Below the pieces are notes generated by a model that worked only from the letters and a program-made list of their open reading frames with translations, did no database searches and had not been told where the DNA came from. A stretch of 64,000 nucleotides of DNA from the human T2T-CHM13v2.0 reference genome, Homo sapiens, in the NCBI RefSeq assembly GCF_009914755.1, contig NC_060926.1, one strand, 5' to 3'. Both the position numbers and the translations under genes were made by a program. Shown here in pieces: positions 1 through 64,000 of the stretch (its first letter is position 1; each line of letters opens with the position of its first letter).

Positions 1-2486
1 GATTCCAGATGTAGGACTTCTTTAAGCATTTCTTGTAGGGCCTGTCTAGTGGTAATGAATTCCCTGTTTTTGCTTGTGTGGGAAGTGTTTTTTTTTTTAT
101 TTTTCTTTCACTTATGAAGCATAATTTTTTGGGGTTATACTGTCCTTGGCTTGCAGTTTTGTTTCTTTCAATACTTTGAACATATCCCGTTTTCTCCTGG
201 CCTGTTTAAGGTTTCTGCTGAGAACTTGCTGTTAATTAAAGAGGGTTCTTTTATAAGTGACTAGATGTTTTTCTTTTGCTGTTTATAAAATTCTCTTTTG
301 TCTTTAACTTTTGGCATTTTGACTGTTGTGTGCCATGGAGAAGAACTTTTTTGAACTGTGTCTATTTGAGGGTCTCTGAGATTGCTGTATCTGAGTGTCT
401 AAATCTTTTGGTAGATTCAAGAATTTTTCATCTACTATTCTTTAAATATGTTTCCTAATCCTTTTGCTTTCTCTTCACCTTCTAAAACCCCAAATGTTTG
501 AGTATTTGGTCACTATATGGTGTCTTATATACCACATAGGCTTTGCTCATTTTTTTCCCTTCTTTTAAAAAGTTTTCGTCTGACTGGGTTATTTCAAAAG
601 AATTAGGTCTTCAAGTTACGAGATTTTTTTTTTCTGCTTGATCTAAGCTATTGTTGAAGCTTTTGAATGTATTTTGTATCTTATTCAGTGAATTCTTTAG
701 TTCCAGAATTTCGGTTTGGTTCTTTTCCTTGATATCTGTCTGTTTGGTGAATTTTTCATTTGTATCCTGAAGTGTTTTTCTGATTTCTTTGTATTATTTA
801 TCTGTGTTCTCTTGTATCTCACTGAGCTTCTTTATTATCAATATTTTGAATCCTATTTCTGGGATTCTATGATTTTTTAATGGAATATGTTGCTAGAAAA
901 TTATTGTGTTCCTCTGGAGATGTTATATTTCCTCGCTTTTTTAGTGTTTCTTGTGTCTTTATTTCTGTCCATTGGGTGTAACAGTTGCTTCTTTTAATTT
1001 TTTTGAATTTGCTTTTGGAGAAGAGGACTTTTTTCTAAAGATGTATCTATGGTATTGGTTGAGCACTTTGGCTTTGATTCTGGGTGTGTGCAGTAGTCTA
1101 GCCTCTATGATTTCTTTAACTGTAAACAGAATCAGTGGCATCTGTGATTTCCTCAGTGGCTTAGGGTGTGGTTTTTAGTACAGGTTGTGGTGACATTTTA
1201 CTGGGGCCTGGGATGACAGATGGGCCAGTCTTTGGATGCCAGTAAGTAGCAGTGTTAGGCCGAGTGTGCCTGTCCTTGGGCCCCAGGGCTGTGTGTGCTG
1301 GCACACCAGAGTTAGCGGGTCCTGGGAGGCCAATTCTTGGTTCTCTAGATGGCTTGTTTGGGTGCTAGGAATAGCAGCAGTGGACCAGGGGAATAGGTGG
1401 ATTCTCAAGCCCCTGGGCAGCAGGTGTGCTGTGGGTGATGGCAGTAGCAGTGGTGGGACAACCTTTTGGGTCCCAAGTGTTCCATGTTGGCATTGGTGGT
1501 AGTTGCGATGGGTTGTGTGGACCAGTCCCCAGGCCAATAACTGGTACGTGTGAGTGAGTGTCAGCCATGGTAGTAGTGGCAGGTTGGGTGTTTCTGACCT
1601 CAGGCCCACAGGGGATGTCCTCATGTGCCAGTGGTGATGGACTAGTCTGCATGATCTCCAGGCCTCAGTCAGTGTATGTGGGTAATAAGTGGACTAGGAG
1701 GACCTATCATCAGGCACCCTGGAGGTGCATGCAGGCACTGGCTGTGGTATGGTTATCCTTAGGCCACTAGCAGAATGCTTAGATTGTGGCTGCAGTGGCT
1801 GTACTGTGGCCCTGCTCCTGAGGCGGGTGGGGCTGTTTTCAGTGGGAGCAGCCATTGGCAGGCAGCTGGGGGTATATGCTTCACTTGCATTTTGGTCCTG
1901 GGGGCAACAGTATAGCCTGTAGCAACAGGGCTGAAGGCAGTGAGGTTTGTCCTCAGGGGTGGGGGTGGGCTTGTTGCCAGTGGCTCTGGATTCAGCCCTG
2001 GCAGCAGCAGCAGTCAGGAGCAGTGGCAGCTGCAGGAGGGAGGTATCCCTTCATTGCAGCTGCCTGTCTGCTGGGTGGAGAAAGTTGCTGCTTGTGGCTT
2101 GTGCTACCTCCTCAGTGGTGGCAGCAGCCAGCAGCAGCAGCCAGCACTGGTGGTGGCTGTGTGTGGGTTAGCTTTTCATCACAGCTGCTTCTCTGTGGAG
2201 TGGACAAGGTTACTGCCTTCAACTCTGCCTTGGCCCTGGTGGCAGCTGCCAGCAGGGAGGCAGCTGTGGGCAGGGAATGTCAATGGAGCTGTAGATGCAG
2301 GGGCTGTTGGGCCCCCAGGGAAGGATGCAGTCTGGTGGGGGCTGTGCTTTCAAAATGGGATTGTGCTGTAGCTGATTAACACTCTGGGGTTTGTGGACTC
2401 AGTGTGAGCTTCTTCTCCTGAGCAATACTATTGTATAGTCTCCTGGAAGCTCCCTATGTTAGCTTCAGGACCTGTAAAGGTCAAGG

Positions 2487-3477
2487 TGAAACCAACTGCG
2501 TTTGCAAAATTGTGACTGAGACAGTGAAGGAGATCTAACTTAACCAACTCCATCTTGCTTCTAACCTTTGAGCTGTTCTTGTTCCTTCCTGGACGTAGGA
2601 TAAACTAACTTTGGAAGGAAATTAGTTTATAGTTTTACAGTTTAAAACAAAGATGATATGCCTATAATCCCAGCCCTTTTGGAGGCCAAGGTGAGGGGAT
2701 CACTTGAGGTCAGGAATTCCAGACCAGCCTGGCCAACATGGTGAAACCCTGTCTCTACGAAAAATACTAAGAATTAGCTGGGCGTGGTGGTGCATGCCCG
2801 TAATCCCAGCTACTCAGGAGGGTGAGGCAGGAGAATCTCTTGAACCCGGGAGGTGGAGGTTGCAGTGAGCAGATTGTGCCATTGCACTCCAGCCTAGGGG
2901 AGAGTGAGACTCTCAAAACAAAACCAATGACAAGAAAACAAAACTAAAGATGATAACAGCTCTTTCCCAAAACAAACCTCCTTGCCTGGGGACTAGACTG
3001 CTTTTGTAGGACTAACAAATTAGCCACAAGATTAGAAATTATGATTTAGGAATCATGCAGCTGGAGGCAACAAGATTCTGACCCTCTCTAAACTACTCCT
3101 AAGATCAGTGCTTGAGATATTTTGCAGACCTCGCACAGATCAGCTGGCACCACCCAGATTGATAAACTGGCTCATTTGATCTTGTAGCCGCCACCCAGGA
3201 ACTGACTCAGTGCAAGAGGACGGCTTTAGTTCCCTATGATTTCATCTTCTACCTGACCAGTCAGCACTCCTGGCTCACTGTCTTTCCCCCACCCACCAAG
3301 TTGTCCATAAAAACTCTGATCCCTGAATGCTTGGGGAGACTGGTTTGGGTAATAATAAAACTCCAGTCTCCTGCACATCTGGCTCTGCATGTATTACCCT
3401 TTCTCTATCGCAATTCCCCTGTCTTGATAAATGCTCTGTGTAGGCGGGGGGCAAGGTTAACTCATTGGGTGGTTATA
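2487..3477 (+). mobile_element. LTR8 solo LTR (ERV1 class)
   Basis: Starts TGAAACC..TTTGCAAAATTGTGACTGAGACAGTGAA, ends TTGGGTGGTTATA (decayed CA end); 4-bp TSD AAGG at 2483-2486 and 3478-3481; matches recalled LTR8 consensus. Confidence 0.85.
2659..2945 (+). mobile_element. AluS, slightly 5'-truncated, inserted in LTR8
   Basis: Both Alu arms and A-rich tail; TSD AAAGATGATA at 2649-2658 and 2946-2955. Confidence 0.95.
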
Positions 3478-4210
3478 AAGGGGCTCTCTTGTGGCTAGGA
3501 CTGCAGGATGTTGTGGTGGAAATGTGGACTGGGGATATCTCATCTAACTTTTTCCCACACTAAGGATTCTCTCCAGGCTCCTAGCTGATTCCAGCCAAGC
3601 AGCTAGCCTTGTTTCCTTCTCCTTCCTTGCATTATGTATGTCCTGTCACTTCTACGTTTAATTCCAGTATTTTCTCTTAGATGATCTATTTGAAGTGTGG
3701 TTATCTACTAACTAATTTGTTTTCTTTTTTGGGGGAAGAGGTGAGTACCAGATGTATCTAGTCAGTCATCTTGAAGCACCTCTGGAATTTGATTTTTAAG
3801 TCCTGTAAACTATTCTATTGGAATTACATCTAACATATTGATTAACTGGGCAAGAATTGACCACTTTATACTATTAAATTTTAATATTCAGGAACATGAT
3901 GTATCTTTTTAAAAATTTAGGTCTACTTTTCTGCCCTTCATTAAAGTTTTATAGTTTGCTTTATGTAGGTCTTACATATTTATTTTAGTTTACTCGCAGG
4001 CATTTAGGAGTTCATTATCATTATGATGAATGGAATAAATGTTTCTATTACATTTTCTGATTAGAGATTGTTGATAAATAAACTTTTTTTGTGTGTGTTA
4101 AGCTTGTATCACCTGGCTTACTTTTCACCTTGGTTTTTAATAGCCTTTCATTTGATTCTTTTGGAGATTCTAGGAGAAAATTGTAGAATTTACAAATACC
4201 AACAGTTTTC

Positions 4211-4736
4211 TGTATAGCCAGAGTCTTACTGGCGAAATTAGAAACTACTTTGAGTATTTACCACAAAGGGAATTTAAAACAGGAAAGTGGTTAAAGAGGT
4301 GAAAAGGCCCTTGAAAAACCACACCAGTAACAAATAGATAACCCAGGGGTTAATAATAGCAGACTGAATAGCAGCTTCTAGACTGAAGCAGTAAAGGAAG
4401 GAGGCAGTGTTAGTGGAGCCAAAAGCCAGGCACACAAAAGAAGCCAGAAGCATGGTAGACCTGTCCTTTGGGAGAAAGCAGGAGTCATAAAGGAGACTTA
4501 GCTTCTGCCACAGAAGGTGTCAGAGGCAAAAAGGAAGTGGGAGAAATACCCTAGATTCTTCCTTCTGCCTCTCTGAATCCTCCACCGGTGCTTTCTACCT
4601 GTATGAGTCAGTGATGCCAACTGAAAAGAAAGCATGGTAAATGCGGTCTGTAGGAGCTGGCCAACTCACAATAGAGAGCAAAGGATGGGTGGTTCAGGAA
4701 TGGATCTGAGGGCAGGTAGACCTAGAATTGGCCCAC
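4211..4736. mobile_element. Ancient LTR (LTR33/LTR78-like, family uncertain)
   Basis: TG..CA-bounded, purine-rich block interrupting the L1ME; its end motif gaatggatctgag resembles the element at 59498-59850. Confidence 0.45.
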
Positions 4737-4955
4737 TTTTTAATATTTAATCCTCTTAATTATTTTTCTCATTTTATTGCATTGGTGAGGACAATATTGT
4801 AGTGTGCTGGAGATAGGAAGTCTGTGCTTGTTCATGACTTTAGTAATAATATTTCTAATGTTTCAGTCTTAAATAGGATGTTTGCTATTGCTTGTAATTA
4901 CTTTTTATCAGATTTTTAAAAATAAAATAATTTTTAGCACTTAGATGCTTTTATA

Positions 4956-4976
4956 CGCGCGCGCGCGCGCGCGCGC
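4956..4976. repeat. (CG)10 C dinucleotide tract
   Basis: Directly read: tata-cgcgcgcgcgcgcgcgcgcgc-tata (one extra a before the tract). Confidence 0.98.
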
Positions 4977-5065
4977 TATATTAATGTAGCGAATTATACT
5001 AATAGATTTGTTAATGCTGAATCAGCCTTCCATTGTTGGGAAAAACCTTACTTTATCAGGATATA

Positions 5066-5067
<2 letters not shown>

Positions 5068-5100
<33 letters not shown>

Positions 5101-5200
5101 AGACAGGGCCTTGCTCTACTGCCTAGGCTGGAGTGCAGTGGCATCATCTTGGCTCACTGCAATCTCTGCCTCCTGGGCTCAAGCAGTCCTCCTACCTCAC
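5068..5200 (-). mobile_element. Truncated Alu (AluJ-like 3' part) with long poly(T)
   Basis: About T30 followed by gagacagggccttgctct...ggctcaagcagtcctcctacctca. Confidence 0.9.
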
Positions 5201-5399
5201 CCCTCAATCCCCAGCCCTGTCAGATAAGTCACTGCATTTCCTCTATTCTCCTACCACTTTTACTTAACAGAATATTCACCCTATGTCTGGTCCCTTCCTG
5301 GAATCCCTCCCATCTCTACCCCCATTTCATATGCTGCAGCCACTGGGACCCCAGAATAATTCCCCCCGGTAAACCATATTAGGAAGAAAGAAGTAAGAA

Positions 5400-6070
5400 C
5401 AAGGTACTTTGTTCCAGACGTTGTGCTAAGGTGTTTTACATACATTAAATAAAGCCAATTGCCCCCAACAATGGTTCTCAAACTTTAAAGAAGAATCATG
5501 TGACTTCATATTTTTAATTTGATTTTTAGTACATAATTTTGAGATCTGCTGATTTAGCTACAAGAGCTCAGCTCCTTTTATTAGGTAAACTCAAATTGAA
5601 ATATATCTTTTCTGCTTATTACCTAGGTGGCATTGACAAGTGTATTATACATTTTAACATTAGTTTCTTTATCAGAAAATGAGTATATTAATAACTATAT
5701 TGAGAATAAAGGAGATTAAATGTGCACATTGAGGGCTTATCACAATGCCTGAAACAGTGTCCGTAACCAATCAACAATCAGTTGCCACTACTCAAGTTAG
5801 AAGACCTAGATACTTCCCCTAAATAGGGTGTTACTTTGGACAACTTACATTACTTCTTTGTGTTAATATTTAATCAACTGCAAATGCATTTGTTTGGCTT
5901 TTTAAAAATAATTTTGAAATATGCTTTTACATCTCTTCCGACAACTTTGTATGGTAAATACTGTTCGTTGTTTAGAGGAGCAACTTGGCTTGAGTGCCTT
6001 ACCTAAAGTCACAGAGTTAATCAGTGGTAGATGAAGGCTTTGAACTCAAGTTTTCTGATGTTAGGTCCTG
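5400..6070. mobile_element. Cluster of MIR fragments (~5400-5475, ~5590-5790, ~5960-6070)
   Basis: MIR core-like motifs: ttgtgctaaggtgttttacatacatta, tttctttatcagaaaatgag, cctaaagtcacagagttaatcagtggtaga. Confidence 0.6.
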
Positions 6071-8183
6071 ATTCTTTTGTGTAAATATCACAATGGTCCT
6101 CAAATGAAAGAGTTAAACACATGATCTGTGTAATTCTTTCTGTCACTAAGAAGTCTGTTATCAAATGTACCAATCTTAGGGATAGTGCTAAAGGAATTGG
6201 GTGTCAGACTGCCATCACTCCCTGAGATAAGACAAAGAGTAGACAACAAAGCCTCATTTATACCACATCCTTGGTTAGGATACCTCCAGCCTAAATGAGA
6301 GAGCTGGGGGACTCAATCACAATGGTGAGGCCAAGAGTGGATTCAAATCTGCTTTCTGGAAAGTATTTTTGAGAGATACAAAGTCTCCATTCCTCTATGG
6401 CCATTCCCCCTGGATAGGCACCAAAATCTGGGGATGAAATGAACATGCAATCTACTGAGTTGGAAAGTCTGCTTAAATTTTGGAGGCTATAGGTCTATGC
6501 AAGTCAAGTTGGGTTTTTCTGATTTTCTCAGATCCTTCTGCACCCAAGTTTTGTTTTCCAGTCTTCTTGGATGGCACAGAAGAAGCTGGTAGTACCATTA
6601 ACCTTTTGCCCTGCCCTGGTACCCCAACTCAATGTAAGAGGAGGATGGGGAGGGGAGGTAGAGGGCATGTCCTTTTAGGGGGTTCACAAAGGGTCATTTT
6701 ACTTTTTCTTTCTTCTTATGGAGCAGCCATCTTTCTTCTCCAAAGCCAAGAGATGGAATCTCCTGGAAAGTTCTTCATAATAGTCTGGGATAGCCTCCAA
6801 GCAGGGCGATCTGAATTTTGTTATCTACAAGATACTTGATGAGCAGCAGAACCTACAGGCATAACTTGAATGTCTTCAGAGTTGTAAGAGGAGAGAATTT
6901 CTGGAGAATGTACTGTGAACCTAGATGTTCCCTTTTATTATGAGGTGATTACACAGTTTTCACCCAAACTTAGATTGTTTGAGAGTAAAAGGGGACACTA
7001 TAATTTTCTCTGGATAATAAGTGCAAAATAGGACTCTCCAAGGATAACCAGGTTGTCTGATTACTCGATCTCAAATTTAGTTTAATATACTTTATCACAG
7101 AGCGTGTGATATATGCATGTTAATTTTAATCTACAAACTCTATAAGTGGTTAGTTAATATTTGAAGTACCCTAATTGAGAATGCATGCTTTCAAAGGAGT
7201 TAACATTTGAATGACTAATCAGAAGCCCACTCTTCTAAGGTGACATTGGCTTCAGTTATCTTTGTTAATTAGCATCACAAAAATATAAGAAATTTTTCAT
7301 TAGTGAAGTCAGTGTTATTCAAATGCATGCATAGGCCAGAAATATTGTACAGGCATTTCCCCTCTTACATTAACAGTGTATATAAGTATTTAGGGAACTC
7401 AAGCGCCTATGCTATTTGGAATAGACTTCTAGGCTTAGGATTCCAAGGAAATTGTGAGACTGTTTTCAGTTTCCCAATGGAATATTTTTTTTCCTGATTC
7501 TGACCAGAAGGATAACTGAACATCATTGTGTCTGATTCAAGAGATCCTTTCAAGCACGGATGAGCATAGAGCTAGAATTTTATTAAGCCTACAGGTTGTA
7601 AGACTGTTTTAAGCCTGCGAGTTGTAAGACTGCCTGCCTTCTACAATACTTGCTAGTAGGGGAGGCAAATTTATCATAGTACGCTACATGATTGCAAGGA
7701 TGAGGGGAAGGAGCTATATAGTCCTTACCTACCTCTAACTTCAGAGGGCTATAGATATCTTCCAAAAAGTTCTGAATTGGCTTAGACTAGTATATGAAAC
7801 ATCATTTTCAGGCCATTCCCTACCATGGAGAAGAAGGGATGCTTGATGTTTGTCCTCTATGATTTGAGGGTATGTTTGAACTTAAAGACAGGTGTCCAGC
7901 TGGGTCCTGGAGATTTCTGAAAAAGGGAGGCCAGTGGAGTAACAAATGCTTCCAAAGCCTGAAAAAAAAACATGCTATAGTGTCTCAGAAGTGGGGGCAG
8001 AGGACGAATTGCTAAGACATCCATTTTCCAAGGTCTTTGGAGGGTAAGGAAAAGGATTCCACATGAAGGAATCCAAAAATTACAGGAGGTGAAGGAGTTC
8101 CAGGCTGTATGCTAGAGAAGGGGTGGACATTTTATCACTAGAAGGTCCAAGAGAGGCCTTATTTTGGACACAGCTGCCATTTC

Positions 8184-8490
8184 TTTTTTCTTTTTCTTTT
8201 TTTTTTTTTAACGATGGAGTCTCACTTTGTCACCCAGGCTGGAGTGCAATGGCACGATCTTGGCTCACTGCAACCTCCGCCTCCTGGGTTCAAGCTATTC
8301 TCTTGCCTCAGCTCCTGAGTAGCTGGGATTACAGGCACCTGCCACCATGTCCAGCTAATTGTCTGTATTTTTAGTAGAGATGGGGTTTCACCAAGTTGGT
8401 CAGGCTGGTCTTGAACCTGACCTCAAGTGATCCACCAACCTTGGCCTCCCAAAGTGCTGGAATTACAGGCATGAGCCACTGCACCTGGCC
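8184..8490 (-). mobile_element. AluS
   Basis: Full antisense dimer; TSD cagctg(c/t)catttc at 8171-8183 and 8495-8507. Confidence 0.95.
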
Positions 8491-8658
8491 CATTCAGCTG
8501 TCATTTCAAAAGGGGCCTCCATGGTGGAGGGGGCCAGAGTGAAGTTTTATGCCATTCCAATAAAACCATGTACAATGTTTGTTCGGTAGCAACTATATCA
8601 TCCAAGGCTATCAAGACTACCTGGCAGAACCAGAGCAGGGTAGGGAACTCCTTCTAAT

Positions 8659-8849
8659 TGTCTTCATATGCTCTGGTTATTATAACAAAATATCATAAAC
8701 TGGATGGCTTGAAAAGCAGACACTTATTTTCTCACAGTTCTGGAGGCTGACAGTCTGAGATCAGGGTGCCAATGTGGTCAGGGGATGTGTGACCTCTTTC
8801 GGCTTTGTAGAGCCTACTCTCTCTCTGTGTGCTCACATAGGCTTCCTTG

Positions 8850-8887
<38 letters not shown>

Positions 8888-9064
8888 CTCTGGTGCCTCT
8901 TCCTCTTCCTGTAGGCACACTAATCCCATCATGGGGCTCTACCCTCATGACCTCATTGAAACCTAATTACTTCCCAAAGGCCCCATCTCCAAATACCATT
9001 ACAGTGGGAGTTAGGGCTTCAACATATGAATTTTGGAAGGGACAGAAACATTCAGTCCATAACA
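8659..9064 (-). mobile_element. MaLR solo LTR (MSTC/MSTD-like) containing (TA)n at 8857-8886
   Basis: tataacaaaatatcataaactgg..ctcacagttctggaggctg..ctaatcccatcatg..cattcagtccataaca. Confidence 0.85.
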
Positions 9065-9946
9065 CTAATACTTAAAGGAGTCTCCTCATGACCTCTGCCT
9101 TCCCATCTGTCCTCCTGTCCTCATACTCTGGATTACAGGTCCTAGAAGAGGAAAGGGAACATATGTATCAGAGCCTATTTCTTCCCTCCCACTCCAAGCT
9201 CTCAGAAACAGAAACAAATGTTCCACCAAAGATTTTACAGGCCGGCCAGTGGTTTCATGACATATCAAAAGAAGAAAGTTTTTTTTTTCTTTGAACTCTT
9301 CCCTCATTTGTCCTAGAAAACTCTCCCTTTATGTGTGGTTTAAACTAAAAGCTTCAATTAAACTACTACCACCCATTGGGGGAAATCTGTGGCCATGCTC
9401 TTTTGATTGTTACCATAGAGGGAGGGTACTGCTGGTTATCATGAGCTGGAGCCAGAGAAGCTAATGTCCTGCAATGTGCAGCAAAGTCCCACATAGCAAG
9501 AATTGTGCCACGTTCTCCATGTTTCTTGAATATCCTGCTGGATATTCATGTAAGTGAGAAATTCTGTTTGTAATTATTCTGGGCCTAAAACATACTTACT
9601 TATGTGTCTCTGTGTGTTTGGCATGGTTTTAATATACTAGATTTTCCAGGAATTCAGCTGCTATGCAAATTAAGAAGGTGGTGGCTTATTTTGTCTGAAA
9701 ATTTTCTGAGAATGTTTGTTATATCAGAAAATGGTATCAGAAGTGGCCATACCACTTAATGGTATTTGAGGGGCCAATGAAACCTACCAACATCCATCTG
9801 CATTTGTAGCTATTACAATCATGGTGACTCCATTGTAGATATAAGTGTCTGACTACCTCATTATGGGCCATATGGCTGAGCAGTTATACATTCAAATGCC
9901 TATTATATGATTGTACATAGCTTTTCTTTTAGTTCTCCTCTATATT

Positions 9947-10377
<431 letters not shown>

Positions 10378-10770
10378 TTATAGTACATTTAGGGAATTTT
10401 ATTGAATTGTTTGAAATATGTGGGGATAGAAAATATCCAATAATTTAATTTCTTGATGTTAAAGGAGTATTAGTTAATAATTATCCTAAGAAGAAGTTGA
10501 TGGGGCTAGATAGAATTTAAAACCACTGGTTTAGTGGAAAACAGACGTAGCAAAGGAGGAACTACCTACTGCCTACAAGCATGCTCCTTGGACAGAGGGT
10601 CTCACACTTCCCACTCTCATTCCTACTCACACAAATGGTTAAACAAATATTCTCCCAATTAAAAAAAATCTTCTTTGGGAAGAATTACACTGCTAACGAA
10701 GAGAATTTCTTTATTTTGTTACAAGTAAATCCAGATTTAATCAAAGTACAGGTTCCCTGGAGACAAAGGG

Positions 10771-10988
10771 GTGTCTTAGTACATTTGGGTTGCTGTAACA
10801 AAGTACTGTAAACCGACTGGTTAAAAGCAACAGAAGTTTATTTCTCATCATTCTTGACCTCACAACTCTGGACACTGGAGAGACCAAGATCAGGGCTCTG
10901 GCAGATTTCGTGCCTGGTAAGGGCCTGTTTTTTTCCGGTTCATAGATGGTGTCTTCTTGCTGCGTCCTCACATGGTGGAAGGGATGAG
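10771..10988 (-). mobile_element. MaLR LTR fragment (MSTC/D-like)
   Basis: tgtcttagtacatttgggttgctgtaacaaagtac..ttcatagatggtgtcttcttgctgcgtcctcacatggtggaagg. Confidence 0.8.
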
Positions 10989-11349
10989 ATTAATTTCTGC
11001 AACTTTAATATTTGATTAAAAAATTGCTACCAAAAGGAGTAAATAATATTTTAAGGTAATACTCCCTACTGAGAACAATCAGACATTGAATTATGGCTTT
11101 TTGATTAGAGTCAGGGAAAATCTGATGAACACAAGTATCAGAATGCCTCCAGCTAAACTTTACAAGGTTCAGGAAGAATCACTCAGTAATTTACAAAGGG
11201 CAGAGATATTTTATGGTTCAGAAAACTGCAAAATAAATTACAAATAAAAATCAAATAAAAGTCATTCAGAGAAGGAAAGGCTTACGTGGTTTATTCCAAT
11301 GTAATTGTAGTTACTAGAGCCAGGAAGCACTATAGTCAAAACACATAAT

Positions 11350-12235
11350 TCCCCTGCTTAGGGACCTTCCATTGAACTCCGAGTAAAGTTCAAAATTGTC
11401 TACAGAGCCTTGCAAGACCTACTTCCTGCTTCTTTCTTCAGCCTTATCTCATATGTCTGCTCCAGCCCCACTAGACTCTGTTCTCCGGTATTTTTCCTTA
11501 GGCTCCTGCCTTAAGGTCTTTGAACGTGCTGTTCCCTCTGTCTGAGACCTCCAGACCTTCAGCCTTTGCCTGCTAACCGGTTGCTTAGATCTCAGTCTTA
11601 ATGTCTTTCTCAGGGAAGACTTCCTACCTCCCCAGACTAGGTTTCAGGGCCCTCGTCATATGCTTTCACAACACCCTGTTTAGCCTATTTGAAATTATTT
11701 GATTTAATGGATGTAATTATTTATATGAATTGGCTTAGATCAATGTGCAACACTTGTCATTTTCAACCTCCTTCATACTATGGAGAAGAGAGGGATTCTT
11801 GACATTGGTCTCCTTTGATTTGAGGATATGTTTAAACTCCAAACCCTTGAATATCTGTCTTGCCCGTTAGACTACAGTCTTTGCTAGGTCTTGGATCCTA
11901 TCTATCTTCTTTTCCATTGTCTGTTGACTGACAAAATAGGTGCTTAATATATGATTTTCAACAAATGTAATGATGTTGATAACAATGTCATCTTTAGGAT
12001 TAGATAATGATACACATTCCTTATATACTTTAGAAATGTAAGTATCATGTTTCTCTAGTTTGCTTGGCATTATACTGGCAATCTCAGATATATATGGTTA
12101 TATTAGGCATATATTCATTTACTTAATACATGTTAATTGAGTTCTTATGTGCAGGGCACAATGCTAGGCACTGGGGATAGTGAACAAGAACAATGAACAA
12201 GTCAGGCATGATCCCTGCTCTACAGGAAATTGGAG
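11350..12235. mobile_element. L2 fragments (~11350-11690 and ~12115-12235)
   Basis: L2 3' motifs: ctttgaacgtgctgttccctctgtctg, ctcagggaagacttcc, caatgctaggcactggggatag..atccctgctct. Confidence 0.6.
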
Positions 12236-13240
12236 CAGAAAGTAAAAATAAATTTACACCTTTTGTTATTGAATTGTAATGCTGATGAGAACAGTGAGGT
12301 AAGGATTAAGGTGCTAAGTGACTGTGACCCTCTTACTTGTTTGCTTTCAGAAAACTGCAGTCTGATGTATGCTACCTGTGCCAGTTAGATGAATTTAAAG
12401 ATTATAGCTTCTGGTTTTAACTAAGCAAATCACCACAAAATTGGTATGAATAAAGGGTTAGCAAACTCTTTCTCCTTCTGCATAAAAACTTGACTTTTTG
12501 TTAGCTTTCAAGCTCTTTCTTCAGAGTGCCTAGAAAGGTAATGTGTCAAATATGTTGCTAGGCAACATTGCTTACTGTGAAAATGACTGAGTAAAAGGCT
12601 ACAACTGGACTCAAAGAACTATACGTTCTTAGCTTTTGGTTGAGTGTGGTAACTCTTAGAGCTGAGTATGTCTCCGTGGGAACCTGGAAGCTATGCCTAC
12701 AGAGTTGTTATATGAGATGTTGGCTACCAGGGCAGATTCTGAAATAAGCCACTGTGGAGGATGTCATATTCTTGAACCTGAGCTATCACACAGGGAGGAC
12801 AGAGGCCATCCCCGCAACTGAAGCAAGGACTCCAGGAGAGCAAAGCCTAGCTCTGTCCTCTGGCAGGCTGTGACTCCTAGCCTATGTCTATCTGAATAAA
12901 TCTGAAGCCAAGTGTGGCCTGAGATAGTCCAAGAGTCTGAATATTTCATAGAACCTTAAGATCCTCTGGTAGGCATCATAATGGCTTCCAAAAGATTCCT
13001 GCAAAAAACTTGCCAGTTAGAAATAATACTAATAATACAAACACAAGGAGACAAGAAGAAAATGTCAGAGTCAACACCTCTTTGACTCCTAGTACAGGCT
13101 CTTCATCGGGCACATTGCAAGGTAAAAACAGTGACAATCTAATCAGATCTAATAAGCAGTCGGCCAAAAAGATTACAATGATCAAGAAGGGTCTTTGAAA
13201 TATGACTTTATATCCACTATCATTAAAAATACATGTTTTT

Positions 13241-13579
<339 letters not shown>

Positions 13580-13861
13580 TTAAATGTACGGTGCCTTGAA
13601 CTATTTTGAGATGTAAAGTGCGTGTAGTATGCCATGAGAGTGTAACTAGAGGCGTGATGAAGTCATCTTAACGAGCTTAGCAGACATTTAAGAACTAAGC
13701 TTCTGGAATTTCATTAAGAATAATATTTTCACTGACAGAGTTTGATTCCATTTAGAAACAAAAAAATTTTAACAAGTTTATTTTTGTTTTATATTTTAAG
13801 AATTTCCATTTTTGTATGTTTTCTAAATCTGTAGTACATAGTATAGTAAAAATGGCTTATA

Positions 13862-13973
13862 TTAGGTTGGTGCAAAAGTAACTGTGGTTTTGCCATTACT
13901 TTTAATGGGAAACTGGAAGCTATGCCTACATTACTTTCAATGGCAAACTGCAATTACTTTTTCACCATCCTAA
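13862..13973. mobile_element. MADE1 (Hsmar1-derived MITE) with an internal templated insertion
   Basis: TIRs ttaggttggtgcaaaagtaa and ttactttttcaccatcctaa; TA TSDs; about 30 bp longer than the 80-bp consensus. Confidence 0.93.
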
Positions 13974-13991
13974 TATTTTATAAATATAGGC

Positions 13992-14410
13992 TGCATAATT
14001 AGGCTGTTCTTGCATTGCTGTAAAGAAATACCTGAGACTGGGTAAATCATAAAGAGAGGACATTTAACTGGCTCATGGTTCTGCATGCTGTACAGGAAGT
14101 ATCTGCTCAGCTTCTAGGGAGGCCTCAGAAAGCTTCCAATCATGGTGGAAGGTGAAGGGGAAGCAGGCATCTCACATGGCGGAAGCAGGAGGAGAGAGGG
14201 TGGGGGTGGGGGGAAGTGCTACGCATTTTTAAGTGACCAGATCTCATGAGAAATCACTCTCACAAGGACAGTACCAAGGGGAATGGTGCTAAACCATACA
14301 TGAGAAATCTGCCCCTATGATCCAATCACCTTCCACCAGGCTGCACCTCCAACACTGGGGATTACAATTCAGCATGAGATTTAGAGGGGACACATGTCCA
14401 AACTATATCA
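13992..14410 (-). mobile_element. MSTA MaLR solo LTR
   Basis: ttcttgcattgctgtaaagaaatacctgagactggg..ggaggcctcagaaagcttccaatcatggtggaagg..tccaaactatatca. Confidence 0.88.
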
Positions 14411-14494
14411 AATAGATATTCATATCCTATAGATACGTATGTGCTGAATTTTTTTCTACTATGAAGATGGACAAAAATACTTGAAGACTTTTAA

Positions 14495-15117
14495 GTAATG
14501 ATTCACAACTCTGGCTAATATCAAAGTCACTTGTGGAATTTAAAAAACTCTCATTAATTCTTGAGCTCCTTGCCAGACACGCAGTGTTAGAATGTCTGGG
14601 AGTAAAGCCTAGAAATTCATAGTCTTAAAAGTGCTGCAGCTAATTGTGATGTAGAGCCAGGACTCGGATGCAATCTCTAGAGACAAGGGTTAAGAATTTC
14701 TCAATAGTTACTTAATTCCCAGAGTTCCCAGATCACCTGCAACAGGATTACCAGGGCAAACAGCTCCTGGATTTTAAAATACAGATTGCCAGGCCCAGCA
14801 CCAGATTCACTGAATCAGAATCTTTTACTTAAGAGTTTCCAAGAGAAAAAAAATGATTCGGAATTTTAGGACTACGTAGGTACTCTAGGTTTGGTATTGT
14901 GCTAAGACTTTTGCACTAATTATTTTGTTTTAAACTCTCGACTACCTTTAATGTGGACTGATTTCCCATTTTGTACATGAAAATACTAAGGGTCTGAGAG
15001 GATAAGATAAGGATTCATTCAGGATAAGGGTGACACAGGTTCAGGTAAGTATGGGGGATCTGAATTTTTAACAGGCTCCAAAGGCAAGTCTGATACACAC
15101 CGGAATTTGAGAAGCAT
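14495..15117. mobile_element. MER5A/MER5B fragments with an intervening MIR
   Basis: MER5 motifs: aaaatacagattgccaggccc..actgaatcagaatct; atctgaatttttaacaggctcc..aatttgagaagcatt. Confidence 0.6.
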
Positions 15118-15919
15118 TAGAATTTGAGAGGCTTGCCTCCTTACTGGTCACCTTCACATTACGAAATTACAAAGTAGCCACTGGGAGCTATCACGCCAAA
15201 GAAAAATACCTTCCCACCCTTAAACATGCACAGCAATTATAGGAGTTTATCAGCATGAAGTAAATTCATATTAAAGAGTCTCTAGTTAGCATTTATGTTA
15301 TTTTGATCATTCTGTTATTGCAAAGTAGTAGTGATTCACTGGAAAGGCTCAGAACAATAGCTGCCCTCTGTTATTTCACATTATTCATACAAGCAGAATA
15401 CACATAAGTAAAATGTAATTTTTAAAATGAGTATAATCAAGGTTGACAGAAGCTAATTAAGTAGGATATATGCAGAAAGGTTCTTAATTAGCCTTTAAAA
15501 ATTATCACTTACCTTGTGACTTCAACTCTTAAGAAAAAAGCCAAAAGAAATGGCAAGACACATGTGTGTTGACAAAGGCCGTGACTCAGACCATCTGGGC
15601 ACAAAGGCAGTTGTTACAAACACAGGAAAATGGCTAAGGCTGAATGACTTTGACCTTGTGTTGCAGAATTGTTGTCTAACTAAATGGAAGAGAAACTTAA
15701 TATGATAACATCCCCTGCTGGAATTAAATTCATGTCATCATGTTGGGAAATAATCAGTTTGAAGAAAGAAAATGAAGTAGGTGATTTCTGACAATATGTC
15801 CCAAGAACTGTATGCATGCCACAAAGTGTGTATGTTTAGCTATAGAGATGTATTTGTCTACATGTACCAAATTCAGGCTATATTGCTGTTGTTAGCGTAT
15901 TTTGTCTTTCTCCACAAGT

Positions 15920-16200
15920 AAAGGCAGCAAACCCGTGGTTTATTGGATGGCACAGGACAGCAGACAAATTTTGTTTGACCTTACAGCATTGGCGAATATA
16001 ATGTTTTAATAATTTTGACTTCTCTGTCAACATTTAAACATGGAAAGATTCCACATTAAATTCCAGATTTCTGCTTCACCTCTCTCATTAGAAGATATAG
16101 TAGTATTGGGTCTATATTCTTAAATGGCATTCTGTACTATCTCTTATTCTCAAGCGATTTTAACTCATTTACCTGCATTTAATTTGTGACACCTACCCTA
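15920..16200. mobile_element. MER102-like hAT DNA transposon
   Basis: caacatttaaacatggaaagattccacattaaattccagatttctgcttc; terminal ttgtgacaccta. Confidence 0.5.
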
Positions 16201-16300
16201 GAAGGATAAAATGAAGGAGTGGGGTGTGGGAGGGCTGACTTTATCAGGTGCTTATTCTGTGCTGAAACTTTTATACTCCTGATTTATTTAAAACTGTCAG

Positions 16301-16666
<366 letters not shown>

Positions 16667-17189
16667 TCAGAGAGGATGAGTAACCCCAGCAAGGTCACAC
16701 AGCTCATGGCAGAGGAAGGAGCAAGTCAAGGTCTACTTTGGCCTTTTCTGCTATTCTATGATCATAACAAGATAAAAATTGTGCCCTTGGACTCTTGTAC
16801 TCATGTATTTGCCTTTCTATACTGACTGTTTTTGGTAGTCAGCTTTATTTTCAGGTATCTGTCTGCTATATCAGGTCTATGAATGTCAGAGGAAACAAAA
16901 ATAAATGTTTATTAGCAGCTGTTGTATGAAAGGAAATGAATTAGATACGTGCTTTAGACATGGTCTCAGTTTATGCTGGAATAGAAGCATTAAGATAAAT
17001 ATACAAATAACTACAATCTAAATGCAGTATGTGGATGTACGATGAGCATGGTGGAAAGAAAGTACTATAGGAGATACAAGAAAGAAGAGATCTGTTACAA
17101 TGTGTGGCTCCTACGTGGTCATCAGCTTTTACCTTTATGTTTTTTCTTCCCATATTTTCAGGTCATATATATATAATATGTGGTAAATA

Positions 17190-17385
17190 TATTAATATGT
17201 AGTAAATGCTATGTGTTAGCATTATAATAGTTCATTAGATTTTAAAAACTGAACATCAAATACCTAAATTAGTATTTTAAATGACTCTAATGATGTAAAC
17301 TTTCAAATAGCTTTATTGAGGTAAATTTAACATAATAAAATGTATCACTTTAAAACATACACCTATTTGCATTTAAGATTATATA
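17190..17385 (+). repeat. Local duplication A, copy 1 (pairs with 18551-18732)
   Basis: attaatatgtagtaaatgcta...ggtaaatttaacataa...tttaagat aligns by eye with copy 2. Confidence 0.85.
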
Positions 17386-17548
17386 TATTATATATGTATG
17401 TAAAGTCAGCCAAAATATACGTATATATTTCCAAATGTGTTTGTGTGTGTATAGACATAGAGATACATTTGTTTATACATACTTAAATACAGGGAATGGG
17501 CCCAAACAGTGATCTGAAACTCATCTCAAAATTATCCAAGACAGTAGA

Positions 17549-17665
17549 ACCAAGTACAGTGGCGCACAACTGTAGTGCCAGCTATACAGGAAGACTGCTT
17601 GAACCCAGGAGTTCAAGGCCAGCCTAGGCAATACAATGAGAGCTTGTCACTGTTTTTAAAAAAAG
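17549..17665 (+). mobile_element. FLAM/Alu monomer, diverged
   Basis: cagtggcgcacaactgtagtgccagcta..ttgaacccaggagttcaaggccagcctaggcaa. Confidence 0.8.
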
Positions 17666-17747
17666 TTAAAATTATACAGGTCAGAATCCAGATCCTTGCT
17701 TTTAATAGATGTTAAATGCTGGTGTGACAATCACTGGATAGGAAATG

Positions 17748-18005
17748 TACAGTAGAGGTTAAGGGCTTAGATTTTGGACCACATTATCTGGGTATAAATC
17801 TCAGCTATGCTGTTTATCAGCTGTATAACCTTGGGCAAATTACTTAATCTTTGTGTGTCTCAGTTTGCTCATCTCTAAAATGGGGTAAGAAGAGTGTACC
17901 TGCCTTCTATGGTTATTAAGAGAATTACTGAGTTAACATACATAAAGTACTTAGAATAATGCCTTCCTCATGAGTTCCATATTAGAATTAGTGATTGTTA
18001 TTATT
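17748..18005 (+). mobile_element. MIR
   Basis: ctgtataaccttgggcaaattacttaatctttgtgtgtctcagtttgctcatctctaaaatgggg. Confidence 0.85.
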
Positions 18006-18550
18006 AAAACACTTAATCACTATGCTTGATACTTTCAATATTCAAATAAAAAAAGTTTAGTGACCTTCCTTTTTTGGTCGCCTTTACATTTAGTAACATA
18101 AATAATGCAAAGTCACTGTTCTTGAGTCAGTGCATAGCTTCCTCACATTGCTGAGCTTGATGTAAGGCTGGCTTATGTCATGGTCAGCACCACTGGGAAG
18201 ATTCTAAGAAAGTGGAAGAAGGAAAGGATGGGATTTTAAGTGGCATTAGAAGTTTGTGACACATGAACCTAATGGAAACCCATGCTGCCTGCCAGTCCTT
18301 CAATTACTCAGAGATCTGAAGTACTGCACCTTCAGGGGAAGACCCCACATATGTCTCACTGCTTGGAACAGAAAGTTACTTCCTCCCCAACTCCTTATTT
18401 AGGGTGTGTGCCAAATTTTTTATGTAAAGGAAGAATCAGGGACACAATTAAAGTCTTTCAATTCTTTGTAGATAATTATTTTCCATTTCATTTTATGGGA
18501 AAATATAGGCTTTGCACTAAGAAAACAATAGTTTGGACATTGTGAACCTT

Positions 18551-18732
18551 TATTAATATGTAGTAAATGCTATACTTTAGCATAATAGTTCACTAGGTTT
18601 TAAAAATTAAACATCAGATATCTAACATTTTAAATGACTTTAATGATGTACATTTTCAGATAATTTTATTCGGGTAAATTTAACATAAAATGAATCACTT
18701 TAAAATGTACACATATTGAATTTAAGATATAT
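18551..18732 (+). repeat. Local duplication A, copy 2
   Basis: Aligns with 17190-17385. Confidence 0.85.
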
Positions 18733-19179
18733 AAAATTTTCATCCTCTGCAAAAGTTTACTTACACCATGTTCTAGTTAATTGCCATTATGACTCTACTC
18801 CTGGCCCCAGGCAATAACTCATCTGTTTTCTGAAATTATAGATGACTTTTGTTTTTTTTTTTAGAATTTCATATACATGGAATAATACAATATCCTTTGG
18901 TAAGCATTGTTTCATGTACTTATTGGTCATTTATATATCTTATTTTGTGTAGTGTTTGTTAAAATCTTTTGCCCATTTTTTACAGTTGATTGCCTTCTTA
19001 TGGAGTTGTAAGAGTTCTATAAATATTCTGGATACAAGGCCTTTGTCAAAGATATGTATTGTGAATATTTTCTCCCAGTTTGTGGTTTATCTTTTTGTTT
19101 GATTTAATGGTATGTTTTGATGAGCAGAGCTTTTAAATTTTGATAGAGTCAGCTTGAAGCTGTTTTTACCTTTTATAAT

Positions 19180-19367
19180 CTTGTTTCTGAAGTTACATAG
19201 CGTCACTCCTGTTGTCCTGTAGTGGTAGAAACAGTTGCAAAACCCTGCTGAGTTTCAAGGGTATGAGATACAGACTTCATGTCTTAATGGGGCAGAGGAA
19301 GGCTCTGAAACAGCATTTGGTATGCGAATTATTGTTGAAACAATTTTGAAAAATACAGTCTGCCAAC
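19180..19367 (-). mobile_element. MLT1G/H-like MaLR LTR fragment
   Basis: Ends tttgaaaaatacagtctgccaaca, typical of an MLT1 terminus. Confidence 0.6.
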
Positions 19368-21471
19368 ATCTTTCCCAAAATGTGTCCATTTCATCTAATA
19401 GATTTATTGGCATTAAATTTTTTGTGACAGCCTCTTAGTACTTTAAAAATGTTAGTAGGATCTGTAATAATATCCCTTCTTTCATTCTTAGTTATGGTTA
19501 TTTGTGTCTTCTCTTTTTTCTTTATTAGACTAGTTAGAGGTTTATAAATTTATTGATTTTTTTCCCCTAAAAAACCAGGTTAAGATTTCACTGATTTTCT
19601 CTATTTTTTCACTTTTTACTTTTATTGCTTTCCACTCTTATCTTTGTGATTTCCTTTATTCTCCTTACTCTGGATTTAATATGTTCTTTTTATTTATTAT
19701 TCTTCTTACTCTTACGTTGCTTATTAAGAAAGAAGCTTAGATCATTGGTTTAGATTCTTATTATTTTAAATATGAGCACTTAAAATGATAAATATTAATC
19801 TAAGCAATGTTATAGATGCATCTCATAAATTTTGATGTGTCATACATGTTGATATTACTATCACTCTATTAAAATATCTTCTAATTTTCCTGTTGAATTC
19901 TTCTTTGACCCAAGAGTTATTTAGAGGTCTTTTGTTCAGTTACCAAATAACTGGAGATTTTTCTACTTTTTGCTATTGATTTTATTATTGAGGTAAGATT
20001 CATGTAACATGAAACTAACCATTTTAAAATGTAAAATTCACTGGCATCTGAAGTCCATGCAGAATTTTGTGCAACTATTACCTCTATTTAGTTCCAAAAT
20101 ATTTTCCTCACCCTGAAAGGAATGCCTGTACTCTTTAAGCAAGCACTCTACATTCTCTCTTCTAACAGCCACTAATATTTTTCTGTTTGTATGGATTTGT
20201 CTATTCTGGATATTTCATATGAAAATTGGGTACTAAAATGTGTAACATTTTATGTCTGGCTTCTTTTATTTAGCACAATGTTTTTTGAGGCTTATATATG
20301 TTGTAGAATGTATCAGTACATCATTTCTTCTTATGAATGAATCATATTCTATTGTATGAATATACTATATTTTGTTTACTCATTCATCTGTTGATGGACA
20401 ATTTGTGTTATTTCCAACTTTTGGCTATTGTAAATAAGGCTGCTATGAACATATGTGTACAAGTTTTTGTTTGAAGACCTGTTTTCAATTTGGGCATGTA
20501 CCTAGGAGTGGAATTGCTGGGTCATATGGTAATTCAATGATTAACTTTGTTAAGAACCACCAAACGGTTTTCCATAATGGCTACACTGTTTTTTTATATT
20601 TCCACCAGCAATGTATGAGGGTTCCAATTTCTTCACATCCTTGCTAATCTTTATTTTCTATTTTTAAATAATTATAGCCATCCCAGTGGATTTGAGTGAG
20701 TGAGTGGCATCTCACTGTGTTTTGATTTGCATTTTCCCTATTAACTAAAGATGTTGAGCGTCTTTTCATGTGCTGGTTGGCCATTTGTATATCTTCTTAG
20801 GAAAAATGTCTATTTGTATTCTTTGCCTATTTAAAAAATGTTTTTGGTCTCTTCGGGTTGAGTTGTAAGAGTCCTTTATGTATTTTGGATACTAGAACCT
20901 TGTGAGAGATATGATTTGTAATTGTTTTCTCCCTCTCTGTGGGTTGTCTTTTCACTCTCTTGATAGTATCCCTGGATGCACAAATGTTTTTTAATTTTGT
21001 CAAAGTTCAGTGATTTGTTTTCTTTTTTGACCTTTTGGTGACTTATCTAAGAATCCGTTGCCAAATCCACAATCACAAAGATTTACCATATATTTTCTTC
21101 TTGTTGAAGAGGCTGTTTTTCCCTATTGTATGGTCTTGACACTGCTGTTGAAAATCTGTTGACAAGGGTATGGGTGTATTTCTAGACCCTTAATTCTATC
21201 CTGTTGGTCTATATATCTATCTTTGTACCAGCATCATACTGTTTTGATTATTACTGTAGCTCTGTAATAAGTTTTGAAATACAGAAGTGTGACTTCTCCA
21301 AATTTATTATTCTTTTTCAAAATTGTTTTGGCTATTACGAGTCACTTGAAATTCCATATGAATTTTAGGATCTGCTTTTCCATTTCTGCAAAAAGGCCAT
21401 TAGGATTTCGATAGAGATTACACTGAATTTGTAGATTGCTTTGAGGAGTATTACCATCTTAACAATATTAG

Positions 21472-21843
<372 letters not shown>

Positions 21844-21892
21844 TAACTCTGATAGGTTTTTTGTAGGGTCTTTAAGATTTTCTACGTATCAG

Positions 21893-22233
21893 ATGTCTTA
21901 TTCTGTTTGGGTTGCTATAACAAAATACTGTAAGGTAGGTAGCTTATAAACAACAAAAACACAGTTCTGGAAACTTGGACGTCTGAGATCAAGGCACCAG
22001 CAGATTTGATGTCTGGTGAAAATCTGCTTTTTGGTTCACAAACAGCACCTTCTTGTCTTTTCTTCTTGCATGGTGGAAGGGATGAAAAGAACTCTGGGGT
22101 CTCTTTTATGGTTCACGAGGGCATCATCCTTACGAACAAATTACCTTCCAATGGCCCCACCTTCTAATACCATTACCTTGGGGTTAGAATTTCAACATGA
22201 ATTTTGGGAGAACACAAACCTTCAGACCATAGC
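21893..22233 (-). mobile_element. MaLR solo LTR (MSTC/D-like)
   Basis: tgtcttattctgtttgggttgctataacaaaatac..ccttcagaccatagc. Confidence 0.8.
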
Positions 22234-22378
22234 GTAGAGATAATCTTATTTATTCATTTCCAATTTGGATGGTTTTTATTTATTTATTTATTTGGCTAAT
22301 TTCTCTGGGTAGGACTTTTAGTAGAATATTGAACAGAATTGACAAAAGTGGGAATCCTTCACTAGTTCGTAATCTTAG

Positions 22379-22863
<485 letters not shown>

Positions 22864-23813
22864 TAAAACTTATTGGGATTTGTATAATGGCCTATATATA
22901 GCCATTTGGATGAATGGTGAATTCTGGAAAAAAAAAAAAGAAGTCTTTTTTCCAGTTGTTGAATGTAGTGTTCCATGACTGTCAATTAAGTTAGGCTGAT
23001 TGATAGTCTTGCTCAAGCTTTCTGTATTCTTGGCTGATTTTCTGCCTACTTGTTTTATCACTTATGGGAGAGGAGTGTTGAGATTTTTCAGCTATAATTA
23101 TAGATTAGTTTGCTCTTCCTTTCAGTTATGTGAGTTTTGCTCCACGTGTTTTGAAGTTCTGTAATTATGTGCAAAGAAATTTAGGATTATTATGTCTTTT
23201 TGACAAATTAACCCTTTTATCATTATGAAACAGCCCTCTTTATTTCTGGTAACATTTTGTGTTTGGAGCCTAATTTTCTAACGTTCATATGATCACTTTA
23301 ATTCTCTTATGATTAGGAGAAAATGGTATCTGTTTTATGGTCTTTTTATGTTGAACCTATGTCTTTATATTAAAGTAAGTTTATTATAGATAATGTATAA
23401 TTGGATACTGCTTTACAAAATCCTGCCTGACAATCTGTCTTTTAAGGCAGTGTTTAGCCATTTGCATATATTATACTTATCAATGTAGCTAGGTTTAAAC
23501 CTGTAATCTTGATACTTTTTTATATTTGCCCTATTTATAGCTAATGTATTAGCTATATTTCTTCTATTGTTTTAAGTGGCAATTAAGATGTATAGTATCC
23601 ACTTCACCTTGTCACATTTCACCTTCGAATAATATTATGCCACTTAATATATAATGTAAGAATCTTACAAAGGTATAATTCAATTTTCCCTCTCCCATCC
23701 TTTCCATTATTGTTTCTTTACATTTTTCTTCCATGTGTTATACATTCGCAAATACCTTGTTATTATTATTGCTACTAAAGTTAATAAATAACCTTTTTAA
23801 AAGTGAAAAACTG

Positions 23814-24115
23814 GGCTGGGGACTGTGGCTCACGCCTGTAATCCTAATACTTTGGGAGGCTGAGGTGGGAGGATCACTTGAGGTCAGGAGTTTCAGACCA
23901 GCCTGGCCAACATGGCAAAACCCGTTCTTTACTAAAAATACAAAAATTAGCTGGGCATGGTGGTGCTGGCCTATAATTCCAGCTACTCAGGGGGCTGAGG
24001 CATGAGAATCACTTGGGCTTGGGAGGCAGAGGTTGCAGTGAGCCAAGATTGCACCACTGCACTCCAGCCTGGGTGACAGAGGAAGAATCTGTCTCAAAAT
24101 AAGTAAATAAATAAA
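23814..24115 (+). mobile_element. AluS
   Basis: Full dimer; TSD aaaagtgaaaaactg at 23799-23813 and 24126-24140. Confidence 0.95.
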
Positions 24116-24708
24116 AATGAAAAATAAAAGTGAAAAACTGAGAAAACTAAATTTTATATTTATTTATTAATCATTTCCAGCACTCTTTATTGCTCTTTGT
24201 ACGTCTGTGTTGCCATAGGATATTGTTTTCCTACTACCTGCATACTTCCTATAGTGCAGGTGCTGAGTGAATTTTTTTTCAACATGAAAATAAAATGTCT
24301 TTATTTAATGTCCTTTTAAAAAAACTTTTAGAGACAGGGTCTCACTCTGTTGCCCATGTGGGAGCGCACATATTTTCTGGTGAAAAATCTGCTGTCACTC
24401 TTATCTTTGTTTCTGTATGTTGTATGCCTATTTTCCTCCCCAGCTACTTTTAATGATCTCTTTTCATCCTTGATTCAGTAATGTAATGATCATGTGCCTT
24501 GATGTGGTTTACTGTGTTGTTGCTTATAGTTCATTGAGCTTCTCGGATCTGGGGATTTATAGTTGTCATCAAGATTGGAAAATTTTTGCTTCTTATATCA
24601 TTAAATATTTCTTTTACTCCTCTCTTTTGCTTCCCCCATTCTGGGATTTTAATTAAATCCCTGTTAGACCCTTTGATTTTGTCACACAGGTAGCAGAGGT
24701 TGTGTTCA

Positions 24709-25004
<296 letters not shown>

Positions 25005-25461
25005 AGTTTTGTTCATTTAAAAAAAATAGTTTTTACTCTATGCTTCATTTCAAATAGTTTCTATTTTTATGGACTCAAGTTTGCTGATTTTTTTCTTCCA
25101 CAGTATCTAATCTGTTGTTAAGCTCATTCAGTGAATTTTTCTTTTTGGATATTATATTTTTCATCTTTAAATATTCCATTTACTTTTTAATAACTTCTAT
25201 TTTTTCTTATTTTCATGTTTTCCTCTAACTCCTTTTGTATATTTATATAGCTGTTTTAATATCTCGGTCTGGCATTCCATCATTTCCACCATTATGAGGC
25301 TTGTTATTACCTAATGATTTGTCTCTTTGTTGTAACTTTTATTTTTTTAAATCTGCAGTCATTTTTTATTGGATCCCAGACATTGTAGTGTCAGTACTGA
25401 GTGTTTGAATTTTGTGTTCCTTTAAAGAATATTGAATTTTAGCTAGCAGATTCTTTTCTAG

Positions 25462-25496
<35 letters not shown>

Positions 25497-26389
25497 GGTA
25501 AGTCTGAGTAGTTGTTACGTTAGGGCTGGATTTCCTTGGCACTCAGTCATGACTCTCCAGAAACTTCTAACTTATATATCAGGTGTTCAGCAAGGTTTTT
25601 CCCACTCTGGCTGATTGTGACTTGATCATCCCTCAGTCCTGTGTAAGTTCTGGGAATGGGTCAGTTTCCTACAATCCTTTCCCTGCAGCCCTTTCCCTGA
25701 TCTGATGGAGTTTGTATTCAGCGACAGATTATGATTCCTATGGAGATTTCTGGGACACTTTGTTTGCATTCCTCCCCGCTATATGGTGTACTCTGTCCCT
25801 AATATTTCAGTTGTGTTGGTCTTCTTAAGTTCAAACTCTGTCTTAGCAATTTGCAATTTAGTATGACCGTCATGATCTGCTTGGGTTTTCCCTTTCTGTG
25901 TAATGATTTGAAAGGTTCTTTTAGAAGGCCAGGATGATCCTTACCTATTTGCTTCTTTTTAATCAATGATCTCAGGCCTGTGCTGCCTATCTTAAATATC
26001 TGAAACAACTGTTTTTTCTATTTCTGCTCAGTTTTTAAATTCTTTATGGTGGAAGGACAAATCTAGTACCAGTTATTCTAACATGGATAGAATTAAATTT
26101 AATTTTAATAATTAAGTCTAATGTTAATTGGAGTAGAATTAGGGTGAGAATTGAGTATTAGTAACTTTTTTCATTTTAAAATAAATGTTTTATTTTGAAA
26201 TAATTTTATGTCTATAAAAATTATGTCTATAGAAGAGTTGCAAAGATAGTACAGAGTGTTTCTGTATACACTTCACCTAGTTTCCTCTAATGTTAACTTC
26301 TTGTATAACCTTGATACACTTATCAAAACTAAGAAATGAACATTGGTTACTATTCACCAAACTATAGCCTTCATTAAGATTTCACAGTT

Positions 26390-26984
26390 CTGCTTTTACA
26401 CTGTTGGTGGGAGTGTAAATTAGTTCAACCATTGTGGAAGACAGTGTGGTAGTTCCTCAAGGATCTAGAGCCAGAAATACCATTTGACCCAGCAATCCCA
26501 TTACTGGTATATACCTAAAAGATTATAAATCATTCTACTATAAAGAGACATGCACATGTATGTTTATTGCAGCACTATTTTAAATAACAAAGACTTGGAA
26601 CCAACCCAAATGCCCATCAATGATAGATTGGATAAAGAAAATGTGGCACATATACACCATAGAATACTATGCAGCCATAAAAAGAATGAGTTCATGTCAT
26701 TTGCAGGGACATGGATGAAGCTGAAAACCATCACTGTCAGCAAACTAACAAGGAACAGAAAACCAAACACCACATGTTCTCATAAGTGGGAGTTGAACAA
26801 TGAGAACACATGGACACAGGGAGCATCATATACTGGGGCCTGTCGAGGGTTGGGGGACTAGGGGAGGGATAACATTAGGCGAAATACCTAATGTAGCTGA
26901 TGGGTTGATGGGTGCAGCAAACCACCATGGCACGTGTATACCTATGTAACAAACCTGCACATGTATCCCGGAACTTAAAAAAAA
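26390..26984 (+). mobile_element. L1PA (PA7/8-like) 5'-truncated 3' end
   Basis: ORF2 C-terminus (FAGTWMKL) and 3'UTR; TSD agatttcacagtt at 26377-26389 and 27291-27303. Confidence 0.92.
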
Positions 26985-26992
26985 GAGATTTC

Positions 26993-27289
<297 letters not shown>

Positions 27290-27446
27290 GAGATTTCACA
27301 GTTTTTACGTTGTTTTTTTCCTCCTGTATATCTAGGATACCACACTGCATTTAGTCATCATGTCTCCTTAGCCTTGAGAAGAGTGTGTTCGAAACTTTTT
27401 TAAAAAGCACTACCTGCAGTGCTTGAAAAACAGTGGACAGGCTTTC

Positions 27447-28397
27447 TTTTATTTTTTATTATTTTTTAAAAAGTATGTATTTTTAATTTCCATAGCTTTT
27501 GGGGTACAAGCAGTTTTTGGTTATGTGGATTAATTATAGAGTGGTTAAGTCTGAGATTTTAGTGTACCCATCACCCGAGTAGTGTACACTGTACCTAATA
27601 TGTAGTTTTTTAAATCCCTCATTCCCCTCCCACCGTCCCCACTTCTGAGTCTCCAAAACCCGTTATACCACTCTGTATGCCTTTGCGTTCTCACAGCTTA
27701 GCTCCTACTTATAAGTGAGAATACACAGTATTTGGTTTTCCATTCCTGAGTTACTTTATTTAGAATATTGGCTTCCAGCTCCATCCAAGTTGCTGCAAGA
27801 GATATTATTTCATTCTTTTTTATGGTTGAGTGTTCCATCGTGTATATATGTACCACATTTTCCTTATCCACTCATTGGTTGATTGGTACTTAGGTTGGTT
27901 TCATATCTTTGCAATTGTCAATTGTGCTGTGATAAACATATGTCTGCAGGTGTCTTTTTGATATAATGATTTCTTTTTCTTTGGGTAGATACCCAGCAGT
28001 AGGATTTCTGGATTGAATGGTAGATAAATTTTTTGTTCTTTAAGAAATCTCCATACTATTTTCCATGGAGGTTGTACTAACTTGCATCCACCAGCATTGT
28101 ATAAGCATTCCCTTTTCCCCACATCCACACAAACATCTATTGTTTTTTGATTTTCTAATAATGGCCATTCTGGCTGGGGTAAGGTGGTATCTCATTGGTG
28201 GTTTTAATTTACATTTCTCTGATGATTAGTGATATTGAGCACTTTTTCATATGTTTTTGGCCATTTGTGTATCTTCTTTTGAGAAATGTCTATTCATAAC
28301 ATTTGCCCACTTTTTGATGGGATTGTTTGCTTTTTTCTTGCTGATTTGAACTCCTTGTAGATTCTGGATATTAGTCCTTTGTTAGATGCACAGTTTG
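27447..28397 (-). mobile_element. L1PB-type 5'-truncated 3' end
   Basis: ccatagctttttggggtacaagcagtttttgg 3'UTR; ORF2 C-terminal peptide in ORF 27901-28128; long direct repeat at 27423-27446 and 28395-28418. Confidence 0.88.
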
Positions 28398-29227
28398 AAA
28401 AACAGTGCACATGCTTTCAGCTGGGCTCAGCTGCATGGGTCGGAGCAGTTTGAAGGGGACTCAGAACCAGAACCAGACTCAGGGACAAGTTGGCCATGGA
28501 CAAGGGAACAACCCTAGCTCTGGCACTGTGGGAAGTTTAGTCTGCAGCCACAGGCATTACATGGCATCCAATACCATCAGGAAGTTTCAATATGTGGTAA
28601 TGATGAGATGGACAATTAGAATGAAGTCCTTAATATATCTGTGCATGGTGGTAAGGGCTTTACAAAGTGTAATGGAAATCTTCTTTTTTTTGTTTGACTA
28701 TTTCTTTCCCTTCTTGGAAACTTTCTTTGGGGAAATGTTCCTCCTGTATACATGCTTTTTTCTCACCTCTCCAAGCCACAGATATGGTCACGTTAAACAA
28801 TATCCCATGTTGTGAGTGATTCTTAAAAGGTGGACGTGCAATCGCTGAAGGGCCAATTAAACATCTTCACTGGGACTTATTTAGAAATTCTTGAGAAAGA
28901 TAATCTCTGTTTTTACTGGGGTTGCTGAGTTAAAATGATTTAAGTCTTCAGCTGCCTGTGATTGTGTCTTCTAGGTAGATGAGGACGGCTCTTCTGTATT
29001 AAGAGAAAATGATGTTAGTGTCCAGAGAATCAGAGGCAAAAAAAGTGGAAAGAAGACATAATGATGTCATTTACACCTCTAGGTCCAGTAGTTTTTATTG
29101 CCCCCCTTTTTATTCCTTGAATGGTGTTTCTAAGATTTTTAACTAACACACACATTATCCCCACATAGTCTCATGATAACCTTGTGAAAGGGTTATACCT
29201 TGTTACCCTTGCATTTCAGAAAAAGAA

Positions 29228-31785
29228 ATCTCCACATCCTTGCTAACCCTTGCTAGCACTTGCTATCTCTTGTCTCTTTTTTTAATTTATAATAGTCATT
29301 CTAACAGGTTTTAGGTGATATCTCATTGCGGTTTTGATTTGCATTTCCTTAATGATGGATGATGTTAAATGCCTTTTCATATACCTGTTGGCCATTTGTA
29401 TGTCTTCTTTGGAGAAATGTCTATTCAGATCATTTGCCCATTTTAAAATAGTGTTATATCTTTTTTTTTGCCATTGAGTTGTGTGAGTTTCTTAGATGTT
29501 TTGGATTTTGACACCTTATCAGATATACGGTTCACAAATATTTTCTCCCAATCTTTAGGCTGCCTTTTCTTTTTGTTTATTGTTTTCTTTGCTGTGTAGA
29601 AATGTTTTAGTTTGATGTTGTCCCATTTGTTTGTTTTTTCTTTTGTTGCCTGTGTTTTTGGTGTCCCATCTAAAATTTTCCCCAATGTTTTCTTTTAGGA
29701 GTTTTATGGTTTCAGGTCTTATATTTATGTCTTTAATTCCCTTTGAGTTGATTTTTGTGTGTGATGTAAGATAAGGGTCCAATTTTATTCTTTTGCATGT
29801 GGATATTCAGCTTCCCTAATACCATTTGTTAAAGAGAGACTATCCTTTTCTCATTGTGTCTTCTTGGTGCTCTTGTCAAAAATTTTTTGTCTGTAGGTGT
29901 TTGGATTTATTTTTGAGCTTTTCTGTTCCATATTTCTATGTGTTTTTCTATGACAGTGTCACACTGTTTTGAATACTATAGCTTTGTAATGTAATTTGAA
30001 GTCACTAAGTGTGGTACCTATAACTTTGTTTTCCTTTCTCAGGATTACTTTGACTATTTGGGATCTTTTGTGGTTCCATATGAATTTTTGAATTTTTTTC
30101 TACTTCAGTGAAAAATACCATTGGAATTTTGGTAAGGATTGTATTGAATCTGTATATTGCTTTGGAAAGTATGGACATTTTAATAATATCAACTCTTCCA
30201 ATTCATGAACATGGTATATCTTTCCATTTGTTTGTATCTTCAATTTCTTTTGTCATGGTTTATAGCTTTTAGTGTAGAGATCTTTCATCTCCTTGGTTAA
30301 ATTTATTCCTAAATATTTTATTGTTTTTGATGGCATTGTAAATGGTTTTTTTTTAATTTATGTTTTTGGATAAGGTTATTGGTATAAAGAAAAGTAATTA
30401 ATTTTGTATGTTAATTTTGTATTCTGCAACTTTACTGAATTCATTTATTAGTTCCAACAGAATTTTTTGAGAAGTCTTTTGGGTTTTCCATGTATAGAAT
30501 CATGTTGTCTGTAAATGTGGATAGTTTTACTTCTTCCTTTCCAATGTGAATCCCGTTTGTTTCTTTTTCTTGTCTGATTGTCTTTGGTAGTATTTCCAGC
30601 ATTAAAATGTTGAACGTAAGTGGCAAAAGTGAGCAATCTTGCATTGTACCAGATCTTAAAGAAATATCTTTCAGTTTTTCCCCTTTGATTAGCTGTGAGT
30701 TTTGGATAAATGGCCTTTATTTTGTTGAGGAAATTTCTTTCTATACCTACTTTGTTGAGAGTTTTTATCATGAAATTATGCTGAACTTCGCCAATGCTTT
30801 TTTTGCATCTATTCAGATGATCATGTGTCTCATTCACATGTCTCATTCAATTTGTCTCATTCATTTTGTTAATGTTGGGTATCACAGTAGTTGATTTGCA
30901 TGTGTTAAATCAACCTTGCACCCTAGGGATAAATCTTACTTGATCAGGATATATAATCTTTTTGATGTGTTGTTGGCTTCAGTTTGCAAGCATTTTATTG
31001 AGGATTTTTGCGTCTATGTTCATCCAAGGTATTGTTCTGTAGTTTTCTTGTGGTGTCTTTGCCTGGCTTTGGTATTATTAGGGTGATGCTGGCCTCATAC
31101 AATGAGTTTGGAAGCATTCTTTCTAATTCTATTTTTTGTAAGTGTTTAAGAGGGATTGGTATTCATTCTTTTTTGAATGTTTGGTAAAATTCAGCTGTGA
31201 AGCCATCTGGTCCTGGGATCTTCTTTTTTTGGAGGCTTTTAAATATGATTTCAATCACTTTATTTGTTATTGGTCTGTTCAGTCTTTCTATTTTATCTTG
31301 ATTTAATTTTGGCAAGTTGTACGTTTCTAGGAATTTACCCATTTCCTCTAGGTTATCCAATTTGTTGGCATGTAGTTGTTCATAATAGTCCCTTATGATA
31401 CTTTTTATTTCTGAAGTATTCATTGTAATGTCTCCACTTTTATTTTTTATTTTATTTACTTGAACCTTTTTTTTCTTAGTTTGTCTAGCTAAGGATTTGT
31501 CCATTTTGTGTATTAAAAATCTCAATTGTTAATTTTGCAGTATTTTTCTATAATTTTTGTATTCTATATTTCTGCTATGACCTTTATTACTTCCTTTCTT
31601 CTGTTAATTTTGGGTTTAGTTTGCTTTTCTTTTCCTAGTTCCTTGCAGTATAAAGTTAGATTGTTTATTTGAGATCTTTTTTTTTTTTAATGTAGGCATT
31701 TACGGCTATAAACTTCCCTTTTGGAATTCCCTTTGCTACTTCCCAAAGGCTTTAATATGTTGTATCTCCTTTTTTGTTTGTTTCA
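29228..31785 (-). mobile_element. L1MA-type ORF2 fragment
   Basis: ORF2 peptides [13 protein letters not shown] (29555-29782), EEVKLSTFTDNMILY (30441-30644), [15 protein letters not shown] (31163-31525); multiple stops. Confidence 0.9.
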
Positions 31786-31799
31786 GTAAGTTTAATGTC

Positions 31800-32436
31800 A
31801 CTGTGCTGATATACAAAAGGGTGTTGCTGTTGGTATTTAATATTCTAGTAGCCTCTTAACATTTTTAATTCTTTATCTTTGAATTTGTGTTTTAGTAAGT
31901 GAAGTCTGCTGGGACAATAGAGCGTACCCCAGGGGCTTACAGTCTTAGCTCACAGACCCCACCTCTCCTGCCTCCTTACCTCCTCTGGAAGTTTCTTGTC
32001 TGCTAGCTCTCTACCACCTGGGGGCTCAGAGGCTGCCCTGCAATGCCTGCCACCCTCTCTCTATAGTGGTAACCTGGTTGTATGGGTTGGGGTGGGATAG
32101 GAAGCGGGAGCATGTTCTGCTGTTTCTTTTTACAACTAGCAGGGGCCTGGGTGAATGTGTTGGCTGTGCGGTGGTTGCACTTGGACTTGAGAGTCTCTGC
32201 CTTGGGTTAGCAGCATCATTGGCACTTTTGGTGGGCAATTTAGTGAGAGCCTTTCACCCACCCTTGATCTAGGTTGAGTGCCTCTTGACGTAGAGGTTGC
32301 AATCCCTTGAGTGTAGCCCATCCACCACCAGTTGGGGCAGTGGGTATATGGGAAAGAGGTACTGACTTCCATATTCCCAGGGCAGGCCTCAGATTTTCAT
32401 TATGCACTGGGCCCTGCAAATTATTTAGCTGGCTCC
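31800..32436. mobile_element. MER45-family hAT-Tip100 DNA transposon
   Basis: tttatctttgaatttgtgttttagtaagtgaagtctg.. and terminal ttttcattatgcactgggccctgcaaattatttagc. Confidence 0.65.
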
Positions 32437-32734
32437 AGTCAAGGAAACTGGATATTTTTATTCCAATTCTGGAGACTCATTTTGGAGGGTTGCTTGGTGG
32501 TGATGGTGATGTTGCTAATTCCCTGGTACTATGAACCTGTGAGGCATGGTGCTAATGGCCTTTCATAGGTTTGTTATAAAGCTTTCAGGCCCAGGGATTC
32601 AGACACTGGCAGCTAGAAATCTACAAGGGCACATGGAATATTCTGAAGGATATAGGGGAAGGGAAGTGCTGACAGTGTCTATGAGACACCTTATTTTATA
32701 TAATAAACATAAATTATAGCTGCATCAAATACTT

Positions 32735-33545
32735 AAAATTTTTTTAAAAATAAAAATCTTAGATGAAAATTAGTGAAATCCAGATTGAAGAGGCCCTTTA
32801 AGCAAGACATGGAAGTGAAAAACCATAAAAGTAGACATGTATGATTACATTAGGAAATTAGAGGATAAAAATTTCATAAACAAAATTAGGACAAATGAGA
32901 CACTGGGAAAAATATGCATTCTATAAAACAGACAAAGAATAAATATCAATGATGGGCAAAGAACTGTTATAAATAGAAAACAAATAGCAAACTCTCTTGG
33001 AAGTTTTTCTATTAAAGTTGTAGCTAGGTAACTCACAGAAGAGCAAATCCAGAATGAGTAATGAACATATGAAACAGTTTTTAAACGTTAGTACTAATAA
33101 GAAAAATGCAAATTAAATATTGAGTTCTCCTTTCTCAACCATCTATTGAATTGGCAAAAACTTAAAAAGATGGATAAACTTACTGCTGGCAGGGATGTGG
33201 GAAAGGGCACTGTCATGCACTGTTTCTGGACATGTGTGTTGTGTGTTGTTACAGCCTTTTTGGAAAATAATCTGGCAATATCCACAATAAGCAAATTAAA
33301 CACACGATTTGACCCAGAAATCCTACTCCAAGAACTCTATTGTAGAGAAATCAAGCTTCAGTGTGTAAGGACGTGTATGTACATACCACCCCCAAGAATG
33401 TTTATTGTGGTATTTTTCTGGAAATAAGTTAATGCATATTAATATATTTTGCCAATTCGTAGGATGGAATGGTATGTAACCAATAAAAATAATGTATTAG
33501 TTCTATACAGATTTATACTAGTTTTGCTTTGAGAGAGTTCCATAA
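32735..33545 (+). mobile_element. Ancient L1ME-type ORF2 3' fragment
   Basis: Degenerate ORF2 C-terminus (FLENNLAIS..FDPEILLQELY..MFIV in ORF 33146-33427). Confidence 0.7.
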
Positions 33546-33571
33546 TGCATTTTTTTCTATCTTAAACTTTT

Positions 33572-33695
33572 AAAAAAAATAGACACGGTGTCTCCGTCTG
33601 TTGCCCAGGCTGGTCTTGAACTCATGGACTCAAGCACTCCTCCTGCCTTCGCCTCCCAAAGTGCTGGGATTACAAGTGTGAACCACTGCACCCAG
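33572..33695 (-). mobile_element. FLAM_C/Alu left monomer
   Basis: tgttgcccaggctggtcttgaactc..ctcccaaagtgctgggattaca. Confidence 0.85.
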
Positions 33696-34437
33696 CATAT
33701 AATGTATTTTTAAGCATGAAATGAAAGATGCCAGAAAGTACATATATATATTAATATCCTATTAAAAAGCCAAAAATTGAGGGAAAACCCTTATGTGTGT
33801 ATTGAGTGTTCTGTGAACCTAGAAAAGCAATGAAAGATTACACTAGGTTGTTAACAATAGTTTCCTGGCTGGAGGAGAGGGAAGAAGTGGAATTTAGAGG
33901 TTGAAGTGATGAAAAACGAAGGACTAGGGGAGTTTTCCACACTAACAAAAACAACACATGTTGCAGAATTTCATTTATGTGAAACTTAATACATGTGTAT
34001 GTACATACCTGTATAGACATGTATGAAGAGGTGCATTAAGGTTGGTTATAAAATATTAACTGTGGTTATCTGAAGGTGTTGAGATTTCAGGTGATTTTAC
34101 TGTTTCTCTCATAGTATCTTAGCTAATGTCACATGGCTGGTAAGTGGCAGAGCCAGGATTCAATGTATTTGACCTCAAAGTCGTTCTACTTTTACATACA
34201 GTGTACCTCTTCCCATAGGACTACAGCAATGGTCAGTTACCAACACAGGGATATAAGCAGAAACTCATTAACCAGAATAGAGGCACAAACTGGGATGTGG
34301 ATGGAGGAAGAAGGCAGTAGTCTAGTTATCAGAACTGAGACCCAAAAGTCTGTCTCTAAGAACTCAGTGTAGCTGAGTCCCTGCATGCAGGATAGAGTCA
34401 CTTACCTATATCTGGCTGAAGGTCAAGCCTCTTTTAG

Positions 34438-34925
34438 GCAGTGGTTCTACTTCTACTCATGGCTACACCTAGGAATCCACGGGAAGAGTGAGAAAATACT
34501 GATGGCTGGGCACAGTGGCTAGTGCCTGGAATCCCAGCCCATTCAGGGCCCGAGGCAGGAGGATTGCCTGAGGTCAGAAGTTTGAGACCAGCCTGGGCAA
34601 CATAGCGAGAACTTGTCTCTACAAAAGAGAAAAAAAATTAGCCAGGTGTGGTGGCGCACACCTGTAGTTCCAGCTACTTGGGAGGCTGAGGTGGGAGGAT
34701 CACTTGAACCTGGGAGTTCAAGGTTATATGAGCTATGATTGTGCCACTCCACTCCAGCTTCAGTGACAAAGTGAGCTCTGTCTCTTAAAAAAAAAAAAAA
34801 AAGCTAAAAAAATACTGATACTTGTTCCCCTCTCCCCATTTGTATTGTTAGGCCTCATTCTCATCTTGGGAATAGGGATTTTAAATTGCTCCACAGGTGT
34901 TTCTAATAGGTAGCCAGAGTGGAAG
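34438..34925. mobile_element. MER5-type DNA transposon split by AluJ
   Basis: gcagtggttct.. start; aaattgctccacaggtgtttctaataggtagccagag near the end. Confidence 0.55.
34504..34802 (+). mobile_element. AluJ
   Basis: J-type gagctatgattgtgccac; TSD aaaatactgat. Confidence 0.92.
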
Positions 34926-35008
34926 TTAATAAATGGTAAATGAATCAAGAAACATTATAGTTAAATTGTGTTAACTGTCACACATAAGAAGATGATGTGG
35001 CAGAGCAG

Positions 35009-35189
35009 CAGTTCTCAAACTTCCACGAGCGTCAGAATCACTTACAGGGCTTGTTAAAACAGATTACTGGGATCCAACCCCAGAGTTTGTGACTCTGTGG
35101 CTCTGTGGTGGGACCTGAGAATCTGCATTTCTAACAAATTCCTAGATGCAGCTGAGGCTGATCGCTGGGGCCCAGTTTGAAAACCACTG
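35009..35189. mobile_element. MER5A
   Basis: cagttctcaaactt..tcagaatcac..gaatctgcatttctaacaaattcc..tttgaaaaccactg. Confidence 0.88.
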
Positions 35190-35761
35190 ACCTGAATAGA
35201 GAAGGGACCTGAGGTCAAGGGTCCAGTGGTGGCAGATTTGAGGAGAGTGGCTGCAGAGACCGGGAACCAGGCAGGGCCTGCTGATGTGATTGACCTTTTG
35301 AATTCTCCGCACTTGATCCATTCGTCTACCTGCCACCTCCCTTCAAAGCAAGACCTACTCCAAAAGAGAGATTTAAGGATCATTAGCTGTAATGAGATTT
35401 TATACTAATAAGATTTTATTGCTAACCATAAAATATATACTCTGCCAGTTTGCCACAAAGCAGTCTGTCCTAAATGAGAGGAACCCAAGTTTGCCTGACA
35501 AAATAAACGGATGTGATACATTTTACCAAGAAGTATCTTTCATTTTTATGTTGTTTGTTGACATTCTCATTTTCTGAATTCAACAGCACATCATTAGTGT
35601 GGTTTCTAGGTAATTTTCATAATGTAGCAAGAATATAGCACTTTCCAAAAGCACTGAATTAATTGATCCAGATCAATCTTCTCAGCATCCCTGGTAAGTA
35701 ATTAGATGTATCTGTTCTACTGATAGAATCTCACTGCCTTGAAAGGAGAAAGCGAGCCGGC

Positions 35762-35772
35762 ATGACTCAGCA
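35762..35772 (+). promoter_or_regulatory. Consensus ARE/MARE (NFE2L2/BACH/AP-1) motif ATGACTCAGCA
   Basis: Exact RTGACTCAGCA match in apparently non-repeat sequence; function untested. Confidence 0.3.
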
Positions 35773-38054
35773 TGTGCTAGTAGTTAAGGCCTGTGGACTG
35801 CTGGAATATTCCTTTTGGAGTTAGTCTTCTTTCATTTGTCATCCTTCCTGAACCCTAGTGCATGCAATTAATGTGATTCAAGCATGCAAAAATTCCTGGC
35901 TGTGTGCATTCCCCACCAGCCTGTGACAGTTTAATTCCTGTTGCGTTGAACATTTGCTAAGGTTATTTTAAGTAATGGAAGCTTAATGTAAGGATATGTA
36001 GTGAGAAAATCTTATTAACCACAATTTAAAAAAATTATTTATTTTTATTTCAATAGCTTTTGGGGTACCAGTGGTTTTGGTTACATGGATGACTTACACA
36101 GTGGTGAATTCTGAGATTTTAGTGTACCCATCACCTGAGTAGTGTACATCATACCTAATGTGTATTTTTTTTTATCCCTGGCCCCCCTGCCATCCTTCCA
36201 CTTCTGGTCTCTAAAGTCCATTATATCGCTCTATATGCCCATGCATACTCACAGCTTAGCTCCCACTTAAAAGTTTGCACATACACTTTTTGATGTCACC
36301 TAGAATAATGGCATCCAGCTCGATCCAGGTTGCCACAAAGGCCATTATTTTGTTCCTTTTAATGGCCCAGTAGTATTCCATGATGGAATGGACGCCCTAT
36401 TTAATAAATTGTGCTGGGAAAATTGGCAAGCCACCATTTATTAAATAGGGTGTCCATTCCCCATTTTATGTTTTGTTTGCTTTGTTGAAGATCAGTTGGC
36501 AGTACATAGTATTTGGCTTTATTTCTCGGTTCTCTATTCTGTTCCATTGGTCTATGTCCCATTTTTATACCAGTATCATACTGTTTTGTTAACTATAGCC
36601 TTGCAGTATAATTTGAAGTCCGGTAATGTGATGCCTTCAGATTTGTTCTTTTTGCTTAGGACAGCTTTGGCTATTTGGGCTCTTTTTTGGTTCCATATGA
36701 ATTATAGAATTGTTTTTTCTAATTTTGTGAAAAATGATGTTGATATTTTGAGAGAAATTGCATTCAGTCTGTAGATTTTTTGCACAGTATGGCCTTTTTC
36801 ACAATATTGACTTTTCCAACCCATGAGCATGGGATGTATTTCCATTTGTTTGTGTCACCTATGATTTCTTTCCGCAGTGTTTTGTAGTTCTCCTTGTAGA
36901 GACCTTTCACCTCCTTGGTTAAGTATATTTCTAGGTATTTTATTTTATTTTTTGCAGCTGTTGTAAAAGGGAATGAATTCTTGATTGGATTCTCAGTTTG
37001 GTCATTTTGGTGGATAGCAGTGCTACTAATTTGTGTATATTGATTTTGAAACCTGAGACTTTATTGAATTCATTTATCAAATCTAAGAGTCTCTTGGAGG
37101 AGTCTTTAGGATTTTCTAGGTATACAATCATATCATCTGCAAACACCAATAGTTTTACTTCGTCTTTTCTGATTTGGATATCCTTTATTTCTTTCTTTGG
37201 CCTAATTGCTCTGGCTGGTAATTCCAGAACTCTGTTGAATGGGAGTGTTGATAGTGGACATCCTTGTCTTGCTTCTGTTCTCAGGGGAAATGCTTTCAAC
37301 TTTTCCCCATTCAGTATAATGTTGGCTGTGAGTTTGTCATATGGCTTTTATTATTTTTAGGTAGGTCCCTTCTATGCCTAGTTTGTTGAGAGTTTTTAGT
37401 CATAATGGGGTGCTGAATTTGTCAAATGCTTTTTCTGCAGCTATTGAGATGACCATATGGTTTTTGTTTCTAATTCTGTTTATATGATGTATCACATTTA
37501 TTGACTTGCATATGTTAAACCATCCCTGCATCCCTGGGATGAAATCCACTTGATTGTGGTGAATTATCTTTTTGATGTGCTGTTAGATTGGGTTAGCTAA
37601 TATTTTGTTGAAGCTTTTTGCATTTATGTTCATCAGGGAAATTGGTCTGTAGTTTTCTTTTTTTGTGTCCTCTCCTGGTTTTGGTATCAGGGTGATACTA
37701 GCTTCAAACAATAATTTAGGTAGGATTCCTTCTTTCTCAATCTTTTGGAATAGTTTCAGTAGGATTCATACCAATTCTTTGAATATCTGGTAGAATTCAG
37801 CTGTGAATCTATCTGGTCCTGTGCTATTTTTTGAGTGGCAATTTTAAAATTACTGATTCAATCTTGCTGCTTGTTATTGGTTTTTTGAAGGTTTCTATTT
37901 CTTCCTGATTTAATCTAGGAGGGTTGTATGTTTCCAGGAATTTGTCCATTTTCTCCAGGTTTTTTCTAGTTTGTGCATATAAGGATCTTCATAGTAGTCT
38001 CAAATGATCTTTGTATTTCTATGGCGTCAGTTGTAATGTCTCCAGTTTCATTTC

Positions 38055-38412
38055 TTTTTTGCTTTTTTTTTTGTCGTTGTTGTTTTTGTTTTTTCATACA
38101 GAATCTTACTCTGTCACCCAGGCTGGAGTGCAGTGGTATGATTTCAGGTCACTGAAACAGAATTAAATGAAATTGCTTGGGTTCAAGCAATTCTCATGTG
38201 TCAGCCTCCCAAATAGCTGGGATTAGCTGGGATTACAGGCATGCACCACCACACCTGCCTAATTTTTTTATTTTTATTTTTATTTTTTTTTTAGTAGAGA
38301 CAGGGTTTTGCCATGTTTGCCAGGCTGGTCTCTAACTCCTGACCTCAAATAATCTACCTGCCTTGGCTTCCCAAAGTGCTAGGATTACAAGTGTGAGCCA
38401 CCAGGCCCGGCC
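38055..38412 (-). mobile_element. AluS inserted in the L1PB ORF2
   Basis: Antisense dimer; TSD agtttcatttct; carries a 19-bp templated replacement and a tagctgggat duplication. Confidence 0.92.
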
Positions 38413-38964
38413 TTTGTAGTTTCATTTCTAAATGAGCTTATTTGGGTCTTTTCTCTTCTCTTCTTGATTAATCTAGCTGCTGGTCTATCAATTTTATTTA
38501 GTTTTTCAAAGAACCAGCTTTTTGTTTTATTGACCTTCTGTATTTTTTTTTCTTGGAATTTCATTTAATTCTGTTCTGATCTTTGTTATGTCTTTCCTTC
38601 TTCTAGTGTTAGGTTTAGTTTGTTCTTGTTTCTCCAGGTCCTTGAGGTGTGACATTAGATTGTCAATTTGTGCTTTTTTTTAGACTTTTTGATGTAGACA
38701 TTTAATGCTATAAACTTTCCTCCTCATACTGCTTTTGTTGTATTCCAGAAATATTTGATAAATTGTCTCATTATTATCATTCAATTCAAAGAATTTTTAA
38801 ATTTCCATCTTAATTTCATTGTGAACCCAGATATCATTGAAGAGCGGATTACTTAATTTCCATGTATTTGCATAGTTTTGAGGTTTCCTTTTGGAGTTGA
38901 TTTCTAGTTTTATTCTACTGTAGTCTGAGAAGATACTTGACATGATTTTGATTTTTAAAACAAA

Positions 38965-39636
38965 TTTTTTCGTGTTACAGAAAACTAACTTTAATTTTTG
39001 TAACTTTTTTCAAAAGGGAAAACAACACACTCCTCGGAGAAAGGTGAGAGGTTAAGAAGACAGGCTCTGGTTAAAAATTCTTATGACAGCAGCTACAGTT
39101 GATAGGCCTGCCTAGGAGAGAACACAGGCACTGCCACACCACCACAGGGGACAGCTGCTGTCTGGGTGAGCAGACCAGTTCACGTGCCACACAAGGTTGC
39201 TATAGATTGAAGTCATAAAAATCTTCCAGCTCATCATGAAACAAGTCCTACTCATCTTCAGAGTCTATCAGTTCATCATCCCCACCTGCAGCCAAAAGCA
39301 TAAGCAACATCTCGCCCAGCTCAAAGGTGACAACCTCTTCTTCATCATTGTCAGTGGGGTTGCTGTTCTCTCTTCATTGAGTTCTCAGAAATGGTTGCTT
39401 CGTTGGGCCCAGTATCTGCTTGATGTTCCCACTTTTTGTCTCTGTGGCTTCTCTCTACGGCCATCAGGGTACACATGCTTGTAAAAACAGTTCTCTCCAA
39501 ATGGGCAGCTCCCACATCCTTCATCAAAATACTTGCACACCTTGTTGCTCATTGCCTCCTTGTATTTCCGAAGGACTTTCTGCTTCTCTTTTTCTCCTCT
39601 CCTCTTTCTTTCTCTTTCTCTTCTTTCACCTCCGCC
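38965..39636 (-). pseudogene. MKRN1: Processed MKRN1 (makorin RING finger protein 1) pseudogene fragment: last C3H zinc finger, acidic tail and proximal 3'UTR
   Basis: Peptide KQKVLRKYKEAMSNKVCKYFDEGCGSCPFGENCFYKHVYPDGRREKPQRQKVGTSSRYWAQRSNHF matches the MKRN1 C-terminus. After a TGA at 39385-39387 and a small frameshift it continues DNDEEEVVTFELGEMLLMLLAAGGDDELIDSEDE..ELEDFYDFNL-stop (39200-39202). Intronless; 3'UTR ends in A6 at 38965-38970. The symbol names the parent gene. Confidence 0.93.
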
Positions 39637-40836
39637 TATGGTGGTGGACAAGGGCTTCTCCAAGGCCCTTCATGTGCACAAGGGCTGACTCTTGGAATAG
39701 AGATGAAGACTTTCTCTGCTGAGCCCAGCACTTCAGCTGTGCCTCTGCTGAAGGAAGCTTTCCACCAGTAGAAGGATCTGGTGCTTACGGGGCTGCTGTC
39801 TAGATTCTTTAGTCCCACAGGATGCTCCCTTGATGTGATGCACTCCCCTTTCTCCTAGGAATGGGCGTCCCTGGGAGCCAGACTACTGTAAGTGTTGTTG
39901 TTCCTCTGGGTCTAGCTGCCCAGTGAAGTTGCCACATTCCACACTGGTGTTGGGGAATGTCTGCAAGGGATCCAGTGATGTGACCTGTCCTCAAGTTTCC
40001 TAGCAGTGGGTTAGCAGTACCACCTCTAAATGGGGGTGGCATGGGAGTGACATAGATTCTGTGAAATTCCTTGGTTATTGGTAGCCTTAGCATGTTGGCT
40101 TTCTTGAGTGCTGCTTATAGCAGTAATGAACTGATCACGTGGACAGACTCATGACCTCCTGGTTAGTCAGAGTGGTGCAGACAGTGGTGATAGCTGAGGT
40201 CATGCAGCCATTTTCTCCTTCCGAGGTATGCAGTGTTATTATACCGGGAGATGCTGTAATGGACTGTGTTGGTTGGCCTCCGGTCAGGAGGTGACACTTG
40301 TGAGAGAGCACCAGCTGCGGTAGTAGCAGTGGGATTTTTGCTTGCCTTTTGTTGCCCAGGAGGGGTACTCTGGTTTCCCAGGCAATGGGCAGGGCCAGGA
40401 AGCTCCCAAGAGATTCTGCCCTTTGTGTTAAGCTACCTGGGTAGGTGGTGGGGCAAAGCAGCGTTGGGTCTAGGTCAGGCAGGTTTGTGCTCTGATTCTC
40501 CATGTGCAGGGCAAGCAGCAGCCCCTGTGGGTGTTGGGGACAGAAGCAGATCTCAGGCCACTGTGTTGATGTTCCAGAGGATAGCGTGCCTGCCTCTGAT
40601 GCTCAGAAAGGTTTGTGCAGGGAGTGGGGAATAGCAGGTGATGATAAGCCCCACAGTTCCTGTGTACTTGGCAAGACAGATCCAATCCCACAGTGTTCTA
40701 CTGGTAGCAGCAAGATGAATTCCAGTCAGCCTGTAATCAGAACTCGCCTCTGCCTGGAGTCATAGACTTTCCTTGTGGAAATGCTAACTTTGGCTTTCAG
40801 GCCATGCCCCTCCCTGTCCGCTGCAAAGCCAGCACC

Positions 40837-40896
40837 TGGCTCCTGCACCCACAGCTCCTGTACCCATGGCTCCTGCACCTGTGGCTCCTGCACTCA
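40837..40896. repeat. 15-bp tandem repeat x4 inside the L1 5'UTR
   Basis: tggctcctgcaccca / cagctcctgtaccca / tggctcctgcacctg / tggctcctgcactca. Confidence 0.9.
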
Positions 40897-41544
40897 GGAC
40901 TCTTGAAACCACAGCCCGCTTTTTACTCTCCCCTGTCCTGGCCCTAGCCAAGGGACTTCTATTGTGAACCCCCCTTGGGGGCTTCTTTCAACCTGCAACC
41001 ACTGCCTGAACTTTTTTTCTGTCCTCCACAGGGTGCCCTGTGAGGTATGGTAAGGAACAGCTACCCTTGGTCTGTGCTGGGATCTGGGAGTGCATGCAAG
41101 TGTCTTCCCACTGCTGCTCCTACTTTGATATTCCACAATGCTCTCCAAATTGGTTCCTGTGCTGGGTGGGGTTAGGGCCTTACTCTGTGTCCTGGACTTT
41201 CAGGGTCCCTGGTGGGGGTGTGTATCCCAGAGGCAAACTCCCTTTCACAGTCTGGGGACTTGCAGCCCTTCTCTGACTCACAGTGTAGGCTGCAGCCCCC
41301 TGCTTCCTTCAAACGGTCCATAGATTCATTTGGATTTCCTGTTCAGTATCTGTGTTGTTTCTTGAAAAAAAGTTTACAGTGTGAATCTCTATACACCATT
41401 TTGTCCTTTGAAGTGGGAGAGGTATCTAACCACAATTTTTAAAAATTCGACTTAAGTAAAGATTATAGTGAAATCACGAGACACAAATTTCAATGGTATC
41501 TAATAAGAAACTTTGATTAAAGATTTTGAGTCATGATTTATCCT

Positions 41545-41935
41545 CCCACCAAATATAAACCAGACAAAATCTATGAAACAACAGTTTTCAAGATATTGAT
41601 CATCAGGCAGTGAAGGAAAGTGATTCCCAAGAAATGAAAAACAAACATGGTGAGTCCTATGATTGTCCCAGTTTACCGTTTTGAGAGAATTTCCAGGCCA
41701 TGGTGCAGAAAGGGTGAAACCACGTGGAGCCTGGCAGATACCTCGAGCTGAGAAAACAAAGCTGAGAGTCTAGGGGTCCAAGGCAATGAGAGTTCTCAGG
41801 AGAGGATAGCAGAGAAGAGAACCAGGTATCTGAAGGTCCCCCTCGAGCATTCAACAAAGTACTGATCAGGGTCTTTGCAAAGGAGCTACCTAAGACTCAA
41901 AAAAGAATCACTGAAAAGGTTAGGAAACAGTGCCC
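41545..41935 (+). mobile_element. Old L1M (L1MC/L1M4-like) 5'UTR fragment
   Basis: gacaaaatctatgaaacaacagttttcaagatattg..gagagaatttccaggcc resembles recalled L1MC 5' ends. Confidence 0.55.
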
Positions 41936-42261
41936 TAGCTCCTCTCTGTGCTAGTCAGGGCCCACTCCCATATGTCTGTGTCCCCTCCCAACCCTCATCA
42001 CACATTGAGAGAGAGGATTATTGGGTAGATGGTCTTTCCTCTGTCTTCCCCTCTTCAGAATTTCTTGCCTCCTTTAAGGGGAAGGTGCAGACTTGGAAAT
42101 TAATCTTATTTACTTGTAGGGTCAGAATAGAACATGTCCAGTGCTCAGCTCCTGTGTTCTGACTTTTCCCAGGCAAAATTTACTTAGCTGAATTTCCAGC
42201 ATGAGTATAGTTTGCAAGAAATGCTCACGCCATATGAAAAAGGTAGGCAACTTTTCTTTCT

Positions 42262-44318
42262 TTAAAAAATATTTTAACTTATTTTAGGTTCAGGAGTACA
42301 TGTGCTGCTTTGTTATATAGGTAAACTCATGATTTGGGGGTTTTGTGCACAGATTATTTTGTCACTTGGGTACTAAGCATAGTACCCAACAATTTTTTTT
42401 TTCTAAACCTCTCCGTCCTCCCACCCTTCTCCCTCAAGTAGGCTCCAGTGTCTGATGTCTCCCTCATTCTGTCCATGTGTTATCATTATTTAGCTCCTAC
42501 TTATAAGTGAGAACATACAATATTTGCTTTTCTGTTTCTGTGTTAGTCTGCTAAGGATAATGGCCTCCAGTTCCATCCATGTTCCTGCAAAGGACATGAT
42601 CTCATTCTTTTTATGGCTGCATAGTATTCCATGGTGTATATGTACTATATTTTCTTTATTCAATCTACCATTGATGGACATTCAGGTTGATTCCATGTCT
42701 TTGCTATTGTGAACAGTGCTGCAGTGAACATACATGTGCGTGTGTCTTTATAACAGAATGATTTATATTCCTTTGGGTATGTATCCAGTAATGGGATTGC
42801 TGGGTCAAATTGTAGTTCTGTTTTTAGTTCTTTGAGGAATCACCACGCTGCTTTCCACAGTAGTTGAACTAATTTACACTCCCATCAGCAATGTATATGC
42901 GTTCCCTTTTCTCTGCAACCCTGCCAGCATCTGTTATTTTTTGACTTTGTAATAATGGCCATTCTGAACGGTGTAACATAGTATCTCGTTGTGGTTTTGG
43001 TTTGCATTTATCTAATAATTAGTTATATTGAGCATTTTTCATATGTTTGTTGATTGCATGTATGTCTTCTTTAAAAAAGTGTCTGTTCATGTCCTTTGCC
43101 CACTTTTTAAGATTAAAAAAAAATTTTCATTTTTATTTTAATTTCTGGGGTTGCCCAATTTTAATGGGGTTGTTTATTTTTCTTGTACCTTTAAGTTCAT
43201 TGTAGATTCTGGATATTAGACCTTTGTTGGATGTATAGTTTGCAAATATTTTATCCCATTATTTAGGTTGCCTGTTTACTCTGTTGCTAGTTTCTTTTGC
43301 TGGGCAGAAGCTCTTTAGTTTAATTAGATCCCATTTATCAATTTTTGCTATTGTTGCAATTGCTTTTGGCATTTTCATCATGAAATCTTTGCCAGTTTCT
43401 ATGTTCAAAATGGTATTTCCTAGGTTATTTCCTAGAGTTTGTATACTTTTAGGGTTTACATTTAGGTCTTTAATCCATCTTGAGTTGATTTTTGTATATG
43501 GTGTAAGGAAGGGGTTCAGTATCAATATTCTGCATATAGCTAGCTAGTTATTCCAGCACCATCTGTTGAATAGAGAGTCCTTTCCCTATTGCTTGTTTTT
43601 GTCAGCTTTGTCAAAGATCAGATGGTTGTAGGTGTGTGGCTTTTTTTCTAGGCTCTCTATTCTGTTCCACTGGTCTGTGTGTCTGTTTTTGTACCAGTAC
43701 CACGCCGTGTTCGTTACTGTAGCCTTATAGTACAGTTTGAAGTCAGGCAATGTGATTACTTCAGCTTTGTTCCATTTGCTTAGGATTGTCTTGGCTATTC
43801 AGGCTCTTGTTTGGTCCCATATTAATTTTAGAATAGTTTTTTTCTTATTCTGTGAAGAATTTCATTGGTAGTTTGATAGGAAGAGCATTGAATTTGTAAA
43901 TTGCTTTGGGCAGTATGGCCATTTTAATGATATTGATTCTTTCTATCATGAGCATGGAATGGTTTTGCATTTGTTTGTGTCATCTCTGATTTCTTTCAGC
44001 AGTGTTTTGTAATTCTTATTGTAGAGATCTCTCACCTCCCGGTTTAGCAGTATTCCTATGTATTTTTCTTTTTTTTGGCAGTTGTGAAAGGGATTGTTTT
44101 CCTGATTTGGCTCTGCTTGGGTACTGTTAGTGTATAGCAATGCTACTGAGTTTTGTACATTGATTCTGTATCCCAAAATTTTGCTGAAGTTGCTTATCAG
44201 CTCAAGGAGCTCTTGGGCAGAGACTGTGGGCTTTTCTAGATTTAGTATCATGTCATCTGCAAACAGGGATAGTTTGACTTCCTCTTTCTTATTTGGGTGC
44301 CTCTTATTTCTATCTCTT
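42262..44318 (-). mobile_element. L1PA (PA13-16-like) 5'-truncated element
   Basis: 3'UTR ttaggttcaggagtacatgtgc; ORF2 peptides [41 protein letters not shown]. Confidence 0.92.
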
Positions 44319-45039
44319 GCACAGGAAACTTCTCTTCCTTGGATTCCAGAGATCTGTCCCTGCTTGAGTTGGGAAGACAGTTCAGCAGAATGTGAAAAGT
44401 GTAGGATCTGCAGGGAGCAGAGATCCATGTCTGACTTTCCCTCTGGAGAACTCACGATTCTGGACATCTCAGTAACCTTTCAAAACCTTGGTTTCTTCGA
44501 GGTATGAAATAGAAGCTCTAATCATAGACACTTCCTTATAGGATGGTTTAGATAATTAAATAATAATCTACATGAAGCATAGTCCCCATCATGTGGCCGA
44601 GGGAATCCCCAATCTCTGAGTTTCTAGCAGCCTCTAGGTCTTTCCCATATAAACTGCAGTTCACTAGGTATTGGCTCACTTTACAGGTTGATCATAGCTA
44701 CCCTGTTTGTGGCTGTTGCCCTGTAGAGGTAGCAATTTGGGAGCATGTTTGCCAACCAGGATGCAAGTCTTGTTCTCTAGGATGTTTGCCCCTTCTCCTA
44801 GTGCTTGAGTGCCAAGAACTGTCTCAAATAGCTAACGTGACTCTAAATGTTGGTTTCTTCCCCATGGTCTCCCATTAGCGTTACAAATAGGGACAATTAG
44901 GGGTGTTCTTAAGAACTTCCAGACAGCCAAGTGTTTCTAGTCTAAATAGCACCAATAAGTTACACCAATTCAGCCTCTATGACTGATTGTTCTGGATAAT
45001 TATGTTCCTTTCTGCTTTGTTCTTTGCCTCGCCAACCAC

Positions 45040-45465
45040 TTAACCCTTTTTAATGCCATGGACCCCTTTGGTTGCTGGAAAAACCTATGGACTCCTCAGA
45101 ATAATGCTATAAAATACATAAAATACCTAAGATTACAAAGAAGCCAATTACACTGAAATGCAGTTATCAAAATCAGGTGATTACAATGCATGTCCTTTTA
45201 AATTAACACATTAATAACAAAATATAGCATAAATTCTAATATGTACTCTAATTTTAAAGTAGCAACACATAGAATATTTCCAGATAGCTGCAATAAATGT
45301 AATATACTATGAAAATATATATGATTTATGTTGTTGACAAAGTCACAGTACTTTTAATTTTACTGTGTTTTGTTGCCTACTTTCAGAGTAAAGCCACATG
45401 CTAAATAATCAGATATCCATGCAAATAAAGATTAATTTTTTCCCTATCCAAGTTTGTGGGCCCTG
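45040..45465. mobile_element. MER119-like hAT-Charlie DNA transposon
   Basis: gccatggacccctttgg..cctatggactcctcagaataatg..gaaatgcagttatcaaaat. Confidence 0.65.
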
Positions 45466-45492
45466 AATTCTTTTTGAAAAATTGTGTTTTAG

Positions 45493-45801
45493 TTTATTAT
45501 TTTATTTTTAAAGACAGGGTCTCACTGTGTCACCCAGGCTGGAGTCTGGAGTGCAGTGGCACAATCATACCTGACTGTAACCTCAAACTTCTGGGCTCAA
45601 GTGGTCATCCTATGTCAGTCTCTCAAGTAGTTGGTAATACAAGTGTGTGCCCCTATGCCCACCTAATTTTTAAATTTTTTGTAGAGACAGATTCCTGCTA
45701 CATTGCCCAAGCTAATCTCAAATTCCTGGGGTCAAACAACCTTCCTGCCTCAGACTCCCAAAGTGCTGGGATCAGAGGCATGAGCCCCTGCACTGAGGCC
45801 C
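45493..45801 (-). mobile_element. AluJ
   Basis: Diverged antisense dimer. Confidence 0.9.
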
Positions 45802-46264
45802 TGTTCTGATCAAAGTACTTATACAGATTTTTTTTTCTTCATATGGATACATGGCTAAAAATCAGACAAACTTTACAACGTCCTGATAATTGCCCCAGTT
45901 CCACGTGTGCTGTTAATGTGTATTAAATAGGATTTATAGGATTTATGTGTATTAAATAGGATAAATATGATTTGTACAAGAGCAGTGGGTGTCAAAACAG
46001 ATGTTAGATACACAGTGAGTAATTTAATGTATTTGAAATACAAAGTGTGTCATGGAGAGTGTCTGGTGTCTTACAGAAATTTTATTTTCTTATTTTAATT
46101 GACATGCTTAAAATATGCATGTCAATATGGGGAACCATATCTTCCAACGATTTGGTCACAGGCCTTTCCTCCACTGTCCCTTGTGAGGTGTGCAAACCAC
46201 AAGGGACCCTTAATCCACATATTGATGGGCTCTATGTGAGAACTGTGACAATGAAATCCAGCCT

Positions 46265-46450
46265 CTGATATCTGTGTGGAGGGAAAGGAGGGTGAGGATT
46301 ATTGGCTGCTCCCAGTTGATTTAGAGTAGTGGTTTTCAAAGTTAAAAAAATAAAATCAAGACCAATACTGTGTGTTACCCAATACTGTATACACACACGT
46401 ATGCACAGATTACACCCATACATGAATACTTATGACTGAAACAATGTTCT
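46265..46450 (+). repeat. Local duplication B, copy 1 (pairs with 47665-47880)
   Basis: Shares ctgatatctgtgtggagggaaaggag..ccagttgatttagagtagtgg..tgttacccaatactgtatacacacac..cacagattaca with copy 2. Confidence 0.9.
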
Positions 46451-46725
46451 AATACTATGCCCAACACCTTCTGATATTTTCTATTCTATTCTATCCTGTT
46501 CAATTCAGTTCTATTCTTTCATTAAAATGTACTTAATTGATTTCATGACCCAATAATGGGTTAGAATCCTCAGTTTGAAAAGCACAGACTCTGAGGCTTT
46601 GAAATTAAATGGATTACATTGCAAATATACTATATTCCTTTTTTTTTTGACAACATGAAAATTATTGGTCCCATGTGAGAAAAGGGAGCTGGATGGAAAA
46701 TTCAGTATTCCTCCTTTCCCATTGA

Positions 46726-47089
<364 letters not shown>

Positions 47090-47664
47090 TAATTAAGCTT
47101 TTACAATGTTACCATGACTTCCTACACAAAGAGTCTTTGCTTTTTCTGAAACTGCATTTTGATTAAATAACTAGGTCTTTTGTGCCTCTTGGTGGTGAGA
47201 GGCTCTTCAGATGCTTGTATTTGTTTTTGCATTACTGTAGACTCCTTAAATCTTTTGTCCTCCTGCTGTTGTATGCCAGTTTGTCATCTCACAGCTTCCA
47301 GAATGTAAGAGCCACTTGTCCTAGGATACCATGACTTGTCTTTTGTGGATTGGGGTCCTATTCCTTTCAGTCACTGCCCTAGACAGTCAAGTCACATCCT
47401 GCTCATGGCAACATCGCCCTGCTGGTGCTGCATGACTGTGCCACACAAGAGCTGTGTTGGGCAGGCAGCTGTTGGCATTCGAATTGTGCCTGAAAAGGAG
47501 GTTCTCTGTCTTGGGGACAGAAATGAGTAAAGGAACACAAATGAAGGAGTGATGACAGTGCCATGGGAACACATTCTGCCCATTAATGTCAGTAAATTAA
47601 TTGCCACTGGGGTGTCCCCAGCTGGGCACAGAGGCTGGCTGCCCCTGGGAATTGTGGAGAAGAG

Positions 47665-47880
47665 CTGATATCTGTGTGGAGGGAAAGGAGTGAGGGTGAG
47701 TAGCTTTTACCAGTTGATTTAGAGTAGTGGCTTTCAAACTTAAAAAAAAAAACAAATGAAGACCCAGAGAAATGAATACATTTTACGTTGTTACCCAATA
47801 CTGTATACACACACACTCTCTCTCTCTTTTTCTCACAGATTACATCCAAACATGCATATTTATGATGGAAGCAATGTTTC
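47665..47880 (+). repeat. Local duplication B, copy 2
   Basis: Aligns with 46265-46450. Confidence 0.9.
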
Positions 47881-48710
47881 CCATTTCTTACTTAAAGAAT
47901 ACTTAACACTGTGGCTAGCCTAATGGGTTTTCTGAAAACTTACCAGTGTCAGCTCAGAGGTTCCTGGACATGCAAAGCTGCTATTAATACCTTCATACAC
48001 AGCACAAAAAAAGAAAGAGTTCCGAGAAGACACAATGTTGTTTACAGGTAATTTAGCCTCTTTTTCTTTTAAAATATTTCTGCTATGAGATTTACTTGTT
48101 TGGACCTTGTGATTTATTCAGATCTTTTCTCAATTTAGTGGCAAGAGAACAGTCATAATATGTCAGATAATCAATTTATCTTTAAAGTCGTCACCTATAT
48201 TATTTGACTTTAATAGAAAAAATGTACTTTCCTTTCTCTATTTAGCTTAGTACCCACTAACTAGATATTTAAAATCTAATCGTCTCCTTGAATGGAGAAA
48301 ATTATGTTTTCTATGATATTTTATATCTGAGAGGATTCATTAATAGGGATTTAAGTCTCTTACTCCTAGGTAATACTGAACCTGGACTTAAACCTAAACA
48401 GAACCTGGCAGAAATCTGTACTGAATGTGTAAGCTCATCCCTTGAGATTTCAGTACCCCAGCATTTTTAGTGGCTGAAATAATGAAAATTCTCATTAGGC
48501 CCTTGCCTGCTTGCGCATGTTAACTGCTCACTTTTTGCCAAACATCCCTTGTTCCCACAATATAATTATAAATTGCCAGTGTACTGTTTCTTTGTCAAGC
48601 AGGAAGAGACAACTTCAGGGACACAAACAATTTTGGGAGGAGGATTGTATGCCTTTAAAGATGTTGCAACCAGCTGCTGACACCCAGAAGTCTGGTTGTA
48701 TAAGGTGTTA

Positions 48711-49135
<425 letters not shown>

Positions 49136-49930
49136 AACCCAGACAAATTTGAGAGTTCTTGCTCTCCTGCCTTCTTGCTTTGGCCAACTTGAACACATCT
49201 CTGCATCTCCAAGCACCAATATCTTAGTGTTCGGCTCCAGCTATGCACTGGGTACACAGTCGTGAATTTGGGGTTGTACAACATTTGCATACTGTACTCA
49301 TTCAGTGGTCACTAGTAATTTGCCTCCCAGCTCAGTGTAGCTAACTAGATACGGAAAATGACTAACTGCAGTGTAATAGCATGATGTCTGTGGCATTACT
49401 AATGGTTGGAATACATTAGAAAGCCAACGTTTAGTTGCTGTAATTATTGTTATCAATTTTCTATTGTTTATTTGAAGAGTCCTGATCCAGGCTCAGAGGT
49501 GTGTTAGCTATAAAGTCATTAGAGTGCCTCTGGGGGCTACGACCTGGAGACGAACACTGTGAATAAAAACAAACGTGTTTCTGTGAAGTGTGGGAACGGA
49601 GAAGGAGGATAAATAGCAGCAGAACAAAGATCCCTTATTTCACCGTGGTGGAAAGAAAACTTTGCTAAGAGCCCCCCAAGGCAGGATCCTTGGGGCATGC
49701 CAGGCCTCATCTCAGGAATTTGTGCTACATTGAACCATTCTTCAGCCCTGCCCACATATAGATCTGCAGGAGAGTGTGGATGCCCTGAGAGGTTCAAGTT
49801 GCTCCTGAGTTGGCTGCTAATTAGATGTCATAACCATTCAGAGGCACCTCTAAGATTTGGGGAAGAGGGAAGCTGAGGAAAGTTGAAGTTTTAGTTGATA
49901 TTGCATATGGGATTCTGGGAACTTAGCTGG

Positions 49931-50302
49931 TGTTACAGGTTGGTTTTTCCCACGCAATGCTGAGATGGGATTTGGTGTGCAGGATACTTATCAAGGATTA
50001 ACAACTGTGGAAGAAAAGAGGTAGGAAGCAGGATTGGGCGGATAAAGAAGTTGAAATGTGACACAGGCGCCACTAGCTATAGTCAACACCAGGGGGAGCT
50101 CCTGAGTACATTCTGTTGATCAGAGTAAATTGTGATGCCCCTGTGTCAATAACGTCTCAATCAGCAACTGGTTGTTGGCTGTCTTTACAGGGTGTGTTCT
50201 CAGTAAGGTGACTCTGCAGCTGAGGAAAACCCTGAATGCTGACAGCTGGGGCAACAGGTCACCCCTAGAAGGGAGTCTGGGTGACACATCTCAACATCTA
50301 GC
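49931..50302 (-). mobile_element. LTR16-like ERVL solo LTR
   Basis: tgttacaggttgg..ctgagatgggatttggtgtgcagga..ggaagcaggattgggc..ctctgcagctgagg. Confidence 0.65.
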
Positions 50303-50379
50303 ACAACTAGTAAGTGACAGAGCTGAAATTGAGCTTGGGTTCTACTCATTCCAAGGCTGACAATATTCCTTCTTTTCTT

Positions 50380-51050
50380 CAGTTAGCAAATATTTTTGAA
50401 GACTTTCTTAGTCCTAGGCATTGTTTTAGGTGTTAACGATTCAGTATTGAGTGGAAAAGAAAAACGGGAAAAAAATCACTATCCTTAGGGAATTACATTG
50501 TAGCAGTGTTGGGGGAGATAACACATAAATAAAGAAGTAAAATACACAGTATATTGGATGGTGGTAAGTTCTTTGGGGAAAATAAAATAAAATACAAAAG
50601 GTGGAAAGGACTGTGTGAGTGTAGGAGGACAGGATAGAGGGTATTGTTATTGAAAACAGAATAGTCACAGCCTGAGCAACATAGTGAGACCCAGTCTCTA
50701 CAAAAAGTGAAAAAATTAGCTGAGCATGATGGCTCCTGCCTGTAGTCCCAGCTACTGGAGAGGCTGAGGTGGGAGGATCACTTGAGCCTGGAGGTCAAGG
50801 CTGCAGTGAGCAGTGATCGTACCATTGCACTCCAGCCTGGGCAACAGAGTGAGACCCTGTCTCAAAACAAACAAAACACAACAAAACCAAACAACCAGAC
50901 TAGTCAGACAAATACTCACAAAGGAGAGGACATTTGAGCTAAGAGCCAAAGAGGAGAGGGAGCATATCTTATGCATGTGGAGGAATCATTCCAAGCTGAG
51001 AAAACAGCCAGTGCAAAAGCCTGAGGTTGGAGAACACCTCGTGTATGCTT
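50380..51050 (-). mobile_element. L2 fragment split by an Alu
   Basis: ttagcaaatatttttga..ctaggcattgttttagg; acagccagtgcaaaagcctgagg. Confidence 0.7.
50670..50895 (+). mobile_element. 5'-truncated AluJ
   Basis: cagcctgagcaacatagtgagaccc..ggtcaaggctgcagtgagc. Confidence 0.9.
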
Positions 51051-51725
51051 GTCGTAGCATTCCTGTAAAAGATTTTGTGCATAGCACATCTAGCCTTGTG
51101 GAGAATACAGTATTTCCAAACTTCACTCATTTATGTACCATTGTGATAATTTTTGTAATATTCATGTACCATCCATACTATTATGTAATTAGATTTTAAG
51201 TAAAATGCCCTTTTCATATTTAAGTACATTTATTTTAGGAGACTTTGTGAAAATAAACAAAGACCACCCAAATGAGAAAACACAAAGGCTATTTATTCAG
51301 AGCTTATTACAGTAAAGGAGTCAGCCACTACCACTTGTGTTTGGCTCCAAGGCAGGCAGAGAAGTGGGAAAGCTTTATAGTAGAAAAAAGGGGAGACTTA
51401 GGTATGCTGTGATTGGAGGCTGTTGGAGTAGGGAAGCTGAAGGTAGGTTAACTAGAAGCGGAGCATCCTGTATGATTGGTTAGGGGTGCATATTTGGCTT
51501 TCTCTGGTTAGTCCTAAGTTGGAAGTGGAGACAAAAAATAGAGAAGTTAGTAACCAAGACTTGATTAATCTGTTATTAATCAAATCTTGGCTATTTAGAG
51601 GACATTGTTTACAACAGTTATTTCTTTATTATTTTTTGTGTAGTGCTTTCCTTTAGTTTTTTTAAATTTGCACACAATTCTTACACATACTCAATTATTA
51701 TTTGATTAAAAAAATTTTTTTTCTG

Positions 51726-51879
51726 TTAGCTGGGCATGGTGGTGGATGCCTGTAATCCCAACTACCTGAGGCTGAGGCTGGAGAATCGCCTGGGCCTGGG
51801 AGGCGGAGATTGTAGTCACGTGAGATCATGCCACTGCACTCCAGCCTGGGCAAGAGAGTGAGCCTCTGTCTCAACAAAA
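51726..51879 (+). mobile_element. 5'-truncated Alu (right arm) inserted in a FLAM tail
   Basis: ttagctgggcatggtggtgg..tctcaacaaaa; TSD-like aaaa(t)nct at 51711-51724 and 51876-51891. Confidence 0.85.
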
Positions 51880-52028
51880 TTTTTTTTTTCTAATAGAGAT
51901 AAGGTCTCACCATGTTGACCAGGGTAGTCTCGAACTCCTGGCCTCAAGCAATCCTGGCCTCCCAAAGTGCTAGGATTACAGGCCTCCCAAAGTGCTAAGA
52001 TTATAGGTGTGAGCCACCACACCCGGCC
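51880..52028 (-). mobile_element. FLAM/Alu left monomer with a 25-bp internal tandem duplication
   Basis: ggcctcccaaagtgctaggattaca occurs twice; TSD acatactcaattatt (51685-51699) / atatgctcaattatt (52029-52043). Confidence 0.85.
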
Positions 52029-52094
52029 ATATGCTCAATTATTTTATCTATACAGAGACCTTGGGAGAAAAGGAGAGAAAATATCATAAATCAA

Positions 52095-52540
52095 CTTTTT
52101 AAACTTTAAGCTCCAGGGTACATGTGCAAGTTTGTTACATAGGTAAACTTGTGTCATGTGGGTTTGTCGTACAGATTATTTCATCACCCAGGTATTAAGC
52201 CTAGCACCCATTAGATACTTTTCCTGATCCTCTCCCTCTTCCCAACTTCCATGCTCTGATAGGCCCCAGTGTGTGTTGTTCCCCTCTATGTGTCCATGTG
52301 ATCTCATCGTTTAGCTCCCACTTACAAATGAGAGCATGTCATATTTGGTTTTCTGTTTCTGCATTAGTTTGCTGAGGATAATGGCCTCCCACTCCATCCA
52401 TGTCCCTGCAAAGGAGGTGATACCGTTCCTTTTAATGGCTGCATAGTATTCCATTATGTATATATATCACATTTTCTTTATCCAGTCTCTCATTGATGGG
52501 CGTTTAAGTTGATTCCATGTCTCTGCTATTGTGAATAGTG
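52095..52540 (-). mobile_element. L1PA (PA13-15-like) 3' end
   Basis: ttaagctccagggtacatgtgcaagtttgttacataggtaaac..gctattgtgaatagtg. Confidence 0.92.
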
Positions 52541-55391
52541 TTTACAGCAGTTGTTGTTTGACTTCCTGGACTGGTTAATAGAGATAGTGGTCTGACTTCC
52601 TGCAAGTCTGATTTATAGATAGTAGTTTAACCTCTTGGGCTTGTTCCTGTAGATAATGAGTTGGCTTCTGGGCTGGTTGCTGCAATTTGTGGGTCAGAGT
52701 TGTATTTTTATATATGTCTATTTGTATATTCAGTTTTTCAATTTTATTACCCGTAAATGCAAATCTAGTATCATTTGGTATACCACTTTTATTTTCAACA
52801 TAATTACATGTAAGTAACTACAGAAGCATACACACACACACACACACACACCCCCCACACACAAAGAGACACACAACTATTAAAAATGTTTTGTAAGTGA
52901 AACCTGAAATAATTTTATGCAACATCAAGCATACATCAAGAGAGATGTGTATCACGCTTTTGAAAAAACTAAATTGTTGGTACTCAAGATTTATGTTAAA
53001 CTCTCAGATTATGGGGTAAACAGTATTTCCTAAATCAAATATTGAGTGTATTTCCATTGATTTTAAAAAATACTTCTGTCTTGGTGCTTCCTCATTTCCT
53101 GGGAGGATTAGCGTGCCACATCACTAACTTATTTTTCAGTGAGAATTGTTGTGAGAGGATTTGTTTTAACTGATTGATGTTAGTTTCCCTAAGATCTTGG
53201 AGGTTTTGACGCAGTGGTGAAATGGGTTGGATTAATGCTTTGGGAAGCCAGAGAGATGGCCTCGGGGCATTGAGTATTGGAGGAGAGGAAAAAAAGGGGG
53301 ACCACGAAGATGAATGGGTGTCAAAGACACATTTTTTACAGGCTGTGGGCACTCAAAGCCACATTCTTTGGGCCATATTCTTCAAGCTAGTAAAGAAATT
53401 ATCACTTTTACCAGCCCTGTTTTGCCTGACATTCACAAACACTCCTTTTGTATATGTACATATAATGTGCTTATTCATTTAGTTTAATGTCATTTTGTGC
53501 TTATCTTTCGTGGTTGACTGTGAAATCCTTGAGGGTAGCTATAATTCATCTTATACATGCTTGAACTCCCACCTATAAGTTCTGAGTTTGCCAAATAGCA
53601 GATGCTCAAAAAATGTCAACTAAAAAAAATTAGCAAACAAATCTTCAGGGCCTTTGCATATTTACCCAAAATATTGTGGTTGCAGTTCTTGAGCCTGGTG
53701 AAAGTAATGGCTAGCAGTGTCTGTGTCATTCACCCCAGGGAATTTCCCACTCAAGTAGGCCCCTATTACGCGTTTGATGATCAGATGAAAAGAAAGTGAG
53801 GAGGGTCAGCTGTTTGACTCCACAGTGTCGAAGCTCATGATTTAACATTATGCTTTGTGGACATTTGGCCAAAGTGTAACACATTCTGTGCTCTCTGCCT
53901 GATGAACAGCCCCACTCTGCAGTTGTGAAGTTTGCTTTTGTAAAGATAAGAAACAAGGCATTTGATGGAGGATTTAGGGAAAGATTGCCAGTACCCACAG
54001 TAGTATAGCTTGGCCCTTTTTCATCCATCTCACTTTCACTCTTCAGAACAAAAAGGATGCTCCCGTACTTTCATTTTCTCTAGATATTCCTATTTCTGAT
54101 GGTCAGGATTGTCACATTAACTGTATGTTTTGAGTATCCTAAATATGTATATTTCTCTAAGAATGTGAGATGAATCTAATTTAACAGATAATTTTAAGTG
54201 GTTTATGTATGCCCATATGAAAATTATTATTTTAAGAGATTCTCTCAAAAAGCACAAATTTAAATGTTCACAAACTTAATAATGTAAGAAAAATTCCACC
54301 AAAATGACCATCTGAATTGTCGAGGGAGACATTTGTGTTATCCTTGCTTATCTTAGCCTATCAAGGTTCAGAAGCAGTAATTAAAAAAATAAATTAGACA
54401 TAGATATAGGCTGAACCAAATGTGCCAACTTGCTGGTTAGGAATGTGTTTTACAACCTGAAAAATACCAAAAGCAGCATTATAAATTACAGAAAACCTGT
54501 TTTTTTTTTCTTCGAAAGATATTTGGTTACAATACTTGTTATGATGTCTGCAATTTACTCCAAAATACTTTAGCATAGTAATGTGATTTTGGGTTTAAGT
54601 TAGTTTAGGCTATGTTCTAAGGGCAGGGGAAGTGAGTTAACATTTAATAGAAATGACCACTCCATAAATGGCTACTACAAGCACTGCAACTACCTTTGGT
54701 CAACATTAGACATTTTCCTAACAAGTGTTACGAATGCTAGAAATCAGTTTTCGTAGGGGGAATTAATATCTAGTTAATCGGCATAATGGGTTGACCAATT
54801 AGTCCCTCATTAGAGAAATTAGTGGTACTTAGGATTGTGTGACTTGGCTAAAATATTTTAGAGACAATTGCCACTATTGCATGAAGAAGGTATAAGAAAA
54901 CTGCCAAGCCTTATAGCCCTGGGCATGGTACTTGAGGCTGATCTTTACATAGTTTGTGTCCAGCCATTGGGTCAGAGAGTTCTGTAGCCTGATACTGATG
55001 ATAGGGCTAACCAAATCCTGCCACTGGAATCACATCTGCCTTGAGTGAACTTTCATGCAAGATGATGATGAAGCACCTAAAAAGACAGAGAACTGAACTT
55101 CATTAAGTTTACAGCACAGACTGTAAAAAGTTTTGCCCCTATTTTGCTAATCAATGTTGTTTAGTCAAAGCTTATAATATGGCAAAATTTGGCCTGAGGT
55201 TTTCTTTCATCAAAACTAGATTAGTGAGGTGGTTGTGATATAACTATACTTTGCCTACCTAGACTTTTTGTAGACTACTCTCACCTATCATGAAGAACCT
55301 AAAAGTTGTTCGTGACGAAATAAGTGACCCCTTCGAAACAATTTTTTTTCTTTTATACTCAGTTTTGCTGTGCTGTAATCCCCAAATCCCT

Positions 55392-55798
55392 TGTATCATC
55401 AGGGTTCAATAGGAGAAAGAGACCCACAGGAGATATATATTAAAAGATTTATTGCAAGGAATTGGCTTGAGTGATTTTGGGGTCTGGCTAGGCAAGTCTG
55501 AAATCTGTAGGTCAGGTGGTCAGGAATTTGCAGGCTGAAACTTTCTAGCAAGGGGCGAAGCTGCTGTTCACAGGTGCAATTTCTTCTTTTTCAGAGAAGC
55601 CTCAGTTCTGCTGTTAGGCCTTTCAAGTGATTGAGTCAGGCCCACTCAGGTATCAAGGATAATCATTCTTGCTTAAAGTCAACTAGTTATGGACTTTAAT
55701 CATATCCACAAAATACCTTCACAGCAACATCTAGATTGCTGTGGGACCAAAAAACAGGGGACTGTAGCAAAGCAAAGCGACATCTCAAAAGAGCATCA
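55392..55798 (-). mobile_element. MLT2-type ERVL solo LTR
   Basis: gatttattgcaaggaattggctt..ggcaagtctgaaatctgtagg..cttaaagtcaact..aaaataccttcacagcaacatctagatt. Confidence 0.85.
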
Positions 55799-56142
55799 TA
55801 TTCTTTCTTAATTTTAAAGATAGCAAAGGCAAGCTTGGTGCCAATCATTCCTGTCCAAGCAAGATCTAATTACAAAGAGTCATTGATTGTGCTTAGTTTC
55901 AAGGGAATCTTTTTAGTCTCTTTCATCATTCTTTGTTCATATTCATGAAAATAAAAAAATAGTGTTTATAAAGCAATTACGTCACATAGCTTGTCTTAAC
56001 TTCAGTGCTTTTTTCCTCCTTGAAAAGCTGTTTGGACTTGCAAAATGGGCTTCTGCAACCCAATTCTCTGAGGCAAAAGGGCTTTTGTCTCCAAACACAT
56101 TTTCCTGAGCAGGTGCCACACTCTTCTATGTTCTCTTCAGAG

Positions 56143-56420
56143 CAGTGGCAGCATTGCAGAGTGAATAACAATGGGACAGGCATGGGACTTAGAGTCAGAG
56201 ACACTGAGCTCCAAGTCTTTCCTTATGAGCTCTGGTACCATGGGCAAATTACTCATTCTACTTGAACCTTGATTTCCGCATCTATGGCATAGAGCTCTGA
56301 TGGTACTTCCCTTCAGGAATTGTGATGATGATCGGAACAATTCCCTTCAAGAATTGTCATGGTGATAGTATTGGGAAAGTGACTGGTACATGGTAGACTC
56401 TTAACACACAACTACAATAA
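56143..56420 (+). mobile_element. MIR with a ~34-bp tandem duplication
   Basis: ccatgggcaaattactca..; ttcccttca(g/a)gaattgt(g/c)atg occurs twice. Confidence 0.7.
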
Positions 56421-57334
56421 TCATCTAACCAAAAACAGTACCCTCTATTCTACTAAATGCTCTAATCAATATTCCCTTCCCACCAAAAAAAAAAAAAAAA
56501 AAAAAAATCCCGAAGACCAGAGCGCTAAGAGGAAAAAAAGCCTTGTTAATACCTTCAATATAAATATTATCCATATAAATGTCCATGTTAAAATATTGAT
56601 AAAGACCAAAGGATATTTATTATCCAATTAGTGGTAATAAATCCTTCGTGACATCACATATTCTTTCTCCCCTCTTTGGAATTGAGGAATTTGCATTTAT
56701 TACATCTTCTAGTTTTTATTATTGGTCTTAAAAATGTCAGTCATAAAAAAATGTCTCAGAGCCTGGATTTTACCACAGCAAGCCCCTTTTACCACTGTTA
56801 CAAGTTGTCTTTTATTCACTCAGTATAACCAGATTTCTGCTAATGTTATGTATATACTACACCTTATTTTAATATTAAACATTATAAATGGGAGATAATA
56901 AAATAAGCCAGGTCTTTTATAATTGGCAAAATATAATTCCTCTTCCCCTAGAAACAGAGAGTGTCAGTATTTTTAATCTCTGACTTTATTGAGATCTAAT
57001 ATTTTGTGCTTCAGGCTCTTGAGAAATATGTACTTGAGTTCTTTGATTAGTGGCATGAAGACCGACCAATTGACAACACATTAGTGCACGCTGTGTAACA
57101 GGAATAATTTTATATCTCAAAACTTTTGAACTTGTACAAAACAAATAATGATTTCAGAAGAGTTGCCATAGTACTGGGTTTGGGAATGATTCTTTCAGAC
57201 AGGGATAGCTTGGGATAAAGTTGCATATATAAATTAGTTTTGCTGCCTCTACTCTTCCCTAATTTTCTACCTTCCTAATTGTTGTTATTATCACATAGTC
57301 CTCAAGTTAGTTATGTCTGGAAATGTCCCAGGCC

Positions 57335-57464
57335 TCACGTGCAAGCTTGGCTGTGGAAGCTTGGTTAGAGGTGGTTAAAAGTAGAGGTGAAAAGGCCATT
57401 TTAGAGGTCTTGGCAGTAATTCAGGTGCAGGATAGAGAAGAGAGATGGGCACTAATTCAACAAA
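57335..57464 (+). repeat. Local duplication C, copy 1 (pairs with 57601-57729)
   Basis: tcacgtgcaagcttggctg..ggtgcaggatagag nearly identical in both copies. Confidence 0.97.
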
Positions 57465-57600
57465 GGGGTGAAGGGGAAGGTTGTAAGCCATGAGTATAGA
57501 AGGGGAAGAGACAACACTTTAGGGATAGATAAGGGAAGAGAAACTTGTACTTTATCCTTTTGATGGAGGCTACTGAGTAATTTTAGAGTAATAGTGTTAA

Positions 57601-57729
57601 TCACGTGCAAGCTTGGCTGCGGAAGCTTGGTTAGAGGTGGTCAAGAGTAGAGGTGAAAAGGCCATTTTAGAGGTCTTGGCAGTAATTCAGGTGCAGGATA
57701 GAGGAGAGAGATATGCATTAATTAACAAA
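57601..57729 (+). repeat. Local duplication C, copy 2
   Basis: Aligns with 57335-57464. Confidence 0.97.
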
Positions 57730-59497
57730 CTCATTCATCCTTCAACAAATCCTTAATTGAGTATTTACAATGTGCCATGTATGGGGGATACTGAAGTGAA
57801 TGTGGATTGTCCCTTCACTCGTATTGCTTATAGGTCAGCGGGAAATTAGACAGAAGGGGTTCTTTTCATACTGTGTTTCCAAGTTTCTCCTTTGGGGATA
57901 CAATGAAGTATAGATGAAAGTATCTTTCTTTGGCTCAGCCCTACCAGTGTTCAAATACTGCCGCTGCCACTTTCTGCTTGAGGGGCCTTAGGCAAGTTAC
58001 TTGCCCTTATTTGTAATATGACTATAATATTAGACCACTATTTATATCTTAGGGATTTTGTAAAAATGAGAGGATATAGAATATGCAGAAGACAATAATG
58101 CTGGTTCATGCTAGTGTAATATCTCAGTTCCCAGTCCAGAACTAAAGGAAGAATGAGAAATTAGGCAGGGGCCGAGCAGATGCCGGGATGTGGGTCTACC
58201 ACATGGTATATGTAGGATTTATAACTTGCTAGGGAGGTCAACCCCCAAAACAGTGTTGCATTAAGAAAGATGTTGCCCTTTCTGCCTTGTTTCTTTCTGA
58301 GTCCTGAAATAGTAGCAATCTTGAAGGAGGGGTCAGGTATGTCCAATGTAGAAGCTGCTATAATTTCTCTGCCAGGAAATGAATTGTTCTCTCTTCTTGG
58401 TTTCTTCATTTCCAAAATTGGTGACCTTTGACTTTGGCTGTATCCAGTTCCCCTGCTGTATACAACTGCTAGACACAGGAGCCAATGAATGACTATACTT
58501 CAATTCGGGTCAGAAAGTTGAGTTCATGGAGACAGGGGTCTAGTATTAGGAAAATATAAAGTGGAAAAAATAATGCAGAAAAGATCAATGGCTAGAGAAG
58601 AGGAAATGATGAGAGAATAACATCCATTTGGGGAAAGGGCCTTGGACTGGCCACTATTTCTCAGCATTTTACATATCAAAGGCTCAACAATTGATGATTG
58701 TCAATTCACACTTTTGAGGCAGTAGAATGATCTCAGCATTAGCAGAATGAGAAGCGACTGAACACAAAATGGTCTGCAGGTGAGTAGTGCCCATCTGACA
58801 AATGCCTGTGGCCTGAGGACTAGCCATAATTGTTGTCCTTCAAATGTGGGTCTCACATTAAAAAAAATTCTATATAAAACAATATCAGGCCTTCCACCTG
58901 AGAGTGGATAATATCTCAAAGACAGTTCTTTTTGGAGACTGCAGTACAGGAAGTCACGAATGTCTATTCCATAGTTGCCACGGCAACATCTGCCTCCTAT
59001 GACATGAAGGAAGATAGAGGTCATGTTGGTGGGCTGTTTAAATGTTGCTCTGATCATATCTTTTATTTCCGTGGGGAAAAAGAGAAGAGGGCAATAGGCA
59101 GGAAGAAAAAATAGGAAGAGAAAATACAATAAAAGAGGTAAAGGGATTTCCGTGAGTGATTTTCCAAATAGATTTTGTTATTGAAGAATTCATATGAATT
59201 TAATTGGATTTAAAGTCTAATAAGAGAATCCAAAATGAAATCTCTGACACTTGGAGGTATAATGAGTGTTCAAGTACAAGATGACGCGATGGCCTATTTT
59301 CTATGTGGAGAGGGACTTAAAAGTAGATGGTGAGGGTGAGAGAAGGAGGCCACAAAAGCAGTCACTTAAGATTTAGACCAAGTATAAGAACAGGTTTTCT
59401 TTAAATTAATACAGCTTCTTTTGATGATTTCCACCTGCTTTTTGAACCCACACTTTAGAATTACGTAAGACCTCTGTTAAAGTAGAGAATGGGATGG

Positions 59498-59850
59498 TAT
59501 CAGTCAGGCCCAGTAAGGAAAATGGAACCAAAGAGGTAGCTTAAGAGTTACAAGGGAAATTTTACAAAGGTGCTGGAAAAGCTAAAGAATAAAGGGGATA
59601 TTATGTTACATATATTTTAACACACACACGTGCTCACACATGCTCACACACACTCACATATCCTGTTGTTTCCCTTTCTTCCACTCTCTAATCCTTTGTT
59701 TTCCCGTTTTCCACCAGTGCCTCCTATTGACCAAACCTAAGAGGAAGCCAGTTGTCAATGGAGCCTGGGAAATAGTTGCATGGATCAGTTTCCTGTAACG
59801 CAGAGTAGAAGAGGGTTTTGAATGGATCTTAGAGACAAATGAAAGAGCAT
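59498..59850. mobile_element. Ancient LTR (LTR33/LTR78-like) with a CA-rich insert
   Basis: ccagtgcctcctattgaccaaaccta..ggagcctgggaaatagt..gaatggatct. Confidence 0.45.
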
Positions 59851-60210
59851 GGGAAGGTGAGAGAAGGCTGGCATTATGGACTAGTGAAAAGTCTCAAGAA
59901 TTGTAGAATATTTGAAAAGGAATGTGGATTTATTATTTGAAAGTGCATACCATATTAGACATTTTGTTTAGGGTTCTGAGGTTGTCCTAAGAAGAAAGGC
60001 CAGGACTTTGGATTTGATGCCCAGAGACTCTAGGTGCTGCTTTCTGTAGTATATAATCGATGGCATCAAAGATATCATTCAAGTTAGGGCAACCTTTTTT
60101 AGTATCAAAATGAGATTTGCCAAGATAATAAATTTGGAGAATAGAATGGATTTCTTCCCTAAATAATTAATTGTACATCTAAATTATTTCCCCCAAAAAT
60201 ACAAGTTTCA

Positions 60211-60515
<305 letters not shown>

Positions 60516-60639
60516 CTATGAGAAAAGCTAGCAATGTTAATGCCAGCTCTTTGCCAGAATCTCAGATGTCAGGGTCAGAATATCAACTTGGAGTCTAGAG
60601 TAGCATTTTTGGACAACCTATATGATCACCATCTTTATC

Positions 60640-60910
60640 CAGCCTTTCCTTAAACTGTTCTAGAGGTGGTGTCATCCTGAGGCAACGCATACCATTTTCA
60701 AACTGCTCCGTAAGCAAAGATTTCACTCTACTGAACCAAAATCTGCCTTCTGGAGTTTTCCTCCATTGGTCTGAGTTCTGCTATGTTGTGTCACACAGCA
60801 AGACTAATCCCTTTGCCCTGTGACATTCCTTCAAGTGTTAAAAGATGGAAGTCCCATCGTCCTGACCTTTTTCAGGTCAAATATCCCTAGAATCTTCACA
60901 GATTCCTTCT
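60640..60910. mobile_element. CR1/L3 fragment
   Basis: aaatctgccttc..ccattggtctgagttctgc..ctaatccct..tgacattccttcaag..caggtcaaatatccc resembles L3. Confidence 0.55.
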
Positions 60911-61417
60911 ATATAGAGTTCCATTGATGATTCTGGTTGGTTTTTCTTCTACCTCTACTATTGAGACACTAATAGATACTAGCAGATACTTAATACAAAC
61001 TTAAAGTTCACCTATTCTGTGAGGCTTTATCATGATCCCCAATTAATTAGAGGCCCAGTCCCTGATCTCTTGGGGCTGATTTGTAAGTCTATTATTTCAG
61101 CCAGCCTGGTTGTATATTGTTAGCCTTCTCCACTAGATTGTTTATGATGAGCAGGGATTGTGTCTCGACCATTTATTTTATTTTACCTTCCACAATGCTT
61201 AGGGCAATGTGTATGAGTATTAATAGTATTGTAGCAGTGTGTTGCATATAGAAGGAACACGAAAAGTAACCTATTGAAGATCCTGAACTGATGCTCTGCC
61301 ACCAATTCTTGTATCCTTCCACAGCTCTGCATCTTTCCTCATGCAGTTTCCCCTTGCCTAGACTGTTCTGTTCTTTTTATCTTTATGGAGAACTCCTTTC
61401 TTTAAGATTCAACTCAA

Positions 61418-61714
<297 letters not shown>

Positions 61715-62179
61715 TTATCCTCTCTTTCTCTGGGCTTCCCTACCCTAGAAATTTGTTATGTAGAAGGGACCTTTGGTTTTGGAGTTAGGTAGATTTATGC
61801 TTGAAGCTAGCTCAATTATCACTTGCCTTGGCCAATTTACTTAGTGTTTTTATGGCTTAGTTTAAAAAAAATATGAAGTTTAGGGTATTTACTTTGCTGA
61901 CTTCTTGAAGGGTTTAATAAGATAGTAAATATCAAGAACATTCCTGAAAGGCTGGCATATAGTGGACACTTAATATTTTTATCTCTCTATCATTATGGCA
62001 TTTATATCCTTGTATTTAAGTTTTGTGGCTGTCTACTTTTTAAATTTTAATTGAATCTTACTTTTGTATTCCTGTAATAAAGCACTGAACAGATTTATTG
62101 AATTTAATTGTTTTATATTTATTATGCAGCTACTTCTGTGATGCTGAGAAATCTATCTGATGCTATCTACATACTGATG

Positions 62180-62490
62180 CTGTCCTGTATCGTAGCCAAT
62201 AGTCACATGTAGCTAGTTATGTTTAAATTAATTAAAATTAAATAAAGCTGGTCATGGTGGTGCACACCTGTAGTCCCAACTAATTGGGAAGCTGAAGCAG
62301 GAGGGTTGCTTGAGTCTGGAAATTCAAGACCAGCCTGGGCAACATAGTGAGAAACTGTCTCTTAAAACAATATAAATACAGTTCCTCGGTCAAACAATAT
62401 TAGCCACAGGCTAGTGGCTAGTTATTGTATTGTACAGTGCAGACAGAACATATCCATCATTGCAGAAAGTTTTTTTCGGACTGAGCTGCC
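62180..62490. mobile_element. MER3/MER33-type DNA transposon containing a FLAM (62247-62375, +)
   Basis: gtagccaatagtcacatgtagcta..; agaacatatccatcattgcagaaagtt. Confidence 0.7.
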
Positions 62491-62709
62491 CTAGATTGTA
62501 ATAGTACTGCTCCAAACTCAACATAATATTACCAGCTTTGTCAGCTACTTCATCTATCATTCTAGATCTTATATTTCTAGCAATTCAAATTTTACTTTTT
62601 GGCAGTCAAATCATAACATTAATTCATATTGAACCTAAGATCAATTAAAACTCCCAGGAGTATTAATTTTTTTCTCTAGGTCCTTTCATAGTGCTTGAAA
62701 GTATAATAT

Positions 62710-62909
62710 CAAGGGTTGGCAACTTTTTCTGTCAAGGACCAGATACTAAATATTTTAGGCTTTTCATGTCCTCCAGTCTCTGTTAAAACTACTCAGTGTT
62801 GCTGAAAAACAGCCATATGTGTGAAAGCAGCCATAGACACTATGTAAAGAAATTGGCATGGCTGTGTTATTTACAAAACCAGGCTGTGGGCAGTATTTTC
62901 TGATCTCTG
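62710..62909. mobile_element. MER58A
   Basis: agggttggcaactttttctgtcaaggaccagatactaaatattttaggc..gcagccatagacactatgtaa. Confidence 0.8.
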
Positions 62910-62910
62910 G

Positions 62911-63247
62911 TGTCTTAGACCCTTTAGACTGCTATAACAAAATATCATAAACTGGGCCACTTATAAACAGCTGAGGCTTATTTCTCATAGATCTGGATGC
63001 TGAGAAGTCCAACATCAAGGTAGATTTGGTGTCTGTTGAGGGCCATTTTTTCCTTAAGTCCTTACATGATGGAAGGGGTAAGGCAGCTCTCTGGGGCCTC
63101 TTTTATGAGGGCCCTAATTCCATTCATGAGAGTTCCACTCTCATGACCTAATCACCTCTCGGAGGCTTCACCTCCAAATATTATTAGATTGGTGATTAAG
63201 TTTCAGCGTATAAATTCCGGGGGCACACAAATATTCAGACCATAGCA
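62911..63247 (-). mobile_element. MaLR solo LTR (MSTC/D-like)
   Basis: tgtcttagaccctttagactgctataacaaaata..cacaaatattcagaccatagca. Confidence 0.85.
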
Positions 63248-63489
63248 CCCGGTCTGTGTTCACAGTCTTCACTGCTTCCTACTGTGGTGACACAGTCAGT
63301 CACCCCTGCCTCTTCCCTCTTTTTTTAAGATCAAAGTAAATCTATCTCTAAGCACTCTTTTTGTCAGATTGGAGGGAATCTGATTACAGTTGGTACTGAG
63401 GGTCCCTATTCTCAAAGATTTCATAAGAATTCTGAGGCTTACATAGTTCCCAGGAAATAAGGAAATATTAAGAAGTGCTATCACAAAAT

Positions 63490-63670
63490 GCTTATCGTAT
63501 GCTAGGCATTGTTTAAGACTGTTAGACTGAATAACTCATTTAAACCTCATACCAACCTCGCTTTACTAACGAGGAAACTGAGTTAAGAAGTTTAGCAACC
63601 TGACCAAGGTCACATCACTTGTAAGTGGCGAAGCAGTAAATCAAACCTAGACAATATTCCATTATTAGTC
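63490..63670 (-). mobile_element. MIR
   Basis: aacgaggaaactgag..aacctgaccaaggtcaca. Confidence 0.75.
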
Positions 63671-63799
63671 ACTACATTATTAGTCACTTGAGCTTACTTC
63701 AAGGCAGAGCCTGTGTTCTGTCTCCCAACTTCCATTCTCTAAATTCTTTTTTAATGTGAAAACTCTTCCTCTCTTCTCCTATTGCTCCCAAAGACTGCA

Positions 63800-64000
63800 C
63801 CTCTCTCCCTTCACCCACACCCACCTCCTAAGCCCAGGATGTTAGCATAAATCTTCAATGCTTTACAAAAGACAGGGAGAGCAGTTGTCTTCTAGCAGCT
63901 TCTTCCATGCTGAACAAATCTATTCTTTTTGGCAAACCCACTGGACACAATCTCAGTAGTCTTCTACCTGTCCTCTTGGCAGCATTTGACATGATGGCCA
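63800..64000. mobile_element. L2 fragment
   Basis: ggcaaacccactggacac..ctcttggcagcatttgaca. Confidence 0.5.

What the first reader, a model, noticed from the sequence alone, without database searches (positions are those of the whole stretch)
36016..41438. TSD-bounded chimeric L1-MKRN1 retroelement: host mRNA fragment replaces ORF1 and most of the endonuclease
Seen: one 12-bp TSD (TAACCACAATTT, 36016-36027 and 41427-41438, with a TT/AAAA site) encloses the whole unit. In sense order on the minus strand it reads: an L1PB-type 5'UTR (~41426-39775), a ~140-bp unassigned linker, a spliced MKRN1 3' fragment (~39636-38965, ending in A6), then L1 ORF2 resuming just before the SDH motif of the endonuclease, then RT, 3'UTR and poly(A). 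The MKRN1 piece is co-oriented, has no TSD of its own, and sits where ORF1 and the first part of ORF2 are missing. Known: L1 RT can switch templates to cellular RNAs (U6-L1 chimeras), and MKRN1 is a prolific retrocopy source (MKRN3 and several MKRN pseudogenes). Inference: this is either a double template switch (L1 to MKRN1 mRNA and back to the L1 5'UTR) in one insertion, or one copy of a non-autonomous L1-MKRN1 composite family mobilised in trans under the L1 promoter. In the second case, short MKRN1 pseudogenes elsewhere would be copies of a transposon rather than independent retrocopies. I cannot tell whether such a family is already described.
Basis: partly seen in the sequence, partly recalled or inferred. 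Interest (0 to 1): 0.82.

Follow-up and report, generated by a model that had tools for sequence, protein, structure and literature searches.

The report
Lone L1 carrying an MKRN1 fragment
An old LINE-1 copy on human chromosome 2 has its ORF1 and most of its endonuclease region replaced by a spliced piece of MKRN1 mRNA; it is one inert locus, not a new transposon family, and the human genome alone cannot show whether it arose in one retrotransposition event or two.

Summary
A 12-bp exact direct repeat (19 of 21 if extended) bounds a minus-strand unit at window 36016-41438. The unit reads: L1 5'UTR, a spliced 3' fragment of MKRN1 mRNA, L1 ORF2 from about residue 219, 3'UTR and an A-rich tail.

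Corrections:
- The "unassigned linker" is mostly more L1 5'UTR (to about 39634), followed by a 34-nt purine tract that looks like slipped copies of MKRN1's own motif.
- The L1 lacks about 30 nt at its 5' end.
- ORF2 carries a further deletion of roughly 0.9-1.2 kb with a 49-nt fold-back scar.

The family hypothesis fails. In T2T-CHM13 both junctions occur only here. All 11 MKRN1-like candidate places were scored. Six of the seven other retrocopies continue upstream into MKRN1 coding sequence, the seventh (chr3) gave no match to that probe, and none has an L1 junction.

Two mechanisms remain open: one retrotransposition event with two template switches (about 0.45), or a later MKRN1 retrocopy insertion into a resident L1 that deleted about 1.9 kb (about 0.38). 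Divergence of the MKRN1 part (0.065-0.073) and the L1 part (0.076-0.097) cannot be told apart. Orthologous primate loci would decide. Interest is low to moderate.

The parts
41427..41447 (-). Upstream copy of the target-site duplication. The exact 12-mer is 41427-41438; the 21-nt version matches at 19 of 21.
   Evidence: (D6)
39634..41426 (-). L1 5'UTR part. It lacks about 27-35 nt of the 5' end shared by reference copies. It has a 13-nt gap at 39654/39655 relative to 8 references, and a 15-nt tandem array at 40837-40911.
   Evidence: (D1)
39600..39633 (-). 34-nt purine-rich tract at the L1/MKRN1 junction. It is part of a 19-nt-period array (39576-39627, 2.7 copies) that includes MKRN1's own GA-rich motif. 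I read it as slipped copies of MKRN1 sequence; that reading is an inference.
38965..39599 (-). Spliced 3' fragment of MKRN1 mRNA. The three parent exon pieces are 39599-39548, 39549-39408 and 39409-38969, followed by A6 at 38970-38965. The reading frame is broken. It contains the last CCCH zinc finger and the MKRN1_C domain.
38961..38964 (-). Four bases (TTTG) that cannot be assigned to either side of the MKRN1/L1 junction.
38418..38960 (-). L1 ORF2 resuming at about residue 219, the end of the endonuclease domain (SDY in place of SDH).
38056..38417 (-). A later Alu insertion with its own exact 12-bp TSD (38044-38055 and 38418-38429).
   Evidence: D17
36432..38055 (-). L1 ORF2 reverse-transcriptase region (FADD), degenerate, with many stops.
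36386..36434 (-). 49-nt inverted copy of the adjoining ORF2 sequence (fold-back; arms 36385-36413 and 36432-36460). It marks an internal deletion of about 0.85-1.16 kb.
   Evidence: (I1)
36051..36385 (-). ORF2 C-terminus from about residue 1228, and the L1 3'UTR.
36035..36050 (-). Short A-rich tail of the L1, 16 nt.
36016..36036 (-). Downstream copy of the target-site duplication. The exact 12-mer is 36016-36027; the 21-nt version matches at 19 of 21.
   Evidence: (D6)

Best explanation
This is a single, dead, ancient retroelement insertion at T2T chr2:153,300,016-153,305,438, not a member of a family.

I think it most likely formed in one L1 retrotransposition event in four steps:
1. L1 reverse transcriptase primed on the nicked target and copied an L1 RNA from its 3' end up to about codon 219 of ORF2.
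2. It moved to the 3' end of an MKRN1 mRNA with a very short A tail and copied about 640 nt of it, across two exon junctions.
3. It stalled or slipped in the purine-rich stretch of that mRNA.
4. It moved back onto L1 RNA near the end of the 5'UTR and ran almost to the 5' end. The cDNA was then joined to the target, leaving one target-site duplication around the whole unit.

Shown: the anatomy, the single TSD, the uniqueness of the junctions, and that the L1 parts on either side belong to the same L1 lineage. Inferred: that all three parts arrived together, and that the joins were made by the reverse transcriptase or at the RNA level rather than by later DNA repair. The product lacks ORF1 and most of the endonuclease, so it could not move by itself, and no daughter copy exists.

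The confidence given (0.45) is for the one-event mechanism. That the locus is a one-off and not a family I hold at about 0.9.
For: - One exact 12-bp TSD (19 of 21 if extended) bounds the whole unit.
- All three parts are co-oriented and joined without foreign filler. The 34-nt tract at the 5' junction belongs to a repeat of MKRN1's own motif.
- The MKRN1 piece has no direct repeat of its own. It carries only A6, against A13 or more (chr12) and about A10 (chr9) in the two other retrocopies that end at or near the proximal site.
- In the ORF2 tree the window copy's closest relatives by internal path are L028 (0.000), L023 (0.004) and L031 (0.004). L028 and L023 were fetched with the 5'UTR probe, so the 5' and 3' L1 parts belong to one L1 lineage.
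- Divergence of the parts is not distinguishable. MKRN1 tip 0.065 against ORF2 tip 0.076, both IQ-TREE. Against the column majority of relatives, 0.073 +/- 0.011 against 0.080 +/- 0.007.
- Double template switches that give TSD-flanked tripartite chimeras are documented in a fungus and in mouse (PMC2104539, passages read).
Against: - Nothing seen excludes two events. About 2% of TPRT-mediated L1 insertions delete target DNA, and 18 of 21 endonuclease-independent insertions do (PMC1920257, passages read).
- Doucet et al. state that tripartite structures can arise either way (PMC4476161, passage read).
- Every point estimate puts the MKRN1 part slightly younger than the L1 part. With FastTree the gap is larger: ORF2 tip 0.097 against 0.065.
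- The same element carries two small DNA-level repair scars, so later rearrangement did happen here. One of them lies inside the later Alu (I1 and I2).
- The 5' part is not a complete RNA copy, since about 30 nt are missing.
- A jump back into L1 RNA is not among the chimera classes described in the main text of PMC11838501 (passages read).
Confidence: 0.45

Rival explanations
1. Two events. A nearly full-length L1 inserted first, producing the TSD. Later a 5'-truncated MKRN1 retrocopy was inserted into it in the same orientation, either by L1 machinery with deletion of target DNA or by capture of cDNA or RNA at a double-strand break. That removed about 1.8-1.9 kb of L1 (the end of the 5'UTR, ORF1 and ORF2 codons 1-218) and left no TSD of its own.
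For: - The geometry fits. The deleted L1 stretch lies upstream of the A-run end of the insert.
- The insert has no TSD of its own.
- Such deletions are documented: about 2% of TPRT insertions, and 18 of 21 endonuclease-independent ones (PMC1920257).
- MKRN1 produced retrocopies over a long period, with tips from 0.040 to 0.262.
- The MKRN1 point estimates are a little lower than those for the L1 part.
- The element shows other later repair scars.
Against: - It needs co-orientation, which has a 1 in 2 chance.
- It needs a rare large deletion lying wholly inside one L1.
- It needs an insertion date falling within the error of the L1's own date.
- The bases next to the A-run are not a clear L1 endonuclease site.
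- Endonuclease-independent insertions as defined in PMC1920257 are 3'-truncated and lack poly(A), whereas this piece ends at the mRNA's cleavage site.
Confidence: 0.38
2. A copy of a composite source element. An L1 that already carried the MKRN1 fragment elsewhere was transcribed from its 5'UTR promoter and retrotransposed in trans to this site.
For: A single TSD and an A-rich tail bound the whole unit. The 5'UTR is nearly complete.
Against: - No second locus has either junction. With the 3' junction probe, 1 of 40 scored hits (from 986 candidates) spans the junction, and that hit is the locus itself. With the 5' junction probe, 1 of 40 scored hits (from 172 candidates) spans it, again the locus itself.
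- All 11 of 11 MKRN1-like candidates were scored, and none has L1 abutting as it does here.
- Six of the 7 other retrocopies run on into upstream MKRN1 coding sequence. The seventh (chr3) gave no match to that probe.
- No supported clade joins this copy to another in the MKRN1 tree: 63% support, branch 0.004.
Confidence: 0.07
3. A DNA-level patch. The MKRN1 stretch was copied from an existing MKRN1 processed pseudogene, not from mRNA, during repair of a break inside the L1.
For: Small templated patches do occur in this element (I1 and I2). There is weak tree grouping with the chr9 copy, at 63%.
Against: The fragment ends at the mRNA cleavage site with a different 3' end from the chr9 copy. It is closer to the parent (K2P 0.083) than to any pseudogene (0.103-0.296).
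Confidence: 0.03

Closest known systems
Tripartite chimeric retroelements formed by double template switching of LINE reverse transcriptase (Gogvadze et al. 2007, PMC2104539)
   Same: Three co-oriented retro-copied parts are directly joined. The 3' part is a 5'-truncated LINE. One TSD surrounds the whole, and there is an A-rich 3' end.
   Different: Here the first and third parts are both L1, so the enzyme would have left L1 RNA and returned to it. The middle part is an mRNA fragment, not a SINE or snRNA. The 5' part is not quite full length. According to that paper the two human tripartite cases then known had no recognisable direct repeats, whereas this one has.
Bipartite L1 chimeras: U6/L1 and mRNA/L1 (Buzdin et al. 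2002/2003, recalled only; Law and Burns, PMC11838501 / PMC13174262, passages read and 6 supplementary files searched)
   Same: Host RNA sequence is fused in sense orientation upstream of a 5'-truncated L1 inside one TSD.
   Different: In those classes the host RNA forms the 5' end of the insert. The 17 mRNA/lncRNA cases mostly carry first exons, often with splice sites at the join. [quoted passage not shown] 'MKRN' does not occur in that paper's text or in the 6 held supplementary files.
L1-mediated insertion with deletion of target DNA, and endonuclease-independent insertion at breaks (Sen et al. 2007, PMC1920257; Han et al. 2005, cited there)
   Same: A retro-copied insert without its own TSD replaces a stretch of pre-existing DNA.
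   Different: The pre-insertion state cannot be seen here. The insert keeps its mRNA 3' end and a few A, unlike the 3'-truncated, poly(A)-less inserts used to define the endonuclease-independent class.
Ordinary MKRN1 processed pseudogenes and MKRN3 (Bohne et al. 2010, PMC3022923)
   Same: Intronless copy of MKRN1 mRNA. MKRN1 is a frequent source of retrocopies: 7 other retrocopy loci plus MKRN3 were found.
   Different: This copy is a short 3' fragment embedded in an L1, without its own TSD and with almost no tail. Six of the other 7 extend into upstream coding sequence, and none abuts L1 in this way.
Composite non-autonomous retrotransposons such as SVA (recalled)
   Same: A mosaic of unrelated retro-copied parts that would need L1 proteins in trans.
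   Different: SVA is a family of thousands of copies that share internal junctions. This structure has one copy.

Membership tests
LINE-1 insertion made by target-primed reverse transcription | Target-site duplication at both ends and an A-rich 3' tail | tested here: met
   Exact 12-mer at both ends, with 0 of 100 shuffles reaching 2 exact matches. It is 19 of 21 when extended. The A-rich tail is 16 nt.
LINE-1 insertion made by target-primed reverse transcription | L1 5'UTR, ORF2 reverse transcriptase and 3'UTR homologous to other genomic L1 copies and to solved ORF2p | tested here: met
   Pfam RVT_1 E 9e-13.
LINE-1 insertion made by target-primed reverse transcription | Canonical endonuclease nick site (TT/AAAA on the element's strand) at the start of the TSD | tested here: inconclusive
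   The upstream flank reads T5/A5 before the 12-mer, which fits a 14-nt TSD. The downstream copy has T7 there instead. The 21-nt reading puts the nick at a non-canonical site.
Tripartite chimeric retroelement (double template switch) | Parts directly joined in the same transcriptional orientation | tested here: met
Tripartite chimeric retroelement (double template switch) | One TSD around all parts and none around the inner part | tested here: met
   No direct repeat flanks 38961-39633.
Tripartite chimeric retroelement (double template switch) | The 5'-most part is a full-length copy of its RNA | tested here: inconclusive
   The L1 5'UTR starts about 27-35 nt inside the 5' end shared by 4-5 reference copies.
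Tripartite chimeric retroelement (double template switch) | All parts arrived in the same event | not testable with these tools
   No primate genomes are held. Divergence estimates overlap: 0.065-0.073 for MKRN1 against 0.076-0.097 for L1.
Processed pseudogene of MKRN1 | Intronless copy spanning exon junctions of the parent | tested here: met
   Three chr7 exon pieces are contiguous in the window. Pfam MKRN1_C and zf-CCCH_4 match.
Processed pseudogene of MKRN1 | Poly(A) tail at the mRNA cleavage site | tested here: inconclusive
   It ends where the chr12 and chr9 copies end, but with only A6, and 2 of those A are also genomic.
Processed pseudogene of MKRN1 | Its own target-site duplication | tested here: not met
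Non-autonomous L1-MKRN1 composite transposon family | Several loci with the same internal junctions and different TSDs | tested here: not met
   Only this locus spans either junction. 11 of 11 MKRN1-like candidates were scored and none has L1 abutting. Only one human assembly was searched.
Endonuclease-independent (break-repair) retro-insertion | No TSD, deletion of target DNA, 3' truncation and no poly(A) (criteria of PMC1920257) | tested here: inconclusive
   No TSD, and about 1.8-1.9 kb of L1 is missing by comparison with paralogous copies. However, the insert keeps the mRNA 3' end plus a few A. The pre-insertion allele is not available.

The most novel reading that the evidence does not exclude
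A human tripartite chimera bounded by a clear TSD, in which L1 reverse transcriptase left its own RNA, copied the 3' end of a host mRNA, and then returned to L1 RNA in the 5'UTR, swapping ORF1 and the endonuclease for host sequence in a single insertion event. It would show that L1 can internalise host exons between its promoter and its 3' end. That is the kind of step that could found a new composite retrotransposon, even though this copy left no descendants.
Probability: 0.45. Interest if true: 0.45.

Novelty: new member of a known kind. Interest (0 to 1): 0.3.

Why it matters
If it formed in one event, this locus is a clean human example of two template switches in one L1 insertion, with the enzyme returning to L1 RNA. 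According to PMC2104539 the human tripartite cases known then lacked recognisable direct repeats, so a clear TSD would add something.

It also shows that short MKRN1 pseudogene fragments need not be simple retrocopies. The wider idea, that MKRN1 pseudogenes are copies of a composite transposon, is not supported.

The locus lies in a gene-poor stretch, is degenerate, and shows no sign of function, so the interest is mechanistic and modest.

Tried and rejected
1. Family of L1-MKRN1 composites: rejected.
2. Splicing as the origin of the 5' join: rejected. The MKRN1 homology starts about 60 nt inside the parent exon, and neither side has a splice motif.
3. The 'unassigned linker' as a fourth, foreign component: rejected. 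It is L1 5'UTR up to about 39634, then a repeat of MKRN1's purine motif.
4. Dating to separate one event from two: inconclusive. FastTree gave an ORF2 tip of 0.097 and IQ-TREE 0.076 on the same alignment. The majority-column method gave 0.080, but it is biased low because the reference copies were picked by likeness to the window.
5. A count of 'private' changes was dropped. Its filter for shared bases undercounts in the deeper L1 alignment: 0.035 with all 31 references and 0.058 with the 12 clade references, against 0.057 for MKRN1.
6. Pfam found nothing in 4 degenerate pieces of reference L023 or in one window 5'UTR frame. PDB sequence searches on reference L025 were used instead to show ORF1p and endonuclease sequence in the interval missing from the window.
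7. The 63-aa ORF2 piece just before the second deletion had no PDB match. The upstream edge of that deletion is therefore placed only by DNA alignment.
8. Literature. No held paper has MKRN1, pseudogene, LINE-1 and chimeric together. A search on MKRN pseudogene names gave only expression lists. PMC1456392 and PMC169886 are not held, so Kaneko 2006 and Buzdin 2003 were not read. They may describe this chr2 copy or similar chimeras.

Full report
**What is there.** Read on the minus strand, the stretch from window 41447 to 36016 is one retroelement insertion.

Dinucleotide shuffles give a mean of 0.03 exact matches, and none of 100 reaches two. With one mismatch allowed the control is uninformative: mean 0.93, with 25 of 100 shuffles reaching two. 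The weight therefore rests on the exact match and on its position at both ends of the L1 homology. The repeat finder extends it to 21 nt at 19 of 21 (D6). That would explain the T7 run between the L1's 16-nt A-rich tail and the 12-mer. With a 14-nt reading the upstream flank shows a canonical T5/A5 nick site, but the downstream copy does not match there. The nick site is therefore unclear.

**The L1 5' part.** I fetched eight of them.

All eight align to the window's 5' part and all stop at 39654-39656. Printing the sequences shows a 13-nt gap in the window, after which L1 homology continues for about 21 nt to about 39634. Most of the 'unassigned linker' is therefore L1 5'UTR.

Four to five references share a further 27-35 nt upstream of the point where the window's L1 begins. 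The L1 is therefore slightly 5'-truncated. I could not test the label 'L1PB', because no repeat library is on hand.

**The MKRN1 part.** The window's own assembly (T2T-CHM13, 24 contigs) can be searched.

- Window 39599-38969 matches three separate pieces of chr7 at 92%, 94% and 91% identity. These are the last three exon pieces of the parent gene, contiguous in the window, so the fragment comes from spliced mRNA.
- The broken frames carry Pfam MKRN1_C (E 1.9e-15 and 3.5e-9) and zf-CCCH_4.
- The homology begins about 60 nt inside the parent exon, not at an exon edge, so splicing did not make the 5' join.
- The 34 nt between the L1 end and the first clear MKRN1 base are almost pure purine. Tandem Repeats Finder places them in a 19-nt-period array (39576-39627, 2.7 copies, score 60) that includes MKRN1's own GA-rich motif. 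I read them as slipped copies of that motif; this is an inference.
- The fragment ends at the proximal cleavage site, as the chr12 and chr9 retrocopies do. They carry A13 or more and about A10. The window has A6, of which two A are also in the gene.

**The L1 3' part.**

- L1 homology resumes at about 38960. The frame there aligns to residues 219-270 of solved human ORF2p at E 2.1e-10, and reads SDY where the reference has SDH.
- The RT region with FADD aligns to residues 634-747 (Pfam RVT_1).
- In reference L023 the two breakpoints lie 1,875 nt apart.
- In reference L025 that interval encodes ORF1p-like sequence (E 1.6e-7) and ORF2p residues 6-47 (E 3e-10).

The window therefore lacks the last part of the 5'UTR, all of ORF1 and about 218 codons of ORF2. 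In their place it has 673 nt (39633-38961).

Further on, ORF2 breaks again at about 36434. A 49-nt inverted copy of the adjoining sequence follows (I1). Homology then resumes at about residue 1228. By the references, this skips about 0.85-1.16 kb.

**Is it a family?** No.

- 3' junction probe: 40 of 986 candidates were scored. Only the locus itself spans the junction. One hit is the chr7 gene half and 38 are L1 halves.
- 5' junction probe: 40 of 172 candidates were scored. Only the locus itself spans it.
- The stronger test uses the rare part. With the MKRN1 stretch as query, all 11 of 11 candidates were scored. They are this locus, seven other retrocopy loci (chr12, chr9, chr1, two on chrX, chr20, chr3), the parent gene in three pieces, and chr15 (MKRN3) in two pieces.
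- I ran BLAST of the whole element against those loci with 1.5-kb flanks. Outside the MKRN1 part it finds only Alu matches and one L1 ORF2 match on chrX, more than 1.2 kb from that copy's MKRN1 part.
- Six of the seven retrocopies, and MKRN3, continue upstream into MKRN1 coding sequence. The chr3 copy gave no match to that probe.
- In an ML tree of the MKRN1 parts the window copy groups with nothing at useful support: 63% with chr9, on a branch of 0.004.

Only one human assembly was searched.

**One event or two?** Two routes give this anatomy.

- *One event.* The reverse transcriptase, or RNA joining before reverse transcription, strings together an L1 3' part, an MKRN1 3' fragment and an L1 5' part in one insertion. 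Precedents with TSDs exist in a fungus and in mouse (PMC2104539, passages read).
- *Two events.* A later MKRN1 retro-insertion into a resident L1 removes about 1.9 kb of it. About 2% of TPRT L1 insertions delete target DNA, and 18 of 21 endonuclease-independent insertions do (PMC1920257, passages read).

**Evidence leaning towards one event:**

- Co-orientation, which has a 1 in 2 chance under two events.
- The absence of any TSD or clear endonuclease site at the MKRN1 3' join.
- The 5' and 3' L1 parts belong to one L1 lineage. References L028 and L023 were fetched through the 5'UTR probe, and together with L031 they are the window's closest ORF2 relatives by internal path. This fits both routes equally.
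- The divergence of the parts overlaps, as set out below.

| Part | Method | Divergence |
|---|---|---|
| MKRN1 | IQ-TREE tip | 0.065 |
| MKRN1 | K2P against the column majority of 8 relatives | 0.073 +/- 0.011 |
| MKRN1 | K2P to today's parent gene | 0.083 |
| L1 ORF2 (1.6 kb) | IQ-TREE tip | 0.076 |
| L1 ORF2 (1.6 kb) | K2P against the column majority of 12 closest copies (biased low) | 0.080 +/- 0.007 |
| L1 ORF2 (1.6 kb) | FastTree tip | 0.097 |

**Evidence leaning towards two events:**

- Every point estimate puts MKRN1 a little younger than the L1.
- The element carries other DNA-level repair scars (I1 and I2).
- A return jump into L1 RNA is unusual.

My rough weighing is recalled rates and my own arithmetic, not a computation. 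It leaves the two routes about even. I put one event at 0.45, two events at 0.38, a retrotransposed copy of a lost composite source at 0.07, and a DNA-level patch from another pseudogene at 0.03.

**Known or new?** MKRN1's many retrocopies are described (PMC3022923, passages read). Chimeric L1 insertions with host RNAs are catalogued, but 'MKRN' does not occur in the text of PMC11838501 or in the six held supplementary files of its journal version. No held paper combines MKRN1, pseudogene, LINE-1 and chimeric. Kaneko 2006 and Buzdin 2003 could not be read. RefSeq annotates no gene here, according to the hub's note.

I file this as a new member of a known kind. It is either a tripartite chimera or an L1 with an insertion-and-deletion scar.

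**Verdict.** The family interpretation is refuted for human. The double-switch interpretation is plausible but unproven. The locus is degenerate and shows no sign of function. Interest is 0.3.

Noticed in passing
window 38056-38417 (TSD copies at 38044-38055 and 38418-38429): An Alu inserted into the ORF2 part in the same orientation, with its own exact 12-bp target-site duplication (D17).
   Followed up: partly
window 38156-38174 and 38557-38575: A 19-nt stretch inside that Alu is a perfect inverted copy of L1 sequence about 400 bp away. It replaces about 10 nt that another Alu in the window has at that position (I2). It looks like a templated repair patch made after the Alu arrived.
   Followed up: partly
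window 36385-36460: A fold-back scar: 29-nt arms, 93% complementary, 18 nt apart. It sits at an ORF2 deletion of about 0.85-1.16 kb (ORF2p resumes at about residue 1228).
   Followed up: partly
window 40837-40911: A 15-nt tandem array (about 4-5 units) inside the L1 5'UTR (D1).
   Followed up: no
loci L010-L016 (chr12, chr9, chr1, chrX, chrX, chr20): MKRN1 retrocopies record two 3' ends of the mRNA. The chr12 and chr9 copies stop at the proximal site with A tails. The chr1, chrX:72.6 Mb and chr20 copies read through it into the long 3'UTR.
   Followed up: no
The parent gene and the young chr12 copy have CTG (L). The window has CGG (R). The window's R is therefore most simply derived from an older Q state of the gene. 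It is private to this copy and does not mark a family.
   Followed up: partly
window 34860-36059 (hub annotation): The RefSeq 'enhancer' feature overlaps the downstream TSD copy and the last bases of the L1 tail. I did not look into it.
   Followed up: no
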